In this document: positions 1 to 64,000 of the stretch, in pieces
Position numbering within the stretch: position 1 is the first letter of the stretch
Layout: each line of letters begins with the position of its first letter
NCBI GenBank assembly: GCA_037925075.1
Contig: JAXSNR010000002.1
Location: forward strand, 480,001-544,000
Direction: 5' to 3'
DNA from: Aquificaceae bacterium
GTDB lineage: Bacteria > Aquificota > Aquificia > Aquificales > Aquificaceae
Length of the DNA: 64,000 nt
Notes under the pieces: generated by a model
Seen by the model: only the letters and a program-made list of their open reading frames with translations
The model's database searches: none
What the model was told of the DNA's origin: nothing
Translations under genes and position numbers: made by a program

Positions 1-30
1 GTTGCATTCTGCGGTAGAAGGTCTAAAATC

Positions 31-39
31 TGTTATAAT
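31..39 (+). promoter_or_regulatory. Extended -10 promoter (TGtTATAAT) for rpmE-prfA
   Basis: TGTTATAAT about 25 nt upstream of the rpmE ATG; a second TTGCAT-N16-TAAAAT pair at 2-29. Confidence 0.6.
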
Positions 40-63
40 AGAGCGTCTTATGGAGGTAAAAGG

Positions 64-249
64 ATGAAGAAGGGCATACACCCGGAGCTTAAGCCTACGC
101 ATTTTGTCTGTGGTTGTGGGAACAGCTTTACACTGCTTTCCACAAAGGGCGGGACCGTTTACCTTGAAACTTGCAATGCATGCCATCCCTTCTACACGGG
201 CAAGCTCAGGGTAAAACCAGCCTTTTTGGAGCTTGCGGGCAAGGGTTAA
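64..249 (+). CDS. rpmE: 50S ribosomal protein L31 (Zn-binding type)
   Basis: MKKGIHP...CGCG...[10 protein letters not shown] motif; GGAGG SD upstream. Confidence 0.97.
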
Positions 250-1322
250 TGCTCAGCACAGAGTTTGAAGAAAAGCTAAAAGCGGTAGAACAGAGGTATT
301 TGGAATTACAGTATCAGCTTAGCAGTCCAGAGGTAGTATCAGACATAGAAAAGCTCACAAGGCTTGGAAAGGAGCTAAAAGAGATAGAAGAGGTCTACAA
401 GGCATACAGAAACTACAAGAAACTACTCTCCGACCTTGAGCAGGCAAGGGAGCTTCTAAAAAACGAAGAGCTCAGGGACCTTGCAAAAGAAGAGATAGAA
501 AGGCTCACACAGGAGCTAGAAAGATTAGAAAAAAACATAAAGATACTTCTTCTTCCCAAGGACCCGAGGGATAGCAAGAATGTGATACTGGAGATAAGGG
601 CAGGTGTGGGTGGTGAAGAGGCGGCACTTTTTGTTGCGGACCTCCTTAACATGTATCAGAAATATGCGGAAGAAAAGGGTTGGAGGTTTAGCATACTCTC
701 CACAAACAGAACAGGTCTTGGAGGATACAAGGAGGTGGTAGCCCTCGTAGAAGGTGAGGGTGTGTATTCAAGGCTTAAGTTTGAAAGTGGAGTCCATAGA
801 GTTCAAAGGGTGCCCGTCACCGAGGCAGGGGGTAGGATACATACATCCACCGCAACCGTGGCGGTACTTCCAGAAACCGACGAGACGGAGATTCAAATAG
901 ACCCAAAGGACCTAAAGGTTGAGACCTTCAGGGCAAGCGGTGCAGGCGGTCAGTATGTGAATACCACAGAAACTGCGGTAAGAATCACACACATTCCAAC
1001 TGGCATAAGCGTCTCCTGTCAGGATGAAAGGTCCCAGTTTCAAAACAGGCAGAAGGCTTTCAAGATTCTGTACGCAAGGCTTAAGGACTTTTATGAGAGG
1101 CAAAGGGAAGAGGAGATCTCAAAGGAAAGAAAACAGCAGGTGGGCACAGGAGAAAGAAGCGAAAAGATCAGGACCTACAACTTTCCTCAAAACAGGGTCA
1201 CAGACCACAGGATAAACCTAACCCTTTACAAATTGGGGGATGTACTTGAAGGCAAGTTGGATGAACTTATAGACGCCTTAGTGGAACACCACTTGGAGGA
1301 AAGGCTTAAAGCCATTGCATAA
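249..1322 (+). CDS. prfA: Peptide chain release factor 1
   Basis: GGQ motif, PVT specificity tripeptide (QRVPVTE), [12 protein letters not shown]; start set at ATG 249 overlapping the rpmE stop. Confidence 0.97.
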
Positions 1323-2169
1323 GCCTGTATGGTCTAAGGATATTGCCCTCAACAAGCCCAACCCCAATAAATGTATCGCCTTCGTAAAGCCTTACAAAAG
1401 CCCTTTCAAGGTTTTCTCTGAGCTTGACCACAGAGCCATGTCTTATTCTTCTTGAAAGCTCATCACCGAGGTTTATTCTTGGCATAAAGCTGAGAGCCTC
1501 TCCCACAGAGATTAAAAGTCCAGACAGGTCCTCTAAGGTTAGCAGTTTGCTATAAGCTATGGCCATTTCCACTCTAAAGCCACCTACACTCACCCTTCTG
1601 AGTTCAAGCACATGAGCACCGCAAGAAAGCCTTAGCCCAAGGTCATGAACGAGGCTCCTTATGTAGGTTCCAGAGGACACCTCAAAGAAAAGATCCACAA
1701 AAGGCAAAGCACAGCCCAAAAGCTCCGCCCTGTAGATGTAAACCTCCACAGGCTCCATTTCAACGCTTATGCCCTTCCTTGCCAACTGGTATGCCCTTTT
1801 GCCAGCAAGACGCTTTGCGGAAAAGGGTGGAGGCCTTTGGAGGATTTTTCCTACAAAATCCTTTAAGGTCTCCTTTATATGCTCACAGGACACTTCCACC
1901 GGCCTTGACTCAATAACTTCACCCTCCGCGTCATAGGTGTTGGTAATTTCGCCAAGCTTTGCCCTTGTAGTATATGCCTTATTAAGCCCGGTGAAGAACT
2001 GGGAGAACTTGGTGGCCTCTCCCACAAGGACTATGAGAAGCCCAGTAGCTATAGGGTCAAGGGTGCCAGCGTGCCCAACCTTTACTCTAAACCGCTTCCT
2101 TATTCCTTCGAGGACTTCCATGGATGTGGGTCCCTTAGGCTTGTCTACAAGGAGAACACCTGAGACCAT
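1306..2169 (-). CDS. truB: tRNA pseudouridine(55) synthase
   Basis: [27 protein letters not shown] motifs. Confidence 0.97.
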
Positions 2170-3101
2170 TAGCTTAGAAAATCCTTTAGATGCCTTTTCA
2201 TAGCCATGTTTCTGAGTTTTCTAAGTGCCCTCGTTTCTAACTGACGCACCCTTTCTCTGGAGATTTGCAGTATTTCCCCTATCTCCCTTAGAGTCCTAGG
2301 CTCTTCACCTCTTAAACCAAACCTCAGCTCTATAACCCTTCTTTCCTTCTCTGGGAGCCTGTCCAAAAGGTCCTCTATCTCCTTTTCTAGTACCTCGCTT
2401 ATTATCCTCTCTTCTACATCCGCGGTGCCATGCTGACTTAAAAAGTCTACAAAAAAGGTATCTTCATTTTCACCAACGGGTGCATCCAAAGATAGGGGGA
2501 CCTTGCAAAGTTGGAGGCATTTGTCCACTTCCTCTGGACTGATCCTGTAGCCCTCTTTTCTGATCTTCTTTTTTATCTCCTCTTCCGTGGGCTCACGACC
2601 CAGCTCTTTACTCAACTCGTTATAAAGCACATCTTTTGTGTATTCGTAGGCTATTTCCTCAGAGGTGGGTTCTCTCTCAAGCTCTTTGTAGAGCCTGCTG
2701 TATATACCGCTTATGCGGTTTATAAGATGGGACTGTTTTATAGGAATTCTCACCGCACCCGTTTGCTGAGAGAGAGCTTGCATTATGGCCTGTCTTATCC
2801 ACCAAACCGCATAGGATATAAACTTTACGCCACGGTCTGGGTCAAACCTCTTTGCCGCCTCAATGAGGCCATGGTTGCCCGCAGCTATAAGCTCAGACAG
2901 GGGAAGACCATAGCCCAAATACTGCTTTGCTATGCTTATAACAAATCTGAGGTTTGACTCCACAAGTCTTCTAAAAGCCTGCTGGTCTCCTTCTTTTGCC
3001 CTCCTGGCCACCTCCTTTTCTTCTTCCGGGGTAAGAAGGGGGATTTTGGACACCTTTTTAAGGTATTGGTTTATTATCTCTTGTTCAGTATCTGGTATCA
3101 T
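2169..3101 (-). CDS. RNA polymerase sigma-70 factor, RpoD/RpoS family, lacking region 1.1 (RpoS-like)
   Basis: LVESNLRFV, KFISYAVWWIRQAI, TLREIG..ISRERVRQLE. Confidence 0.92.
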   Translation of the reverse strand: MIPDTEQEIINQYLKKVSKIPLLTPEEEKEVARRAKEGDQQAFRRLVESNLRFVISIAKQYLGYGLPLSELIAAGNHGLIEAAKRFDPDRGVKFISYAVWWIRQAIMQALSQQTGAVRIPIKQSHLINRISGIYSRLYKELEREPTSEEIAYEYTKDVLYNELSKELGREPTEEEIKKKIRKEGYRISPEEVDKCLQLCKVPLSLDAPVGENEDTFFVDFLSQHGTADVEERIISEVLEKEIEDLLDRLPEKERRVIELRFGLRGEEPRTLREIGEILQISRERVRQLETRALRKLRNMAMKRHLKDFLS

Positions 3102-3105
3102 GTTC

Positions 3106-4509
3106 TCACCTCAGCCTGAGCACAAGGAAAAGGTTGTTGCCCCTTCTTCTTATGAGTAGAAGAGCGCTTTCTCTGCCTGCCTGTCTGAGGGCATCTATGT
3201 TCTGTTGGAATTCCCTTACGTTTGAAACGGGTCTGTTGCCCACCTGAAGTATAACATCTCCTGAAATTATACCGCTCTGCATGGCAAGGCTGTTGGGATT
3301 AACCCTTACCACAAGAACCCCCTTAGTGCCGAGCCTCCTCTCTTCCTCTGGAGTGAGGTCCCTGAGAACAAGCCCAAGTTCCGCCTCACCAAGCTCTTCC
3401 CCGGCTGTGGGCATCTCTTCCGGCATTTCTCCTACCTTTATTCTTAGGCTTATCTCCTTGCCTTCCCTTATTACCTTTAGGTTTATCTCCTTACCCGGCT
3501 CTGTCCTCATTATTTTGAATTGAAGCTCCCTTACCTCGCTCACCCTTTGACCGTCTACCTCAACCACCACGTCCCCGACTCTGAGACCACCCTTGTCCGC
3601 AGGGCTTCCGGGCATTATCTGGGCTATTATTACACCCTCCGCTATTCCAAGGCTTTCCGCCATATCTGGTGTTATATCCTGTATAACTACACCAAGCCAG
3701 CCCCTTGTGACCTTGCCTTTGGCTATCAGTTGGTCTGCGACCCATTTGGCTAGGTTTATGGGTATGGCAAAGCCAAGCCCCTGTCCTTCTGCCAGTATGG
3801 CGGTGTTTATACCTATCACCTCGCCCCTTATGTTCACAAGGGGTCCTCCAGAGTTTCCCGGGTTTATAGCGGCGTCTGTTTGGATAAAGCTCTCATACTG
3901 AGTTATGCCTATTGCCCTCCTCAAGGCGGATATTACACCCACCGTTACAGTCCTTTCAAGCCCGTATGGGTTTCCGATGGCTATAACCAACTGACCCACC
4001 TTTAGCTTATCTGAATCGCCGAGCTTTGCTACCCTACCCTCTGGGTTCTGAATGTCTTTGTCGTCAACTTCTATTACCGCCACGTCCGTTTTTGGGTCTG
4101 TGCCTACTATTTTTGCTCTCTTTTCTTTATGCCTGTCAAACCTAACCCTTATGGCTCTTGCGTTCTGCACCACGTGGCTGTTGGTTAGTATGTAAAACTT
4201 GCCCTTTTTGTAGTCTATTATCACGCCAGAGCCCAAAGACCTCCTTTCTTGGGGTGGAATCTGGAAGGGAAAGGGAAATTCAAGGTTGGTAGCCTCTTGA
4301 GTGGCAAATATGGTTACCACGGAGGGTGAGACCGCTTCCACTATGGCGGTTAGTTCCTGTTCAAACTGAGAAAGCACTTGAGAGGAAACCACCGGTTTAT
4401 CCTGTGGAGGAGGTGTGTTTGCCTTTTGAAGGGTCTGTGCCTTACAACCAAGAAGAAATAAAAGACTTATGAAAAAGGCACTAAGCAGAGCCATCTTTTT
4501 CCTCCTCAT
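3106..4509 (-). CDS. htrA: HtrA/DegP periplasmic serine protease with two PDZ domains
   Basis: LTNSHVV, IQTDAAINPGNSGGPL, lipoprotein-like signal (LLGC), two PDZ domains. Confidence 0.95.
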   Translation of the reverse strand: MRRKKMALLSAFFISLLFLLGCKAQTLQKANTPPPQDKPVVSSQVLSQFEQELTAIVEAVSPSVVTIFATQEATNLEFPFPFQIPPQERRSLGSGVIIDYKKGKFYILTNSHVVQNARAIRVRFDRHKEKRAKIVGTDPKTDVAVIEVDDKDIQNPEGRVAKLGDSDKLKVGQLVIAIGNPYGLERTVTVGVISALRRAIGITQYESFIQTDAAINPGNSGGPLVNIRGEVIGINTAILAEGQGLGFAIPINLAKWVADQLIAKGKVTRGWLGVVIQDITPDMAESLGIAEGVIIAQIMPGSPADKGGLRVGDVVVEVDGQRVSEVRELQFKIMRTEPGKEINLKVIREGKEISLRIKVGEMPEEMPTAGEELGEAELGLVLRDLTPEEERRLGTKGVLVVRVNPNSLAMQSGIISGDVILQVGNRPVSNVREFQQNIDALRQAGRESALLLIRRRGNNLFLVLRLR

Positions 4510-5162
4510 TCTCTAACCTCACAGGAAAAGAATAAAACTCTGAAGAGGGCCTTGTCAATTTTGTATATCATACTTTCAATCCCCTTCTTTGAGATTATAC
4601 CACCCTTGGAGAGTGGATTAAAGGAGGAACCCGTATAGTGGAAAAACCTCACCAAGTCCCACCCACTAAAGGGTATGGGAAGGTCCTCAAGAAAAAACGC
4701 CCTTATTTTGGCCCTTTCTTTGAGAAGACTGAGGACATCTTCCACTTTTGGAAAGGGAAAGCCAAACTCTGGCAGGCTTCCTCTCACTGGCATGGCACAG
4801 AGAAAAAGCCCTCTACAAACCCTGATGGTTTCTGGTATGCTTTTGCTCAGGTCAGTCCAGTGAAGGGCAAAATTGCTTATCACGCAGTCAAAGCTCTTAT
4901 CTTTAAAAGGTAAGGCTTGGGCATCCCCGAGTACAGCCACGCCAAACCTCTCTTTGTAAACCCTTGCCATACCCATGGCTATATCTACGCCAACCACCTT
5001 TTCAAGACCTTCACTGAGAAACCCTGTGCCGCATCCAAGGTCAAGGACACGCCCCTCTATCCTTTCAAGGGCTCTGAGTTTTTGTGCGGAGTGCCTCTGA
5101 GGGGTTGCCCACTCTTCGTAGCTACCGCAGGCTCTTGAGAACCTCAAAGATAAGACTTTCAT
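4506..5162 (-). CDS. bioC: Malonyl-ACP O-methyltransferase BioC-like SAM methyltransferase
   Basis: FSRA..SYEEWA.PQ N-terminus, VLDLGCGTG, SNFALHW; adjacent to bioH-like gene. Confidence 0.82.
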   Translation of the reverse strand: MKVLSLRFSRACGSYEEWATPQRHSAQKLRALERIEGRVLDLGCGTGFLSEGLEKVVGVDIAMGMARVYKERFGVAVLGDAQALPFKDKSFDCVISNFALHWTDLSKSIPETIRVCRGLFLCAMPVRGSLPEFGFPFPKVEDVLSLLKERAKIRAFFLEDLPIPFSGWDLVRFFHYTGSSFNPLSKGGIISKKGIESMIYKIDKALFRVLFFSCEVRE

Positions 5163-5868
5163 CCTCTGGAAAGTGTCCTCCTGGGAAGGTTATTAATTTA
5201 GACCTTCTTAGCATGTTGTAAAGGGTAAGGGCGGAAGAGAAGGGGGTTATGGGGTCATAAAGACCGTGAAGGATATAAACCCTTTGCCTTATGTGTGGCA
5301 GTATGGGTCTTATGTCAAGCTCCATGTAGTCTTTGAGAAGTCTCTTTGCTCCTTCTACGTGGATGCTGTCTTCAAAAGCCTTTGGATAGGCAAGGCTTCT
5401 AAACTCTTTGAGAAAAGCTTCTCCTTCCCTTTCAAGCCTTAGCAAAAAACTCCTTAGGTTTTTTCTGCTCCATATACAGCCAAAGCAGGCACTGGTTCCT
5501 ATAAGCAAGGATGCCCTAACCTTTTCTGGGTACAGGTAGGCTATCAGGAGTGCCAAGCTTGCACCCAAAGACCAGCCAATAAGGATAGAAGATTTGGGAA
5601 TTTTTAAGGCTATAGTTTTTGCAAGATTGTGAAGCCCTTCATAAGTTAAGGTGCTTTTTCCATGAAAGGGAAGGTCAAAGGAGGGAACGCCTTTTAGGAC
5701 TTTTGAGCTAAAGCCCCATCCATGAAGAAAGAAAAGCGGGTCCGGAGGGACTCGAACCCCCGACCTAGGGATTAGAAATCCCTTGCTCTGTCCAGCTGAG
5801 CTACGGACCCTCGGGGTGGCAGGACTTGAACCTGCGACCTTTGGCTCCCAAAGCCAACGCTCTCCCAC
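5122..5868 (-). CDS. bioH: BioH-like alpha/beta hydrolase (pimeloyl-ACP methyl ester esterase); start uncertain because the frame overlaps two tRNAs
   Basis: FLHGWG, GWSLG nucleophile elbow, HGLYDPI and GGHFP triad residues; recognisable domain starts about 5736. Confidence 0.75.
   Translation of the reverse strand: MGERWLWEPKVAGSSPATPRVRSSAGQSKGFLIPRSGVRVPPDPLFFLHGWGFSSKVLKGVPSFDLPFHGKSTLTYEGLHNLAKTIALKIPKSSILIGWSLGASLALLIAYLYPEKVRASLLIGTSACFGCIWSRKNLRSFLLRLEREGEAFLKEFRSLAYPKAFEDSIHVEGAKRLLKDYMELDIRPILPHIRQRVYILHGLYDPITPFSSALTLYNMLRRSKLITFPGGHFPEDESLIFEVLKSLR
5737..5810 (-). tRNA. tRNA-Arg(TCT), CCA not encoded
   Basis: GGGTCCG/CGGACCC acceptor stem, AGGGA-TTTCTAA-TCCCT anticodon arm, GTTCGA T-loop. 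Confidence 0.96.
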
Positions 5869-5883
5869 CTGAGCTACACCCCG
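5811..5883 (-). tRNA. tRNA-Pro(TGG), CCA not encoded
   Basis: CGGGGTG/CACCCCG acceptor stem, TTGGC-TTTGGGA-GCCAA anticodon arm, GTTCAA T-loop. Confidence 0.96.
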
Positions 5884-5901
5884 TAGATATAAAATTATAC
5901 C

Positions 5902-6927
<1,026 letters not shown>

Positions 6928-6988
6928 TTATTATAGCACCCTAAAACTTTAATGGAAGCCTACTCTTCTGTGATATGATTTTTAAACT

Positions 6989-8197
6989 ATGCGTGTGGCT
7001 TTTCTAAGACAGGGAAAGGAGCTTGGGATCAACAGGCATGTGTTGTCTTTTCTTGAGGCTTTCAGAGAAAAGGGTGTGGAGGTTCAGGACTTTGACCTAA
7101 CTGAGGGCGACCTTCAGGAGGTGGTAAACAGGCTTTTGGAGTTTTCTCCTCTTTTTACCCTTGACCTTAACGGTAGCTGTGTGGTCTTCGGAGAAAGGGA
7201 TGGTCAAAGGCTTCCCATTTTTGACGCCTTTGGCTTTGTCCATGTGAGCCTCTTTACCGACGAGCCACTCTTTCACTTCCCAGTTCTCTTTGACCTAAGA
7301 CAGGCGAACAACTTCCTCCCTGTGATTACGGACCTCAAGTATGCGGACAGCCTAAAGTTTCTTGGGCACGAAAGGGGCACCTTCTACATAACCCCCTTTG
7401 TGGACCCAAGCCAGATGCCAGAACCTCCTGAGGAAAAGGACATACAGGTGGTCTTTCTTGGACCTGCGGTGGACCCCAATATAATAGCCCAACAGGCCCT
7501 TCAGAACCTAAAGGAAGACCTTGTCCCTTACTTCTTTGAGGTGGGCGAGTTTCTCTTCAGAAACCCTGAGGCACATCTCCTGTATGCCAGTGAATACATA
7601 CTTTCTATGTTTAACCCAAGCTTCCAAGAAGAGTTTGCAAGATGGCGTCAGGAAAATCCTCAGGATTACATAAGGCTTCTCAACGATATAAGCTTTTTTG
7701 CAACCGCCAGAAAAAGGTGGTACATCCTTAGCTTCCTTGAGGGTATAAACCTAAAAATAGTTGGTGCCTTTGAGGGTGAGCTAAGGGAAGGGCATGAGCA
7801 TGTACCAATACAAAACTGGGACCAAGCCCTTGATATCATAGGAAGGTCCCACATGACCCTTCTTAGCTACCCCCATGCGGTTCCCACCGGTGTGGGCTTT
7901 GCACCTTTGGAAGTGGCCTTTATGGGTAGTGCGCCCCTTATAGATTTTAGGGCAACCCTGCCGGGCTTTTTCAGTCCCGGGCAAGAGGTGATAACCTATT
8001 TCCCCCTTGACAGGGCGGATATAGAGGAGAAGGTGGTTTATTATCTTGAAAACCTTGATGAAGCCAGAGAGATAGGAAGAAGAGCAAGAGAGAAGGTGTT
8101 GCAAAGCTATACACCCCAAGACAGAGCAGAGTTTCTGCACAAGATGTTTGAGGATATGGTTTCTCAGGCTAAAGCTAAGCAAAACAGTGAAAGCTGA
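6989..8197 (+). CDS. Putative glycosyltransferase (CgeB/Glyco_trans_1_2-like C-terminus)
   Basis: C-terminal EVA..G..L.DF....F.PG.EV.Y...EEKV.YYL.N..EA..IG..AR.KV pattern. Confidence 0.65.
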   Translation: MRVAFLRQGKELGINRHVLSFLEAFREKGVEVQDFDLTEGDLQEVVNRLLEFSPLFTLDLNGSCVVFGERDGQRLPIFDAFGFVHVSLFTDEPLFHFPVLFDLRQANNFLPVITDLKYADSLKFLGHERGTFYITPFVDPSQMPEPPEEKDIQVVFLGPAVDPNIIAQQALQNLKEDLVPYFFEVGEFLFRNPEAHLLYASEYILSMFNPSFQEEFARWRQENPQDYIRLLNDISFFATARKRWYILSFLEGINLKIVGAFEGELREGHEHVPIQNWDQALDIIGRSHMTLLSYPHAVPTGVGFAPLEVAFMGSAPLIDFRATLPGFFSPGQEVITYFPLDRADIEEKVVYYLENLDEAREIGRRAREKVLQSYTPQDRAEFLHKMFEDMVSQAKAKQNSES

Positions 8198-8850
8198 TGT
8201 TTCCCACCTTTGGCACCCTTGTGAACGCAGGGCTCATTCTGGTTGGTAGCCTTGTGGGCAGTAGGCTATCAGGGGCCATTCCAGAAGGGTTAAGAATTTC
8301 CCTCATGCAAGGGATAGGACTTTTTACCCTTATTCTTGGGATTAGGCTAATCTCGGAGAACAAGCCTGAACTTTTGAAGGTTTTCTTTCTTTTGGTGGTT
8401 GGCTCTCTTATTGGTAGTTTCCTAAAGCTTGAGGAGAGAATTGAGAGCTTAACCAGCAAGCCATCGGACATTACCAAGGGCTTCCTTTCCGCTTCCCTTC
8501 TCTTTACGGTTGGACCCATGACCCTTATGGGTTGTATCCTTGAGGGTGCAAAGGGCGATAGCTCCCTAATACTCTCAAAGGCTTTTATGGATGGCTTTTC
8601 TTCCATAATTCTGTCTTCATCCTTGGGTAAGGGCGTTTTCTTCTCCGCGCTGTATGTTCTTCTTTTTCAGGGCTTTATCACCCTTACCGCCTACTTTTTT
8701 GGGGAGTTTCTAAGGGAGCAAGCTATGGCAAATGCCCTGTTCATTGGAGGTGGCTTAATGCTTCTTACCGCTATGAAGATGCTTGAGGTGTTAAGGGATG
8801 TGAAGATTCTAAACCTTATGCCATCCCTTGTGCTTGCACTGTTCTTATAA
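8197..8850 (+). CDS. DUF554 family membrane protein
   Basis: GTLVNA..I..GS..G, LF.VGPM...G, KA.MDG, multiple TM helices. Confidence 0.85.
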   Translation: MFPTFGTLVNAGLILVGSLVGSRLSGAIPEGLRISLMQGIGLFTLILGIRLISENKPELLKVFFLLVVGSLIGSFLKLEERIESLTSKPSDITKGFLSASLLFTVGPMTLMGCILEGAKGDSSLILSKAFMDGFSSIILSSSLGKGVFFSALYVLLFQGFITLTAYFFGEFLREQAMANALFIGGGLMLLTAMKMLEVLRDVKILNLMPSLVLALFL

Positions 8851-8851
8851 A

Positions 8852-9499
8852 TCATTGTGTTAAATACAAAACCTCGTTCATCTGGTAAATTTTTCCCACT
8901 ATCGCCGGTGAAAGCCTCTCCTCTAAGGCTCTTGCCACTTCATCTTCACTCTCCTTTAAAAGGGGGTAGTTAGTGGTTATTAAGGTGCTTTTGAGGAAGT
9001 TGTACCTATGGCTTATTATGTAGGAAAGCACCTCTATACGCCAATCGGATAGCCTTTCACTTCCCAAGTCATCAAGGGCTAAAAGGGGTGCGTTCAAAAG
9101 TAGGTTCATAAAACGTTGGTACTTTTCGGTGTTTGTGTAGCCCTGAAGCCTATAAAATAGGTCCTTCGTATCAAAGAAAAGCCCTCTTATTCTCTTTTTT
9201 CTGTAAACGGTTTTCAAAATAGCCACCACGAGATGGGTTTTCCCCATCTGCGGAGGACCTATAAGGGACAAACCCTTTCCTTCCTGTGGTTCAAAGGTGT
9301 AGGCGTAATGCACACAAGTTTCGAGAGCCCTTCTCTGTGCTGGTGATATGGGTATGTAGTTTTCAAACTCAGCGTTAACAAACCTTGGAGGTATGTTTAG
9401 GTATCTCTGAAGGTTTACCCCCTCGTACCTGCAACTGCACATCTCCAACACCCCTCCCCTGTCTACAAAGCCCGTTCCACCACACTTGGGACAATCCAT
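8852..9499 (-). CDS. dnaC: DnaC-like AAA+ helicase loader (IstB/DnaC family)
   Basis: N-terminal CxxC..CxC, Walker A GPPQMGKTHL, Walker B LDDLG, LITTN. Confidence 0.82.
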   Translation of the reverse strand: MDCPKCGGTGFVDRGGVLEMCSCRYEGVNLQRYLNIPPRFVNAEFENYIPISPAQRRALETCVHYAYTFEPQEGKGLSLIGPPQMGKTHLVVAILKTVYRKKRIRGLFFDTKDLFYRLQGYTNTEKYQRFMNLLLNAPLLALDDLGSERLSDWRIEVLSYIISHRYNFLKSTLITTNYPLLKESEDEVARALEERLSPAIVGKIYQMNEVLYLTQ

Positions 9500-9516
9500 G
9501 GAATAAAATATAAGCG

Positions 9517-10272
9517 ATGCCCCTCTTTCTGCTAACCAACGATGATGGGTACTTCTCAGAAGGTATAAAGGCCCTAAGGGAAGAGCTCAAAAGCCTTGGG
9601 AAGGTAATAACTGTTGCCCCAGACAGAAACCTAAGCGGTGTTGGGCATTCTCTGACTTTTACGCAACCACTGAGGATAAGGAGGGTGGATGAGGACTTCT
9701 GGACGGTTATAGGTGGAACGCCGGCGGACTGCGTGCACTTTGGATATTACCTCTTCCTTGAGGGCAAAAAGCCAGACCTTGTATGCTCGGGAATAAACGA
9801 TGGTCCAAACCTTGGAGAAGACATAACTTACTCGGGCACCGTATCCGGTGCCATGGAAGGTCGGATCTTGGGCATCCCCTCTGTCGCCTTTTCCGCCTTC
9901 GGAAGTGGAGAGGTGGACTTTTCACAACTGGCAAAGGTGGCAAAGAGGGTAGTACTCAAGGTGCTTGAAGTAGGAATGCCAGAGGACACATACCTAAACG
10001 TAAACATACCAAACCTACCAAGCGATGAGATAAAGGGCTTTATGCTTACCCGTCAGGGAAGAAGGGCATACAAGGAAAGAGTTCTAAAGCTTTCGGACCC
10101 CTCTGGAAGACCCCTTTATTGGATAACCGCGGAAGAGTTCGGTTGGCACTTAGAAGAAGGCACAGACTACTGGGCGGTATACCATGGCTATGTATCCATA
10201 ACACCTCTTCAGCTTGACCTTACAAACTACAAAGCTCTAAGGCTTCTCGAAGACTTAAATTTTAATTTATGA
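9517..10272 (+). CDS. surE: 5'/3'-nucleotidase SurE
   Basis: LLTNDDG, GTPADCV, SGIN.GPNLG.D..YSGTV. Confidence 0.97.
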   Translation: MPLFLLTNDDGYFSEGIKALREELKSLGKVITVAPDRNLSGVGHSLTFTQPLRIRRVDEDFWTVIGGTPADCVHFGYYLFLEGKKPDLVCSGINDGPNLGEDITYSGTVSGAMEGRILGIPSVAFSAFGSGEVDFSQLAKVAKRVVLKVLEVGMPEDTYLNVNIPNLPSDEIKGFMLTRQGRRAYKERVLKLSDPSGRPLYWITAEEFGWHLEEGTDYWAVYHGYVSITPLQLDLTNYKALRLLEDLNFNL

Positions 10273-10298
10273 GGGTTGGGAGCATAAACCCTTAGGAA

Positions 10299-10631
10299 AT
10301 GAGCATAGTACTTCAGGAGCTGAGAAGTATTGAACAGAAGGTAAAGGCTCACGAGATGGCTCACAAGGTGGTGGGTGGTCAGTATGCAGGTCAGGTAAGC
10401 TACAAATACACAGTGGGTCCACACGGTAAGCTTTACATAACCGGGGAAGAAAAAACTCCAGAAGAAACCATAAGAAAAATGCAGGTGGTGCGTGCTACCG
10501 CCCTTGTACCCATGGACCCTTCTCCACAAGATTACAGGGTTGCGTCAATAGCCACCATGAAGGAAATGAAAGCAAGGATGGAGCTGTATGGCAAGAATGG
10601 GCAAACTCCGCTTTTGGACGTAAAGGTATAA
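10299..10631 (+). CDS. SprA-related (HExxH) family protein, probably degenerate
   Basis: VKAHEMAH, YTVGP.GKLY, TPEETIRK, DPSPQDYRVA; the usual GGEVxID block appears to be missing. Confidence 0.6.
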   Translation: MSIVLQELRSIEQKVKAHEMAHKVVGGQYAGQVSYKYTVGPHGKLYITGEEKTPEETIRKMQVVRATALVPMDPSPQDYRVASIATMKEMKARMELYGKNGQTPLLDVKV

Positions 10632-10653
10632 CAAGCTAAGTTATAATAGCTTT

Positions 10654-11835
10654 ATGCTTGCAAAAAGGGTATCTCACATAAAGCCAGCACCAACTCTTGC
10701 CCTTACCGCAAAGGTAAATCAACTAAAAGCTCAAGGTGTAGATATAATAGGCTTTGGTGCGGGAGAGCCAGACTTTGACACTCCAGAGTTTATAAAAGAG
10801 GCATGCGTTAGGGCTTTAAAGGAAGGTAAAACCAAATATGCACCTTCTGCGGGCGTTCCTCCACTCAGAGAAGCCCTTGCGGAGAAGCTCTACAGGGAAA
10901 ACAAGGTGGAATACAAGCCCTCAGAGATAGTGATTACAGCGGGTGCTAAGATGGCTCTGTTTCTTGTTATGCTTGCGGTTTTGGAGGAGGGAGATGAGGT
11001 ACTTCTTCCCACCCCCTACTGGGTAACCTACCCAGAACATATAATGCTATGCGGTGCAAAGGTGGTGCAGGTGCCACTAAAAGAGGAAGAGGGCTTTATT
11101 CTTAAGGCTGAGCTTCTAAAGGAATACATAACCCCAAGGACAAAGATGTTAATACTAAACTCTCCCTCAAACCCCACGGGTGCGGTGGTACCGGAGGAAG
11201 AACAAAAGAAGATAGCGGAGCTTTGCCTTGAAAACAAAATCCTTATAGTCTCCGATGAATGCTACGAGGCTTTTCTTTACGACGGAGAAAATTTTGTAAG
11301 CCCCGCAAGCTTTTCAAAGGAGATAAGAGAGATAACCTTTACCGTAAATGCCTTTTCAAAAACCTACTCTATGACAGGTTGGAGGGTGGGCTATGTAGCC
11401 TGTCCAGAAAGGTACGCCAAGGTAATAGCGGACCTCAACAGTCAGAGCATATCCAACGCCACCACCTTTGCCCAGTATGGAGCCTTAGAAGCCCTAAAAA
11501 ATCCAGAAGCAAAAACCTTTGTAGAAACCATGAAAGGAGCCTTTGAGAAAAGAAGAGACATAGCATACAATCTTTTAAAAGAAATACCCTATGTAAGCGT
11601 TGTAAAACCAAAGGGAGCTTTTTACATTTTCCCAAACCTAAAACACTACTCACAAAAGCTTGGCTCAGACCTAAAGCTTGCGGACTACCTTATAGAAAAG
11701 GGAAGGGTTGCAGGTGTGCCGGGTTCCGCCTTTGGCACGGAAGGATACCTAAGACTGTCCTACTGCGTCTCTGAAGATACTATTCAAGAGGGCATAGAAA
11801 GGATAAAGAGGGCACTTCTTGAGCTGGAAGGTTAA
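10654..11835 (+). CDS. aspC: Aspartate aminotransferase (class I PLP)
   Basis: GEPDF, NSPSNPTG, SDECY, FSKTYSMTGWRVG. Confidence 0.92.
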   Translation: MLAKRVSHIKPAPTLALTAKVNQLKAQGVDIIGFGAGEPDFDTPEFIKEACVRALKEGKTKYAPSAGVPPLREALAEKLYRENKVEYKPSEIVITAGAKMALFLVMLAVLEEGDEVLLPTPYWVTYPEHIMLCGAKVVQVPLKEEEGFILKAELLKEYITPRTKMLILNSPSNPTGAVVPEEEQKKIAELCLENKILIVSDECYEAFLYDGENFVSPASFSKEIREITFTVNAFSKTYSMTGWRVGYVACPERYAKVIADLNSQSISNATTFAQYGALEALKNPEAKTFVETMKGAFEKRRDIAYNLLKEIPYVSVVKPKGAFYIFPNLKHYSQKLGSDLKLADYLIEKGRVAGVPGSAFGTEGYLRLSYCVSEDTIQEGIERIKRALLELEG

Positions 11836-11850
11836 GCTATAATTAATTTC

Positions 11851-12393
11851 ATGGAGGAAAAGGAAAAGAAGGAAGTTTTAGAGGAAAAGCCCATAGAAGA
11901 AGACCCTCGGGATATAAGAATAAGAGAATTAGAGGAGAAGGTTTCAAAGCTTGAAAACACTGCAAAGGTTATAAACCAGAGATATGTGGACCTACAGAGG
12001 GAAACAGAGTACCTAAGGGAAAGGTACAGAAGGGACCTCGAAGAGGCTAAAAAATACGGGCACGAAAAGCTTGCCTTTGACCTTCTTGAGGTGGTGGATA
12101 ACTTTGAGAGGGCTTTTAATTACGAAGGCACAGACCTTGAGGGCTTTAAGAAGGGCTTTGAGCTTATATACAAGGAGCTTTTGAGAATATTGGAAAAGTA
12201 CGGAGTAAGGGAAATGGAGCTATTAGGTAAGGAGTTTGACCCATACCTTGCGGAAGCGGTGGACAGAGAATACACGCAGGATGTACCTCAAAACGTGGTT
12301 ATCAGAGTGGAGAGAAAAGGCTATTGGATACACGACAAGGTGCTAAGACCTGCCAAGGTGATAGTATCTTACTGGGAAGAGGATATAACCTGA
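11851..12393 (+). CDS. grpE: Nucleotide exchange factor GrpE
   Basis: LLEVVDNFERA, FDPYLAEAV, KGY....VLRPAKV. Confidence 0.95.
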   Translation: MEEKEKKEVLEEKPIEEDPRDIRIRELEEKVSKLENTAKVINQRYVDLQRETEYLRERYRRDLEEAKKYGHEKLAFDLLEVVDNFERAFNYEGTDLEGFKKGFELIYKELLRILEKYGVREMELLGKEFDPYLAEAVDREYTQDVPQNVVIRVERKGYWIHDKVLRPAKVIVSYWEEDIT

Positions 12394-12584
12394 TGGAGAT
12401 CCGCTTTAAAGATTTCCATCGTAAAATGACGCCCTTCAAAGACGAGAGCATGGAACAGCTCTTAGAAGAGCAAGTAAACCAGTGGATAAAACTCAACAAA
12501 CCAAAAATAATAAACGTGGAGACCCTCTGGGAAAGGAATTCCCATGTCTCCGGGGGCATAAGGATATGGTATATTCAGGAATAA
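12393..12584 (+). CDS. Small hypothetical protein (63 aa)
   Basis: ATG overlaps grpE stop (TGATG); globular-looking sequence with NQWI..INVET..IRIWY. Confidence 0.65.
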   Translation: MEIRFKDFHRKMTPFKDESMEQLLEEQVNQWIKLNKPKIINVETLWERNSHVSGGIRIWYIQE

Positions 12585-13078
12585 AAAGGAGAGCTTGCAT
12601 ATTTATAGATGGAGCAAACTTCTACTTTGTTCAAAAGGATATACTTCATCAGAGGATTGACCTTGTAAAACTTGTGAGCTACTTTAGGGCGGAGTTTGAC
12701 GTATACAACACCTTTTTCTATCTTGCCTACAGAGAAGGAGATGAAAAACAGGAGAATTTCATCAAACTGCTCGCCTTTAGCGGTATAACTGTGGTAAAAA
12801 AACCCATAAAACAGCTCAAGGATGGAACTTATAAGGGCGACTTGGATGTGAACCTTACCATAGATGCCCTGCTTACCAAAGATAACTACCATACCGCCAT
12901 CCTTTGCAGGGGGGATGGAGATTTTGAAAAGCTTGCATGGACTCTCAGACACTTTGGGAAGGAGATCATCTGTCTTTCTGTTAGGGAAGCCACCGCGGTG
13001 GAGCTTGTAAATGCTTGTGATAGGTACATAGACCTCAGAGACCTTTTGCCCTTGGTGAAGTTAGAAGAAAAGGAATGA
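12566..13078 (+). CDS. NYN domain (LabA/DUF88, PIN-like) nuclease
   Basis: IFIDGAN, KG.LDV...D, GDGDF, EL.NACDRYIDL. Confidence 0.88.
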   Translation: MVYSGIKRRACIFIDGANFYFVQKDILHQRIDLVKLVSYFRAEFDVYNTFFYLAYREGDEKQENFIKLLAFSGITVVKKPIKQLKDGTYKGDLDVNLTIDALLTKDNYHTAILCRGDGDFEKLAWTLRHFGKEIICLSVREATAVELVNACDRYIDLRDLLPLVKLEEKE

Positions 13079-14007
13079 GGTTTTTGGTGGTGGGCGTTGG
13101 AGCCCTTGGAAGCACGTACCTTGCCTTTTTGAGTAGGGCAGGCCACAGGGCGGTTGGGCTTCTTAAAAGGGGCAGGGAGCTAAAAAGCGTACGGGTAGAA
13201 GGCATATGGGGTGAGTTTGAACAGGAAGTGGAAGCCATAGACACCTTGGACAACCTCGACTTTGAACCAGACCTGACCATACTGACAGTAAAAAGCTACG
13301 ATACAGACCAAGCCCTAAAGGACATAGAAAAGCTAAAAGACACAAAAAGCCTCCTTATGGTGGCACAAAACGGTTATGGAAACTACGAAAAGGCTTTAAA
13401 AGTCTTTGGTAAGGGTAGGGTAATTCTTGCAAGGGTCATATTTGGTGCGGAGCTTTTGGAGTGGGGAAGGGTAAAGATTACCGTCTGCGGTGATGATGTG
13501 GTGATAGGAGACCCAGAGGCTAATATAGAAGAGGGCTTTTTAAAGGATCTTGCAAAGACCTTTTCTCTTGCGGGCATACCCACAAGGTACGAAAGGGAGG
13601 TGTATAAGTACCTTTGGGATAAGATTCTTTATAACTGTGCCCTGAACCCTCTTGGAGCCCTCTTTGAAACCACATACGGTGAGCTTGCCAAAAATCCACA
13701 CACGAAAAAGCTTATGGACCAGATATTACAAGAAGCCTTTGAGGTCATAAGGGCTAACTCCATACCCACCTTCTGGAATAAGGTAGAAGACTACAAAAGG
13801 CACTTTTACGAAAGGCTTGTTCCACCAACCGCAGACCATTACCCTTCCATGCTAAAGGATGTAAAAAGGGGAAAAACGGAGATAGACGCCTTGAACGGTG
13901 CCCTTGTTGAGCTTGGAAGGTTAAAGAACATGGAGCTTCCGGTGAACACTTTGGTGGTAAGCCTTATAAAGGCTAAGGAGTTTTTTAATCAACCTTCAGG
14001 ACTGTAA
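13075..14007 (+). CDS. panE: 2-dehydropantoate 2-reductase
   Basis: VGVGALG, VKSYD, QNG, W.K..NCALN, SML.D...KTEIDALNG. Confidence 0.93.
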
Positions 14008-15778
14008 GAAAAGCCTCCTGAGGAAGCTCCACCCTTCCAAACTGCTTTAGCCTCTTTTTGCCTTCCTTTTGCTTTTCAAGGAGCTTTTTCTTTCTTGTTA
14101 TGTCCCCACCGTAGCATTTGGCGGTCACGTTTGCCCTTAAGGGTGGGATTCTCTCCGAGGCTATTATCTTGGTTCCTATACCTGCTTGAACCTTTACCTC
14201 AAAAAGCTGGCGTGGTATGACCTCCTTTAGTTTCTCCACAAGCTGGCGTGCCCTTCTGTATGCCTTGTCCCTATGGACTATAAAAGAAAGGGCATCAACG
14301 GGCTCGTTGTTTATGAAGATATTTAGCCTCACAAGGTCCTCTTCCCTAAAGCCTATAAATTCGTAATCGTAGGAGGCATAGCCACGGGAAACTCCCTTTA
14401 TCTTGTCATGAAAGTCCATGATCACCTCACTCAGAGGCATTTCATACTCAAGCATAACCGTGTTTGGGTCAAGGTAGATGAATTTTTTCTGAATTCCCCT
14501 TTTTTCTTGGCAAAGGTTCATTATACTTCCCACGTAGTCCTTAGGTGTTATTATGGTAAGAAGCACAAAGGGCTCTTCAATAGAATCTATCAAACCCCAG
14601 TTTTCGGGAAGCTCTGACGGGTTTCTGATTTCCTTTACCTGACCGTTTTTGAACCTTACTCTGTAAACAACGCTTGGTGCGGTGGTGACTATACTTACTC
14701 CGTACTCCCTTTCAAGTCTTTCTTGAACTATCTCCATGTGAAGAAGCCCCAAAAAGCCGACCCTAAAACCAAGACCAAGAGCTGGAGAGGTTTCTGGCTC
14801 AAACTGTATGGCTGCGTCGTTTATGGCGTACTTTTCAAGGGCATCCCTTAGCTCTTCATAGGTGTAGCCTTCAGAGGGGTACATGCCCGCATAAACCATA
14901 GGCTTGGCGGGTCTAAAGCCCGGCACCGGTTCTGGTGTTGGATTTTTTGCATCAGTTATGGTGTCTCCTACCCTTATATCCCTTACGTCCTTAATGGAAG
15001 CGGCAAGGTATCCCACATCTCCCGCGGACAGCTTTTCAAACTTGCTCATCTTTGGAGTTTGAGCTCCCACTTCTGTAACTTCAAACTCTTTACCTGTGGA
15101 GAAAAGCCTTATTCTTGTGCCGGGTTTTACCTCACCGTCAAAGACCCTCACAAAGGCTACCGCACCTCTGTATGGGTCGTAGTAGGAGTCAAAGATAAGA
15201 GCCTTCAAGGGTTTTGATACATCTCCCTTTGGTGGTGGGATCCTTTCTACTATGGCTTCAAGGATTTCTTCAATACCTATACCCTCCTTGGCGGAAGCTA
15301 ATATAACATCCTCCGAGGGTAGCCCCAAAATCTCTTCTATCTGCCTTTTTATCCTTTCTGGATCTGCCGCAGGCAGGTCTATTTTGTTTATTACAGGGAT
15401 TATAACCAAGTCTTGTTCCACAGCCTTCCAGAAATTGGCAACAGTTTGAGCTTGTATGCCTTGAGTTGCATCCACCAAAAGAAGAGCCCCTTCGCATGCG
15501 GCAAGAGCTCTGGATACTTCATAAGAAAAATCCACATGCCCCGGTGTATCTATAAGATGAAGGGTATAGGTTTGTCCATCCTTTGCCTTGTAGAACATCC
15601 TTACCGCCTGTAGCTTTATGGTTATGCCCCTTTCCCTTTCAATCTCAAGGGTATCCAACATCTGCTCCTTCATCTCCCTTCTTGAGACTGCTCCCGTGTA
15701 CTCCAAAAGCCTGTCCGCAAGGGTAGATTTGCCATGGTCCACATGGGCTATTATGGAAAAGTTTCTTATCCTTTCCAT
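13985..15778 (-). CDS. lepA: Elongation factor 4
   Basis: [34 protein letters not shown]. Confidence 0.98.
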
Positions 15779-15838
15779 AGGATTTATATTTTATGCCTGC
15801 TTTGAGCTTTTGCGGTTTATGTATATTCTTAATTCCTA

Positions 15839-15857
15839 ATATAAGCTTTGCTTATAT
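15839..15857. promoter_or_regulatory. Perfect palindrome ATATAAGC-TTT-GCTTATAT, putative transcription-factor site upstream of the sox operon
   Basis: 8 bp perfect inverted repeat containing T-N11-A, about 20 bp upstream of the -35 box. Confidence 0.6.
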
Positions 15858-15876
15858 CCATCATAAAAACTTTCTA

Positions 15877-15905
15877 TTGCAAATAATTCTCAAGTTTCTT
15901 ATACT
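15877..15905 (+). promoter_or_regulatory. Sigma-70 promoter of the sox operon
   Basis: TTGCAA-N17-TATACT. Confidence 0.7.
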
Positions 15906-15916
15906 TTATCACAAGT

Positions 15917-16324
15917 ATGTGGAAGTTATTATTAGGAATAGTTTTGCTCATTTCCATTGGCTTCCCACTTTGGTTTAACAAGGTGTCGGAGGGTTTAGAA
16001 TACGCCCAAAAGGAGAGCAAACCTGTCGCCTTTTACTTTTATAGCAATTACTGTCCCTACTGTGCTCAAATGGAGGAATTTGTCCTCAATCAAGGGGATG
16101 TTCAGCAAAAGTTAGAAAACTTTGTGGTGATAAGCCTCAACATATCCTCTGACGATGGAAGCAAGTGGGCAAGAAAGATAGGAGTTCCGGGTGTTCCCAC
16201 TATGGTTTTTTACGATCCAAAGCAAGAAAAGGTACTTGGAGTATTATTTGGAAGTAGGCCAAAGGGAGAAGTGCTTAGCACCATTCAGAGGATATGCAAG
16301 ATGCAAAACCTTAAGGTATGTTAA
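15917..16324 (+). CDS. Periplasmic thioredoxin-family protein (SoxW/SoxS-like)
   Basis: Signal peptide, CPYC motif, GVPT cis-Pro; first gene of the sox cluster. Confidence 0.8.
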   Translation: MWKLLLGIVLLISIGFPLWFNKVSEGLEYAQKESKPVAFYFYSNYCPYCAQMEEFVLNQGDVQQKLENFVVISLNISSDDGSKWARKIGVPGVPTMVFYDPKQEKVLGVLFGSRPKGEVLSTIQRICKMQNLKVC

Positions 16325-16349
16325 AAAATTTTTTAAGGAGGTATAAACT

Positions 16350-16793
16350 ATGGACAGGAGAAAGTTTCTTGCACTGTCAGCGGTAGCGGCCGTGGGATTA
16401 ACCATTGCCCCAGCACTTCAGCCAGCCTTCGGAGCCACAAAGCTTGAAGAGGAGGTAAGCAAAAGGCTTGGCGTTCAACTCTCCCAGATTAAAGAGGTTG
16501 CGGACATTAAGCTTACCGCTCCAACCATCGCTGAATCAGGAGCCAACGTACCCATCACTGTTGAATCTACCATTCCCATAGACAAGGTGGAACAACTTTG
16601 GATATTTGTTGACAAAAACCCAGTTCCATGGATAGCGGATGTTAAATTCACTCCCATGAATGGTCAGGTCTTTTTCTCCACCAGGATAAAGATGGGAGAA
16701 ACTTCCAATGTAAGGGCTATCCTCAAGCTCAAGGATGGCTCTTATGTTATGGCGACAAAGGAGGTAAAGGTAACCGCGGGTGGATGCGGATAA
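16350..16793 (+). CDS. soxY: Thiosulfate oxidation carrier SoxY
   Basis: Tat signal DRRKFL, AP.IAE.GA.VP, C-terminal VKVTAGGCG. Confidence 0.97.
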   Translation: MDRRKFLALSAVAAVGLTIAPALQPAFGATKLEEEVSKRLGVQLSQIKEVADIKLTAPTIAESGANVPITVESTIPIDKVEQLWIFVDKNPVPWIADVKFTPMNGQVFFSTRIKMGETSNVRAILKLKDGSYVMATKEVKVTAGGCG

Positions 16794-16835
16794 TTCTTTG
16801 GGCTTTCAACAAAAATTCTATACAGGAGGTGTAAT

Positions 16836-17162
16836 ATGGCAGTAGGAGCTGGCATACTTCGTGTGCCAAAGGAGGCAAAGAAGGGAGAGATAGTAAGGGT
16901 GCAGATGGTTATCACTCACCCTATGACACCTGCAAGGAAGGATCCACAGACTGGACAGCAGGTACCAGCCTATAACCTTACAAAGCTTGAACTATTGTTC
17001 AATGACAAGTTGGTGAGCACGGTGAACATGGGAGCGGGTGTAAGTGCCAATCCCTTTATGGCACTCACCCTGAAGGTTGAGGAAAGCGGTGTGGTAAAAA
17101 TTGTCTACGAGGACAATAAAGGTGGTAAGTGGGATAAGACCGCTGAGATAAAGGTTTCATAA
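16836..17162 (+). CDS. soxZ: Sulfur carrier complex protein SoxZ
   Basis: ITHPM...RKD, GVSANP, EDNKG. Confidence 0.95.
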   Translation: MAVGAGILRVPKEAKKGEIVRVQMVITHPMTPARKDPQTGQQVPAYNLTKLELLFNDKLVSTVNMGAGVSANPFMALTLKVEESGVVKIVYEDNKGGKWDKTAEIKVS

Positions 17163-17175
17163 AGGGGGTTAAGCC

Positions 17176-18015
17176 ATGAAGAAAAAGCTTCTTTTTGGTG
17201 TATTTACTTTTGGTGCGTTAACTGGTGGCTTACTATCCACCAAAGCCTTTGCCCAGGTTGAGGGAGAGCTTTCTCCAGAAGAGGAGATGAGGTTAGTCCA
17301 AGAGTTTAACAGGATGCTGGCGGAGGGTATAAATCCCGGTGAGGTCTGGTACGAGGTGGGCAAAGAAGCTATAAAGAAGTACAACCTTGACAAATGCGAC
17401 CTTGGTCTCGGTCCTGGTGTTTTCAAGGGTGCTGCCGCCCAAATGCCAAGGTATTTTGCGGATGCGGGCAAGGTTATGGACCTTGAAACAAGGGTGGGCT
17501 GGTGCTTGCAAAAGCACGCAGGCATGACACAGGAGCAGGTTCTTAAATTCGTTCGCCAATGCTGGGGCAAGTCTGGCAACTGTGTGAGCGAATACGACGG
17601 GATCATCATGTATCTGACCATGGAATCTAACGGTCAAAAAATAAACGTAAACCTCAAGGATCCAAATGTTAAAAGGATGTATGAAATAGGTAAGCAAGTT
17701 TACTACACAAGGCTTGGACCATGGGACTTTAACTGTGCCACATGCCACGCAGGAAAGCAAGAGGTGAGAATAAGGGCAACAAGGCTTTGGAGTGCGGACA
17801 GGCCTGGTGAGGCAGGCAATGCAGTTTCCATATTCCCTAAATATCTGGTCAGATGGGGTATTCCCATGTCCATGCATTATAGGTATGCGGAGTGCATACG
17901 TCAAATGAGATGGCCAGAGTTTATACCCCACTCAGACTTGGGAGTAGCTCTTTCCACATACCTTTACGGTACAGCAAATGGCACTGAGATAAAAGCACCA
18001 GGAATAGGGAGGTGA
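17176..18015 (+). CDS. soxA: Sulfur oxidation c-type cytochrome SoxA (one CxxCH heme site)
   Basis: DLETRV..C, FNCATCH, active-site ECIRQMR. Confidence 0.93.
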   Translation: MKKKLLFGVFTFGALTGGLLSTKAFAQVEGELSPEEEMRLVQEFNRMLAEGINPGEVWYEVGKEAIKKYNLDKCDLGLGPGVFKGAAAQMPRYFADAGKVMDLETRVGWCLQKHAGMTQEQVLKFVRQCWGKSGNCVSEYDGIIMYLTMESNGQKINVNLKDPNVKRMYEIGKQVYYTRLGPWDFNCATCHAGKQEVRIRATRLWSADRPGEAGNAVSIFPKYLVRWGIPMSMHYRYAECIRQMRWPEFIPHSDLGVALSTYLYGTANGTEIKAPGIGR

Positions 18016-18020
18016 TGGCT

Positions 18021-18689
18021 ATGAAAAAGGTTTTAGTTTTTGTTGGTCTTTCTGCTCTTTTAACGAGTGCTGTGGTTGAAGCACAACAAAAAAGACAACA
18101 GCAAGCTCCAGTAAAGCAGGAGGGGGTTATTCAGGTTATAAAATCTGGACTTTCCAACGACCCAAGGTTTGCGTGGAAAATGGAGCAAGATGAGGCTCAA
18201 AGGATATGCTCCCAGTATCCAAGTAGAGAAGCCATGCCTGGACTTGCAATCCAAAAGGTTACACAGTTGAGCCAAGCGGAGATAAGATATCCTCAGTGGG
18301 GAGTATTCTGGGGAGATTGGAAGGAAGGGAAAAAGTTGGTAAATAGCCCAAGGGGTGGAAGGTTTGCAAGTTATGGCTTTTCAGACAAGCCTACAGATAA
18401 GGGTGGGAACTGTTATGCGTGCCACCTCATAGAAAAGGGCGTTCCCGGTGGAACCATGGGACCAAATCTCTACCAGTACGCGAAAAAATGGAATATCACC
18501 AAAGAGAATATGAACTCTCCAGAAGCCGTAGATAGACTAAAAGCGGTATATAACATAGTCTACAATTCTTGGTCAACCTTTCCCTGTTCTTCTATGCCCA
18601 GGTTTGGTTATCATGGAAACCTCTCTCCAGAAGATGTTATGAACATAGTAACATACCTACTTCACCCAGACTCTCCAGTAAACAAGTAA
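18021..18689 (+). CDS. soxX: Sulfur oxidation c-type cytochrome SoxX
   Basis: GGNCYACH, GT.GP.L, S.MPRFG, DSPVNK end; start chosen by SD spacing. Confidence 0.94.
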   Translation: MKKVLVFVGLSALLTSAVVEAQQKRQQQAPVKQEGVIQVIKSGLSNDPRFAWKMEQDEAQRICSQYPSREAMPGLAIQKVTQLSQAEIRYPQWGVFWGDWKEGKKLVNSPRGGRFASYGFSDKPTDKGGNCYACHLIEKGVPGGTMGPNLYQYAKKWNITKENMNSPEAVDRLKAVYNIVYNSWSTFPCSSMPRFGYHGNLSPEDVMNIVTYLLHPDSPVNK

Positions 18690-18696
18690 TCTTAGC

Positions 18697-18713
18697 AGGG
18701 GGCTTTGCCCCCT
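18697..18713 (+). terminator. GC hairpin between soxX and soxB
   Basis: AGGGGGC-TTT-GCCCCCT; no clear U tract, so it may stabilise or attenuate rather than terminate. Confidence 0.55.
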
Positions 18714-18744
18714 ATAATAACCTATAATAATTTTCAGGAGGTTT

Positions 18745-20493
18745 ATGGTAATGAATTTAAGTAGGAGGAAATTTCTTACTTATTCTGGTGCTGTCCTTTC
18801 CGCCTTAGCTTTTTCTCCAGCGTCTATAGCGAAAAGGCCTGTAAGTTTTGAAAAGCTTATGGAATTCAAACCTTACGGAAACCTTACCCTTGTCTTTACC
18901 TCGGATATACACGGACACCTAAAGCCTCTGTATTTTGCAGAACCTATGAATTTGTTGGCTCCAGAGCCTTTAAAGGGAACACCGGGTTATCTTGCTGGAA
19001 TGGACTTTCTTAGATACTACAACATAAAGCCCGGTTCTGTGGAAGCTTATACAGGCTCCTGCGTAGGCTTTATAAGACTTGCAAAGCTTTACGGTATGAC
19101 AGGCGGTGCACCTCAGATGGCTACGGTTATAAAGACCATAGTGAATGAAAGGGGTAAAGACAAGTGCCTTGTGTTGGATGGTGGAGATACATGGGTTACT
19201 TCTGGGATTACGGTAAAGACCGATGGCATGGCGGTTGTGGATTGGCTCAATTATGTGGGCTACGATTACATAGTGGGGCACTGGGACTTTACGGTAGGTA
19301 AAGAGAAGTTCCTTGACATAGTAAAAAACAAGCTAAAAGCCAAGTTTATCTCTTATAACATCACCGAAGAGCCCTTTGGAGAACTTGTTTTTCCTCCTTA
19401 CGATGTGGTGGAGAAAAATGGCGTGAAAATAGGCATAATAGGAAGCTCTTTTCCCTTTACACCTCTTGCGAACCCAAGGGTCTACACAGAAGGCTGGAGC
19501 TTTGGAGTTAGGCCAGAAGAACTTCAAAAATACGTAAAGGAGCTTAGGGAAAAGCACAAGGTGGACCTTGTTATTCTTCTTTCCCACGATGGTCTTCCTC
19601 TTGACATAGCCCTGATGAAAATGGTAAAGGGAATTGACATAGTCATATCTGGGCATACCCACGATATAACACCCGTACCTGTAAAGGTAGGCGATACCCT
19701 TATAGTCTCTCCCGGCTCTCATGGAAAGTTCGTAGGAAGGATGGACTTGGATGTAAGGGACGGAAAACTTCAGGGCTACAGGTTCAAGCTAATACCCGTA
19801 CTTTCTGAGGTAGTGCCAGAGGACAAGGGAGCCAAAGAGCTTGTCAAAAAATGGTATGCACCCTACGAGAAGGAATTTAACACGGTTATAGGTACCGCTC
19901 ATACGCTTCTGTATAAGAGAGACACAGTTTTTAGCACATGGGACAGACTCATAGGCGAAGCCCTTGCGGACTATTATCATGGTGTGGATGCGGTTATGTC
20001 GCTGGATGTGGCTACATCTCCGGGCTTCAGATGGGGCACAACGGTTCTTCCGGGACAGAAGATAACCGTGGAACATGTTTATGATGTGCTTGGAATGACT
20101 TATCCGGAAGTGTTTATCCTTAAGAGAAAGGGAAGAGACCTCCTTGCACTGTGGGAGGATGTGGCGGACAATGTGTTTAATCCAAATCCTCTGTACCAAC
20201 AGGGTGGAGACATGTCAAGGATATACGGTGTGGAATACGAGCTGAAGATAAACGCAAAACAAGGCGAAAGAATAAGAAACGTAAGGATAAAGGGCAAGCC
20301 CTTAGAGATGGACAAAGAGTACTTGGTTGCAGTCTACGGAGGACCACCACCCATGGGAGTCCAACCGGAGAAGAAAAACATAAGGGATATAGTCATAGAC
20401 TACATAAGGAAGAAGAAAGACATCCATGTTGATAGGAAGCCCAACGTTAAGGTTTTAGACCATCCTTACAATACGGAATGCTACTGGAGGTGA
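18745..20493 (+). CDS. soxB: Thiosulfohydrolase SoxB
   Basis: Tat signal SRRKFL, SDIHG, DGGDTW, GHWDF, LSHDG, SGHTHD, GFRWGT, NP.YQQGGDM. Confidence 0.96.
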   Translation: MVMNLSRRKFLTYSGAVLSALAFSPASIAKRPVSFEKLMEFKPYGNLTLVFTSDIHGHLKPLYFAEPMNLLAPEPLKGTPGYLAGMDFLRYYNIKPGSVEAYTGSCVGFIRLAKLYGMTGGAPQMATVIKTIVNERGKDKCLVLDGGDTWVTSGITVKTDGMAVVDWLNYVGYDYIVGHWDFTVGKEKFLDIVKNKLKAKFISYNITEEPFGELVFPPYDVVEKNGVKIGIIGSSFPFTPLANPRVYTEGWSFGVRPEELQKYVKELREKHKVDLVILLSHDGLPLDIALMKMVKGIDIVISGHTHDITPVPVKVGDTLIVSPGSHGKFVGRMDLDVRDGKLQGYRFKLIPVLSEVVPEDKGAKELVKKWYAPYEKEFNTVIGTAHTLLYKRDTVFSTWDRLIGEALADYYHGVDAVMSLDVATSPGFRWGTTVLPGQKITVEHVYDVLGMTYPEVFILKRKGRDLLALWEDVADNVFNPNPLYQQGGDMSRIYGVEYELKINAKQGERIRNVRIKGKPLEMDKEYLVAVYGGPPPMGVQPEKKNIRDIVIDYIRKKKDIHVDRKPNVKVLDHPYNTECYWR

Positions 20494-20497
20494 GGCC

Positions 20498-21373
20498 ATG
20501 TTAAGGTTTATTATTGCTTTTCTTCTTCCCCTTTTTGTCTTTGCCATGGACCCCCTCAGAGTTATGTACATTACCTATAACCTCAAGGAAAAGGACTTCA
20601 AAGCTGGAGTTGAGTCTGTAAAAAAGGGCATGGAAGCTCAAGGTCTAAAGGTGCTTAGAACTCTTACCATATCCGATGCCATAAGGGCGAGGGGAAACCA
20701 AGCTTTCAGAAACTACTATGTGATTTTTGGATGCCAGTTTGACCGCATGGGAGATATTCTTCTTAAGGCACCAGCTCTTAGCAACATAGTACCATGCAGT
20801 GTAGCGGTTTATGAAGAAAAGGGCAGAATAAAGGCTACTGTTATAAACCACAAGGTCTTTTTAGCACGCTACAGGAAGGAATTAAGTCCCTCCGAAAGAA
20901 AAGAGGTGAATGGAATTTATGGCAAACTTCATTCCGCCTTAGCCTCTGTAAGCGTCAATAAACCCGCTGTTCCTCAGGTTCCCCCGATGAAGGAGGAGTT
21001 GGTTCGTGAATCTGCGGTGGAGAACATGGACTTTGATACCTTTAAGACCCTCTATAAGACAACCCTTGACGGTGTAAATATGAACATCTTGGATATAATG
21101 GACATAAGAGGCGATAGCCCAAAGTTTTCCATATTCTTAGCCTGCAACCTAAGCTACGGCGAAGCCATACTCAAGGACATACCCCAGTTTGGAACCCTTG
21201 CCCCCTGTAGGATATACCTTTACGAAAAAGAGGGAAAGGTTATTACCGGCTACATAAACATACCCTTCCTTCTTAAAACCTACGGAAAGCACCTTAGCAA
21301 GGAGAACGCAGAGATATTCCGCAAAGCGGACCAAGACATAAGGCAAGCTATAAAAGAGGCAAAGGGAGAATAA
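20498..21373 (+). CDS. Exported tandem DUF302-domain protein, sox-associated
   Basis: Two repeats of IF.C....PC.(V/I).YEK.G; signal peptide. Confidence 0.75.
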   Translation: MLRFIIAFLLPLFVFAMDPLRVMYITYNLKEKDFKAGVESVKKGMEAQGLKVLRTLTISDAIRARGNQAFRNYYVIFGCQFDRMGDILLKAPALSNIVPCSVAVYEEKGRIKATVINHKVFLARYRKELSPSERKEVNGIYGKLHSALASVSVNKPAVPQVPPMKEELVRESAVENMDFDTFKTLYKTTLDGVNMNILDIMDIRGDSPKFSIFLACNLSYGEAILKDIPQFGTLAPCRIYLYEKEGKVITGYINIPFLLKTYGKHLSKENAEIFRKADQDIRQAIKEAKGE

Positions 21374-21374
21374 A

Positions 21375-22208
21375 CTACACCGAAGAGGGCAAGCACAGTT
21401 CCCACGCCTTATAGGAGCTTCTTACCTCTGGTCCGCTTGCCACCCTTTTAAAACCTAAGCTATAGGCTATCTTTTCTAACTCTTTAAACTCGTCTTCTGT
21501 ATAGTACTTCACCACAGGATGATGGTTTCTTGAAGGCTGGTAATATTGGCCTATAGTAAGAAACTCACAGCATACGGACCTTAGGTCTTTCATCACCTGA
21601 AGGATCTCTTCCCACTCTTCTCCAAAGCCAAGCACTAAGGCGGACTTGGTAGGCACATGTGGAGCAAGCTCCTTTGAACACCTCAAAAGCTCTAAACTTC
21701 TTACATACTTGGAACCAGCCCTCACCCTTTCGTACAATCTTGGCACCGTTTCCACATTATGAGCAAGCACATCCAACCCGGAAGAGAGAACCTTTTTAAG
21801 AGCCTCCCTACTACCTTTAAAGTCTGGCACAAGTGCCTCCACCCTTACACTCTCTATGTTTTCCTTTAAAACTCTTACGCATTTTGCAAAGTGCCCCGCA
21901 CCACCATCTGGCAGATCATCCCTTGTGGGAGATGTAATTACCACGTAATTTAGCTTTAGATGTCTGACCGCTTGCAAGAGTTTGTAAGGTTCATGTGCAT
22001 CTATGGGCAAAGGTTTGCCCCTTTGAAGGTTGCAAAAACTACAGGCTCGCGTACATGTATTCCCCATTATCATGAAGGTGGCAGTGCCAGAGCCAAAGCA
22101 CTCCCCAATGTTGGGACAGCGAGACTCTTCGCAAACGGTATGAAGTTTGAGGCTTCTTAATAACCTTTTTACCTTGTGAGTATCGGATAGCTTAAGAATG
22201 GGCTTCAT
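21375..22208 (-). CDS. lipA: Lipoyl synthase
   Basis: CEESRCPNIGEC, CTRACSFC, VRSSY. Confidence 0.96.
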   Translation of the reverse strand: MKPILKLSDTHKVKRLLRSLKLHTVCEESRCPNIGECFGSGTATFMIMGNTCTRACSFCNLQRGKPLPIDAHEPYKLLQAVRHLKLNYVVITSPTRDDLPDGGAGHFAKCVRVLKENIESVRVEALVPDFKGSREALKKVLSSGLDVLAHNVETVPRLYERVRAGSKYVRSLELLRCSKELAPHVPTKSALVLGFGEEWEEILQVMKDLRSVCCEFLTIGQYYQPSRNHHPVVKYYTEDEFKELEKIAYSLGFKRVASGPEVRSSYKAWELCLPSSV

Positions 22209-22255
22209 AGCTTAAAATCTTAACAAAAATCCATAAGAAGCTTATAATATACCCT

Positions 22256-22633
22256 ATGGTCAGCACACTACCACCAGAGGTTGTGATAAGGCTACAGGAA
22301 AAGTTGGGAAAAGAAGAAGCCCTTGAATTTATAAAAGCCTTGGATGAAACACTAAAAGAGCTTAGCCTCAAAAGAAAACTGGAGCTAAAAGAAGAACTTA
22401 CAAAAGAGTTGGTTACAAAGGCTGATTTAAGGGAGGAAGTCGCAAAGCTAAGAGAGGAGATCGCCAGATTAGACGGTGAAATTGCGGAGTTAAGAGGTCA
22501 GATTGCAGAATTGAACGCGAAGATTTCAAAGCTTGAAACCTACATGAAGGTTTTAATAGCCCTTTTTCTGATAGCCATAGCCCTTTACAGCCCTGTGTTT
22601 TTTGAACTTGTAAAATTACTTCTTAAATCTTAA
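22256..22633 (+). CDS. Coiled-coil membrane-anchored protein (DUF1640/CCDC90-like)
   Basis: LVTKADL motif, heptad repeats, C-terminal TM helix. Confidence 0.7.
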   Translation: MVSTLPPEVVIRLQEKLGKEEALEFIKALDETLKELSLKRKLELKEELTKELVTKADLREEVAKLREEIARLDGEIAELRGQIAELNAKISKLETYMKVLIALFLIAIALYSPVFFELVKLLLKS

Positions 22634-25511
<2,878 letters not shown>

Positions 25512-25516
25512 AAGAG

Positions 25517-25888
25517 ATGGATATTTTCAAGGGGGTGGAGAAGGTAATGCCCTTCCTTAACTACACATGGAAGAGGCACAAGATAATACTTAGCAACATT
25601 GCCAACGCAGATACTCCCAACTACAGAACAAAGGATGTAGCCTTCAGCTTGGAAGAGGGTGGCAGGTTAAAAATTACAAGACCCAGTCATATGAAGCCCT
25701 CAAACTCCGAAAACTTCAAGGTATTTGAGGTAGGGAAAAGGCTTGTGGGAAATGACCTAAACGATGTAAGCGTGGAGGAGGAAATGACCAAGCTAAACCA
25801 AAACAGGATAGCTTACGAGGTTTACATGAAGTTTGCTACGGGAAGCCTTGAAAAGTTAAACACTGTAATAAGGGAGGGTAGACAATGA
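25517..25888 (+). CDS. flgB: Flagellar basal body rod protein FlgB
   Basis: SNIANADTPNYRTKDV; EEEM. Confidence 0.93.
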   Translation: MDIFKGVEKVMPFLNYTWKRHKIILSNIANADTPNYRTKDVAFSLEEGGRLKITRPSHMKPSNSENFKVFEVGKRLVGNDLNDVSVEEEMTKLNQNRIAYEVYMKFATGSLEKLNTVIREGRQ

Positions 25889-26298
25889 TGGACCTTTTTA
25901 GGACCTTTGATGTGTCCGCAAGCGGGATGCAAGCACAGAGGATAAGGTTTAACACCATAGCCAGCAACCTAGCAAACTTTGAATCCTACAGGGTTAACGG
26001 CGAGCCCTTCAGAAAGCTAGAACCAGTTTTTGAAGCGCTACAGACAGAAGAAAGCTTACAAAAGGGTTATATTCCTGTGAGAGTCAGAGAAATAAGAGAG
26101 TCTAACGAGCCCTTTAGGCTTGTCTTTGATCCAACAAATCCAAGAGCGGACGCAGAAGGTTTTGTCAGATACCCCAATGTGGAGCTTGTTAAAGAGATGG
26201 CGGATATGATATCTGCGATGAGAAGCTATGAGGCGAATCTCAACGCCTTTAGGACAACAAGAGAAATGGCGCAGAGGACCCTTGAGCTATGGAGATAA
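25885..26298 (+). CDS. flgC: Flagellar basal body rod protein FlgC
   Basis: SASGM.AQR.R..IASNLAN, YPNV..EMADMISA.RSYEAN. Confidence 0.95.
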   Translation: MMDLFRTFDVSASGMQAQRIRFNTIASNLANFESYRVNGEPFRKLEPVFEALQTEESLQKGYIPVRVREIRESNEPFRLVFDPTNPRADAEGFVRYPNVELVKEMADMISAMRSYEANLNAFRTTREMAQRTLELWR

Positions 26299-26570
26299 GG
26301 GCTATAGATGGACTTTTGAAGCAAAGGTCGAGCATCCAAAATAGGGAGAAGGGAGATTTTCTACAGGAGCTTGATAAGTTTGTCCAATGGGTCAACAAAG
26401 AACAACAAAAGGCTGAAAGCATAAAGGAAGCGGTTCTAAAGGGCGCTGAAATCCCACTTCATCAGATGGTGGTTGAGTTTGAAAAGGCAAAAACAGCCTT
26501 GAACCTCCTTATCCAGGTAAGGAACAAGCTTTTGGAAGCCTTTCAGGAGCTAAACAGAATGCAGGTGTAA
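26289..26570 (+). CDS. fliE: Flagellar hook-basal body protein FliE
   Basis: QVRNKLLEAFQELNRMQV. Confidence 0.95.
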   Translation: MEIRAIDGLLKQRSSIQNREKGDFLQELDKFVQWVNKEQQKAESIKEAVLKGAEIPLHQMVVEFEKAKTALNLLIQVRNKLLEAFQELNRMQV

Positions 26571-26573
26571 GGG

Positions 26574-28079
26574 ATGGCGGACATAAGGGAGACACTTAAC
26601 AATTTAAAGGACAAGTTTTTAGCACTTTCTACGACTCAAAAGGCAATTCTCATAGCCTTACCTATTCTTGTCTTGGGAATTCTTATAACTTTGGCAACCT
26701 TTGCCACAAAGCCCAACTATACCGTCTTATACTCCGGTCTTTCTCAAGAGGACATGTCTGCGGTTATGGTAGAGCTTGATAAAGAAGGCATAAACTACAA
26801 GGTGGGGCAGGATGGAAAAAGCATACTGGCTCCAGAGCCTCAGGCAAGGGATATAAGACTTAAACTTGCCGCAAAAGGTATACCTAGCAAGGGTATAGTG
26901 GGTTATGAGGTGTTTGATAAAACAGGTATAGGTGTTTCTGACTTTCAAAATCAGGTGAATTTCAAAAGGGCTGTTGAAGGGGAGCTATCAAGGACCATTC
27001 TAAGGATGTCCGGGGTAGAAGATGTGAGAGTAAACATAGGCATGCCACAAAAATCCATCTTTCTTAGGGAAGAAGAAGAGCCAACCGCAAGCGTCTTCGT
27101 AAAGCTAAAGCCAGGTCATGAGCTTACTCCGGAGCAGGTAAAAGCCATAAGAAATTTAGTCTCTGCAAGCGTTCCCAGGCTAAAACCTAAAAGTGTTGTC
27201 GTAGTAGATGATAAGGGTAGGGATCTAAGTAGTATGTTAGAGGAGATGGAAGATTCAATAAGGGATAAGGAGTTAAAGCTCAAGGCTGAGTTTGAAAAAA
27301 GACTCGAAAAGGAAGTACAAAGAGCCCTCGAGGAAGCTTTAGGCTTTGGTGCAGTAAAGGTCAAAGTATCTGCGGACCTTGACTTTACAAAAAGGGAACA
27401 GAAGGAAGAGATATACGACCCAGATATGACCGCGGTGGTAAGCCAGCAGAAGAAAAAGGAAAGAACAACCACAGGTGGTGTTGCAGGAGTTCCCGGCGCT
27501 CAAGCAAACATACCACCGGGTGCAGGTGCGGTAGCGGGTGGAGGTCAGGTGCTTACTGAAAGGAACGAAACCATTACCAACTATGAGGTAAGCAAAAAGG
27601 AGGTTTACAGCGTTGACCCACTTATAAAGGTCAAAAGACTCAGTGTAGGAGTTTTGGTAGATGCGAACATAAAAAACCTTGATTTGGAAAAGGTTAAGAG
27701 AATTGTATCCGCATCTGCAGGCATAGACCCACAGAGAGGTGATTTGATAACCGTAGAGGCCATACCCTTCCAGAAGCCAGTCTTTGAAAAACCCCCACCG
27801 GATTACGAAAAGTACATAAAGCTGGGGCTTCTTGTTTTTCTGGTGATTGTTGCTAGCATAATATCCCTATTCACTTTAAAAAGACTTCTCAAAAAGAAAG
27901 AAGTTACTCCTGTTCCAGTCGTGCCAGGAGTGCCTACCCTTGAAGTCATAGAAGGTGCAGAGGAAATAAGAATGAAGGCGGAAAAAGTGGAAGCGGTAGA
28001 AGCAATTGCTAAAACAGCAAAAGAAGAGCCTGAAAAGGTGGCAAAGATACTCAAGGGATGGTTAAGGAGTAAGACTTAA
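26574..28079 (+). CDS. fliF: Flagellar MS-ring protein FliF
   Basis: GYEVFDK, RAVEGEL.RTI, PTASV, GVPGAQAN, TNYEVS; two TM helices. Confidence 0.95.
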   Translation: MADIRETLNNLKDKFLALSTTQKAILIALPILVLGILITLATFATKPNYTVLYSGLSQEDMSAVMVELDKEGINYKVGQDGKSILAPEPQARDIRLKLAAKGIPSKGIVGYEVFDKTGIGVSDFQNQVNFKRAVEGELSRTILRMSGVEDVRVNIGMPQKSIFLREEEEPTASVFVKLKPGHELTPEQVKAIRNLVSASVPRLKPKSVVVVDDKGRDLSSMLEEMEDSIRDKELKLKAEFEKRLEKEVQRALEEALGFGAVKVKVSADLDFTKREQKEEIYDPDMTAVVSQQKKKERTTTGGVAGVPGAQANIPPGAGAVAGGGQVLTERNETITNYEVSKKEVYSVDPLIKVKRLSVGVLVDANIKNLDLEKVKRIVSASAGIDPQRGDLITVEAIPFQKPVFEKPPPDYEKYIKLGLLVFLVIVASIISLFTLKRLLKKKEVTPVPVVPGVPTLEVIEGAEEIRMKAEKVEAVEAIAKTAKEEPEKVAKILKGWLRSKT

Positions 28080-28081
28080 AG

Positions 28082-29062
28082 ATGGCGGACGAAATCCTAA
28101 GTCAGGAAGAGGTAAACCTCCTGCTTCAGACCCTTGGTAAGGAGGAAGAGAAAGCGGCTGTCGTTGAAGAGGGGAAGATAAAACCTCTTGATCTTTCACT
28201 TTTTGAGCGTATATCGGCGGGTAAGATACCCGGGCTTGAACTCATATTTGAGCGATGGATAAACGGTTTGAGAAGAGGCCTTACATCCTTAGTTGTTACG
28301 ATTCCGAGCGTATTCAAGGATAGTGTTACCGTAACAAGGTTTGGAGATTTTACCGCAAAACTTCCCTTACCCTGTGCCATAGGCATCTTTAACATTGAAC
28401 CCTTAAGAGGACAAGCTCTTATGGTGGTTGACCCCAAGCTTATATACATAATTGTTAGTAGCGTGTTTGGTGGAAGTGCAAAGCCTTATAAGATAGAAGG
28501 TAAAGAGTTTACGAGAATAGAAACTAAGCTGATTCAGAGGTTGCTCAATATATGCTACCAAGAGTTGGAGTTGGCTTGGAGCAGTATCATGAATGTAAAG
28601 ATTATGCCTGTGGGTATTGAAACAAACCCTGCACTATTAACAGTAGCTCGTGCAAAGGAAAAGTTCATCCTCCTAAGGTTAGTAATAGTTATAGAGGGTA
28701 GCGAAGGGTACATATATCTGGCAATACCAGAAGCATCTATAGCTCCATACAGGGATATACTGAAAGGCTCAAGCGACGTTAGGTTAAAATATTTGCAAGA
28801 GGGATCCATAAAAAGCTTTCAGAACGTACCTTTTTATCTGGAGGTTATATTGGGTAAGAGCCATATAACCTTGGGAGAGCTTCTTGAGCTTAAAAGTGGA
28901 GACATAATAAAGCTTGATAGGTTAGTTAAAGAGCCATTGGAAGTAAGAATCGAAGGGATACCTAAGTTTACGGCTTTTTTAGGACAGTTGGGTAGCACAA
29001 AGGCTATTAAGGTTCATAGCTACTTTCATAAGGAGGATTTACATGGAAGAGGAAAAACATGA
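28082..29062 (+). CDS. fliM: Flagellar motor switch protein FliM
   Basis: ILSQEE N-terminus, FGG...IEGKEFT.IE, ETNP, C-terminal SpoA domain. Confidence 0.92.
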   Translation: MADEILSQEEVNLLLQTLGKEEEKAAVVEEGKIKPLDLSLFERISAGKIPGLELIFERWINGLRRGLTSLVVTIPSVFKDSVTVTRFGDFTAKLPLPCAIGIFNIEPLRGQALMVVDPKLIYIIVSSVFGGSAKPYKIEGKEFTRIETKLIQRLLNICYQELELAWSSIMNVKIMPVGIETNPALLTVARAKEKFILLRLVIVIEGSEGYIYLAIPEASIAPYRDILKGSSDVRLKYLQEGSIKSFQNVPFYLEVILGKSHITLGELLELKSGDIIKLDRLVKEPLEVRIEGIPKFTAFLGQLGSTKAIKVHSYFHKEDLHGRGKT

Positions 29063-29383
29063 AGAGATAATGGACATGTGGGCATCCGCCCTCAAGGAAC
29101 AGGAAGAAGCCTCTAAAGCAAGTCAGCCACAACCTGAGGCTAAAAAGGAGGAACCGCCAGCGGAAATCTCCGATAAGCTTAAAAGGTTTCTGGATATACC
29201 CCTTCAAGTAGAAGTGGTTGTGGGTTCTACAAAAATGACACTGGGTGAACTCTTATACTTGTGGAGATAAGGGTAAACGGAAAACTTGTAGCCACTGGAG
29301 AGATAGTTATAGTGGAGGATAGGTTTGGTGTGAGAATAATTGACATAGTAGAAAGGGAAGAAAGGATTAAAAAGGTTATATAA
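29043..29383 (+). pseudogene. fliN: FliN disrupted by an internal frameshifting deletion at about 29260
   Basis: LDIPLQVEVVVG..TLGELL in one frame; VEIRVNGKLVATGEIVIVEDRFGVRII* in another; the GSVIELD linker is absent. Confidence 0.85.
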
Positions 29384-29402
29384 TACAAGCTTGGAGGATG
29401 GC

Positions 29403-29561
29403 ATGGCAATGGAAGATGTAAGACACCTAGTGAGGGAGCTTCTTGAAGAGGTGAAAAGCCTGGAAAGCAAGCTTGAGGAAGTAATAAAACCATTGGAAGA
29501 GTCATCTAACACTTTACCTTCCGCCAGCGGTAGCCTTGAGGATGTAATGAAGCAGGCTTGA
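29403..29561 (+). pseudogene. cheZ: N-terminal remnant of a CheZ-like phosphatase (52 aa)
   Basis: SD GGAGG, then MAMEDVRH...LPSASGSLEDVMKQA*, resembling CheZ LPxAxxxLxxVxxxTE; ends before the catalytic region. Confidence 0.55.
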
Positions 29562-29569
29562 AAGCATAA

Positions 29570-29907
29570 AGGATAGGTCTACTAACCTCTCCAATCAATA
29601 GAAGCATCCACCTTAGGGTTCACAAGGAACCGGATACTATAGTGAAACCCTCTGCTGATGTGCTTTTTACAATATGGCAAAAGAAGCCCGAAGCCCGTTG
29701 GCTTTGATATTGACCGGTATGGGCAACGATGGAACGGAGGGAGCTAAGGAGCTTGTAAGTAGAGGTTATACTGTTATAGTTCAGGAGCCATCCACGTGCG
29801 TTGTTTGCGGTATGCCCTGTTCCGCCATAGAAGCCGGGGCATATACTTATATTATGTCGGTGGAGGAAATGGGTAGGAAAGTCAGAGAAATATGTAAAGC
29901 TTTATAG
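29570..29907 (+). pseudogene. cheB: C-terminal remnant of CheB methylesterase with a frameshift at about 29672
   Basis: KPSADVLF in one frame, then LILTGMGNDG.EG, VQEPSTCVV.GMP..AI in another; N-terminus absent. Confidence 0.85.
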
Positions 29908-29920
29908 GAGGTGAAAGCGG

Positions 29921-30415
29921 ATGAGGTTTTTAGTTTTTATTCTTTTGATGCCTTTCCTTGTCTTTTCTGCGGAAGCCATACCCTTCTTAAAGCCCTCCCT
30001 TTTAAACCTCAAGGAAGACCTCGAAGATGCAAAAAAGGAAAACAAGCTTCTATTTATCATGTTCCATCAGGAAGCCTGTCCCTTTTGCGACAAGATGAGA
30101 AAAGTAACCTTTCAGGACAAAAGGGTCCAAGAGTACTTTACAAAACACTTCCACATGATAGAGATAGACATAAGAGGTTCCAACGAGGTGATTGACCTTG
30201 ATGGTAAAGGTCTCACAGAAAGGCAGTTTTCCCTAAAACATGGTATAAGGCTAACCCCTGTTTTTCTTTTCTTGGACCGCGATGGCAAGGTGGTTGCAAA
30301 GGTCCCTGGATATGTGGAACCTCAGGAGTTTATACTTATAGGGAGATACTTGGTAGAAGGGCATTACAAAAGTAAAAACTTGGTTCAATTTCTTAGAGAA
30401 AACAGAGGAAGATGA
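29921..30415 (+). CDS. SoxW-like thioredoxin-family protein
   Basis: Signal peptide, LKEDL..A, CPFC, RLTP, PGY. Confidence 0.8.
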   Translation: MRFLVFILLMPFLVFSAEAIPFLKPSLLNLKEDLEDAKKENKLLFIMFHQEACPFCDKMRKVTFQDKRVQEYFTKHFHMIEIDIRGSNEVIDLDGKGLTERQFSLKHGIRLTPVFLFLDRDGKVVAKVPGYVEPQEFILIGRYLVEGHYKSKNLVQFLRENRGR

Positions 30416-31614
30416 TATTTCTCTTCCTCTTATTCCTTTTTAGCCTTTCCCTTTCTCAAGAAGTAATAGACCTTGATCACAAAAAGGTATACCAACTTGC
30501 ACTCAAGAACAACAAGGACCTCCAGAGGTTAAAGCATCAGATAAGCGCCCTTGATGTGGATTATCAGCTTGCTCAAAAATACTACCTACCTATAATCTAC
30601 GCAGGAGCTTCATTGCTTTATGATTTTGATAAAAAGGACACAAGGACCACAGGCAACCTTGTGGTCATAAGCACCCTGTACGAGTTTCAGCAAACAAGGT
30701 CAAGGATTGAAGTTTCAAGGCTAAGAAGAGACATGGCACAGATTATGTTGCAACAACTCCATAGGGATATACAGCTTAGGATAATTAAGCTTTTTGCACA
30801 AGCCCACCTATACAAAAAACTTACTGAGGTAAAGAGGGAAGAAATGGCCATAGCCTATGTGCGTTTTGACAGGGCAAGGGAAAGGAAAGAACTCGGACTT
30901 GCCACAGAGCATGAGGTCCTTAGATTAGAAAGCTTCTACAGAGAAAAGAGAAGTGAGCTCCTATACGCCCAGCATATGTACAATCACACACTTCTTGAGA
31001 TAAAGCAACTTGCTGGCATACCCTACGAAGCCATAGTACAACTTCAGGACCTGCCTTATGCGGAGCCTGAAAAACTCCTTGCGGATTTTAACAGTCTTAG
31101 ACAAGAGGCACTAACTAAAAATGCCAGTATTGCCTTAAAGGAGCTTGAGCTAAGGAGTTATGAGGAGGACATAAAGGTAGCAAAACAGGTTCTCTCTCCT
31201 AAGTTGAACCTTAGAATATCCACAGATAGGAGTGGTCTTGAGATATCTACACCCATCTTTGATGCCGGCAGGCAGTACAAGGTTGATTACCTCTCTAACA
31301 TGAAGAGGAGCGTTTATACGGAAAAGGAGAGTTTGGAAGAGAATATAAAGCTAATATTCTTTTCAGCCCCCTACGAATGGGAATACCTTAAGGCACAATG
31401 GAGCCAAGTCCTTGCAAGGAACAAGTTTGCGGAGGAGAATCTAACCCTTAGAAGGTCTGAGTATGAGCTTGAGCTTGCCTTTGACCTTGGCTACGCCATG
31501 GCAGAAAAGAGCGAGGCGGAAAGGCAACTCATGGAAGCCCGCTACAAGCTTATACTCTTTTGGGCAAAGCTATTTAACCTTGCGGGCATAGAACCTTTTA
31601 GGGCGCTGGAGTAA
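30412..31614 (+). CDS. TolC-family outer membrane efflux protein
   Basis: Signal peptide, ALKNN.DL, two helical repeats, YELxL C-terminal pattern. Confidence 0.8.
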   Translation: MIFLFLLFLFSLSLSQEVIDLDHKKVYQLALKNNKDLQRLKHQISALDVDYQLAQKYYLPIIYAGASLLYDFDKKDTRTTGNLVVISTLYEFQQTRSRIEVSRLRRDMAQIMLQQLHRDIQLRIIKLFAQAHLYKKLTEVKREEMAIAYVRFDRARERKELGLATEHEVLRLESFYREKRSELLYAQHMYNHTLLEIKQLAGIPYEAIVQLQDLPYAEPEKLLADFNSLRQEALTKNASIALKELELRSYEEDIKVAKQVLSPKLNLRISTDRSGLEISTPIFDAGRQYKVDYLSNMKRSVYTEKESLEENIKLIFFSAPYEWEYLKAQWSQVLARNKFAEENLTLRRSEYELELAFDLGYAMAEKSEAERQLMEARYKLILFWAKLFNLAGIEPFRALE

Positions 31615-31928
31615 ATAAACTCTATGCAACTGTTAGGTTTGAGGCTCAGGTTCCCAAAGATGGCGGGAAAGGGCCTTTACACAGGAGGTTGCGCAAGTAG
31701 GGGCAAACGCGGACAAGCACGTGAGCCTTGAGTTTATTAATCTATATAATGTGAGGCGTGTTTTAGGAAGTATCTAAGAGACTTAGTGATGTTGGGGATA
31801 TATGTAGAGGCTGGTTAATGGTTGACAGGCAGGGCTATACTATCATTAAAGTCGGAAGTTCAATCCTTGGAGCTGTTTAACAAAGTAGAGCTTTCCACCT
31901 ATAATCCACACGCTTTTGATGTATATTT

Positions 31929-32771
31929 ATGTTTATGGGTGAAATGTCTATTCTTATAGCCTTTAGTGCGGGTGTGCTTTCCTTCCTTTCTCCCTGCGTC
32001 CTGCCTATAATTCCCGGTTATATATCCTACATATCGGGCATTGGAACTCAGGAGGTAAAGGAAAAGGGTGGGTTTAGTCAGAGGGCTTTTTTGGCTTCCC
32101 TTCTTTTTGTACTGGGTTTTTCTCTGGTCTTTACCCTCATGGGTGCAACAGCCACGGGCATAGGCGGGCTTTTAAGAGAATATCAGGACCTCATAGCAAA
32201 GGTGGGTGGGGGTCTTGTGGTCTTTTTCGGTCTTCATTTTGCGGGTGTGATGTTAAGAGAAAATTTTTTAAAGGAGCTTGTGGGAGTGGCTTCTTTTTTG
32301 CTTGCTTTGTTCTTTTTGGGCGTTATTCCTCAAAAGATCCTCTTTGACCTTCTTGGCATAATCCTGATAGTAGCCTTCCTTTACCTTTTTGGTCTTCATG
32401 AGGTGCTTTACAGGCAGATGAGAAGGGAAATGAAGGGTAGTGTTTCCGGTTTTGGTGCCTTGCTTGTGGGTATGCTTTTTGCCTTTGGCTGGAGCCCTTG
32501 CATAGGTCCGGTACTTGGCTCAATACTTCTCTATGCCAGTCAACAGGAAACAGCCCTACAGGGTGCAAGCCTTCTTTTTGCCTACTCCATGGGTATGGGT
32601 ATTCCCTTCCTTATCGCAGGTGGTTTGCTTTCCACCTTTCTCGGTTTTCTGAAGAGTTTTAGGAAGTTTTTCGGTGTTGTGGAGATGGTGGGTGGGGTGC
32701 TACTTGTCCTTTTGGGGGTCTTGCTCACCACAGGCAAGTTGGCTGAAATATCCCTTTTGCTTGGTGCGTAA
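31929..32771 (+). CDS. ccdA: Cytochrome c biogenesis / disulfide transfer protein CcdA
   Basis: AGVLSFLSPCVLP and GWSPCIGPVL. Confidence 0.93.
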   Translation: MFMGEMSILIAFSAGVLSFLSPCVLPIIPGYISYISGIGTQEVKEKGGFSQRAFLASLLFVLGFSLVFTLMGATATGIGGLLREYQDLIAKVGGGLVVFFGLHFAGVMLRENFLKELVGVASFLLALFFLGVIPQKILFDLLGIILIVAFLYLFGLHEVLYRQMRREMKGSVSGFGALLVGMLFAFGWSPCIGPVLGSILLYASQQETALQGASLLFAYSMGMGIPFLIAGGLLSTFLGFLKSFRKFFGVVEMVGGVLLVLLGVLLTTGKLAEISLLLGA

Positions 32772-33380
32772 ATGCTTCTTGTTGTAGATTACGGGATGGG
32801 GAATTTGAGAAGCGTTTCAAAGGCTCTTGAAAAGGTTGGTTTTAAGGTCAAAGTTAGCTCAGACCCTGAGGATGTAAAAAGGGCTGAGGTGCTTGTCCTT
32901 CCGGGCGTGGGTGCCTTCAAGAATGCTATGGAAAACCTCAAAAGGATGGGGCTTCTAAGGGAAATACTAAGGCATATTGAGGCGGGTAAGCCGTACATGG
33001 GTATATGTCTTGGTCTTCAGCTTCTCTTTGAAAGGAGCTACGAATTTGGAGAAACGCAGGGCTTTGGCGTGCTTGAGGGTGAGGTGGTTTTGCTTCCCCC
33101 AAGGGTTAAGGTACCACATATAGGTTGGAATCAGGTCTGGAAGAAGAAAAACTCCGACCTTCTTGAGGGTATAAAAGAGGGCGAGTACTTTTATTTTGTT
33201 CATTCTTACCATGTGGTGCCCAAAAAAGACCATGTGGTGCTTACTACCACCGACTACGGAATTGACTTTGTATCATCGGTAGAATACGAAAACATCTTTG
33301 CAGTTCAGTTTCATCCTGAAAAAAGCCAAAGGGCAGGACTTAAGCTTCTTGAAAACTTCAGAAGGAGGCTCTATGGCTAA
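32772..33380 (+). CDS. hisH: Imidazole glycerol phosphate synthase glutaminase subunit
   Basis: DYGMGNLRSV, GICLG.Q, YFVHSY, QFHPEKS. Confidence 0.97.
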   Translation: MLLVVDYGMGNLRSVSKALEKVGFKVKVSSDPEDVKRAEVLVLPGVGAFKNAMENLKRMGLLREILRHIEAGKPYMGICLGLQLLFERSYEFGETQGFGVLEGEVVLLPPRVKVPHIGWNQVWKKKNSDLLEGIKEGEYFYFVHSYHVVPKKDHVVLTTTDYGIDFVSSVEYENIFAVQFHPEKSQRAGLKLLENFRRRLYG

Positions 33381-34044
33381 GCTGTGTATAGCCTTGGATA
33401 CCAACCTTCAACAGGCTAAGGACTTGATAAGGGCTTTAAGGGGATATCCTGTAATCTTTAAGGTGGGTTATAAGCTTTTTATCTCCTACCACAGGGAGAT
33501 AACGGACTACATAAAGGAGGAAGGCTTTGAGCTTTTCCTTGACCTTAAGCTTCACGACATTCCCAATACAGTAAGAGAGGGTACCCTTTCTGCAAAAGAC
33601 CTTGGAGCGGACTATTTAACTGTTCATACTTCTTCTGGTAGGCAAGCCCTTAGGTCTGCGGTGGAGGTAAAGGGAAAGGTAAAACTGCTTGGAGTGACGC
33701 TTTTGACAAGTCTTGACGATGAGGATTTAAAGGAGTTTGGGCTTTGCAGGGGTAGAGAAGAACAGGCTTTTTACCTTACAGAGCTCGCCCTTGAGGAGGG
33801 CTTTGATGGTGTGGTATGCTCGGGAAGGGAAGTGAGCTATCTGAAAGAGAAGTTATCTAAGCCCTTCCTTGCGGTTGTGCCCGGTGTGAGGCTTGAGGGT
33901 GAGCCTGCGGAAGACCAAAAGAGGGTTGTAAGCCTTGAGGAAGCTTTGGAGGCAGGTGCGGACATAATTGTGATGGGTAGAAGTATTCTAAGGGCGGAAA
34001 ACCCTGTAAAAAGAGTTGAAGAGATACTTCTCAGGCTCGCGTAG
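33373..34044 (+). CDS. pyrF: Orotidine-5'-phosphate decarboxylase
   Basis: IALD, DLKLHDIPNT, PGVR, DQKR, GRSI; start at ATG after GGAGG. Confidence 0.96.
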   Translation: MAKLCIALDTNLQQAKDLIRALRGYPVIFKVGYKLFISYHREITDYIKEEGFELFLDLKLHDIPNTVREGTLSAKDLGADYLTVHTSSGRQALRSAVEVKGKVKLLGVTLLTSLDDEDLKEFGLCRGREEQAFYLTELALEEGFDGVVCSGREVSYLKEKLSKPFLAVVPGVRLEGEPAEDQKRVVSLEEALEAGADIIVMGRSILRAENPVKRVEEILLRLA

Positions 34045-34690
34045 GCACACCAGCTTCTTTGAGGGCTTGACCTCTTTGAAGGCATGTGGCACAAACACCA
34101 CATGGAGGCTCAGTTCCCATGTAGCAAGAATAGGTCTTTTCAAAGGGAACTCCAAGCTCCTTTCCAAGCCTTGCTATATCCACCTTACTCATGCCCAAAA
34201 AGGGTGCATAAACATGTACCCTTCTTTTGGTTTTTGCCACATGGGCTGAGCCTGCGTTTATGGCGGACTCCATCGCGCTTATAAACTCTGGCCTACAGTC
34301 TGGGTAAGGGGTATCAAGGGCATGGACTCCTATGGCTATATGCTCAATTCCGTAGCTGTCCGCAAAGGAGCTGGCTATGGCCAAAAAAACGAGGTTTCTC
34401 ATAGGGACGTTTGTGGGTGGCACCTCTTGGGTGTATTCTCCCTTTGGTACTTCTGGCCCTCCCTCCAAAAGGGCTGAGCCTTTTATGAGCCTGTAGTGGG
34501 GAACTTCCACCAATATATGCTCTTTTACACCGGCCATCTTAGCAAGCTCTTTTGCGTACTTTAACTCCACCTTGTGCTTTTGCCCGTAGTCAAAGGAAAG
34601 GGCATAGATCTCTTCAAATTCTTTTTTGCAAAGCCATAAAAGTGTGGCACTGTCCATTCCACCGGAGAGAAGCACTATAACTTTTTTCAT
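34031..34690 (-). CDS. queC: 7-cyano-7-deazaguanine synthase
   Basis: LSGGMDS, VP.RN, YPDCRPEF, SCY..PCGVCATC. Confidence 0.96.
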   Translation of the reverse strand: MKKVIVLLSGGMDSATLLWLCKKEFEEIYALSFDYGQKHKVELKYAKELAKMAGVKEHILVEVPHYRLIKGSALLEGGPEVPKGEYTQEVPPTNVPMRNLVFLAIASSFADSYGIEHIAIGVHALDTPYPDCRPEFISAMESAINAGSAHVAKTKRRVHVYAPFLGMSKVDIARLGKELGVPFEKTYSCYMGTEPPCGVCATCLQRGQALKEAGVPTRA

Positions 34691-34697
34691 GGATGTA

Positions 34698-34781
34698 TGC
34701 CGGAGGCGGGAGTCGAACCCGCACGCCCTTTTGGGCGGGGGATTTTGAATCCCCTGCGTCTGCCAGTTCCGCCACTCCGGC
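34698..34781 (-). tRNA. tRNA-Leu(CAA), CCA not encoded
   Basis: GCCGGAG/CTCCGGC acceptor stem, GGGGA-TTCAAAA-TCCCC anticodon arm, long variable arm, GTTCGA. Confidence 0.96.
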
Positions 34782-34801
34782 TAAGTATAAAATTATATGC
34801 C

Positions 34802-35081
34802 ATGGAAAGGAGTTTTGACTGGTTTAAGCAGGCGCTGAGAGACCTTGAGCACGCCAAAAGGTCTTTGGAAGCTGAAGATTACGAATGGGCATGCTTTGCC
34901 AGTCATCAGTCCGCAGAAAAGGCTGTAAAGGCTCTCCATTACCATTTTAAGCAGGAGGCGTGGGGTCATTCCATTTCCAGAGGGAGCACCCTACGAACAC
35001 TTTACGGAAAATCAGGCAAGGGAGGCAATAGACTATGCCGGTAAGGTCCTTGAGTTCGTCCGTTTTCAGATGGGTCTCTAA
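34802..35081 (+). pseudogene. HEPN-domain toxin with an internal frameshifting deletion
   Basis: DW.KQA.RDL..A....YEWACF..HQ.AEKAVKA...WGHS, then in another frame FPEGAPYEHFT...AREAI.YA; the central RY-containing segment is absent. Confidence 0.8.
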
Positions 35082-35430
35082 GGAAGAGGTGGAGAGGTCT
35101 CTCAAAGAGTGGGCGCAATTGGTAAAAGAGGAACATCCTGAGGTTTTAGCAATTGGCTACTTTGGTTCGTACGCAAGGGGAGATTGGGGTGTGGGTAGCG
35201 ATGTGGATATATTGGTGGTAGTCTCCGAAAGTAAGGAGCCTTTCCTTAGAAGACCCTTAGCCTTTGACACCACAAGCTTACCAGTGCCCGCGGACCTATT
35301 GGTCTATACAGAAGAAGAACTAAAAAGGCTTAAGAACACAAGGTTTTACAGAGAAGTAGTTAGCAAAGAAGCGGTATGGTTATACAAAAGAAAGTATATA
35401 AACCAAGAGGGGAATACTTACAAAGCTTAG
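35035..35430 (+). CDS. Minimal nucleotidyltransferase (MNT) antitoxin
   Basis: [25 protein letters not shown]. Confidence 0.88.
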
Positions 35431-36249
35431 CACTATACCCAAACCCGCACTGGCAAAGGCTAGGTTGTGATTAAGTCCATACTTTAGCACCAATATGCTG
35501 GCTGTTATCATGGTAGGCATTGCGGACTCAAGAACTGCAACCTTGTATGCGGTCTCGCTTATTAAAAGGCCTTTAAATATCAAAAGGGCAAAAAGGGGAG
35601 ACAAAACCATCTTTATACCGATAGCGGATGCCAAAAGCTTTACATCCTTTCCCATCTGAGAAAACTCAAGGGAGAGGCCCAAGGAAAACAAAACCACCGG
35701 CAGGAGCGATGCGGTGGAAAAATCCACAAACCTCCAAAAGGCTTCTGGAGGCTCATAGCCCTTAAGAAAGAAGCCAAACACTAAGCCAAGAAAGGGAGGA
35801 AAAAGGACAATAGACTTCACATCTACCTTACCACTTACTATGAAAAAACCAACAGAAGAGACCGCAAGAAAAGAACCTACACTATCGTAAATGACCGCAT
35901 ACTCAAGCCCTTCTTCTCCAAAGTAGGCGAAGCTGTAAGGATAGCCTAAAAAAGCGGTGTTTCCAAAGGCGGAAGCCATCATAAGCGTTCTAAGGTTAAG
36001 ATTGTCCAATTTAAAAAGCTTACCCAAAAGGTAGGCGGTAAGCATACATAGAGCTATCACAAGCCACGCACCCAAACCTACAAAGACTACCTCTTGGGAA
36101 AGCCCCAGTTGATGGGCGGTTTTAAAGCTCAGCAAAGGAAGGGCAAAGTATAGCACGTAATTTACGAGGACTCCCGAGTGCTCCTTAGAGAAAATACCAA
36201 GCCTTTTGAAAAGGTAAGCGATACTTACCGTAAATAAAACCTCAAGCAT
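35380..36249 (-). CDS. AEC (auxin efflux carrier) family transporter
   Basis: FALP.L.F, FGNT.FLG.P, LFSLG, ESAMP. Confidence 0.88.
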
Positions 36250-37180
36250 ACAAAAAGCTCTCTATCTGCCTCCTGATTATGCTATGGTGTCCTAAGTGAA
36301 GCCTAATGAACTTCTCAAGCCTACCTATAGGAAGCAGGTTTTGTGGTGACCTTCTGTCCTGAAAGGGCTGGCTTGCAAAGAGGGGAAGTATGCCAGCGGA
36401 TAGGTCTGCCAACTTTCTAAGGTCTAAGTCCTTCTGAGGGAAGACTTCTACTCTTGCAAGGCCATGGAGCCCTTCTGCAGGGGAAAGTTTTACATACCAT
36501 GTATACTTATCCACCCTTTCTTCGGATTCTTGTGTTTGCTGGTAGTGGACCTTAACTATAGGACTTCTTTGTCCCGGTTTGAGTGAGTTTAGCAAAGTTG
36601 TATAAGTCTTATCAAAGTAGAGCCTTTTGATGCTTTTAACAAAGCCACAGGCGGGAGTGTTTTTTAGTTTATGGCTAAGAGTGCCATCACATAGGAGCAG
36701 GTTAAACCCCTTTTCACTTTTGAGAACTTTTAGGGCAACCCTTGCCTCTAATTCTTCCTTCATGTACCTGTTTACTTCGGAAGATATTTCGCCCTCCACT
36801 CTTACAGGTTTAAATCCAAACACCTCTTCAAAAAGGTCAGAGCCTCGCAAAAAGAGGAGCTTTCTAGTCTCTCTGAAAAGAAGAGACTCTCTAAGAAGGT
36901 TTATTTTACCGTAATCTACTCTTAAGGCACCAGCACCTAAAGAGAGAAAGGCTCCTTCGTAGCTTTCACCAGCCTCTTCGTCCCTTACATAGACAATACA
37001 CTCGGTACGGCGAACCCCGTCAACAAAAACCACGCTAAAAGCTTCGGGTCTATACCCCTCATACACCCTTACCTCTTCCGCAAAATCTGAAAACTGCTCT
37101 GATTCTTCCACTTCAGCCACTTCTACCTCTGTTGGCTGATGAGGGCTCATGGATATGCTGTACCTTCCCAGAACTTTCAT
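36242..37180 (-). CDS. NurA-like nuclease
   Basis: FVDGVRR, CDGTL, G.VKS, L.PGQRS, WYV.L, R.PQNL.PI..LE. Confidence 0.75.
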   Translation of the reverse strand: MKVLGRYSISMSPHQPTEVEVAEVEESEQFSDFAEEVRVYEGYRPEAFSVVFVDGVRRTECIVYVRDEEAGESYEGAFLSLGAGALRVDYGKINLLRESLLFRETRKLLFLRGSDLFEEVFGFKPVRVEGEISSEVNRYMKEELEARVALKVLKSEKGFNLLLCDGTLSHKLKNTPACGFVKSIKRLYFDKTYTTLLNSLKPGQRSPIVKVHYQQTQESEERVDKYTWYVKLSPAEGLHGLARVEVFPQKDLDLRKLADLSAGILPLFASQPFQDRRSPQNLLPIGRLEKFIRLHLGHHSIIRRQIESFLYA

Positions 37181-38180
37181 TTTCCAACTCCCTAAGAGCT
37201 TGTACTATGAGGTATTTTAACCTATCAAGGTTTTCCTTAGTTATGGCTGATACCCCGATAAAGATGTATCCTCTTCCTCTAAACTCCCTCTCAAGGACAT
37301 CAAGGTAAGACCTGTCCGAAAGGCTATCTACTTTTGTTCCCACCACAATCTGGAGCTTTTTTAACAACTGAGGACTATAGCTTTCCATCTCCCTGTTTAC
37401 TATCTCAAAGGCTTTTATAGGGTCTTGTGTCCTCTGGTCGGAAACATCTACTAAATGAAGAAGAAGTCTTGTCCTTTCTATATGCCTTAAAAATTCATGT
37501 CCCAAGCCCTTACCTTGACTTGCCCCTTCTATAAGCCCGGGTATATCCGCAAGCACTAAATGGGTCTCTTCATCCACTTCCATTACGCCAAGCACTGGTG
37601 ATAGGGTGGTAAAGGGATAGTCCCCTATCTTTGGTCTTGCGCGTGTTAGTACGGATAGGAGTGTAGACTTTCCCGCATTTGGAAGCCCAATAAGGCCTAC
37701 ATCCGCAATGAGCTTCAATTCAAGTATTAGCCATCTTTCTTCTCCCTTTTCCCCCTTTTCTGCATACCTTGGCCTTTGATTCGTAGGTGTGGCAAAGTGA
37801 GCGTTTCCCCTTCCGCCCCTTCCACCTCTTGCGGGCACGCACCTTTGACCTTCCTTAACAAGGTCGCATAGCACCTGCCCGTTTTCCGCATCAATAACCA
37901 CTGTGCCCACCGGCACCTCAATTATCAAGTCTTCTCCATCCTTTCCCTTTTGGTTTTTACCTTTACCATGCTCTCCCCTCTCTGCCTTGAAGTGTGCCTG
38001 AAATTTAAAGTCATAAAGGGTATGCTTTCTTGAGGTGGCAACAAGCACCACATCCCCACCCTTTCCCCCATCTCCACCCGCAGGACCACCAAAGGGCCTG
38101 TACTTTTCCCTAAGAAAAGCCACCGCACCGTCTCCACCATCCCCGGCCTTAACATGGATTTTTACCCTATCAACGAACAT
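37113..38180 (-). CDS. obgE: GTPase ObgE
   Basis: MFVD, glycine-rich Obg fold, GLPNAGKST, ADIPGLIEGA; start at ATG 38180. Confidence 0.97.
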   Translation of the reverse strand: MFVDRVKIHVKAGDGGDGAVAFLREKYRPFGGPAGGDGGKGGDVVLVATSRKHTLYDFKFQAHFKAERGEHGKGKNQKGKDGEDLIIEVPVGTVVIDAENGQVLCDLVKEGQRCVPARGGRGGRGNAHFATPTNQRPRYAEKGEKGEERWLILELKLIADVGLIGLPNAGKSTLLSVLTRARPKIGDYPFTTLSPVLGVMEVDEETHLVLADIPGLIEGASQGKGLGHEFLRHIERTRLLLHLVDVSDQRTQDPIKAFEIVNREMESYSPQLLKKLQIVVGTKVDSLSDRSYLDVLEREFRGRGYIFIGVSAITKENLDRLKYLIVQALRELENESSGKVQHIHEPSSANRGRSG

Positions 38181-38234
38181 AAGGGATAAAGTATAACAGG
38201 ACCGATTGATGGGCAAGGTATTATATTTACAAGG

Positions 38235-39920
38235 ATGATAACCCTTGAAGAGCTTCAAAAGGCTCCAGAAAAGCCCGGAGTGTATATTTTCAAAAGGGAG
38301 AAAAAGCCCATATACATAGGAAAGGCAAAGAACATAAGGGAAAGGCTTATTCAACACTACAAATTGGCGGAAAAGGATAGTAAAGAAAGAGCCATAGTAG
38401 GAAACGCCACCTCTGTAGAGTGGATCATAACACGCAACACCTTTGAAGCTTTAACCTTAGAGATAGACTTAATACAACTTCATAAACCACGCTACAACGT
38501 GCTACACAAGTACGGGGGCGGATATCCCTTGCTTTTGCTTACCGATGAGACATATCCTACTCTAAAGGTTGTAAGAGGCACAGATCATAAGGGACAGCTT
38601 TTTGGACCCTTTTTTACCACCTCAAAGGCTAAAAAGGTAAAAAGGCTTGTTCACAGGATATTTAAACTCCGCACCTGCGACCCAATGCCCATAAGAAAAG
38701 AGCCCTGTATGGACTATCATCTTGGGCTTTGCTCTGCGCCTTGCTGTGGCTTAATAGACAAGGAAACCTACCAGCTTTCGGTAAGGTCCGCAATTGCTTT
38801 GCTTTCCGGTGAGGTGGGTGGGGTTTTGGAAGAGCTTTACCAAAGGATAGAAAAGGAGATGCAAAAGCTTAACTTTGAAAGATGTGCCATCTTAAGGGAT
38901 CAGATACAGGCTTTGGAAAACCTCTCAAAGGGTCAAAAGGTATCTGGGCTTGACTATTCAAACGCGGATGTTTTCTACGCCATGGGTAGAGTTTTGGGTG
39001 TTTTTCTTATTAGGTCCGGAAGGCTTGTGGATAAACAGGTCTTTGTTCTCGAGAGAGAAGAAGAGTTAGAGGAGTTTTTGCTTGGTTTTTACTATACAAA
39101 CCCGTTGCCTCAAACACTTTTGATAAACTTTGAGCTTTCGGAAGAGGATATATGGTGGCTTTCTCAAAGGGGAAGCTTTGAGCTAAAAAGGGACATAAAC
39201 CCAGAGCTTGAGGAGCTTATCAGGGAAAACCTTGGCCATCACCTTGACCTAAGGGTTTTAAGGGATGAGTTTCATAGAGTTTTGGGTACTTCACTCCCAG
39301 AAAGGATAGAGGGCTTTGACATCTCTCACTTTTACGGAGAATACACGGTAGGCTCATGCGTTGTTTGGGAGGGGGGAACTATGAACAAGAGGGCTTACAG
39401 AAGGTACAAGGTAAGAAGTCTTGAAGGGATTGACGACTACAGGGCTATGGAGGAGGTGCTCACAAGGAGGGCACAAAGGCTAAAGGAAGGGGAGGAAAAA
39501 ATGCCAGATATGTGGCTTGTGGATGGCGGTCTTGGTCAGTTAAGTGTTGCGGTAAGGGTAAGAGACAGGTTTTCACTGCCTATAAAGGTCTTTGCTCTTG
39601 CAAAGGAAGAAGAACTTCTCCTTTCTGAAGAGGGCAAGGAGATAAGGCTCACACAACATCCTATTCTCTACAGGGTTTTTGGACTGATCAGGGACGAAGC
39701 CCACCGCTTTGCACTGACTTATAACAGAAAGCTAAGACTAAAGGAAGGTCTTACGGATGTGCTGGATAGAATAAAAGGCATAGGGGAGGCAAAGAAAAGG
39801 CTCATATACAGAAACTTTGAAAACCTTTATGAGTTTTTAAAGGCAGATGACCAAACTCTAAAAAGACTTGGTATAAGTCCAAAGCTTAGACAAGAGGTGG
39901 CAAGGTACTTTTACGAGTAG
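38235..39920 (+). CDS. uvrC: Excinuclease ABC subunit C
   Basis: GIY-YIG (PGVY..YIGKAKN), RIEGFDISH, VDGG.GQL, RDEAHRFA. Confidence 0.96.
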   Translation: MITLEELQKAPEKPGVYIFKREKKPIYIGKAKNIRERLIQHYKLAEKDSKERAIVGNATSVEWIITRNTFEALTLEIDLIQLHKPRYNVLHKYGGGYPLLLLTDETYPTLKVVRGTDHKGQLFGPFFTTSKAKKVKRLVHRIFKLRTCDPMPIRKEPCMDYHLGLCSAPCCGLIDKETYQLSVRSAIALLSGEVGGVLEELYQRIEKEMQKLNFERCAILRDQIQALENLSKGQKVSGLDYSNADVFYAMGRVLGVFLIRSGRLVDKQVFVLEREEELEEFLLGFYYTNPLPQTLLINFELSEEDIWWLSQRGSFELKRDINPELEELIRENLGHHLDLRVLRDEFHRVLGTSLPERIEGFDISHFYGEYTVGSCVVWEGGTMNKRAYRRYKVRSLEGIDDYRAMEEVLTRRAQRLKEGEEKMPDMWLVDGGLGQLSVAVRVRDRFSLPIKVFALAKEEELLLSEEGKEIRLTQHPILYRVFGLIRDEAHRFALTYNRKLRLKEGLTDVLDRIKGIGEAKKRLIYRNFENLYEFLKADDQTLKRLGISPKLRQEVARYFYE

Positions 39921-39967
39921 TCAAAAGGTTATAATATAAATCATCACTTTTTGAGTAGGAGGTATGC

Positions 39968-41944
39968 ATGGCAAAGGGAACGGTGGCTTACAAGATATTA
40001 AAGTCGCACCTTGTAAGTGGAAAGCTTGTGCCTGGTGAGGAGATAGCCATCAAGATTGACCAGACGCTCACACAGGACGCCACGGGCACCATGGCGTATT
40101 TACAGTTTGAAGCCATGGGAGTAAGCAGGGTAAAAACGGAGCTTTCCGTTAGCTATATAGACCATAACATGCTTCAAACGGACTATAAAAACCCCGATGA
40201 CCATAAATACCTTATGAGCGTGGCAAAAAGATACGGCATATGGCTTTCAAAACCGGGCAATGGTATATGCCATCAGGTGCATGTGGAAAGGTTTGCAAAG
40301 CCGGGCAAAACTCTTTTGGGCTCCGACTCCCACACTCCCACTTCCGGTGGAGTGGGCATGATAGCCATAGGTGCGGGTGGGCTTGATGTGGCAGCGGCCA
40401 TGGCGGGTGAGCCCTTTTACTTGAAGATGCCCAAGATTGTAGGCGTAAAGCTCACTGGCAAAATGCCACCTTGGGTAACCGCAAAGGACATAATCCTTGA
40501 GCTTCTGAGAAGGCTAACCGTAAAGGGTGGTGTGGGTAAGATCTTTGAATACTTTGGCGATGGCATAAAGGAGCTTTCTGTACCGGAGAGGGCAACCATC
40601 ACCAACATGGGGGCGGAATTGGGAGCTACCACTTCCATATTCCCTTCCGATGAGATAACAAGAGCCTACTTAAGGGCTCAGGGAAGGGAAGAAGACTGGA
40701 TTGAGCTACTGCCAGACCCCGATGCGGAATACGATGAGGTTATTGAGATAAACCTTTCTGAACTTGAACCGCTCATAGCCTGCCCACACTCTCCAGACAA
40801 GGTGGTGCCAGTTAGAGAAGTGGAAGGTATAAAGGTGGACCAAGTGGTGATAGGCTCTTGCACCAACTCTTCCTTTGTGGACCTTACCCGTGCGGGCCTC
40901 ATGCTAAGAGGTAGAAAGGTAAATCCCGATGTTATCTTTGCGGTAGCGCCGGGCTCTAAACAAGCCCTGGAGCTCATAACTCAGAACGGCATTCTCCTTG
41001 ACTTCCTAAAAGCTGGTGCCAGAATACTGGAAAGCGCCTGTGGCCCTTGCATAGGTATGGGATACGCACCACCAAGCGGAGGGGTTTCCATAAGAAGCTT
41101 TAACAGGAACTTTGAAGGAAGGTCTGGAACGCCTGACGCAAAGGTTTACCTTGCATCTCCGGAGGTATGCGTAGCCTGTGCCATAGCGGGTGAAATCATA
41201 GATCCGAGAAGACTCGCGGAAAGGGAAGGCATAAAGTGGGTCAAAGTAGAAATGCCAGAAAGGTTTCCATACGGGGATGAAGCCTTTATTCCACCACTGC
41301 AAGAAGAATCCGCAAAAGAGGTTGAAATATACAGAGGTCCAAACATAAAGGCTTTGCCTGAATTTGAAGAAATGCCAGAATCCCTGCAAGGAGAAGTCAG
41401 CCTTATTGTAGGGGACAACATAACCACAGACCATATAATGCCAGCGGGTGCAAAGATACTACCTTTAAGGTCTAACATATACGCCATAAGCGAGTATGTG
41501 TACCACTATGTGGATCCAGAGTTTGTCCAAAGAGCAAAGAGAATAAGGGATGAAAAGGGTAAAGCAAACATCATAATAGGTGGTGAAAACTACGGACAAG
41601 GATCCTCCAGAGAGCATGCCGCTTTGGCTCCAAGATTTCTGGGTGTGCGCGCGGTGATTGCCAAGTCCTTTGCAAGAATACACCATGCCAACCTTGTCAA
41701 TTTTGGCATAGTGCCCTTAGAGTTTGTCCACAAGGAAGATTACAACAAGTTTTCACTGGGTGATGAAATAGAAATACCAGAGCTTGTAGAAAGGCTAAAG
41801 GCTGGAAAGGAAATTGTAGTTATTAACAAAACCACAGGCGAGCAAATGGTATGTAGGTACAACCTTACACCAAAACAGGTCTCCGTGCTACTGGCTGGCG
41901 GGCTACTTAACTGGATAAGGAACAAGCAAGGAGTAAAGGTATGA
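39968..41944 (+). CDS. acn: Aconitate hydratase
   Basis: QDATG, GICHQ, GSDSHT, IGSCTN, CGPCIG, YGQGSSREHA. Confidence 0.92.
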   Translation: MAKGTVAYKILKSHLVSGKLVPGEEIAIKIDQTLTQDATGTMAYLQFEAMGVSRVKTELSVSYIDHNMLQTDYKNPDDHKYLMSVAKRYGIWLSKPGNGICHQVHVERFAKPGKTLLGSDSHTPTSGGVGMIAIGAGGLDVAAAMAGEPFYLKMPKIVGVKLTGKMPPWVTAKDIILELLRRLTVKGGVGKIFEYFGDGIKELSVPERATITNMGAELGATTSIFPSDEITRAYLRAQGREEDWIELLPDPDAEYDEVIEINLSELEPLIACPHSPDKVVPVREVEGIKVDQVVIGSCTNSSFVDLTRAGLMLRGRKVNPDVIFAVAPGSKQALELITQNGILLDFLKAGARILESACGPCIGMGYAPPSGGVSIRSFNRNFEGRSGTPDAKVYLASPEVCVACAIAGEIIDPRRLAEREGIKWVKVEMPERFPYGDEAFIPPLQEESAKEVEIYRGPNIKALPEFEEMPESLQGEVSLIVGDNITTDHIMPAGAKILPLRSNIYAISEYVYHYVDPEFVQRAKRIRDEKGKANIIIGGENYGQGSSREHAALAPRFLGVRAVIAKSFARIHHANLVNFGIVPLEFVHKEDYNKFSLGDEIEIPELVERLKAGKEIVVINKTTGEQMVCRYNLTPKQVSVLLAGGLLNWIRNKQGVKV

Positions 41945-42252
41945 ACCTTATAAGAGGGCTTTTTATATTGCTTTTTTTTCTGAGCCTTGGCGTGGGTGCA
42001 AAGGAGGTGCCTTTTACCTTAGAGGACAGGGATAGGCTTATAAGGATGGAGGCGGAGCTTAAGGCTCTTAGTAAAAGCGTGGATGCGCGTTTTGAAGCCA
42101 TAGATAAGCGTTTTGAAGAGGTAAATCGCAAGATAGACATGCTTTTTAATTTCCTGTGGATAATAACGGGCATATTTACTACCATAACGGTGGCCACCAT
42201 AGGCTTTGCCATATGGGACAGAAGGATTTTGAAAACATACAACATGCTGTAA
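41941..42252 (+). CDS. Hypothetical coiled-coil membrane protein (EVPFT.EDRDRL...WDRR type), possibly shortened at the C-terminus
   Basis: Signal peptide, (R/K)FE heptads, TM helix. Confidence 0.65.
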   Translation: MNLIRGLFILLFFLSLGVGAKEVPFTLEDRDRLIRMEAELKALSKSVDARFEAIDKRFEEVNRKIDMLFNFLWIITGIFTTITVATIGFAIWDRRILKTYNML

Positions 42253-42263
42253 AGGAGGTTGCC

Positions 42264-43268
42264 ATGAAGCTACGCAAGGTGGTTTCGGTCATAGGTGCTG
42301 GGAATGTGGGGGAGCATACCGCAAGCCTTCTTGCCCTTAGGGGTCTTGTGGATGTGCGTATGTTTGACCTGCCAAGGAAAGAGGGCGAACGGGTTATTGA
42401 GCCTGTAAAAGGGAAAGCCTTGGACATTCTTCAAATGCTCTCCGCACTTAACATAGATGGAAAGGTGGAAGGATACTGCGTCACTCCTGAGGGGGAAGGA
42501 TATCAAGCCTTAAAGGGTAGTGATATTGTGGTAATAACCGCAGGTTTTCCACGTAGGCCTGGCATGTCCAGAGAGGACCTGCTTGAAAAAAACATCTCCA
42601 TTCTCTCGGTAATAGCTAACAAAATAAAGGAATACGCACCGGAGGCGATAGTAATAGTGGTTACAAATCCCGTAGACCTTATGACCTACTCGGTGTACAG
42701 AATTCTCGGTTTTGAAAAAAACAGGGTTATGGGTATGGCGGGGGTGCTCGATTCCGCCCGCTTTAAAACCTTTATATCAAAGGAAATACGCGTATCACCT
42801 CAAGACATCCACGCCTATGTGATAGGTGGGCATGGTGATGAGATGGTGCCACTCATATCCATATCCAACGTGGGAGGAATACCTTTAAAGGATATGCTAC
42901 CGAGAGAAAGGATACAGGAGCTTATAAGGAGAACTCAGTTTGGTGGTGGTGAGATAGTGGACCTTATGGGAACCTCCGCATACCATGCACCCGCCGCCTC
43001 CATAGTGGAGATGGTGGAAGCCATAGTGACCGACAACAAAAGAATACTCCCATGCTCTGTATATTTAGACGGTGAGGTAGGTAAGTATTACGAAGCTGAG
43101 GGCTTATGTGTTGGAGTCCCTGTAAAACTGGGTAACAACGGAGTGGAAGAAATTATTAAAATACCTATGATAGAAGAAGAACGTGAGATGTGGAGAAGGT
43201 CTGTAGAGTCTGTGAGGAAAAACATAGCCATAGTGGAGGAGCTTTTAAATGCGAGAAGTACACTATAA
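42264..43268 (+). CDS. mdh: Malate dehydrogenase (LDH-like)
   Basis: VIGAGNVG, TAG.PRRPGMSREDL, LDSARF, GGHGD; ATG after AAGGAGG. Confidence 0.95.
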   Translation: MKLRKVVSVIGAGNVGEHTASLLALRGLVDVRMFDLPRKEGERVIEPVKGKALDILQMLSALNIDGKVEGYCVTPEGEGYQALKGSDIVVITAGFPRRPGMSREDLLEKNISILSVIANKIKEYAPEAIVIVVTNPVDLMTYSVYRILGFEKNRVMGMAGVLDSARFKTFISKEIRVSPQDIHAYVIGGHGDEMVPLISISNVGGIPLKDMLPRERIQELIRRTQFGGGEIVDLMGTSAYHAPAASIVEMVEAIVTDNKRILPCSVYLDGEVGKYYEAEGLCVGVPVKLGNNGVEEIIKIPMIEEEREMWRRSVESVRKNIAIVEELLNARSTL

Positions 43269-44094
43269 CCAGATAGTAGAAGCGGTAAGGGAGATTGCAA
43301 TAAAAGCAAACTATGAGCTCCCGGAAGATGTGGAGCTTGCCTATCAAAGTGCCATAAGGAAGGAAGAGTCGGAAATTGGAAGGGAAGTACTCAGTCAGAT
43401 ACTTTTAAACATAAGGTCCGCAAGGGAAGAGCAAATGGCTTACTGTCAAGATACAGGTGTCGCTGTGGTATTTGTGGAGATAGGTCAAGAGGTGCATGTG
43501 GTGGGTGGCTCCTTGGAGGACGCCATAAACGAAGGCGTCAGAAGGGCATACACAGAAGGATATCTGAGGGCGTCCATGGTCTATGACCCGGTTTTTGAAA
43601 GGAAAAACACAAAGGACAACACGCCCGCGGTGATTCATTACAAGATAGTCCCAGGAGATAGATTAAAGCTTATCTTTGCTCCCAAAGGTGCAGGCTCCGA
43701 AAACACCTCACGCCTTGGAATGCTAAAGCCCGCGGATGGATGGGAGGGTGTGAAAAGGTTTGTGCTGGAAACGGTAAAGCTTGCGGGACCTAACGCCTGC
43801 CCACCTTTTACCGTGGGTGTGGGTATAGGGGGAACCTTTGAATACTGTGCCCTCCTTGCAAAGAAGGCACTTTTAAGACCCATAGGTGAAAGAAGCCCAG
43901 ACCCTGTGGCAAGAAGGATGGAAGAGGAACTTATAGAAGAGGTCAATAAAATAGGCTGGGGCCCTATGGGATTTGGCGGGACGGTGACTGCGGTAGATGT
44001 AAAGGTGGAGCTCTATCCCTGTCATATAGCCTCTCTGCCTGTGGCGGTAAACATCCAGTGTCATGCCAACAGGCATGCGGAGATAGAGCTGTGA
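43249..44094 (+). CDS. Fe-S fumarate hydratase, alpha subunit
   Basis: CQDTG, DNTPA, PKG.GSEN, NACPP, CHIASLP, CHA.R. Confidence 0.92.
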   Translation: MREVHYNQIVEAVREIAIKANYELPEDVELAYQSAIRKEESEIGREVLSQILLNIRSAREEQMAYCQDTGVAVVFVEIGQEVHVVGGSLEDAINEGVRRAYTEGYLRASMVYDPVFERKNTKDNTPAVIHYKIVPGDRLKLIFAPKGAGSENTSRLGMLKPADGWEGVKRFVLETVKLAGPNACPPFTVGVGIGGTFEYCALLAKKALLRPIGERSPDPVARRMEEELIEEVNKIGWGPMGFGGTVTAVDVKVELYPCHIASLPVAVNIQCHANRHAEIEL

Positions 44095-44193
44095 AGTATA
44101 TACTTATCTTAGCTTTTATAGGTCTTATAACGGTTCTTTTTCTAAGTGGCTTGGCTTTCAGGCTGGTTAGAAGTAAAAAAGGAGGTGGTGAGT

Positions 44194-45315
44194 ATGAGAA
44201 AGGTAGTTTTTATTAGTGCGGTTTTGAGTAGCTTGCTTTTATCCTGCGGTGGTGGTTCTGGTGGGGGCTTGTCTGGTGGTTCTCAAATACCACTTTATCT
44301 GACGGACGATGCAAGCATTTATCCCTCTATTTTGGTTAATCTCTACGAGATCAATCTGTGCTCCGATAATCAATGTTTGCAGAAGGTTAACCTTTTTTCA
44401 AACCAACAGGGGCTTGAGGTGGACCTTGCACAGTTAAACGGTGTGCTACAGTATATTGGAAACGCCAATGTACCACAAGGTACCTACACGAGGCTTGAGC
44501 TTATACTGGATAAAAACCTCAAAATAACCGACCCTTCTGGAAATGAGCATGACGCAATATTTACACCAATGGATTCCAAACCCAACAAGCCCAATGTGGT
44601 TCAATGCCCTACAAACGATAAATGCCACATAAGGTTTAACGGCACGGTAAACCCTTTTGCGGATGGAAGGCTTGTCGTGGATTTTGAGCTGAAGGAGTTT
44701 GAAGTAAACACTTCAACAAATCCTTGGCAGGTGACAGAGGTTAAAGTAAAGCCTTTAACAAAAGATGAGATGCGGGGTATATCTTACATAAATGAGATTT
44801 ATCTGATTGTTCAAAGTGTTAGCAACAATACCATAATCGGTCAATGGATGGGGAGAACCTACACTGTAAACATAGGACAAAACACCCTCTGTGAAATAAA
44901 CCATATGTATACCACAAACTGCACAGGTCAAATCCAACCGGGGATGTGTATTGAAGTAAAAGCTCAGGTAGACCCTGCGGTATCAACAACCCTTAACGCA
45001 ATAAAGATAGAAAACCATATGGGTGGAAAGTGTATGGGCTCTTCTGGAAGCTACCAACCACCTATTGGAAGCCAACAACCACCTGTGGTTGGTTATTTAA
45101 AGTTGAAGGGTATTGTGACCCAAAAGGGTAGTGATACTTTTACCATAAACACTTATAACGACCCCATAAAGATTACAAGCACCACCTACTGCGAATATCA
45201 AGAGCATGTCTATTTAACAGGTAATGCATGTCTGACAGGTCTTCAAACTGGTTGGCTTGTAGAGGTAAAAATAAACTCTAACGGCGAAGCCATAAAAATA
45301 GAAAGAGAATACTGA
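44194..45315 (+). CDS. Cys-rich lipoprotein, DUF4382-like N-domain and two DUF5666-like repeats
   Basis: Lipobox LLSC-GGG, YLTD, VDL..LNG, GTY..L, VVDF; repeated CE...C..(I/L)Q.G..(I/V)EVK. Confidence 0.65.
   Translation: MRKVVFISAVLSSLLLSCGGGSGGGLSGGSQIPLYLTDDASIYPSILVNLYEINLCSDNQCLQKVNLFSNQQGLEVDLAQLNGVLQYIGNANVPQGTYTRLELILDKNLKITDPSGNEHDAIFTPMDSKPNKPNVVQCPTNDKCHIRFNGTVNPFADGRLVVDFELKEFEVNTSTNPWQVTEVKVKPLTKDEMRGISYINEIYLIVQSVSNNTIIGQWMGRTYTVNIGQNTLCEINHMYTTNCTGQIQPGMCIEVKAQVDPAVSTTLNAIKIENHMGGKCMGSSGSYQPPIGSQQPPVVGYLKLKGIVTQKGSDTFTINTYNDPIKITSTTYCEYQEHVYLTGNACLTGLQTGWLVEVKINSNGEAIKIEREY
45046..45087 (+). repeat. Imperfect 21-nt tandem repeat in the lipoprotein linker
   Basis: GGAAGCTACCAACCACCTATT / GGAAGCCAACAACCACCTGTG. 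Confidence 0.7.
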
Positions 45316-45334
45316 GGGCTTTTGCCCTCCTTTT
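45314..45334 (+). terminator. Intrinsic terminator between convergent genes
   Basis: GAGGGC-TTTT-GCCCTC followed by CTTTT. Confidence 0.7.
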
Positions 45335-45337
45335 ATA

Positions 45338-46372
45338 TTAGGTTTTGAACTGGCATGTTTCTTCGTCTATGGTAGAGTATAGAGGCTCTACCCTTCCTTC
45401 TGGAGTGGTGTCCTCAAAGTCCCTCGGTACTCCCAACTCCTCTATGCAATGCACAAGGTCGTGGTAAAACTCCGCCACCTTAACAAGCCCTGTTATCTTT
45501 CCAACTTCATTAAAGGCTCTTATCTTGTCGGTAGCCTTTCCTTTACCCCTTTCTACTATGGCACCCGCATGCCCAAAGGAGACACCCTCTAATTTTTCTT
45601 GAAACCTTCCCGCCACAAAGGCTGCAACTGGCTTGTTCCACCTTCCCTCCTTCCAAAGCCTTAGGATGGTCTCCGCAGCCTGCTCCTCATAAGAGCCACC
45701 TACCTCACCCTGTATTATCACACCCTTCACATTAGGGTCGTCCGCTATGTTTTCCAAAGCATCCGCAAAGGTGGTGCAAGAGATCACATCACCCCCCAAA
45801 GCCAAAGCCATGTATACTCCCCAACCCCTGCGCTTGAACATCTCCGCGGTGGTGGTGGTAAGACCGCCAGACTTGGAGAGTATCACAAGCCCACCCTTCT
45901 CGTAGGCTATGGATGGGTTCTTACCACCTATAGCTCCAATCCTTGCGGGAACCCATGGCATCATACAACCTAGAGAGGTAGGACCTACTATTATTACTCC
46001 CCTCTCCTTTGCGTAGTGATAAAAATAAACCGTATCCCTTATGGGCACATGTTCTGTTATGATGAAGATGACCTTTATACCCGCGTCTATAAGCTCTATG
46101 ACCGCATCCTTCACAGAAGCAGGTGGCACATAAACTATGGCTGTGTTTATCTCGGGATGCTTTCCCAAAGCTTCCTTTACCGTGTTGTAAACGGGTTTAC
46201 CCGCCACCTCAGAGCCACCCTTACCCGGTGTGACACCAGCCACCACAAAACCCGGATATAGGGCTTCAGACTCTGCAACCACCTGAGAAGCTTCTCTTCC
46301 AGTAATGCCCATTACAATTATTCTCGTCTTGTCGTTCAAGTATACAGTTCCCACATTCCAGTTTTTTTCCAT
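45338..46372 (-). CDS. ccsB: SucD-like CoA-ligase subunit, probably citryl-CoA synthetase small subunit
   Basis: GITGR, AGVTPGKGG, GP.SLG, SKSGGL, FGHAGA phospho-His; 344 aa, longer than typical SucD; rTCA neighbourhood. Confidence 0.72.
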   Translation of the reverse strand: MEKNWNVGTVYLNDKTRIIVMGITGREASQVVAESEALYPGFVVAGVTPGKGGSEVAGKPVYNTVKEALGKHPEINTAIVYVPPASVKDAVIELIDAGIKVIFIITEHVPIRDTVYFYHYAKERGVIIVGPTSLGCMMPWVPARIGAIGGKNPSIAYEKGGLVILSKSGGLTTTTAEMFKRRGWGVYMALALGGDVISCTTFADALENIADDPNVKGVIIQGEVGGSYEEQAAETILRLWKEGRWNKPVAAFVAGRFQEKLEGVSFGHAGAIVERGKGKATDKIRAFNEVGKITGLVKVAEFYHDLVHCIEELGVPRDFEDTTPEGRVEPLYSTIDEETCQFKT

Positions 46373-46405
46373 CCTTTTACCTCCACAAAATTGTATGATT
46401 ATTAT

Positions 46406-46825
46406 ATGCTACTTTTGGCTTTTCTGCTTTTTCTATCTTACAGCTCCTTTGCCTTTTATCACTGCTTTTTTGATGCAGGCAAAAGGTATGGCATGGACCC
46501 TTTGCTTTTGATATCCATCGCAAAGGTGGAAAGCAACTTCAACCCAAGGGCGGTAAATGTAAACAAAAATGGCACAAAGGATTACGGCATAATGCAGATA
46601 AACTCCTTCTGGCTTGAGAAGTACAAAATTCCCAAGGAGTGGATCTTTGAACCCTGCTATAACATACACTTTGGAGCCATGGTTTTGAAAAGATGTATGG
46701 ACCAATACAAAAACATAAGCCTTGCGGTAGATTGTTACAACAAGGGAAGTAAAACAAAGGGTTATGGTGCTTATTTGGAGGGAGTTTTTAAAAATTACAA
46801 AAGGTACTACACTATGCTAAAATAA
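46406..46825 (+). CDS. Lytic transglycosylase (SLT domain)
   Basis: IAKVES.FNP.A.N.N.NGT.DYG.MQIN; signal peptide. Confidence 0.9.
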   Translation: MLLLAFLLFLSYSSFAFYHCFFDAGKRYGMDPLLLISIAKVESNFNPRAVNVNKNGTKDYGIMQINSFWLEKYKIPKEWIFEPCYNIHFGAMVLKRCMDQYKNISLAVDCYNKGSKTKGYGAYLEGVFKNYKRYYTMLK

Positions 46826-46830
46826 ATAAG

Positions 46831-47745
46831 ATGAAAAGGAATTTTGTGGACCTTTGGGAGATAAGCCCTGAGGAAGGGTGGATTATACTTCAAGACGCTC
46901 TGAACATAAAGAAAGGTCTTGATAGAGGAAGGTATCTTGAAGGTAAAAATGTAGCTCTCTACTTTACAAAACCTTCCACGAGGACCCGTGTCTCCTTTGA
47001 GGTAGCTATATTACAACTTGGGGGCAACACCATATTTTTACAAGAAGAAAGCTTGCAGGTCTCAAGGGGCGAGGACCTAAAGGATACCGCAAGAACCCTT
47101 TCAAGGTATTTAGATGGCATAATTATAAGGACAGACTCTCACAAAAAGCTTGAGGATTTTGCCAAGTATTCGGACATACCTGTGATAAACGCCTTAACTG
47201 ATATGTCCCACCCATGCCAGATACTTAGCGATATCTTTACTCTATACGAAACCTTTGGCGAAGAGCTTCAAAGCATAAAAATAGCCTATGTGGGTGATGG
47301 GAACAATGTATGCAATACATGGCTTGTGGGTGCTGGGCTCTTTGGTCTAAGGCTTTTTGTGGCAACTCCAGAGGGCTATGAACCAAGCAGTCTTTACTAT
47401 CAAGCTGGTGAAGACCTTTGCAAGATGACCGGCGGAAGCATATACCTTACCACAAACCCCATAGAGGCGGTAAAGGATGCCCATGTAGTCTATACAGACG
47501 TATGGGTTAGTATGAACCAAGACAGAAAAGAGGAAAAGCTACAAGCCCTCAAGCCCTATCAGGTAAATTCGGAGCTTTTGTCTCATGCTAAGTCGGGAGT
47601 AAAGGTCATGCACTGCCTACCTGCCAAAAAGGGAGAAGAGATTACAGAGGAAGTCTTTGAAGCTCATGCGGACTTCATCTTCACGCAAGCGGAAAACAGG
47701 CTACATACTCAAAAGGCACTTTTGAAGTTTCTATTTAGTGGCTGA
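46831..47745 (+). CDS. argF: Ornithine carbamoyltransferase
   Basis: PSTRTRVSF, HPCQ, DVWVSM, HCLP. Confidence 0.96.
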   Translation: MKRNFVDLWEISPEEGWIILQDALNIKKGLDRGRYLEGKNVALYFTKPSTRTRVSFEVAILQLGGNTIFLQEESLQVSRGEDLKDTARTLSRYLDGIIIRTDSHKKLEDFAKYSDIPVINALTDMSHPCQILSDIFTLYETFGEELQSIKIAYVGDGNNVCNTWLVGAGLFGLRLFVATPEGYEPSSLYYQAGEDLCKMTGGSIYLTTNPIEAVKDAHVVYTDVWVSMNQDRKEEKLQALKPYQVNSELLSHAKSGVKVMHCLPAKKGEEITEEVFEAHADFIFTQAENRLHTQKALLKFLFSG

Positions 47746-48030
47746 CTATTCTTTTAGCACCCTTCTTTTTAGCTTGAGAAGCTTCTGAAAAAGGAGTGTG
47801 GATTTTTCTTTAACTTCCTCTAAAACCTTTAGGTCTTCCTCTTTGGGGTATGTGGTGTTTATTTTTGAGGCAATTTCATGGAATTTGCAATGGACCTCTT
47901 CAATCTCCAATATTATCTGTCTTATGTCTTCTTCGTAGCTTTCCAAATCAGGATAGATTTCTTTGTAAAATTTCTGTCCAAAGTTGCACTCTCTACATGT
48001 TTTGTGGGCAAAAGGCTCACGGAATATTAA
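47746..48030 (-). pseudogene. 5'-truncated CZB (chemoreceptor zinc-binding) domain remnant
   Basis: Frame reads FAHKTCRECNFGQKFY...IEEVHCKFHEIA; no start codon between the upstream in-frame stop and the CxFG motif. Confidence 0.65.
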
Positions 48031-48032
48031 TT

Positions 48033-49811
48033 TTACTCAACCGTAACGGTTTTAGCAAGGTTTCTTGGCTGATCTACATCAAGTCCAAGGTGGTCTGCAA
48101 TGTAGTAAGCAAAAAGCTGAAGGGGGACAACCGTTAGAAAAGGGGTGAGGTCTTTATCTATTTCAGGAACTTCTATAAGGCTTTCGCACAGTTCTTTTAT
48201 CCTTTGGTCTGCCTTAAAGCCTACGCCTATGAGTTTTCCTTTCCTTGCTAAAACCTCTTCCATGTTGGAAAGGATCTTTTCGTAAACCCTGTCCCTTGGA
48301 GCTATGGCAACCACGGGCATTTGCTCATCTATGAGGGCTATAGGTCCGTGCTTCATCTCTCCTGCGGGATAGCCTTCCGCGTGTATATAGGATATTTCCT
48401 TTAGCTTTAAAGCTCCCTCAAGGGCTATGGGGTAGCTAAGATACCTACCTAAGTATATGGCATTTTTAAAGTTGGCATACCTTAGGGAAATGCTTCTTAT
48501 GTTTTCAGCCTCTGCGAGTATTTCTTCTATCAAGTGAGGTATCTTAAGTAATCTTTCCATAAGCCTTTCTCTTTCCTCCGAGTAGCTGATGGCGAGGGCG
48601 TAGAGGACCGCAAGCTGTGCGGTAAAGGTTTTTGTAGCCGCAACGCCTATCTCGGGTCCCGCATGGGTGTACAGGCTATAATCTGACTCCCTGTCTAAGG
48701 CACTGCCTATTACATTGACGATTGAAAGGAGGGTCGCACCCTTTTCCTTCATGGCAAGGGAAGAAAAGCGGGTGTCTGCGGTCTCTCCAGATTGAGATAT
48801 GGCTATAACAAGGTCTCCTTCTCCCACAGGACTGTCTGAGTATCTAAGCTCTGACGCATAAACCACCTCCACGGGTACCTTTGCGTACTTTTCTATCCAG
48901 TACTTGCCTACAAGACCTGCATGGTAAGAGGTTCCACAGGCGACCACCAAAATTCTACGAAAGTCTCTTAGGTTTATGGGCACTTCGTACTCTCTTGATA
49001 TGTAGCCCCTTATGGTGTCTCCAAGGGTTCTCGGTTGTTCAAAGATCTCCTTTAACATAAAGTGTTTAAAGCCACCCTTTTCCGCGGACAGTATATCCCA
49101 TGGCACATGCATAATCTCTTTGGTAAGGAGGTTGCCCTCAAAGTCGTATATGAAAAAGCCGTCAGGCCTTAGGTCTACCACTTCTCCGTCCTTAAGAGGT
49201 ATCACATCCCTTGTAAAGGGCAAAAGGGCTGGTATGTCAGACGCTATAAAGTTTTCATTTCTGCCCACACCTACCACAAGAGGGCTTCCATACCTTACCG
49301 CCACTATTCGGTTGGGTTCTTTCGGTGTTATAACCGCAAAGGCGTATGCACCCTTTAGCTTTTTTATAGCCTTCAGGACAGCCTTAAGGAGGTCCCCTTC
49401 GTAGTTAAGGGCTATGAGGTGAGCTATGGCTTCTGTGTCCGTCTGCGACCTGTATTCTACTCCTATCCTTTGAAGCTCTTCCCTTAGTTCTCTGTAGTTT
49501 TCCACTATCCCATTATGCACCACCGCAAACTCACCCTTATCATCCACATGAGGATGGGCGTTTAGCTCACAAACTTCTCCATGAGTTGCCCACCGCGTGT
49601 GTCCTATACCAGCTCTTGCTTTGAGGTCTTTACCCCAAAGGCTACGCACGAGCTCCCTTATTTTGCCCACCTTTTTCTCCACGTATAGCCTTCCGTTTTC
49701 TATAAGTGCAATGCCGGCGGAGTCATAGCCTCTGTACTCAAGCCTTTCAAGCCCCTGCAACAAGACGATAAGTGCATGGTTTGACCCTGTATAACCCACT
49801 ATTCCACACAT
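48033..49811 (-). CDS. glmS: Glutamine--fructose-6-phosphate aminotransferase
   Basis: MCGIVG, LEYRGYDSAG, GHTRWATHG, PRNLAKTVTVE. Confidence 0.98.
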   Translation of the reverse strand: MCGIVGYTGSNHALIVLLQGLERLEYRGYDSAGIALIENGRLYVEKKVGKIRELVRSLWGKDLKARAGIGHTRWATHGEVCELNAHPHVDDKGEFAVVHNGIVENYRELREELQRIGVEYRSQTDTEAIAHLIALNYEGDLLKAVLKAIKKLKGAYAFAVITPKEPNRIVAVRYGSPLVVGVGRNENFIASDIPALLPFTRDVIPLKDGEVVDLRPDGFFIYDFEGNLLTKEIMHVPWDILSAEKGGFKHFMLKEIFEQPRTLGDTIRGYISREYEVPINLRDFRRILVVACGTSYHAGLVGKYWIEKYAKVPVEVVYASELRYSDSPVGEGDLVIAISQSGETADTRFSSLAMKEKGATLLSIVNVIGSALDRESDYSLYTHAGPEIGVAATKTFTAQLAVLYALAISYSEERERLMERLLKIPHLIEEILAEAENIRSISLRYANFKNAIYLGRYLSYPIALEGALKLKEISYIHAEGYPAGEMKHGPIALIDEQMPVVAIAPRDRVYEKILSNMEEVLARKGKLIGVGFKADQRIKELCESLIEVPEIDKDLTPFLTVVPLQLFAYYIADHLGLDVDQPRNLAKTVTVE

Positions 49812-49829
49812 GCCTAAAATTATAAGGCT

Positions 49830-51173
49830 ATGGAAAAGGTAGTTGTTATAGGTGGTGGTCTTGCAGGCTCAGAAGCCAGCTACAGACTGGCAAACATGGG
49901 CATAAAGGTATTACTCTATGAGATGAGACCCAGTAAGCCCACTCCAGCCCACAGGACCGATAAACTGGCGGAGCTTGTCTGTAGCAATACACTGGGTAGC
50001 CTTGAAATAGTGTCTGGTGCAGGGCTTTTGAAGGTGGAGATGGAGCTTCTGGGTTCTCTTGTGGTTTCTGCGGGCAAGTACGCTTATGTGCCAGCCGGCA
50101 CAGCCCTTGCGGTAGATAGAGAAATCTTTTCCGATTACATAAACCACAAAATCTTAGAACATCCTAACATCACCCTTATAAGGGAGGAGGTAAAAAGGGT
50201 GCCAAGAGACAGCATTGTAATAGTGGCGACCGGACCCCTGACCTCGGAAGCCCTTGCGGAAGATATAAGAGAGCTTGTAGGCTTTGATTATCTGTACTTT
50301 TACGATGCCATATCTCCCATAGTGGAGGCAGACAGTGTGGACTTTACCAAAGGCTTTTGGGCTTCAAGGTACGGAAAGGGGGGAGATGACTACTTTAACT
50401 GCACCCTCACCGAAGAAGAGTACAAGGTCTTTTACGAGGAGCTTCTAAAGGCTGAAAAGGTAAAGCCCAAGGACTTTGAAAACCTCGTTTGTTTTGAGGG
50501 ATGCATGCCCATAGAGGAGATGGCGGAGCGTGGCTACAAGACTCTCCTCTTTGGACCCATGAAGCCCGTAGGACTTGTGGACCCAAGAACTGGCAAACAG
50601 CCCTTTGCGGTAGTCCAGCTAAGGAAGGAGAACAAGGAAGGAACCCTTTTGTCCCTTGTGGGCTTTCAGACACGTATGACCTACTCAGAGCAAAAAAGGG
50701 TTTTAAGGCTTATACCATGCCTAAGAAATGCGGTTTTTGTGAAGCTCGGTTCCATGCACAGAAACACCTTTATACAGTCAAACCGCATTCTTACACCCTT
50801 TTTGAACATGAGGAAATACGAAAACATCTTCTTTGCAGGCCAGATAACGGGCGTGGAGGGCTATGTGGCATCCGCGGGAACTGGCTTACTGGCTGGCATA
50901 AACGCGGGAAGACTTGCAAAGGGCAAGCCCTTGGTTGTTCCACCAGAGGAAACCATGCTTGGCTCTCTTGTGAGATACATCACCAGCAAGGAGGGAACAT
51001 TGCAACCCATGTCTCCAGTGTTAGGGCTCTTGCCTCCATTGGATAAAAAGGTAAGGGACAAGCAGGAGAGAAAAAGGCTTTTGGCGGAAAGAGCCATAAG
51101 TGCCATGAGGGAGTGGTCAAAGAAGGTAAATGAGGATATAATTATAAATAGCCCCGCAACGGGACAGGGTTGA
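49830..51173 (+). CDS. trmFO: Methylenetetrahydrofolate--tRNA-(uracil-5)-methyltransferase
   Basis: GGGLAGSEA, ELVCSN, FYDAISP, FEGCMPIE, MHRNTF, AGQITGVEGY. Confidence 0.96.
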   Translation: MEKVVVIGGGLAGSEASYRLANMGIKVLLYEMRPSKPTPAHRTDKLAELVCSNTLGSLEIVSGAGLLKVEMELLGSLVVSAGKYAYVPAGTALAVDREIFSDYINHKILEHPNITLIREEVKRVPRDSIVIVATGPLTSEALAEDIRELVGFDYLYFYDAISPIVEADSVDFTKGFWASRYGKGGDDYFNCTLTEEEYKVFYEELLKAEKVKPKDFENLVCFEGCMPIEEMAERGYKTLLFGPMKPVGLVDPRTGKQPFAVVQLRKENKEGTLLSLVGFQTRMTYSEQKRVLRLIPCLRNAVFVKLGSMHRNTFIQSNRILTPFLNMRKYENIFFAGQITGVEGYVASAGTGLLAGINAGRLAKGKPLVVPPEETMLGSLVRYITSKEGTLQPMSPVLGLLPPLDKKVRDKQERKRLLAERAISAMREWSKKVNEDIIINSPATGQG

Positions 51174-51228
51174 ACCCCGCCAGGCCCGAAAGGGAGCAAC
51201 GGTAGGCCTGCCGTCTCGGGTGCGGGGT
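51151..51228 (+). ncRNA. ffs: Signal recognition particle RNA (small bacterial 4.5S type)
   Basis: Terminal helix GCCCCGCA/TGCGGGGT and domain IV motif CAGG-CCC-GAAA-GGG-AGCA. Confidence 0.9.
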
Positions 51229-51230
51229 TT

Positions 51231-52529
51231 TTAGGTATCTGGAAGCTCCCCCTTTAAATAGGCGTGGTATGCGTTCAAGTCAAAATACCCATGCCCTGAA
51301 AGGTTAAAGAGTATTACCTTCTCTTCACCTGTTTTTTTACACTCTAAGGCTATGTCTATGGCCTTTTTTATGGCATGGGCTGATTCTGGGGCTGGCACTA
51401 TTCCTTCTGTCCTTGCAAAGATAACCGCGGACTCAAAAACCTCCCTCTGTCTGTATGCGGACGCGGATATAAAGCCTTCATGATAAAGAAGACATACAAG
51501 GGGTGCATCACCATGATATCTTAGACCACCAGCATGTATGGGAGGCGGGACAAAATCATGCCCCAAGGTGTACATCTTTATAAGAGGCGTAAGCCCAACC
51601 GTATCTCCGTAGTCGTATCTGTATTCACCTTCTGTAAGGGTGGGACAAGCCTTTGGTTCCACCGCTATAACCTCAAGGTTTGGCTTCTCTCCGGTGAGTT
51701 TATCCCTCAAAAAGGGAAAGGCTATGCCCGCAAAATTGCTCCCTCCACCTATACAACCTATCACATAGTCTGGATAATACCCCGCCATCTCCATCTGAAG
51801 CTTTGCCTCAAGCCCTATGATTGTCTGATGTAAAAGTACATGGTTTAGGACGCTTCCAAGAGAGTACTTGGTGTCGGGTGTAGAAACCGCCCTTTCTATG
51901 GCTTCGCTTATGGCTATACCAAGGCTTCCGGGATGCTCCGGGTCTTGGTCATAAAACCTCCTTCCAGACTGAGTTAATGGGCTTGGTGAAGGCACTACTT
52001 TGCCACCCCATGTTTCCATGAGAATCCTTCTAAAGGGTTTTTGGTTGTAGCTTACCCTTACCATAAAGACCTCACATTCAAGCCCAAAAAACTGTGTGGC
52101 AAAGGCAAGGGAGCTTCCCCATTGACCAGCACCAGTTTCTGTGGTAAGCCTTTTTACGCCAGATATCTTGTTGTAGTAGGCTTGGGCTACCGCAGTGTTT
52201 GGTTTGTGGCTTCCGGGTGGAGAGACGCTTTCATTTTTGTAGAAGATCTTCGCAGGTGTTCCAAGGTATTCTTCGAGGTTTCTCGCCCTGTGAAGGGGCG
52301 TGGGCCTCCAAAGGCTATAAATCCTGAGAACTTCTTCGGGTATATCTATCCACTCCTTGTCTGAAACCTCCTGTTCCACTATGGGCTCTGGGAATATGGC
52401 AAGTAGCTTGTCTGGGCTTACGGGATTGCCCGTTTGTGGGTCAAGGGGCGGATCAAGGGGCTTTGGAAGATAGGGCACTATGTTAAACCACCTTTTGGGA
52501 ATCTGGTTTTGTGGAAGAAAGTATCTCAT
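51231..52529 (-). CDS. trpB2: Tryptophan synthase beta chain 2 (stand-alone TrpB2)
   Basis: [42 protein letters not shown]. Confidence 0.93.
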
Positions 52530-52539
52530 GTTTTCCTCC

Positions 52540-53094
52540 TTAAGTTATAGCCTTCCATATTATGTTAGCAATTTCCTCTTCAAGGTTTTGGCTTCTTTCA
52601 AGAAGCCCAGCCTCCACAAGCAAAAACACCCTTTCAAGGGTTCCCACAAAGACCGCAAGTGCGTACTCTTTCTTTACTCTAATAAAGCCCTTGCTTATAC
52701 CCTCTTCAACAAGCTCAAGCACCGCATCCTTCGGCAGCGGGCTAAAATCCTTAACATCATCAGACCTCAGATAATGGAAAAGGTCAAGGTATTTAAAGGC
52801 GGATGGGTTTTCAAAACAAAAGCTCAGAAAAGCATGAACCGTGAGGTAAAACCTTTGCTTGTAGTCTATGGGAAACCTGACAGCATAGATAAGCCTGTTG
52901 TAAAAGTCTTCAGAGTAAAGCCTAAAAAGTTCAAGAACTATCTCATCCTTGCTTCTGAAGTGTCTGTATATGGCACCTTCAGTTATTCCCACCTCTTTTG
53001 CTATATCCTTTATGGTGGTTTCCCTTATACCTTTTTCTGAAAAGAGCTTAAGAGAGGCGTCCAGTATTTTTTCCCTTGTACCCCTTCTATGCAT
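52540..53094 (-). CDS. TetR/AcrR family transcriptional regulator
   Basis: TREKILDA...F...G...[20 protein letters not shown]. Confidence 0.92.
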
Positions 53095-53113
53095 GGTAAA
53101 TATCATTATACAA

Positions 53114-53135
53114 TGAGTCAGTATAAACTTGCTCA
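53114..53135. promoter_or_regulatory. Imperfect inverted repeat, candidate TetR operator
   Basis: TGAGTCAGT-ATAA-ACTTGCTCA between the divergent tetR and uvrD promoters. Confidence 0.45.
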
Positions 53136-53163
53136 CTCTTTGGTGGTTTATAATGAAAACCTC

Positions 53164-55131
53164 ATGGATGGATTAAACCCTTCTCAGAGGAGGGCGGTTT
53201 TACATTTTGGAAGACCCCTACTTATCGTCGCTGGTGCGGGCTCGGGTAAAACAAAAACCTTGGCTCACAAGGTGGAGTTTCTCATAAAAGAAAAGGGCAT
53301 ACCACCGGAGAAAATCCTTGCCATTACCTTTACCAACAAGGCTGGAAGGGAGATAAGGGAAAGGGTAAAAAAGGTTGTGAGTGTTGAACTTCCTTGGGCT
53401 GGTACCTTTCATTCCGTGGCTTTGAAGTTATTAAGGACAAAGGCCAAAGAGATAGGTATAAACTCCCACTTTAGCATCCTCTCTGAAGGAGATAGGAACC
53501 AACTTATAAAAAGGCTTGCCCAGTCTTTGCAGGTAAAGCCAGAAAGCCTAAAATCCTACATGGCGGATAGACTTGAAGACCTAAAGGAGCCTTATGACCA
53601 AAGGCTTGAAGCCCTTATGGAAGAATACCTTTCCCTTCTTAAGGAGATGAACCTTTTGGACTTTAGCGGTCTTATGTGGTATGCAAAACTGCTTCTTGAA
53701 AAGCAACCCCATATAAAGAACTTTTTTGACTTTATTCTGGTGGATGAGTTTCAGGATACCAACACGGTGCAGTACGAAATAATAAAACTTTTGGCAAGGG
53801 AAAACATATGCGTGGTGGGAGACCCAAACCAGTGTATATACGAATGGAGGTATGCAAGACCTGACAACATACTTCGCTTTAAAGAGGGCTTCAACCCAGA
53901 TGTGATAAAGCTTGAGTACAACTACAGGTCCACAACTTACATAATCCATGTGGCAAACGCGGTGCTTTCCGCCTCCTCCGCAGAGTGGAAGGACCTAATT
54001 CCCATACTTAAACCCACAAAGCAAGAGGGAGAAAAGCCCACGGTCAGAAGGTTTGAAAGGGTAGAGGAGGAGGCGGTTTGGATTGCGACAAAGATAAAGG
54101 ACCTGCTCCAAAGCTACAAACCATCGCAGATAGCCATACTGGTAAGGGTAGGATACATAACAGAAAGCATTGAAAGGGCTTTGGTAAGCATGAAAATACC
54201 CTACAGGGTAGTGGGTGCGGTGAGGTTTTTTGAAAGGGCGGAGATAAAAGACGCCTTGAGCTTTTTCCGGGTGCTTTTAAACCCTAAGGACTCTCTTAAC
54301 TTTTCAAGGGCTTTGCAGATTGCCACAAGGGGCATAGGTGAAAAGACTGTTGAGATGGTAGTCAAAGAAGGGAAAGGCAACTGTCTTGCGGGAGCTCAAG
54401 CTCTTCTCAAAAGCCTTCCACAAGCAAAAGCGACAGAGCTTTATACCTTCCTTCAAAGGCTTTCAAGACTTTACAAGAACCTTGAGAACTACCCACAAGC
54501 ACTCGAAGAGTTTCTAAGAGAGATAGACTTCTGGCAGTACCTTACGGAAAGCTACAAGGATGCGGAAGAAAGGGAAGAAAACCTTAAAGAACTTCTGAGA
54601 TACCTAAGGCAGAAGCATTCAGAAGGTTATAGCTTGAGTGATGTGATTGAGGAGGTGGATTTTCTCACAGACAAGGAGGAAGAGGAAGGCTCTGTAAGGA
54701 TAATGACCATACACGCCAGCAAGGGATTGGAGTTTGATGCGGTCTTCCTTCCAAGACTAGAAGAAGGCATACTACCCCATGAGAGGGCAAAGGATAGTAA
54801 TGAGGAGTTAGAAGAAGAACTAAGACTTTTCTATGTTGCCATAACAAGGGCAAAGGATCTGCTCTTTATGAGCTACACGAGAGCATCAAAGCCAAGCAGG
54901 TTCCTTTCTCTTATTCCCAAAAGCCTCCTTGACCTTTCCGCCTTTGTAAAGAAGAAAACCAGTTATATGCCAGAGTTAAAAAGCCTAAAAGCCTTTAAGG
55001 TGGGTGATAGAGTAAGGCATGAGCTTTTTGGAGAGGGGGTAGTAATCGCCCTTGAGGATTCAAAGGCTGTGGTGGAGTTTGAAAGAGGTAGAAAGACCAT
55101 ACACACAGCCTTTTTAAAGCCTGTGGTATAA
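53164..55131 (+). CDS. uvrD: UvrD/PcrA ATP-dependent DNA helicase
   Basis: AGAGSGKT, VDEFQDTN, VGDPNQ.IY.WR, NYRS, TIHASKGLEF, RLFYVAITRA. Confidence 0.93.
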   Translation: MDGLNPSQRRAVLHFGRPLLIVAGAGSGKTKTLAHKVEFLIKEKGIPPEKILAITFTNKAGREIRERVKKVVSVELPWAGTFHSVALKLLRTKAKEIGINSHFSILSEGDRNQLIKRLAQSLQVKPESLKSYMADRLEDLKEPYDQRLEALMEEYLSLLKEMNLLDFSGLMWYAKLLLEKQPHIKNFFDFILVDEFQDTNTVQYEIIKLLARENICVVGDPNQCIYEWRYARPDNILRFKEGFNPDVIKLEYNYRSTTYIIHVANAVLSASSAEWKDLIPILKPTKQEGEKPTVRRFERVEEEAVWIATKIKDLLQSYKPSQIAILVRVGYITESIERALVSMKIPYRVVGAVRFFERAEIKDALSFFRVLLNPKDSLNFSRALQIATRGIGEKTVEMVVKEGKGNCLAGAQALLKSLPQAKATELYTFLQRLSRLYKNLENYPQALEEFLREIDFWQYLTESYKDAEEREENLKELLRYLRQKHSEGYSLSDVIEEVDFLTDKEEEEGSVRIMTIHASKGLEFDAVFLPRLEEGILPHERAKDSNEELEEELRLFYVAITRAKDLLFMSYTRASKPSRFLSLIPKSLLDLSAFVKKKTSYMPELKSLKAFKVGDRVRHELFGEGVVIALEDSKAVVEFERGRKTIHTAFLKPVV

Positions 55132-55138
55132 TTAAGGC

Positions 55139-55840
55139 ATGCAAACAAAGGTTGCTTGGAGTATCACCCATCAGGAGTTCACCATAACCGACTACTACTA
55201 CTTTTCCATACTACAAAGGGAGGCGGAAAAGAGAGATCTTATAATTCATGAAGTGGATAACTGGGACAAGCTTTCAGAGTATCATACCATAGTCTTTAAC
55301 TATCCAGAAATTCCCTTTACCGAAAAGGAGGCTCAGGATGTGGAAAGATGGGTTTGGGAGGAGGGCAAAAAGGTTATTCTTCTTGGCTACTATAAAAACG
55401 AAGACCATATTGCCGACACTTGCAACACCCTTGCCAGAAGGTTCGGTATGGAGCTAAACCCTGACGAGATCACAGACGAGATAAATAACCATGAAGGTGA
55501 CAAGTATTTTGTGGTTACCTCAAAGATTAGAAGGTATAACGAAAAGGTAAATCGTATAATGCTTGCCTGTAGTGCTTCGGTAAAGCCTCTTATGCCAGAC
55601 ATAAAGGTGGTGGTGCGTGCGGAAGATACCGCCGAATCCAACATGGGAAACTACACCCTTTTGATAGCGGAGCAGATAGCACCCACAAGCGGTGGATACT
55701 TTTGCCTTGCAGGCACCTGCGTCTTTTGGGACAACTATTCTATTAACCTTTATGACAACCTTGAGTTTTCCATAAACCTTTTGAGGCACACTTCAAAGCT
55801 TAAGGTAGAAGGTGGGAAGCAGGTAATCTTAGAAATCTAA
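55139..55840 (+). CDS. Hypothetical protein, GIFT (GldG/IFT52)-like domain
   Basis: H.E..Y, P..PF...E...V..WV...G..V.L.G, N.LA..FG pattern; no signal peptide. Confidence 0.5.
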   Translation: MQTKVAWSITHQEFTITDYYYFSILQREAEKRDLIIHEVDNWDKLSEYHTIVFNYPEIPFTEKEAQDVERWVWEEGKKVILLGYYKNEDHIADTCNTLARRFGMELNPDEITDEINNHEGDKYFVVTSKIRRYNEKVNRIMLACSASVKPLMPDIKVVVRAEDTAESNMGNYTLLIAEQIAPTSGGYFCLAGTCVFWDNYSINLYDNLEFSINLLRHTSKLKVEGGKQVILEI

Positions 55841-55866
55841 AAGACCTTTTAAAGAGGAGGGATATT

Positions 55867-56808
55867 ATGGATGCCTTTGATATGTTGGAGGAGTTTCCCA
55901 AGCAGTTTAGCAGGGTGGAGTGCCAAAGGGTTTCTCTTGAAGACTATGCGGGCGTAGTCTTTAGCGGTATGGGAGGCTCTGGGATTGTGGGAGATTTTAT
56001 GAGGCTCTTTCTCAAAAGCGAAAAGCCCGTTCTTTCTATAAAGGGCTACAATTTGCCGGCTTTTGTAAAGAGGGATTGGCTCTTGGTATGCACCAGCTAC
56101 AGCGGAAACACAGAAGAAACCATAAGCGTCCTTGAAGAGGCACTCAGTAGAGGTCTAAAACCTATATGCGTTAGCTCCGGCGGAAGATTAAGGGAGATAG
56201 CGGAAAAGGAGGGCCTTATACACATCCCACTCCCTAAGGGCTATCCACCAAGGTATGCATTCGGCTTTATGCTCTCAGCCCTTTTTTGTCTTTTTGGTAT
56301 GGCTGATTCAGTAGATAGGCTAAGGGAACACTTAACCAACCATAAGGAGGAAATAAAGAGGGAGGCTAAAAATATAGCTCAGTTCATGTTCACCTACATG
56401 CCCATAGTCTATGGCACACCCCTTACAGAGCCAGTAGCTTACCGATGGAAAACCCAGATAAACGAGAACGCAAAAACCCTATGCTACAACGCCTTCCTTC
56501 CAGAGATGCATCACAACGAAGTGGTGGGCTTAGACAACCCACAGATAAGGAATCTATGCACCTTTGTCCTTCTTTATGACCCACAGGACCACGAAAGGGT
56601 CCTAAAAAGAGTAGATATAACCCGCCAGATCTTTGAGGAACTGGGTATGGTCCTCAAGGTCCTTTCTGGAAAGGGTGAAAGCCTACCCGAAAGGCTCTTA
56701 TATCTTACCTACCTTGGAGACTGGGTAAGCCTGTATTTGGCTGAGATATACCAACAGGACCCAATTTCAATAGAGGTTATAGACTTTATCAAAAAAAGCT
56801 TGGCTTGA
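55867..56808 (+). CDS. Bifunctional phosphoglucose/phosphomannose isomerase
   Basis: GMGGSG, SYSGNTEET, SSGG.L, PR, RWK.QINENAK, PEMHHNE. Confidence 0.93.
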   Translation: MDAFDMLEEFPKQFSRVECQRVSLEDYAGVVFSGMGGSGIVGDFMRLFLKSEKPVLSIKGYNLPAFVKRDWLLVCTSYSGNTEETISVLEEALSRGLKPICVSSGGRLREIAEKEGLIHIPLPKGYPPRYAFGFMLSALFCLFGMADSVDRLREHLTNHKEEIKREAKNIAQFMFTYMPIVYGTPLTEPVAYRWKTQINENAKTLCYNAFLPEMHHNEVVGLDNPQIRNLCTFVLLYDPQDHERVLKRVDITRQIFEELGMVLKVLSGKGESLPERLLYLTYLGDWVSLYLAEIYQQDPISIEVIDFIKKSLA

Positions 56809-57177
56809 CCCATTTTGATTGTAGGTTGGTATTCCACATAAATCAGAACCTTGATACGTCTTGATGTGTAATGCTTCTTCCTTTTTCCTCCTTGTGTACT
56901 ATCTTGATCCAGCATTAGGAATATTTCCTGTGCAAATTTTTTAGACGCTTTTGCCAATCTCAGATCCCAGCTAAAACATCCTTGTATCTAAACCACCCTT
57001 CCCTTTCTCCTCCCCTTTGAAGTCAGGTTAGTGTGTCAGACAAGTAGACCACAAAGCAAGCCCAAACAAACCCCTACTCATACCTAAACCAATCAACAGG
57101 AAGACAAGAAGGACAAGCACTTGCCTTTGCCTTCCTTTTCCCTGCGGTCAATTAATTTGAACTTATAATATACATGC

Positions 57178-58089
57178 ATGGCTTTGGACTGGCTTATCTT
57201 CGGTTCAGTTGTTTTCATCGCCCTTTTCCTTGACCTTTTTGTCTTCCACAGACATCCTCATAAGATATCTCTAAAAGAAGCTCTCTTGCTTTCTACCTTT
57301 TGGATAGCCTTAGGGCTTGCCTTTGGAGTTTTTGTTTATTACGACAGGGGCTACGACAGGGCGGTGGAATACTTCACAGGCTACCTTCTTGAAAAGGCTT
57401 TGAGCCTTGACAATATTTTCGTCTTTATCCTCATATTTTCCTACTTTAAAATACCTGAAGAGTTTAGGCATAAGGTACTTTTCTGGGGAGTGCTTGGTGC
57501 AATCCTCTTTAGAGCCATCTTTATCTTCGCTGGCCTTGAGCTCATAAAAAACTTCCACTGGATGGTCTATGTATTTGGAATAATCCTAATTGTATCCGCC
57601 ATAAAGCTTCTTATCACAGAGGAAAAGGAATTTCATCCAGAGCAAACCCTTATATACAGAATTGCCAGTCGTATAATCCCTCTCAAACCGCATAATGGAA
57701 ATGGTAGGTTTTTTATAAGGGAAAAGGGCAAGGTCTATGCGACGCCCATGTTCCTTACCCTTCTGTTTGTAGAAAGCTCAGACATCATGTTTGCCATAGA
57801 CTCGGTGCCTGCCATAATTGCCATTTCAAAGGATCCATTTGTGGTTTATACTTCCAACATCTTTGCCATACTTGGGCTTAGGTCTCTTTACTTTGCGGCG
57901 GCTGGTGTGCTTCCCCTATTTCACTATCTTCACTACGGGCTTTCTTTTATCTTGGGCTTTATAGGGGTGAAGATGATAGTGTCTGAGTTCTACAAAATAC
58001 CGGTGGAGGTGTCCTTGCTCCTTATAGGCAGTGCCATCTTTCTGTCGGTAGTCGCTTCTCTCTTGGTTAAGAAGCCTTCCAATGGTTAA
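57178..58089 (+). CDS. TerC/Alx family membrane protein
   Basis: GY.LEK.LS.DN.FVF, D..FA.DS.PA, SNIFAILGLRSLYF. Confidence 0.92.
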   Translation: MALDWLIFGSVVFIALFLDLFVFHRHPHKISLKEALLLSTFWIALGLAFGVFVYYDRGYDRAVEYFTGYLLEKALSLDNIFVFILIFSYFKIPEEFRHKVLFWGVLGAILFRAIFIFAGLELIKNFHWMVYVFGIILIVSAIKLLITEEKEFHPEQTLIYRIASRIIPLKPHNGNGRFFIREKGKVYATPMFLTLLFVESSDIMFAIDSVPAIIAISKDPFVVYTSNIFAILGLRSLYFAAAGVLPLFHYLHYGLSFILGFIGVKMIVSEFYKIPVEVSLLLIGSAIFLSVVASLLVKKPSNG

Positions 58090-59206
58090 ACTTCTTCAGG
58101 TGGTGGATGGAGTTGGCTGGGGAGGGACAAAGGAGCAAACCTACCTGATAACGAGGGAGCTTTCTTTGAGAGGTCTTGAGGTGCATATGGCCTTGTCCTT
58201 CCAGTACGAGCTTATGGTAAAAAAGTTAAAGGACTATCCAGTTAAGATTCATTTCTTTGAAAACCACAACAAGCTTTCAAGGTTCAATCCCGCCAATTAC
58301 TACAGGCTATGGAAGCTATTGAAAGAGGACTTTCATATAGTTATAGCCAACTCTCCCCATGCCCTTGACTTTGTAAGGGCGGCGTTAGCCTTTTTGAGAA
58401 AAAAGCCAAAAGTGATAGCCTACAAGAGGACAGGCAGGGGTTCAAGCCCTCTTTCAAAAAGGTTTAAGTACTCGGTGGCGGACAGGATCGTGGTGGTGGA
58501 TAAGACCACCTTTGAAAAGCTAAAAAAAGAAAACTTCTTTCCAGAAAGGCTTGTGTATATACCCAGTGGGCTTGACCTTGAGAGGTTCAGACCCTTAGGA
58601 AAAGAAAAAGCTCTACAGAAAAGAAAAGAGCTTGGAATAGAGCCAAACAAAAGGGTCTTTATAAAGGTAGCCAACTGGAACCCAGAACACAAGGGACAGC
58701 CTCTTCTCATAGAGGCTTTTTCAAGAGTGAATTGTCCTGACTGTATGCTTCTTTTGGTAGGTTTGGGAACAGAGGTGCATGCAATAGAATACGCAGAAAG
58801 GTATGGGCTAAAGGGTAGGCTAATAGGCCTTGGCTTTAGGGAAGATATCCCAGAGCTTTTGAATATGGCTGACTACTTTGTTTTTTCCTCTTACTTTGAG
58901 GGTATTGCGGGTGCAGTGCTTCAGGCTATGGCGTGCGGAAAGGTGGTAATATCTACCTTGGCGGGTGGTATAAGGGATTACCTTGTGGATGGTGAAAATG
59001 GCTTTGCTGTGCCCGTGGGAGACTTAGAGGGTCTTGTGCAAAAGATAAGGCTCGTGCTAAACATGTCAGAAGAGGACCTAAAACCCATAAGAGAAAAAGC
59101 CATACAAACCGCTCAAAGCTACTCTATAAAAAGAACCGCAGACCTTTATATGGAGCTCTTCAAGGAGCTGTTGGGTTTATCCTCAAGCCTTCAAAGTAGT
59201 CCATAA
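58082..59206 (+). CDS. Glycosyltransferase family 4
   Basis: WGG.., HKGQ, GFREDI, SS.FEG..GA.LQAMACG. Confidence 0.9.
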   Translation: MVKLLQVVDGVGWGGTKEQTYLITRELSLRGLEVHMALSFQYELMVKKLKDYPVKIHFFENHNKLSRFNPANYYRLWKLLKEDFHIVIANSPHALDFVRAALAFLRKKPKVIAYKRTGRGSSPLSKRFKYSVADRIVVVDKTTFEKLKKENFFPERLVYIPSGLDLERFRPLGKEKALQKRKELGIEPNKRVFIKVANWNPEHKGQPLLIEAFSRVNCPDCMLLLVGLGTEVHAIEYAERYGLKGRLIGLGFREDIPELLNMADYFVFSSYFEGIAGAVLQAMACGKVVISTLAGGIRDYLVDGENGFAVPVGDLEGLVQKIRLVLNMSEEDLKPIREKAIQTAQSYSIKRTADLYMELFKELLGLSSSLQSSP

Positions 59207-60035
59207 AGGTTTTGTTTATGTAAAGGCTACCATCCTTGAAAAGAAGAAGAAGACCAACGTGTGGGTTTTCCTTCAGAAACCTTTCCCTCTCTTGGTCATC
59301 CATGGCAAGCAAGGCGGTTTCTATCGCATCGGTTATGGTGCAATCATGGTATGCGACCGTCACCTGAAGTAGGCTGTTTTCCTTTCCAAGGATATGCCTT
59401 CTTAAGTAGTTGCCACCCGTTGAAAGGCAAAGGTCCCTTGCATTTAACCCTTCCGCAAGGATTTGGTTGTTTATAGGGTTAAAAACTGCAAGAAGCCTTT
59501 TATGTCCCCAAACCTTGAGGTCTCCCGCTATGGAGACAAAGCCCCAGTCTGTTTTTAGCCTTTCATAGACCTTTTGCACCGCATAGCCTTTGCCTATGCC
59601 TCCAAGGTCTATGGCCATGCCCTCCTCCAAAAGACAAACCTTGTTTCCTTCAATTCCTACCTTTCTGTAGTCTATTAACCTTGTAGCTTCTTCCTCCTTC
59701 AAAAGCCCCTTTCTTTTGTGGTTTATGGTGTAGCTACCCACCGTTATATCAAAGGCACCTCCCGTTTGCTTTGAGACCTCAAGGGACTTTTTTATGACTT
59801 CAAGGGTTTCCTCAGAGACCTTCACACAGCCCTTTCCCGCTTTTTGGTTTATAAGAGAGACCTCAGAGGTATCCATGTAATCAGAAAGCTTTTCTTCAAG
59901 GCTTTTCATGTACCTGTAGGCTTGGTATTCCTTGCCATCGGGAAGTTCAATGAGGGCGTAAGTACCCATAAGATGAAAAAGCTTCTCCTGAGAAAAGGCA
60001 AGGACTATAGCAAACAAAAGAGTAAAAAGTTTCAC
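59160..60035 (-). CDS. apbE: FAD:protein FMN transferase
   Basis: MGT, SEVS.IN, GAFDIT, DLGGIGKGY. Confidence 0.9.
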   Translation of the reverse strand: MKLFTLLFAIVLAFSQEKLFHLMGTYALIELPDGKEYQAYRYMKSLEEKLSDYMDTSEVSLINQKAGKGCVKVSEETLEVIKKSLEVSKQTGGAFDITVGSYTINHKRKGLLKEEEATRLIDYRKVGIEGNKVCLLEEGMAIDLGGIGKGYAVQKVYERLKTDWGFVSIAGDLKVWGHKRLLAVFNPINNQILAEGLNARDLCLSTGGNYLRRHILGKENSLLQVTVAYHDCTITDAIETALLAMDDQERERFLKENPHVGLLLLFKDGSLYINKTFMDYFEGLRINPTAP

Positions 60036-60664
60036 CTTTTTCGCTGTTTTTTGGGCTTTTGCGGTTCTGATGCCTTTTGCTCTTCTATAGAAACCTTCAC
60101 CTCAAAGTCCTTTAGGACAACTCTTGCGGGTTTTGCCTTTCCATCTTCAAAGACAAAGCTTAGCATGGGGTGTCCTTGAAGTTCGGAGGACAGGCTTTCA
60201 TCAACCAAGATACCGTTTAAAAAGCCCATGGCAAGAAGTGAGGGCTGAAGCGCTATACTTGGCTTTTTCTGGTAGCTTAGGACCCTTTTTAGGTCTTGGT
60301 TAAACTGAGTTTGAACCTCCTCATGAGGCCTTTCTCCAAAGTATGCCATATATACATGGAAAGGCTTGAGAAGTTTTAGCCTCTCTTCAAGTCCCTCTCC
60401 ACCCTTTATGTAATAGGCTTCCAATCCGAGGGTTTTCAAAGATGCGACAAGGGACGCGGAAAAAAGAGCACAAAGGTCGGAGGTTTCCATATAGACCACC
60501 GCTATGCGGTTGTATCCCATACTTTTAAGCTGTTTGGCTATTTCTACGCTGGCGTTTATGCGTGAGTTTGCCCTCTCGGGTACAAGAAAGGGGTTTACCT
60601 GCTGAGCAAAGGATAAAACACCAAAAGATAAAAGGAAACTAATTACAAGTATGTGTTTTTTCAT
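60032..60664 (-). CDS. Exported hypothetical protein
   Basis: Signal peptide; alpha/beta pattern (RIAVVY) resembling periplasmic binding proteins; overlaps apbE start. Confidence 0.6.
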   Translation of the reverse strand: MKKHILVISFLLSFGVLSFAQQVNPFLVPERANSRINASVEIAKQLKSMGYNRIAVVYMETSDLCALFSASLVASLKTLGLEAYYIKGGEGLEERLKLLKPFHVYMAYFGERPHEEVQTQFNQDLKRVLSYQKKPSIALQPSLLAMGFLNGILVDESLSSELQGHPMLSFVFEDGKAKPARVVLKDFEVKVSIEEQKASEPQKPKKQRKR

Positions 60665-60681
60665 GGGTTTTATTATAATAC

Positions 60682-60930
60682 ATGCCTGTGAAAGACTTTA
60701 AAGAAAAGCTCAAAAGACTGGAAAGGCTTTCCCTTGACCCTTTCAACCCAGAACCTTTGAGGGAAGCGCTGGAGGATATTTTGAAAAAAGCTCCAGAACT
60801 GAGCAAAGAAGAACAAAAGGAGCTTGCGGTTTTTCTCCAAGACCTTAAAAAACGTATTGAAGAAAACTACAACCTATGCTTTGGATGGATGGAAGAGGTG
60901 CTTAAAAGGGGCTTTAGGAGGGAGGTATGA
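60682..60930 (+). CDS. Small helical hypothetical protein
   Basis: 82 aa charged helical ORF coupled to the next gene (ATGA overlap). Confidence 0.65.
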   Translation: MPVKDFKEKLKRLERLSLDPFNPEPLREALEDILKKAPELSKEEQKELAVFLQDLKKRIEENYNLCFGWMEEVLKRGFRREV

Positions 60931-62057
60931 GCCTTTTTGCAATTTTTATACTCCTTAGCTTTTCCTTTGCCATCGAAAGGGCTTTTATAAACGAACAGTC
61001 CTACAGGCTAATAGACTACATGAAGAGGATAGAGGAGTTTCCAAAAAGCTTAAATGGAAGCCAAGTAAGAGAGTGGATAACTCAGGATAAGCTTCCAGAG
61101 GGTAAGCTTTTTATAGAAAACAGGGCTTTTACAGAGGAGGATTTTGAAAGGTTTATAGAGGAGGCTAACCTTTCCGCAATACCAGAGGAGGTTTCCGTGC
61201 TTTACGGATGGACCCTCAGAAGAACCCGCATGCGCATGTATCCAAGCCATGCGACGGTCCACAAGGGAAGCCCAAAGATAGATTACAATCAGTACACCCT
61301 TCTTGAGCCCTTTACTCCTTTGGCTATACTTCACAGGTCAAAAAGCGGAAAATGGCTATACGTGCATGCACCCTACATGAGGGGTTGGGTGGAGGAAAAG
61401 GATGTGCTTTTTGTGGATAGGCAGGAGCTTTTAAAGGTAATTGGCATGCCCTTTTTGGTGGTGGCTACTGGAAAGATAAATGTGGGTGGTGTAGTCTTTG
61501 GACTTGGCTCAAGTCTGTACTACGAAGAGAAGAGAGGGAACCTGTATAAAGTACTTCTTCCAGATGGAAAAAGGCTTTGGATAAAAGGGGGTAAGGAGTT
61601 TACGGAGGGTTATGAAAGCTTTTCGGAAGAGAGAGCAAAAGCCATACTTGACAAGCTTTTGGGAGAGCCCTACGATTGGGGTGGAAAAGAGGGCAGATGG
61701 GACTGCTCTTCTTTAGTGCAAAGCCTTTATAGAGTATTTGGGCTTGAGCTTCCAAGAAACTCCTCACAGCAGGCACAGATTGGCAGGCTTGTGGCGAAAA
61801 ACTTTGAAAGCTATGAGGAGCTAAAGGAAACACTTAAAGAACTACCTTCCTTTAGGACGCTTCTTTTCATGAGGGGTCATGTGATGATATACGGGGGCTT
61901 TGAGGGGGACCAGCCTGTAATCTACCATGCGGTCCATACCCTAAAGGGAGAGGACGGCTCAAAATGGTATGTGAATGCGGTGCACAAAAACCTTTTGGAA
62001 AGGGACAGACTTAGAAATATACACAGGTCAATCCTTGCGGTAAGAGTGCTTGATTAG
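60927..62057 (+). CDS. SH3-domain NlpC/P60 (C40) peptidase
   Basis: LH.S..G.W SH3-like segment, PY.WGG...DCS, LPRNS..Q, GHVM. Confidence 0.9.
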   Translation: MSLFAIFILLSFSFAIERAFINEQSYRLIDYMKRIEEFPKSLNGSQVREWITQDKLPEGKLFIENRAFTEEDFERFIEEANLSAIPEEVSVLYGWTLRRTRMRMYPSHATVHKGSPKIDYNQYTLLEPFTPLAILHRSKSGKWLYVHAPYMRGWVEEKDVLFVDRQELLKVIGMPFLVVATGKINVGGVVFGLGSSLYYEEKRGNLYKVLLPDGKRLWIKGGKEFTEGYESFSEERAKAILDKLLGEPYDWGGKEGRWDCSSLVQSLYRVFGLELPRNSSQQAQIGRLVAKNFESYEELKETLKELPSFRTLLFMRGHVMIYGGFEGDQPVIYHAVHTLKGEDGSKWYVNAVHKNLLERDRLRNIHRSILAVRVLD

Positions 62058-63436
62058 AGTTCAAGAACTTCACCCATTTCGGGTATATGATAGCTTAGAC
62101 CCAACTTTTCTCTCAGTGCCTCGCTGAAGACCTTCATCTTTTCCTCTTCTCCGTGTATAAGAAACACTTTGCTTGGTTTGCCTGAATAGGATAGCCATTC
62201 AAGAAGACATTGTTGATCCGCATGGGAGGAAAAGCCGTTTATGGTAAAGACCTTTGCCCTGACCGCAATCTCCTCTCCGAATATTCTTACGCTTTCCGTA
62301 CCCTCTATTATCCTTCTCCCCAGAGTTCCCTTAGGTTGATAGCCCACAAAAACAAGCGCACACTCTTCACGCCAGAGGTTGTACTTAAGATGGTGAAGAA
62401 CCCTTCCTCCGTTAAGCATGCCAGAGCCTGCTATTATAACCGCTCCAGAGCTTATGGAGTTTATGGCTTTTGACTCTTCTACCTCCTTTGTGTAGTGAAG
62501 GTTTGGAAGCTCAAAGGGGTTTTTCTCCAAAAAGACCTTATAAGTTTCCCTGTCATAAAACTCTGGATGTGAGGCAAAAAGCCTCGTTATGCTTATGGCT
62601 AATGGGCTGTCAAGGAAGATTTCACACTTTGGAAGCCTACCCTCTTCATAGAACTCCCTTAGCACATAAAGTATCTCCTGAGCCCTCTCAAGGGCATAAG
62701 AGGGAATTATCACATTGCCACCTCTACCAATGGCATACTCAATAGCCTCAAGTAGCTCCTCCTTTGACTCTTCAAAGCTTTTGTGATTTCTGTCTCCGTA
62801 GGTGGTCTCTATAAAGAGGTAGTCTGCGGGGGAAGGAGCTTCTGGGTCATGAACTATGGGCTTGTTTTTGTTGCCAAGGTCTCCAGAAAAGATCACTCTC
62901 TTGTGCCTTTTGTCCTCATAGACTTCTAACTCCACAAAGGCGGATCCAAGAATATGACCAGAGTCTCTAAGCCTTAGGCTAACACCTTTGGAAAGCCTGT
63001 ACTCTTGTCCGTAGGCAAGCCTTATTTTGAAAAGCTCCATGGCTTCCAAAACATCGTACTCTTCATAAAGTGGTGGCTCTGGGACTTTGCCTGTTCTTTG
63101 AAGCTTTTTCAAAGCGGTTTTGTAGTTTTCGTACATGACCTTACTGGCATCAAGGAGCATAAGCCTTGATAGCTTGGCGGTGGGCTCCGTGGATATTATC
63201 TTTCCTTTGAAGCCTTCTTTTACCAAAAGGGGTATTCTTCCGCAGTGGTCTATGTGGGCATGGGTAAGCACAAGGTAATCTATTTCTCTTGGGTCAAAGG
63301 GAAAGGGCTCATGGTTTTTCTTTTCTTCAAGACCCTGAAACAGCCCACAGTCCACAAGAAGCCTTACATCCCTCGCCTCCACATAAAAACAGCTACCGGT
63401 TACCGTTTTTGCACCGCCGTAGGGTATGACCTTCAT
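62054..63436 (-). CDS. MBL-fold beta-CASP ribonuclease
   Basis: VTGSC, THAHIDH.G, GHILGS, SGDLG, ETTYG.R, FSSHAD. Confidence 0.92.
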
Positions 63437-64000
63437 ACCATGGTTTCAAGGTAAAGCTTGGCAATTCTCTGGGCTAGGTTGTTCATCCTCCTTATGTACC
63501 TTGCCCTCTCTTGCACGGAAAGCACTCCTCTGGCATCCAAAAGGTTAAAGGTATGGGAGCACTTGAGAAGGTGGTCGTAAGCAGGAAGCGCAAGCTTTTC
63601 CTCCAGTAGTCTCTGGGTTTCTTTTTCGTATATTTCATAGAGTTCAAAAAGCACCTTTGGGTCAGATTTTTCAAAGTTGTACACGCTCCACTGGTATTCC
63701 GCAGGCTTGAAGACCTCTCCGTAGGTAAGCCAATCGTTCCACTTTATATCATACACACTGTCCACATCTTGCAAATACATGGCAATACGCTCAAGCCCGT
63801 AGGTTATCTCCACCGATATCTCCTCAAGGTCAAGCCCACCAGCCTGCTGGAAGTAGGTAAATTGGGTTATCTCCATTCCATCGAGCCACACCTCCCAACC
63901 AAGCCCCCAAGCTCCCAAGGTGGGAGACTCCCAGTCATCCTCCACAAACCTTATATCATGCTCCCGTGGATTTATACCCAAGGCTTTTAAACTCTCTAAG
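63433..64000 (-). CDS. glyQ: Glycine--tRNA ligase alpha subunit (partial, runs off the window end)
   Basis: [40 protein letters not shown]. Confidence 0.96.

What the first reader, a model, noticed from the sequence alone, without database searches (positions are those of the whole stretch)
5122..5883. bioH reading frame has no start codon outside the tRNA genes: possible protein start encoded inside tRNA-Pro/tRNA-Arg
Seen: the BioH N-terminal strand (LFFLHGWG) starts at the first nucleotide after the tRNA-Arg discriminator (5737). The frame is stop-free through both tRNAs. The only in-frame ATG/GTG/TTG upstream of the catalytic GWSLG serine is the GTG at 5868-5866 in the tRNA-Pro D-loop. It lies 8 nt after an SD-like GGGGTG (5882-5877) formed by the tRNA 5' end. 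The catalytic triad and the downstream bioC look intact. Inference: either the unprocessed tRNA precursor doubles as mRNA, so tRNA folding/processing competes with biotin-gene translation, or a non-canonical codon is used (e.g. ATC in the anticodon arm, or CTT at 5736 left leaderless after 3' processing). A recent deletion of the true start is also possible.
Basis: partly seen in the sequence, partly recalled or inferred. Interest (0 to 1): 0.8.

Follow-up and report, generated by a model that had tools for sequence, protein, structure and literature searches.

The report
Enzyme gene starts inside tRNA genes
In five genera of hot-spring bacteria a biotin-pathway esterase gene has no start codon of its own and begins on the base after two essential tRNA genes, and these tRNAs avoid a common variant that would put a stop codon in the enzyme's frame, so the ribosome likely starts inside the first tRNA and reads through both.

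Summary
Confirmed, and conserved. The BioH-like core begins on the base after tRNA-Arg(TCT), which abuts tRNA-Pro(TGG). The junction occurs in 39 of 84 family genomes examined (5 genera). The gene has an intact triad in all 39 and median dN/dS 0.19, so this is neither a private deletion nor an assembly error.

Key test: U at Arg D-loop position 20a would make an in-frame TAG. All 39 fused genomes have C, with no change on the tree. The same site in the other three Arg tRNAs of these genomes changes 5, 5 and 6 times, and 18 of 29 unfused genomes carry the TAG. This points to translation through the Arg D-loop. The only canonical start upstream of it is the GTG in the tRNA-Pro D-loop, behind an SD formed by the tRNA 5' end. 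Junction lengths keep the frame (36 of 39); the other three carry a slippage-prone T9 run.

Not shown: no RNA or proteomic data. The GTG is ancestral, so not diagnostic. Closest precedent: selC nested in selB (Mukai 2021, bioinformatic); there the tRNA lies at the C-terminus.

The parts
5902..6921 (-). gap (type I GAPDH), upstream neighbour; stop TGA 5904-5902 is in the bioH frame here but not in most relatives
   Evidence: TIGR01534 over cut-off
5894..5899 (-). TATAAT -10 box, predicted promoter of the tRNA-Pro/tRNA-Arg/bioH/bioC transcript (start about 2-4 nt before tRNA-Pro, inferred)
   Evidence: sequence; a TATAAT- or TAAAAT-like box about 10-12 nt upstream in most fused genomes, weak in genus g12 (read by eye)
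5811..5883 (-). tRNA-Pro(TGG), the only one ARAGORN finds in the genome; also codons 1-19 of the predicted protein
5877..5882 (-). SD-like GGGGTG = 5' strand of the tRNA-Pro acceptor stem; duplex -8.9 kcal/mol with an anti-SD; predicted open only until the acceptor stem closes
5866..5868 (-). GTG in the tRNA-Pro D-loop, proposed start codon (invariant in 38 of 38 fused copies that cover it, but also in 94 of 95 Pro TGG/CGG matches of unfused genomes)
5737..5810 (-). tRNA-Arg(TCT), the only one ARAGORN finds in the genome, zero spacer on both sides; read in frame as RVRSSAGQSKGFLIPRSGVRVPPDP (first base from tRNA-Pro)
5788..5790 (-). CAG codon at Arg D-loop position 20a; T here would be an in-frame TAG; C in 39 of 39 fused genomes
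5770..5772 (-). ATC in the anticodon arm (rival non-AUG start; public annotations such as P0013, P0025 begin at this residue)
5749..5761 (-). GGGGGT (T-stem) plus GTC 5751-5749 (T-loop; ATC in 3 of 39): rival non-AUG start with a strong but hairpin-buried SD
5728..5759 (-). terminator-like hairpin plus U-rich tail at the tRNA-Arg/bioH junction (weak: such sites are at chance level in the region)
5122..5736 (-). BioH-like alpha/beta hydrolase core, 204 aa; HG oxyanion motif, Ser 5571-5569, Asp 5256-5254, His 5175-5173
4506..5162 (-). bioC-like methyltransferase, ATG overlapping the bioH 3' end by 41 nt
   Evidence: TIGR02072 best hit, below cut-off

Best explanation
The bioH-like gene has no start codon outside the tRNAs and is likely translated from the GTG in the tRNA-Pro D-loop, on precursor transcripts caught before they fold, with the ribosome reading through both tRNA sequences. 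Shown by sequence and comparison: the zero-spacer junction, the open frame, purifying selection on the enzyme including its first strand, and avoidance of the one frequently sampled stop-creating tRNA variant. Inferred: a promoter just before tRNA-Pro makes one transcript tRNA-Pro/tRNA-Arg/bioH/bioC. While RNA polymerase is still inside tRNA-Pro, the acceptor 5' strand (GGGGUG) is unpaired and serves as SD, so a ribosome occasionally loads on the D-loop GUG. That molecule becomes mRNA and gives a 248-aa protein with a predicted disordered 44-residue N-terminal tail. All other molecules fold and are cut by the protein-only RNase P and 3' nucleases, giving two tRNAs and a start-less 3' fragment. 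Each transcript would be tRNA or mRNA, not both, which would fix BioH (and coupled BioC) at a low level tied to tRNA transcription. The GTG and SD are pre-existing tRNA features that were exapted when a deletion joined the tRNA 3' end to the first strand of an ancestrally leaderless bioH. In three genomes one T is missing at the junction; slippage or a -1 shift on a T9 run would restore the frame.
For: (1) Junction in 39 of 84 family genomes examined, 5 genera; 44 of 44 informative unfused genomes have their own ATG/GTG/TTG (read by eye). (2) H, G, S, D, H invariant in 39 of 39; median dN/dS 0.19 over 215 pairs with 0.1<dS<1.5, as in unfused genera (0.14-0.28); the HG-W/F-G codons vary mostly synonymously, so the first strand is translated; AF2 puts strand 1 at the first codon after the tRNA, residues 1-30 pLDDT<50. 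(3) Arg(TCT) 20a is C in 39 of 39 with 0 changes; Arg ACG/CCG/CCT in the same genomes change 5/5/6 times (T in 15 of 33, 28 of 35, 18 of 35); unfused TCT has T in 18 of 29, 8 changes; two-state model P(all C) = 7e-6 with pooled controls, 0.013 with the most conservative one. The pair is not frozen: 67 other changes, none a stop. (4) G088 and G071 keep the zero-spacer Pro-Arg tandem without bioH and have the TAG; G088 sits inside fused genus g15 on RpoB (support 0.999) and monophyly of the fused genomes is rejected (AU p=0.002), so it is a secondary loss. (5) Discriminator-to-His distance is 12 nt (33), 9 nt (3) or 11 nt (3); T9 in 3 of 3 of the last against 1 of 36 others; G000 has only 6 A/T runs of 9; dN/dS among those three 0.11-0.20. 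(6) In-frame stops lie 0-7 codons before tRNA-Pro in 36 of 37 genomes with flank, and GTG is the only canonical start between there and position 20a. (7) SD predicted about 70% unpaired at 70 C in 38-58 nt nascent RNA, 3% once tRNA-Pro is complete.
Against: No transcript, ribosome-profiling or peptide evidence. The GTG and SD are ancestral (94 of 95 unfused Pro matches), so they carry no signal of selection. SD spacing is long (10 nt from the GGAGG-equivalent; 40 of 327 genome ORFs have 10 or more, mode 6). The stop-avoidance test rests on one site, chosen after seeing the data; Arg position 16 is also invariant in fused genomes although not stop-related, and the ACG control alone gives only p=0.013; the tree is from bioH+bioC with weak deep nodes. 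The three T9 genomes break the frame, and the rescue is assumed; in two of them a TTG stands directly before His. Loss in genus g10 is preferred but not significant (AU p=0.09, 2000 replicates), and 2 of its 6 TCT copies have C. At 37 C parameters the nascent GTG is predicted paired. BioW is present in 77 of 90 genomes, so the role in biotin synthesis is not forced.
Confidence: 0.72

Rival explanations
1. Non-AUG initiation inside tRNA-Arg: at ATC 5772 (anticodon arm, SD AAGGG) or at GTC/ATC 5751 (T-loop, SD GGGGGT), giving a 13- or 5-residue extension.
For: SD duplex -5.4 and -9.8 kcal/mol; a start at 5751 gives M-P-P-D-P-L-F-F-L-H, close in length to outgroup N-termini such as MLKNPLFIH; some public annotations begin at the ATC residue; the strong 5' SD would not need to outrun tRNA-Pro folding.
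Against: Both lie downstream of position 20a and do not explain its fixation; both codons are general tRNA features also found in unfused genomes; the T-stem SD is inside a GC-rich hairpin; ATC/GTC starts are very weak in E. coli (recalled).
Confidence: 0.13
2. Ribosomes enter from the upstream gene (gap) on read-through transcripts, by stop read-through or by re-initiation at the same GTG.
For: The gap stop is in the bioH frame in G000 and several g1 genomes, and an in-frame TGA directly precedes tRNA-Pro in g12; no terminator-like site between gap and tRNA-Pro. Re-initiation would still explain the 20a signal.
Against: Upstream frame and stop position differ between genomes, TAA/TAG also occur, some have two stops; a -10 box sits just before tRNA-Pro in most. 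Read-through cannot be general; re-initiation may only add to the main route.
Confidence: 0.07
3. 3' processing of tRNA-Arg releases a leaderless mRNA that starts at the first codon (tRNA punctuation as in mitochondria).
For: The genome looks rich in leaderless genes (TANNWT peak 6-8 nt before ATG); many of its tRNAs are followed within about 5-12 nt by an ATG; unfused bioH genes often look leaderless.
Against: First codon is CTT, CTC, TTT, TAT or TAC, none near AUG; out of frame in three genomes; no RNase Z over cut-off in G000; does not explain position 20a.
Confidence: 0.04
4. The gene is a pseudogene, a private deletion or an assembly error.
For: No own start; BioW offers another pimelate route.
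Against: 39 genomes, 5 genera, no internal stop, triad intact, dN/dS 0.19.
Confidence: 0.02

Closest known systems
selC (tRNA-Sec) nested in the selB ORF of Alphaproteobacteria (Mukai 2021, PMC8124441; abstract and passages read)
   Same: Whole tRNA in sense inside a bacterial ORF; frame conserved; some lineages lost the overlap; proposed either/or between tRNA processing and translation; bioinformatic only.
   Different: There the ribosome starts normally and the tRNA encodes a C-terminal tail. Here the SD and start codon themselves lie in the tRNA, two tandem housekeeping tRNAs are read, the protein is unrelated to the tRNAs, and there is a within-genome controlled signal of stop avoidance.
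tRNA genes inside or overlapping protein genes in animal mitochondria, e.g. tRNA-Lys in cox1 of Armadillidium (as cited in PMC8124441; original not read); tRNA punctuation (recalled)
   Same: Zero-spacer tRNA-tRNA-ORF layout; processing and translation compete for one transcript.
   Different: Organelle, not a free-living bacterium; punctuated mRNAs keep their own start codon.
Pentapeptide ORF in E. coli 23S rRNA (Tenson 1996, as cited in PMC11841355, passages)
   Same: A stable RNA carries a translatable ORF; folding hides the initiation site (the latter recalled).
   Different: Five residues, contained in the RNA; here the RNA supplies the start of a full enzyme.
BioH, pimeloyl-ACP methyl ester esterase (PDB 4etw, 1m33, 4nmw, 6k5e)
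   Same: Top four sequence-profile hits (E 4e-22 to 7e-21) and top fold hits (4etw TM 0.75); Ser-Asp-His triad; adjacent to bioC.
   Different: 55 bits against the TIGR01738 cut-off of 207; 22% identity; about 50 aa shorter core; activity untested.
Frame restoration by transcriptional slippage, Shigella mxiE (run of Us) and Thermus dnaX (nine As) (PMC1088944, passages)
   Same: A 9-base homopolymer at a frame break, as in G005, G007, G020.
   Different: Slippage here is assumed, not measured.

Membership tests
tRNA nested in a bacterial ORF (selB-selC type) | complete tRNA gene in sense within a stop-free frame continuous with a protein gene | tested here: met
   tRNA-Arg entirely, tRNA-Pro from nt 16; 36 of 39 genomes in frame
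tRNA nested in a bacterial ORF (selB-selC type) | ORF has an ordinary start upstream; tRNA encodes a C-terminal extension | tested here: not met
   in-frame stops 0-7 codons before tRNA-Pro in 36 of 37; tRNAs are N-terminal
tRNA nested in a bacterial ORF (selB-selC type) | tRNA sequence actually translated | not testable with these tools
   only indirect: stop avoidance at 20a
tRNA punctuation with leaderless mRNA | start codon at or just after the tRNA 3' cut | tested here: not met
   first codon CTT/CTC/TTT/TAT/TAC in the 39
tRNA punctuation with leaderless mRNA | RNase Z-type 3' endonuclease | tested here: inconclusive
   two weak matches (39 and 32 bits) against cut-off 293 in G000; HARP and RNase E/G present
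BioH (TIGR01738) | score above the curated cut-off | tested here: not met
   55.4 against 206.95 bits, though best NCBIfam hit
BioH (TIGR01738) | alpha/beta hydrolase fold with Ser-Asp-His triad and HG oxyanion motif | tested here: met
BioH (TIGR01738) | linked to bioC | tested here: met
   overlapping bioC-like gene; found downstream in 36 of 39 fused loci by a motif search, 3 not picked up
BioH (TIGR01738) | hydrolyses pimeloyl-ACP methyl ester / complements E. coli bioH | not testable with these tools
   no assay
functional tRNA genes | cloverleaf, correct anticodon, sole copy of the isoacceptor, compensatory stem changes | tested here: met
   single Pro(TGG) and Arg(TCT) among the tRNAs ARAGORN lists for G000; Arg 4:70 pair flips together 9-10 times

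The most novel reading that the evidence does not exclude
Two essential housekeeping tRNA genes serve as the ribosome-binding site, start codon and first 44 codons of a metabolic enzyme. A kinetic race between ribosome loading and cloverleaf folding decides whether each transcript becomes tRNA or mRNA, and the coding role has constrained tRNA evolution across five genera. One lineage stacks homopolymer slippage on top of it.
Probability: 0.7. Interest if true: 0.85.

Novelty: new variant of a known kind. Interest (0 to 1): 0.75.

Why it matters
It would be a case of translation initiating inside a bacterial tRNA gene, which my searches did not find in print (open-access library only); the one bacterial precedent read has the tRNA at a C-terminus. 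It makes the competition between co-transcriptional tRNA folding and ribosome loading testable with single-base changes (C5790T, GTG-to-GCG). It shows a way to hold a trace-level enzyme low using a strong tRNA promoter. It also explains inconsistent public annotation of this protein (starts at GTG, ATC, or after the first strand; lengths 184-252 aa) and warns that pipelines forbidding tRNA/CDS overlap truncate such genes. Stop-codon avoidance in labile D-loop positions is a general screen for translated tRNA genes.

Tried and rejected
RNA evidence: no RNA holder listed; the one added run gave only foreign tRNA/gap contigs; uninformative. GTG conservation as evidence: rejected, ancestral. Searches found nothing because my pattern was one base too long; 43 was redone, the fused-genome Pro(CGG) control (44) was not redone. 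gap-bioH read-through fusion as the general mechanism: rejected, frames differ. Out-of-frame ATG at the His codon plus frameshift: rejected, His codon is CAC in 13 of 39. Attenuator model (hairpin plus U tract, relieved by translation): kept only as a possibility; 9 terminator-like sites against 7.9 expected and no U tract in G014, G018. Leaderless start at the transcription start: no start codon in frame there. Other start-less tRNA-abutting genes in G000: none among the tRNAs listed or the 12 long ORFs without an early start (read by eye). Second BioH-like esterase in G000: only one weak match, E 5e-4. IQ-TREE on RpoB timed out; FastTree plus AU test used. Lechner 2014 (PMC4227106) and PMC12439589: passages read by term search, nothing on this locus seen; their supplements were not opened.

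Full report
Observation. On the minus strand tRNA-Pro(TGG) 5883-5811 and tRNA-Arg(TCT) 5810-5737 abut with no spacer, and the codons LFFLHGWG start at 5736. The frame is open from 5901 to 5122. GTG 5868 is the only ATG/GTG/TTG before the catalytic serine; the next is the TTG right after it. Both tRNAs are the only ones of their anticodon that ARAGORN lists in the genome.

The protein. The 204-aa core is an alpha/beta hydrolase. Its best NCBIfam hit is bioH, far below cut-off; the best solved relatives by profile and by fold (4etw, TM 0.75) are BioH. A bioC-like gene overlaps its end. AlphaFold2 gives pLDDT over 90 for 200 residues, strand 1 at the first codon after the tRNA, and low confidence for the tRNA-encoded residues. 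Homologues named by public sources are Aquificaceae. I call it BioH-like; BioW is also present in 77 of 90 genomes, so the role is likely, not proven.

Conservation. 85 of 90 family genomes have a homologue. I examined upstream DNA in 84 (G061, a fragment, was left out). 39 genomes in five genera (g1 24, g15 10 of 11, g12 2, g13 2, g16 1) have the tRNA pair joined to the core; 45 do not, and the 44 of these with upstream DNA show their own ATG/GTG/TTG within about 11 codons, often just behind a -10-like box or overlapping the previous stop (read by eye). Six outgroup loci also have their own start. The fused genes have no internal stops, H-G-S-D-H in 39 of 39 and median dN/dS 0.19, like unfused genera. 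The His-Gly codons of the first strand vary only synonymously, so the product includes that strand and initiation lies at or before it. A metagenome scan gave 21 more junctions, 19 of 12 nt and 2 of 9 nt, all in frame, C at 20a in 18 of 18 where the site could be read; these overlap the same species.

Where translation starts. In-frame stops lie 0-7 codons before tRNA-Pro in 36 of 37 genomes with flank, so the start is inside the tRNAs or at the junction. The first codon after the discriminator is CTT, CTC, TTT, TAT or TAC, which excludes a conserved start there. The decisive site is Arg D-loop position 20a (5790). Most unfused copies read GGA-T-AG, a TAG in the bioH frame. All 39 fused copies read CAG. 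As a control I read the same position in the other three Arg tRNAs of the fused genomes: T in 15 of 33, 28 of 35 and 18 of 35, with 5, 5 and 6 changes on a bioH+bioC tree, against 0 for TCT. Unfused TCT has T in 18 of 29 genomes on the tree, 8 changes (g11, G065 and genomes without a bioH sequence left out). A two-state model gives P(all C) 7e-6 with pooled controls, 0.013 with the ACG control alone, 0.002 within genus g1. The pair is otherwise free to change: 67 changes at 21 positions, including 11 at Pro 20, 10 at Arg 4 and 3 at Arg 17, none making a stop. Against this: it is a single site picked after inspection, and Arg 16 is also invariant without a stop-related reason. Because 20a lies upstream of ATC 5772, GTC 5751 and CTT 5736, only a start in tRNA-Pro or the first 20 nt of tRNA-Arg explains it, and GTG 5868 is the only canonical codon there.

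Natural experiments. G088 and G071 keep the zero-spacer Pro-Arg tandem but have bioH elsewhere, and both have the TAG, so C is not demanded by the tandem. On an RpoB tree of 29 genomes G088 is nested in fused genus g15 and monophyly of the fused genomes is rejected (AU p=0.002), so at least one secondary loss occurred; loss in g10 is the best tree but not significant (p=0.09; 2000 replicates). Junction length is 12 nt in 33 genomes and 9 nt in 3, both in frame. It is 11 nt in G005, G007 and G020, a derived clade, all with a T9 run against 1 of 36 others, in a genome type where such runs are scarce (6 in G000). One added U, or a -1 shift, would give LFFLHG again, and these genes stay under selection (dN/dS 0.11-0.20). 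Nine-base runs are known slippage sites (PMC1088944, passages). This fits, but it is also the main exception and could hide another start.

The initiation site. The SD is the acceptor 5' strand (-8.9 kcal/mol against an anti-SD motif), 10 nt from the GTG counted from the GGAGG-equivalent, in the tail of the genome's distribution (40 of 327 at 10 or more; GTG starts 28 of 327). Folding at 70 C predicts the SD about 70% open in 38-58 nt nascent RNA and 3% open once tRNA-Pro is complete; at 37 C the nascent GTG is predicted paired. The GTG is in 94 of 95 Pro(TGG/CGG) matches of unfused genomes, so it was exapted. The genome has protein-only RNase P and RNase E/G but no RNase Z over cut-off.

Mechanism. 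Shown: anatomy, conservation, selection on the enzyme, stop avoidance in the tRNA. Inferred: one transcript from the TATAAT at 5899-5894; occasional co-transcriptional ribosome loading at GUG 5868; read-through of both tRNAs; a 248-aa product with a disordered tail; either/or with tRNA maturation; low fixed output of BioH and coupled BioC. I put this at 0.72, a non-AUG start in tRNA-Arg at 0.13, entry from gap at 0.07, leaderless after processing at 0.04 and pseudogene at 0.02.

Comparison and novelty. Mukai 2021 (PMC8124441; abstract and passages) predicted tRNA-Sec nested in the 3' end of selB, called it the first such report in bacteria, and proposed the same either/or logic. I was led to it by scan note e1-9550076. 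So a tRNA inside a bacterial ORF is a known kind. What differs is that SD and start codon lie in the tRNA, two housekeeping tRNAs are read, and selection on the tRNA for an open frame is measurable. Searches (listings only) found no paper on this locus or on initiation inside a bacterial tRNA; subscription literature is not covered. This scan has noted the same locus on another genome (e1-5269334) and similar layouts in other taxa (e1-8284327, e1-9550076, e1-2559403); these are unchecked AI notes. My reading was recorded before I saw them.

Verdict. Real, conserved, probably translated through two tRNAs; new variant of a known kind; interest 0.75.

Noticed in passing
G000 genome-wide, e.g. window 34781-34698 tRNA-Leu(CAA): Many tRNA genes are followed within about 5-12 nt by the ATG of a long ORF with no obvious SD or -10 box (Leu CAA/CAG/GAG, Arg CCT, Asn, Glu), suggesting routine tRNA-mRNA co-transcription with short-leader mRNAs released by processing.
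   Followed up: no
G000 genome-wide: TANNWT peaks 6-8 nt before the first ATG in ORFs lacking GGAGG, pointing to many leaderless genes; unfused bioH genes often look leaderless too.
   Followed up: partly
G000: No RNase Z over the TIGR02651 cut-off although most tRNA genes lack an encoded CCA; the 3' maturation route is open.
   Followed up: partly
L091, L092, L094, L095, L102 (genus g10): tRNA-Arg(TCT) sits 1-4 nt behind what looks like the SRP RNA gene (recognised from a recalled motif, untested), and is followed by CT/CTT, the same letters that begin the fused bioH, a possible scar of the rearrangement.
   Followed up: no
L041-L045, L047-L049: Unfused bioH genes inside the fused clade take their start (TTG, GTG or ATG) from the last codons of the upstream gene, in three different contexts.
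   Followed up: partly
L046, L063, L064 versus L069-L078: In the 9-nt junctions the tRNA's terminal CCG aligns with the conserved Pro of outgroup N-termini (N-P-L-F-I-H-G), suggesting the fusion arose at a short microhomology.
   Followed up: no
window 4558-4529 (-): TTGACA-18-TATTCT promoter-like site inside the bioC 3' end, in front of a degP/htrA-like gene (4509-3106), followed by a sigma-factor-like gene (3101-2169) and a truB-like gene (2169-1306); these three named by eye from translations.
   Followed up: no
G004:C6:24-612: A second, stop-riddled copy of the bioH-like gene at a contig end.
   Followed up: no
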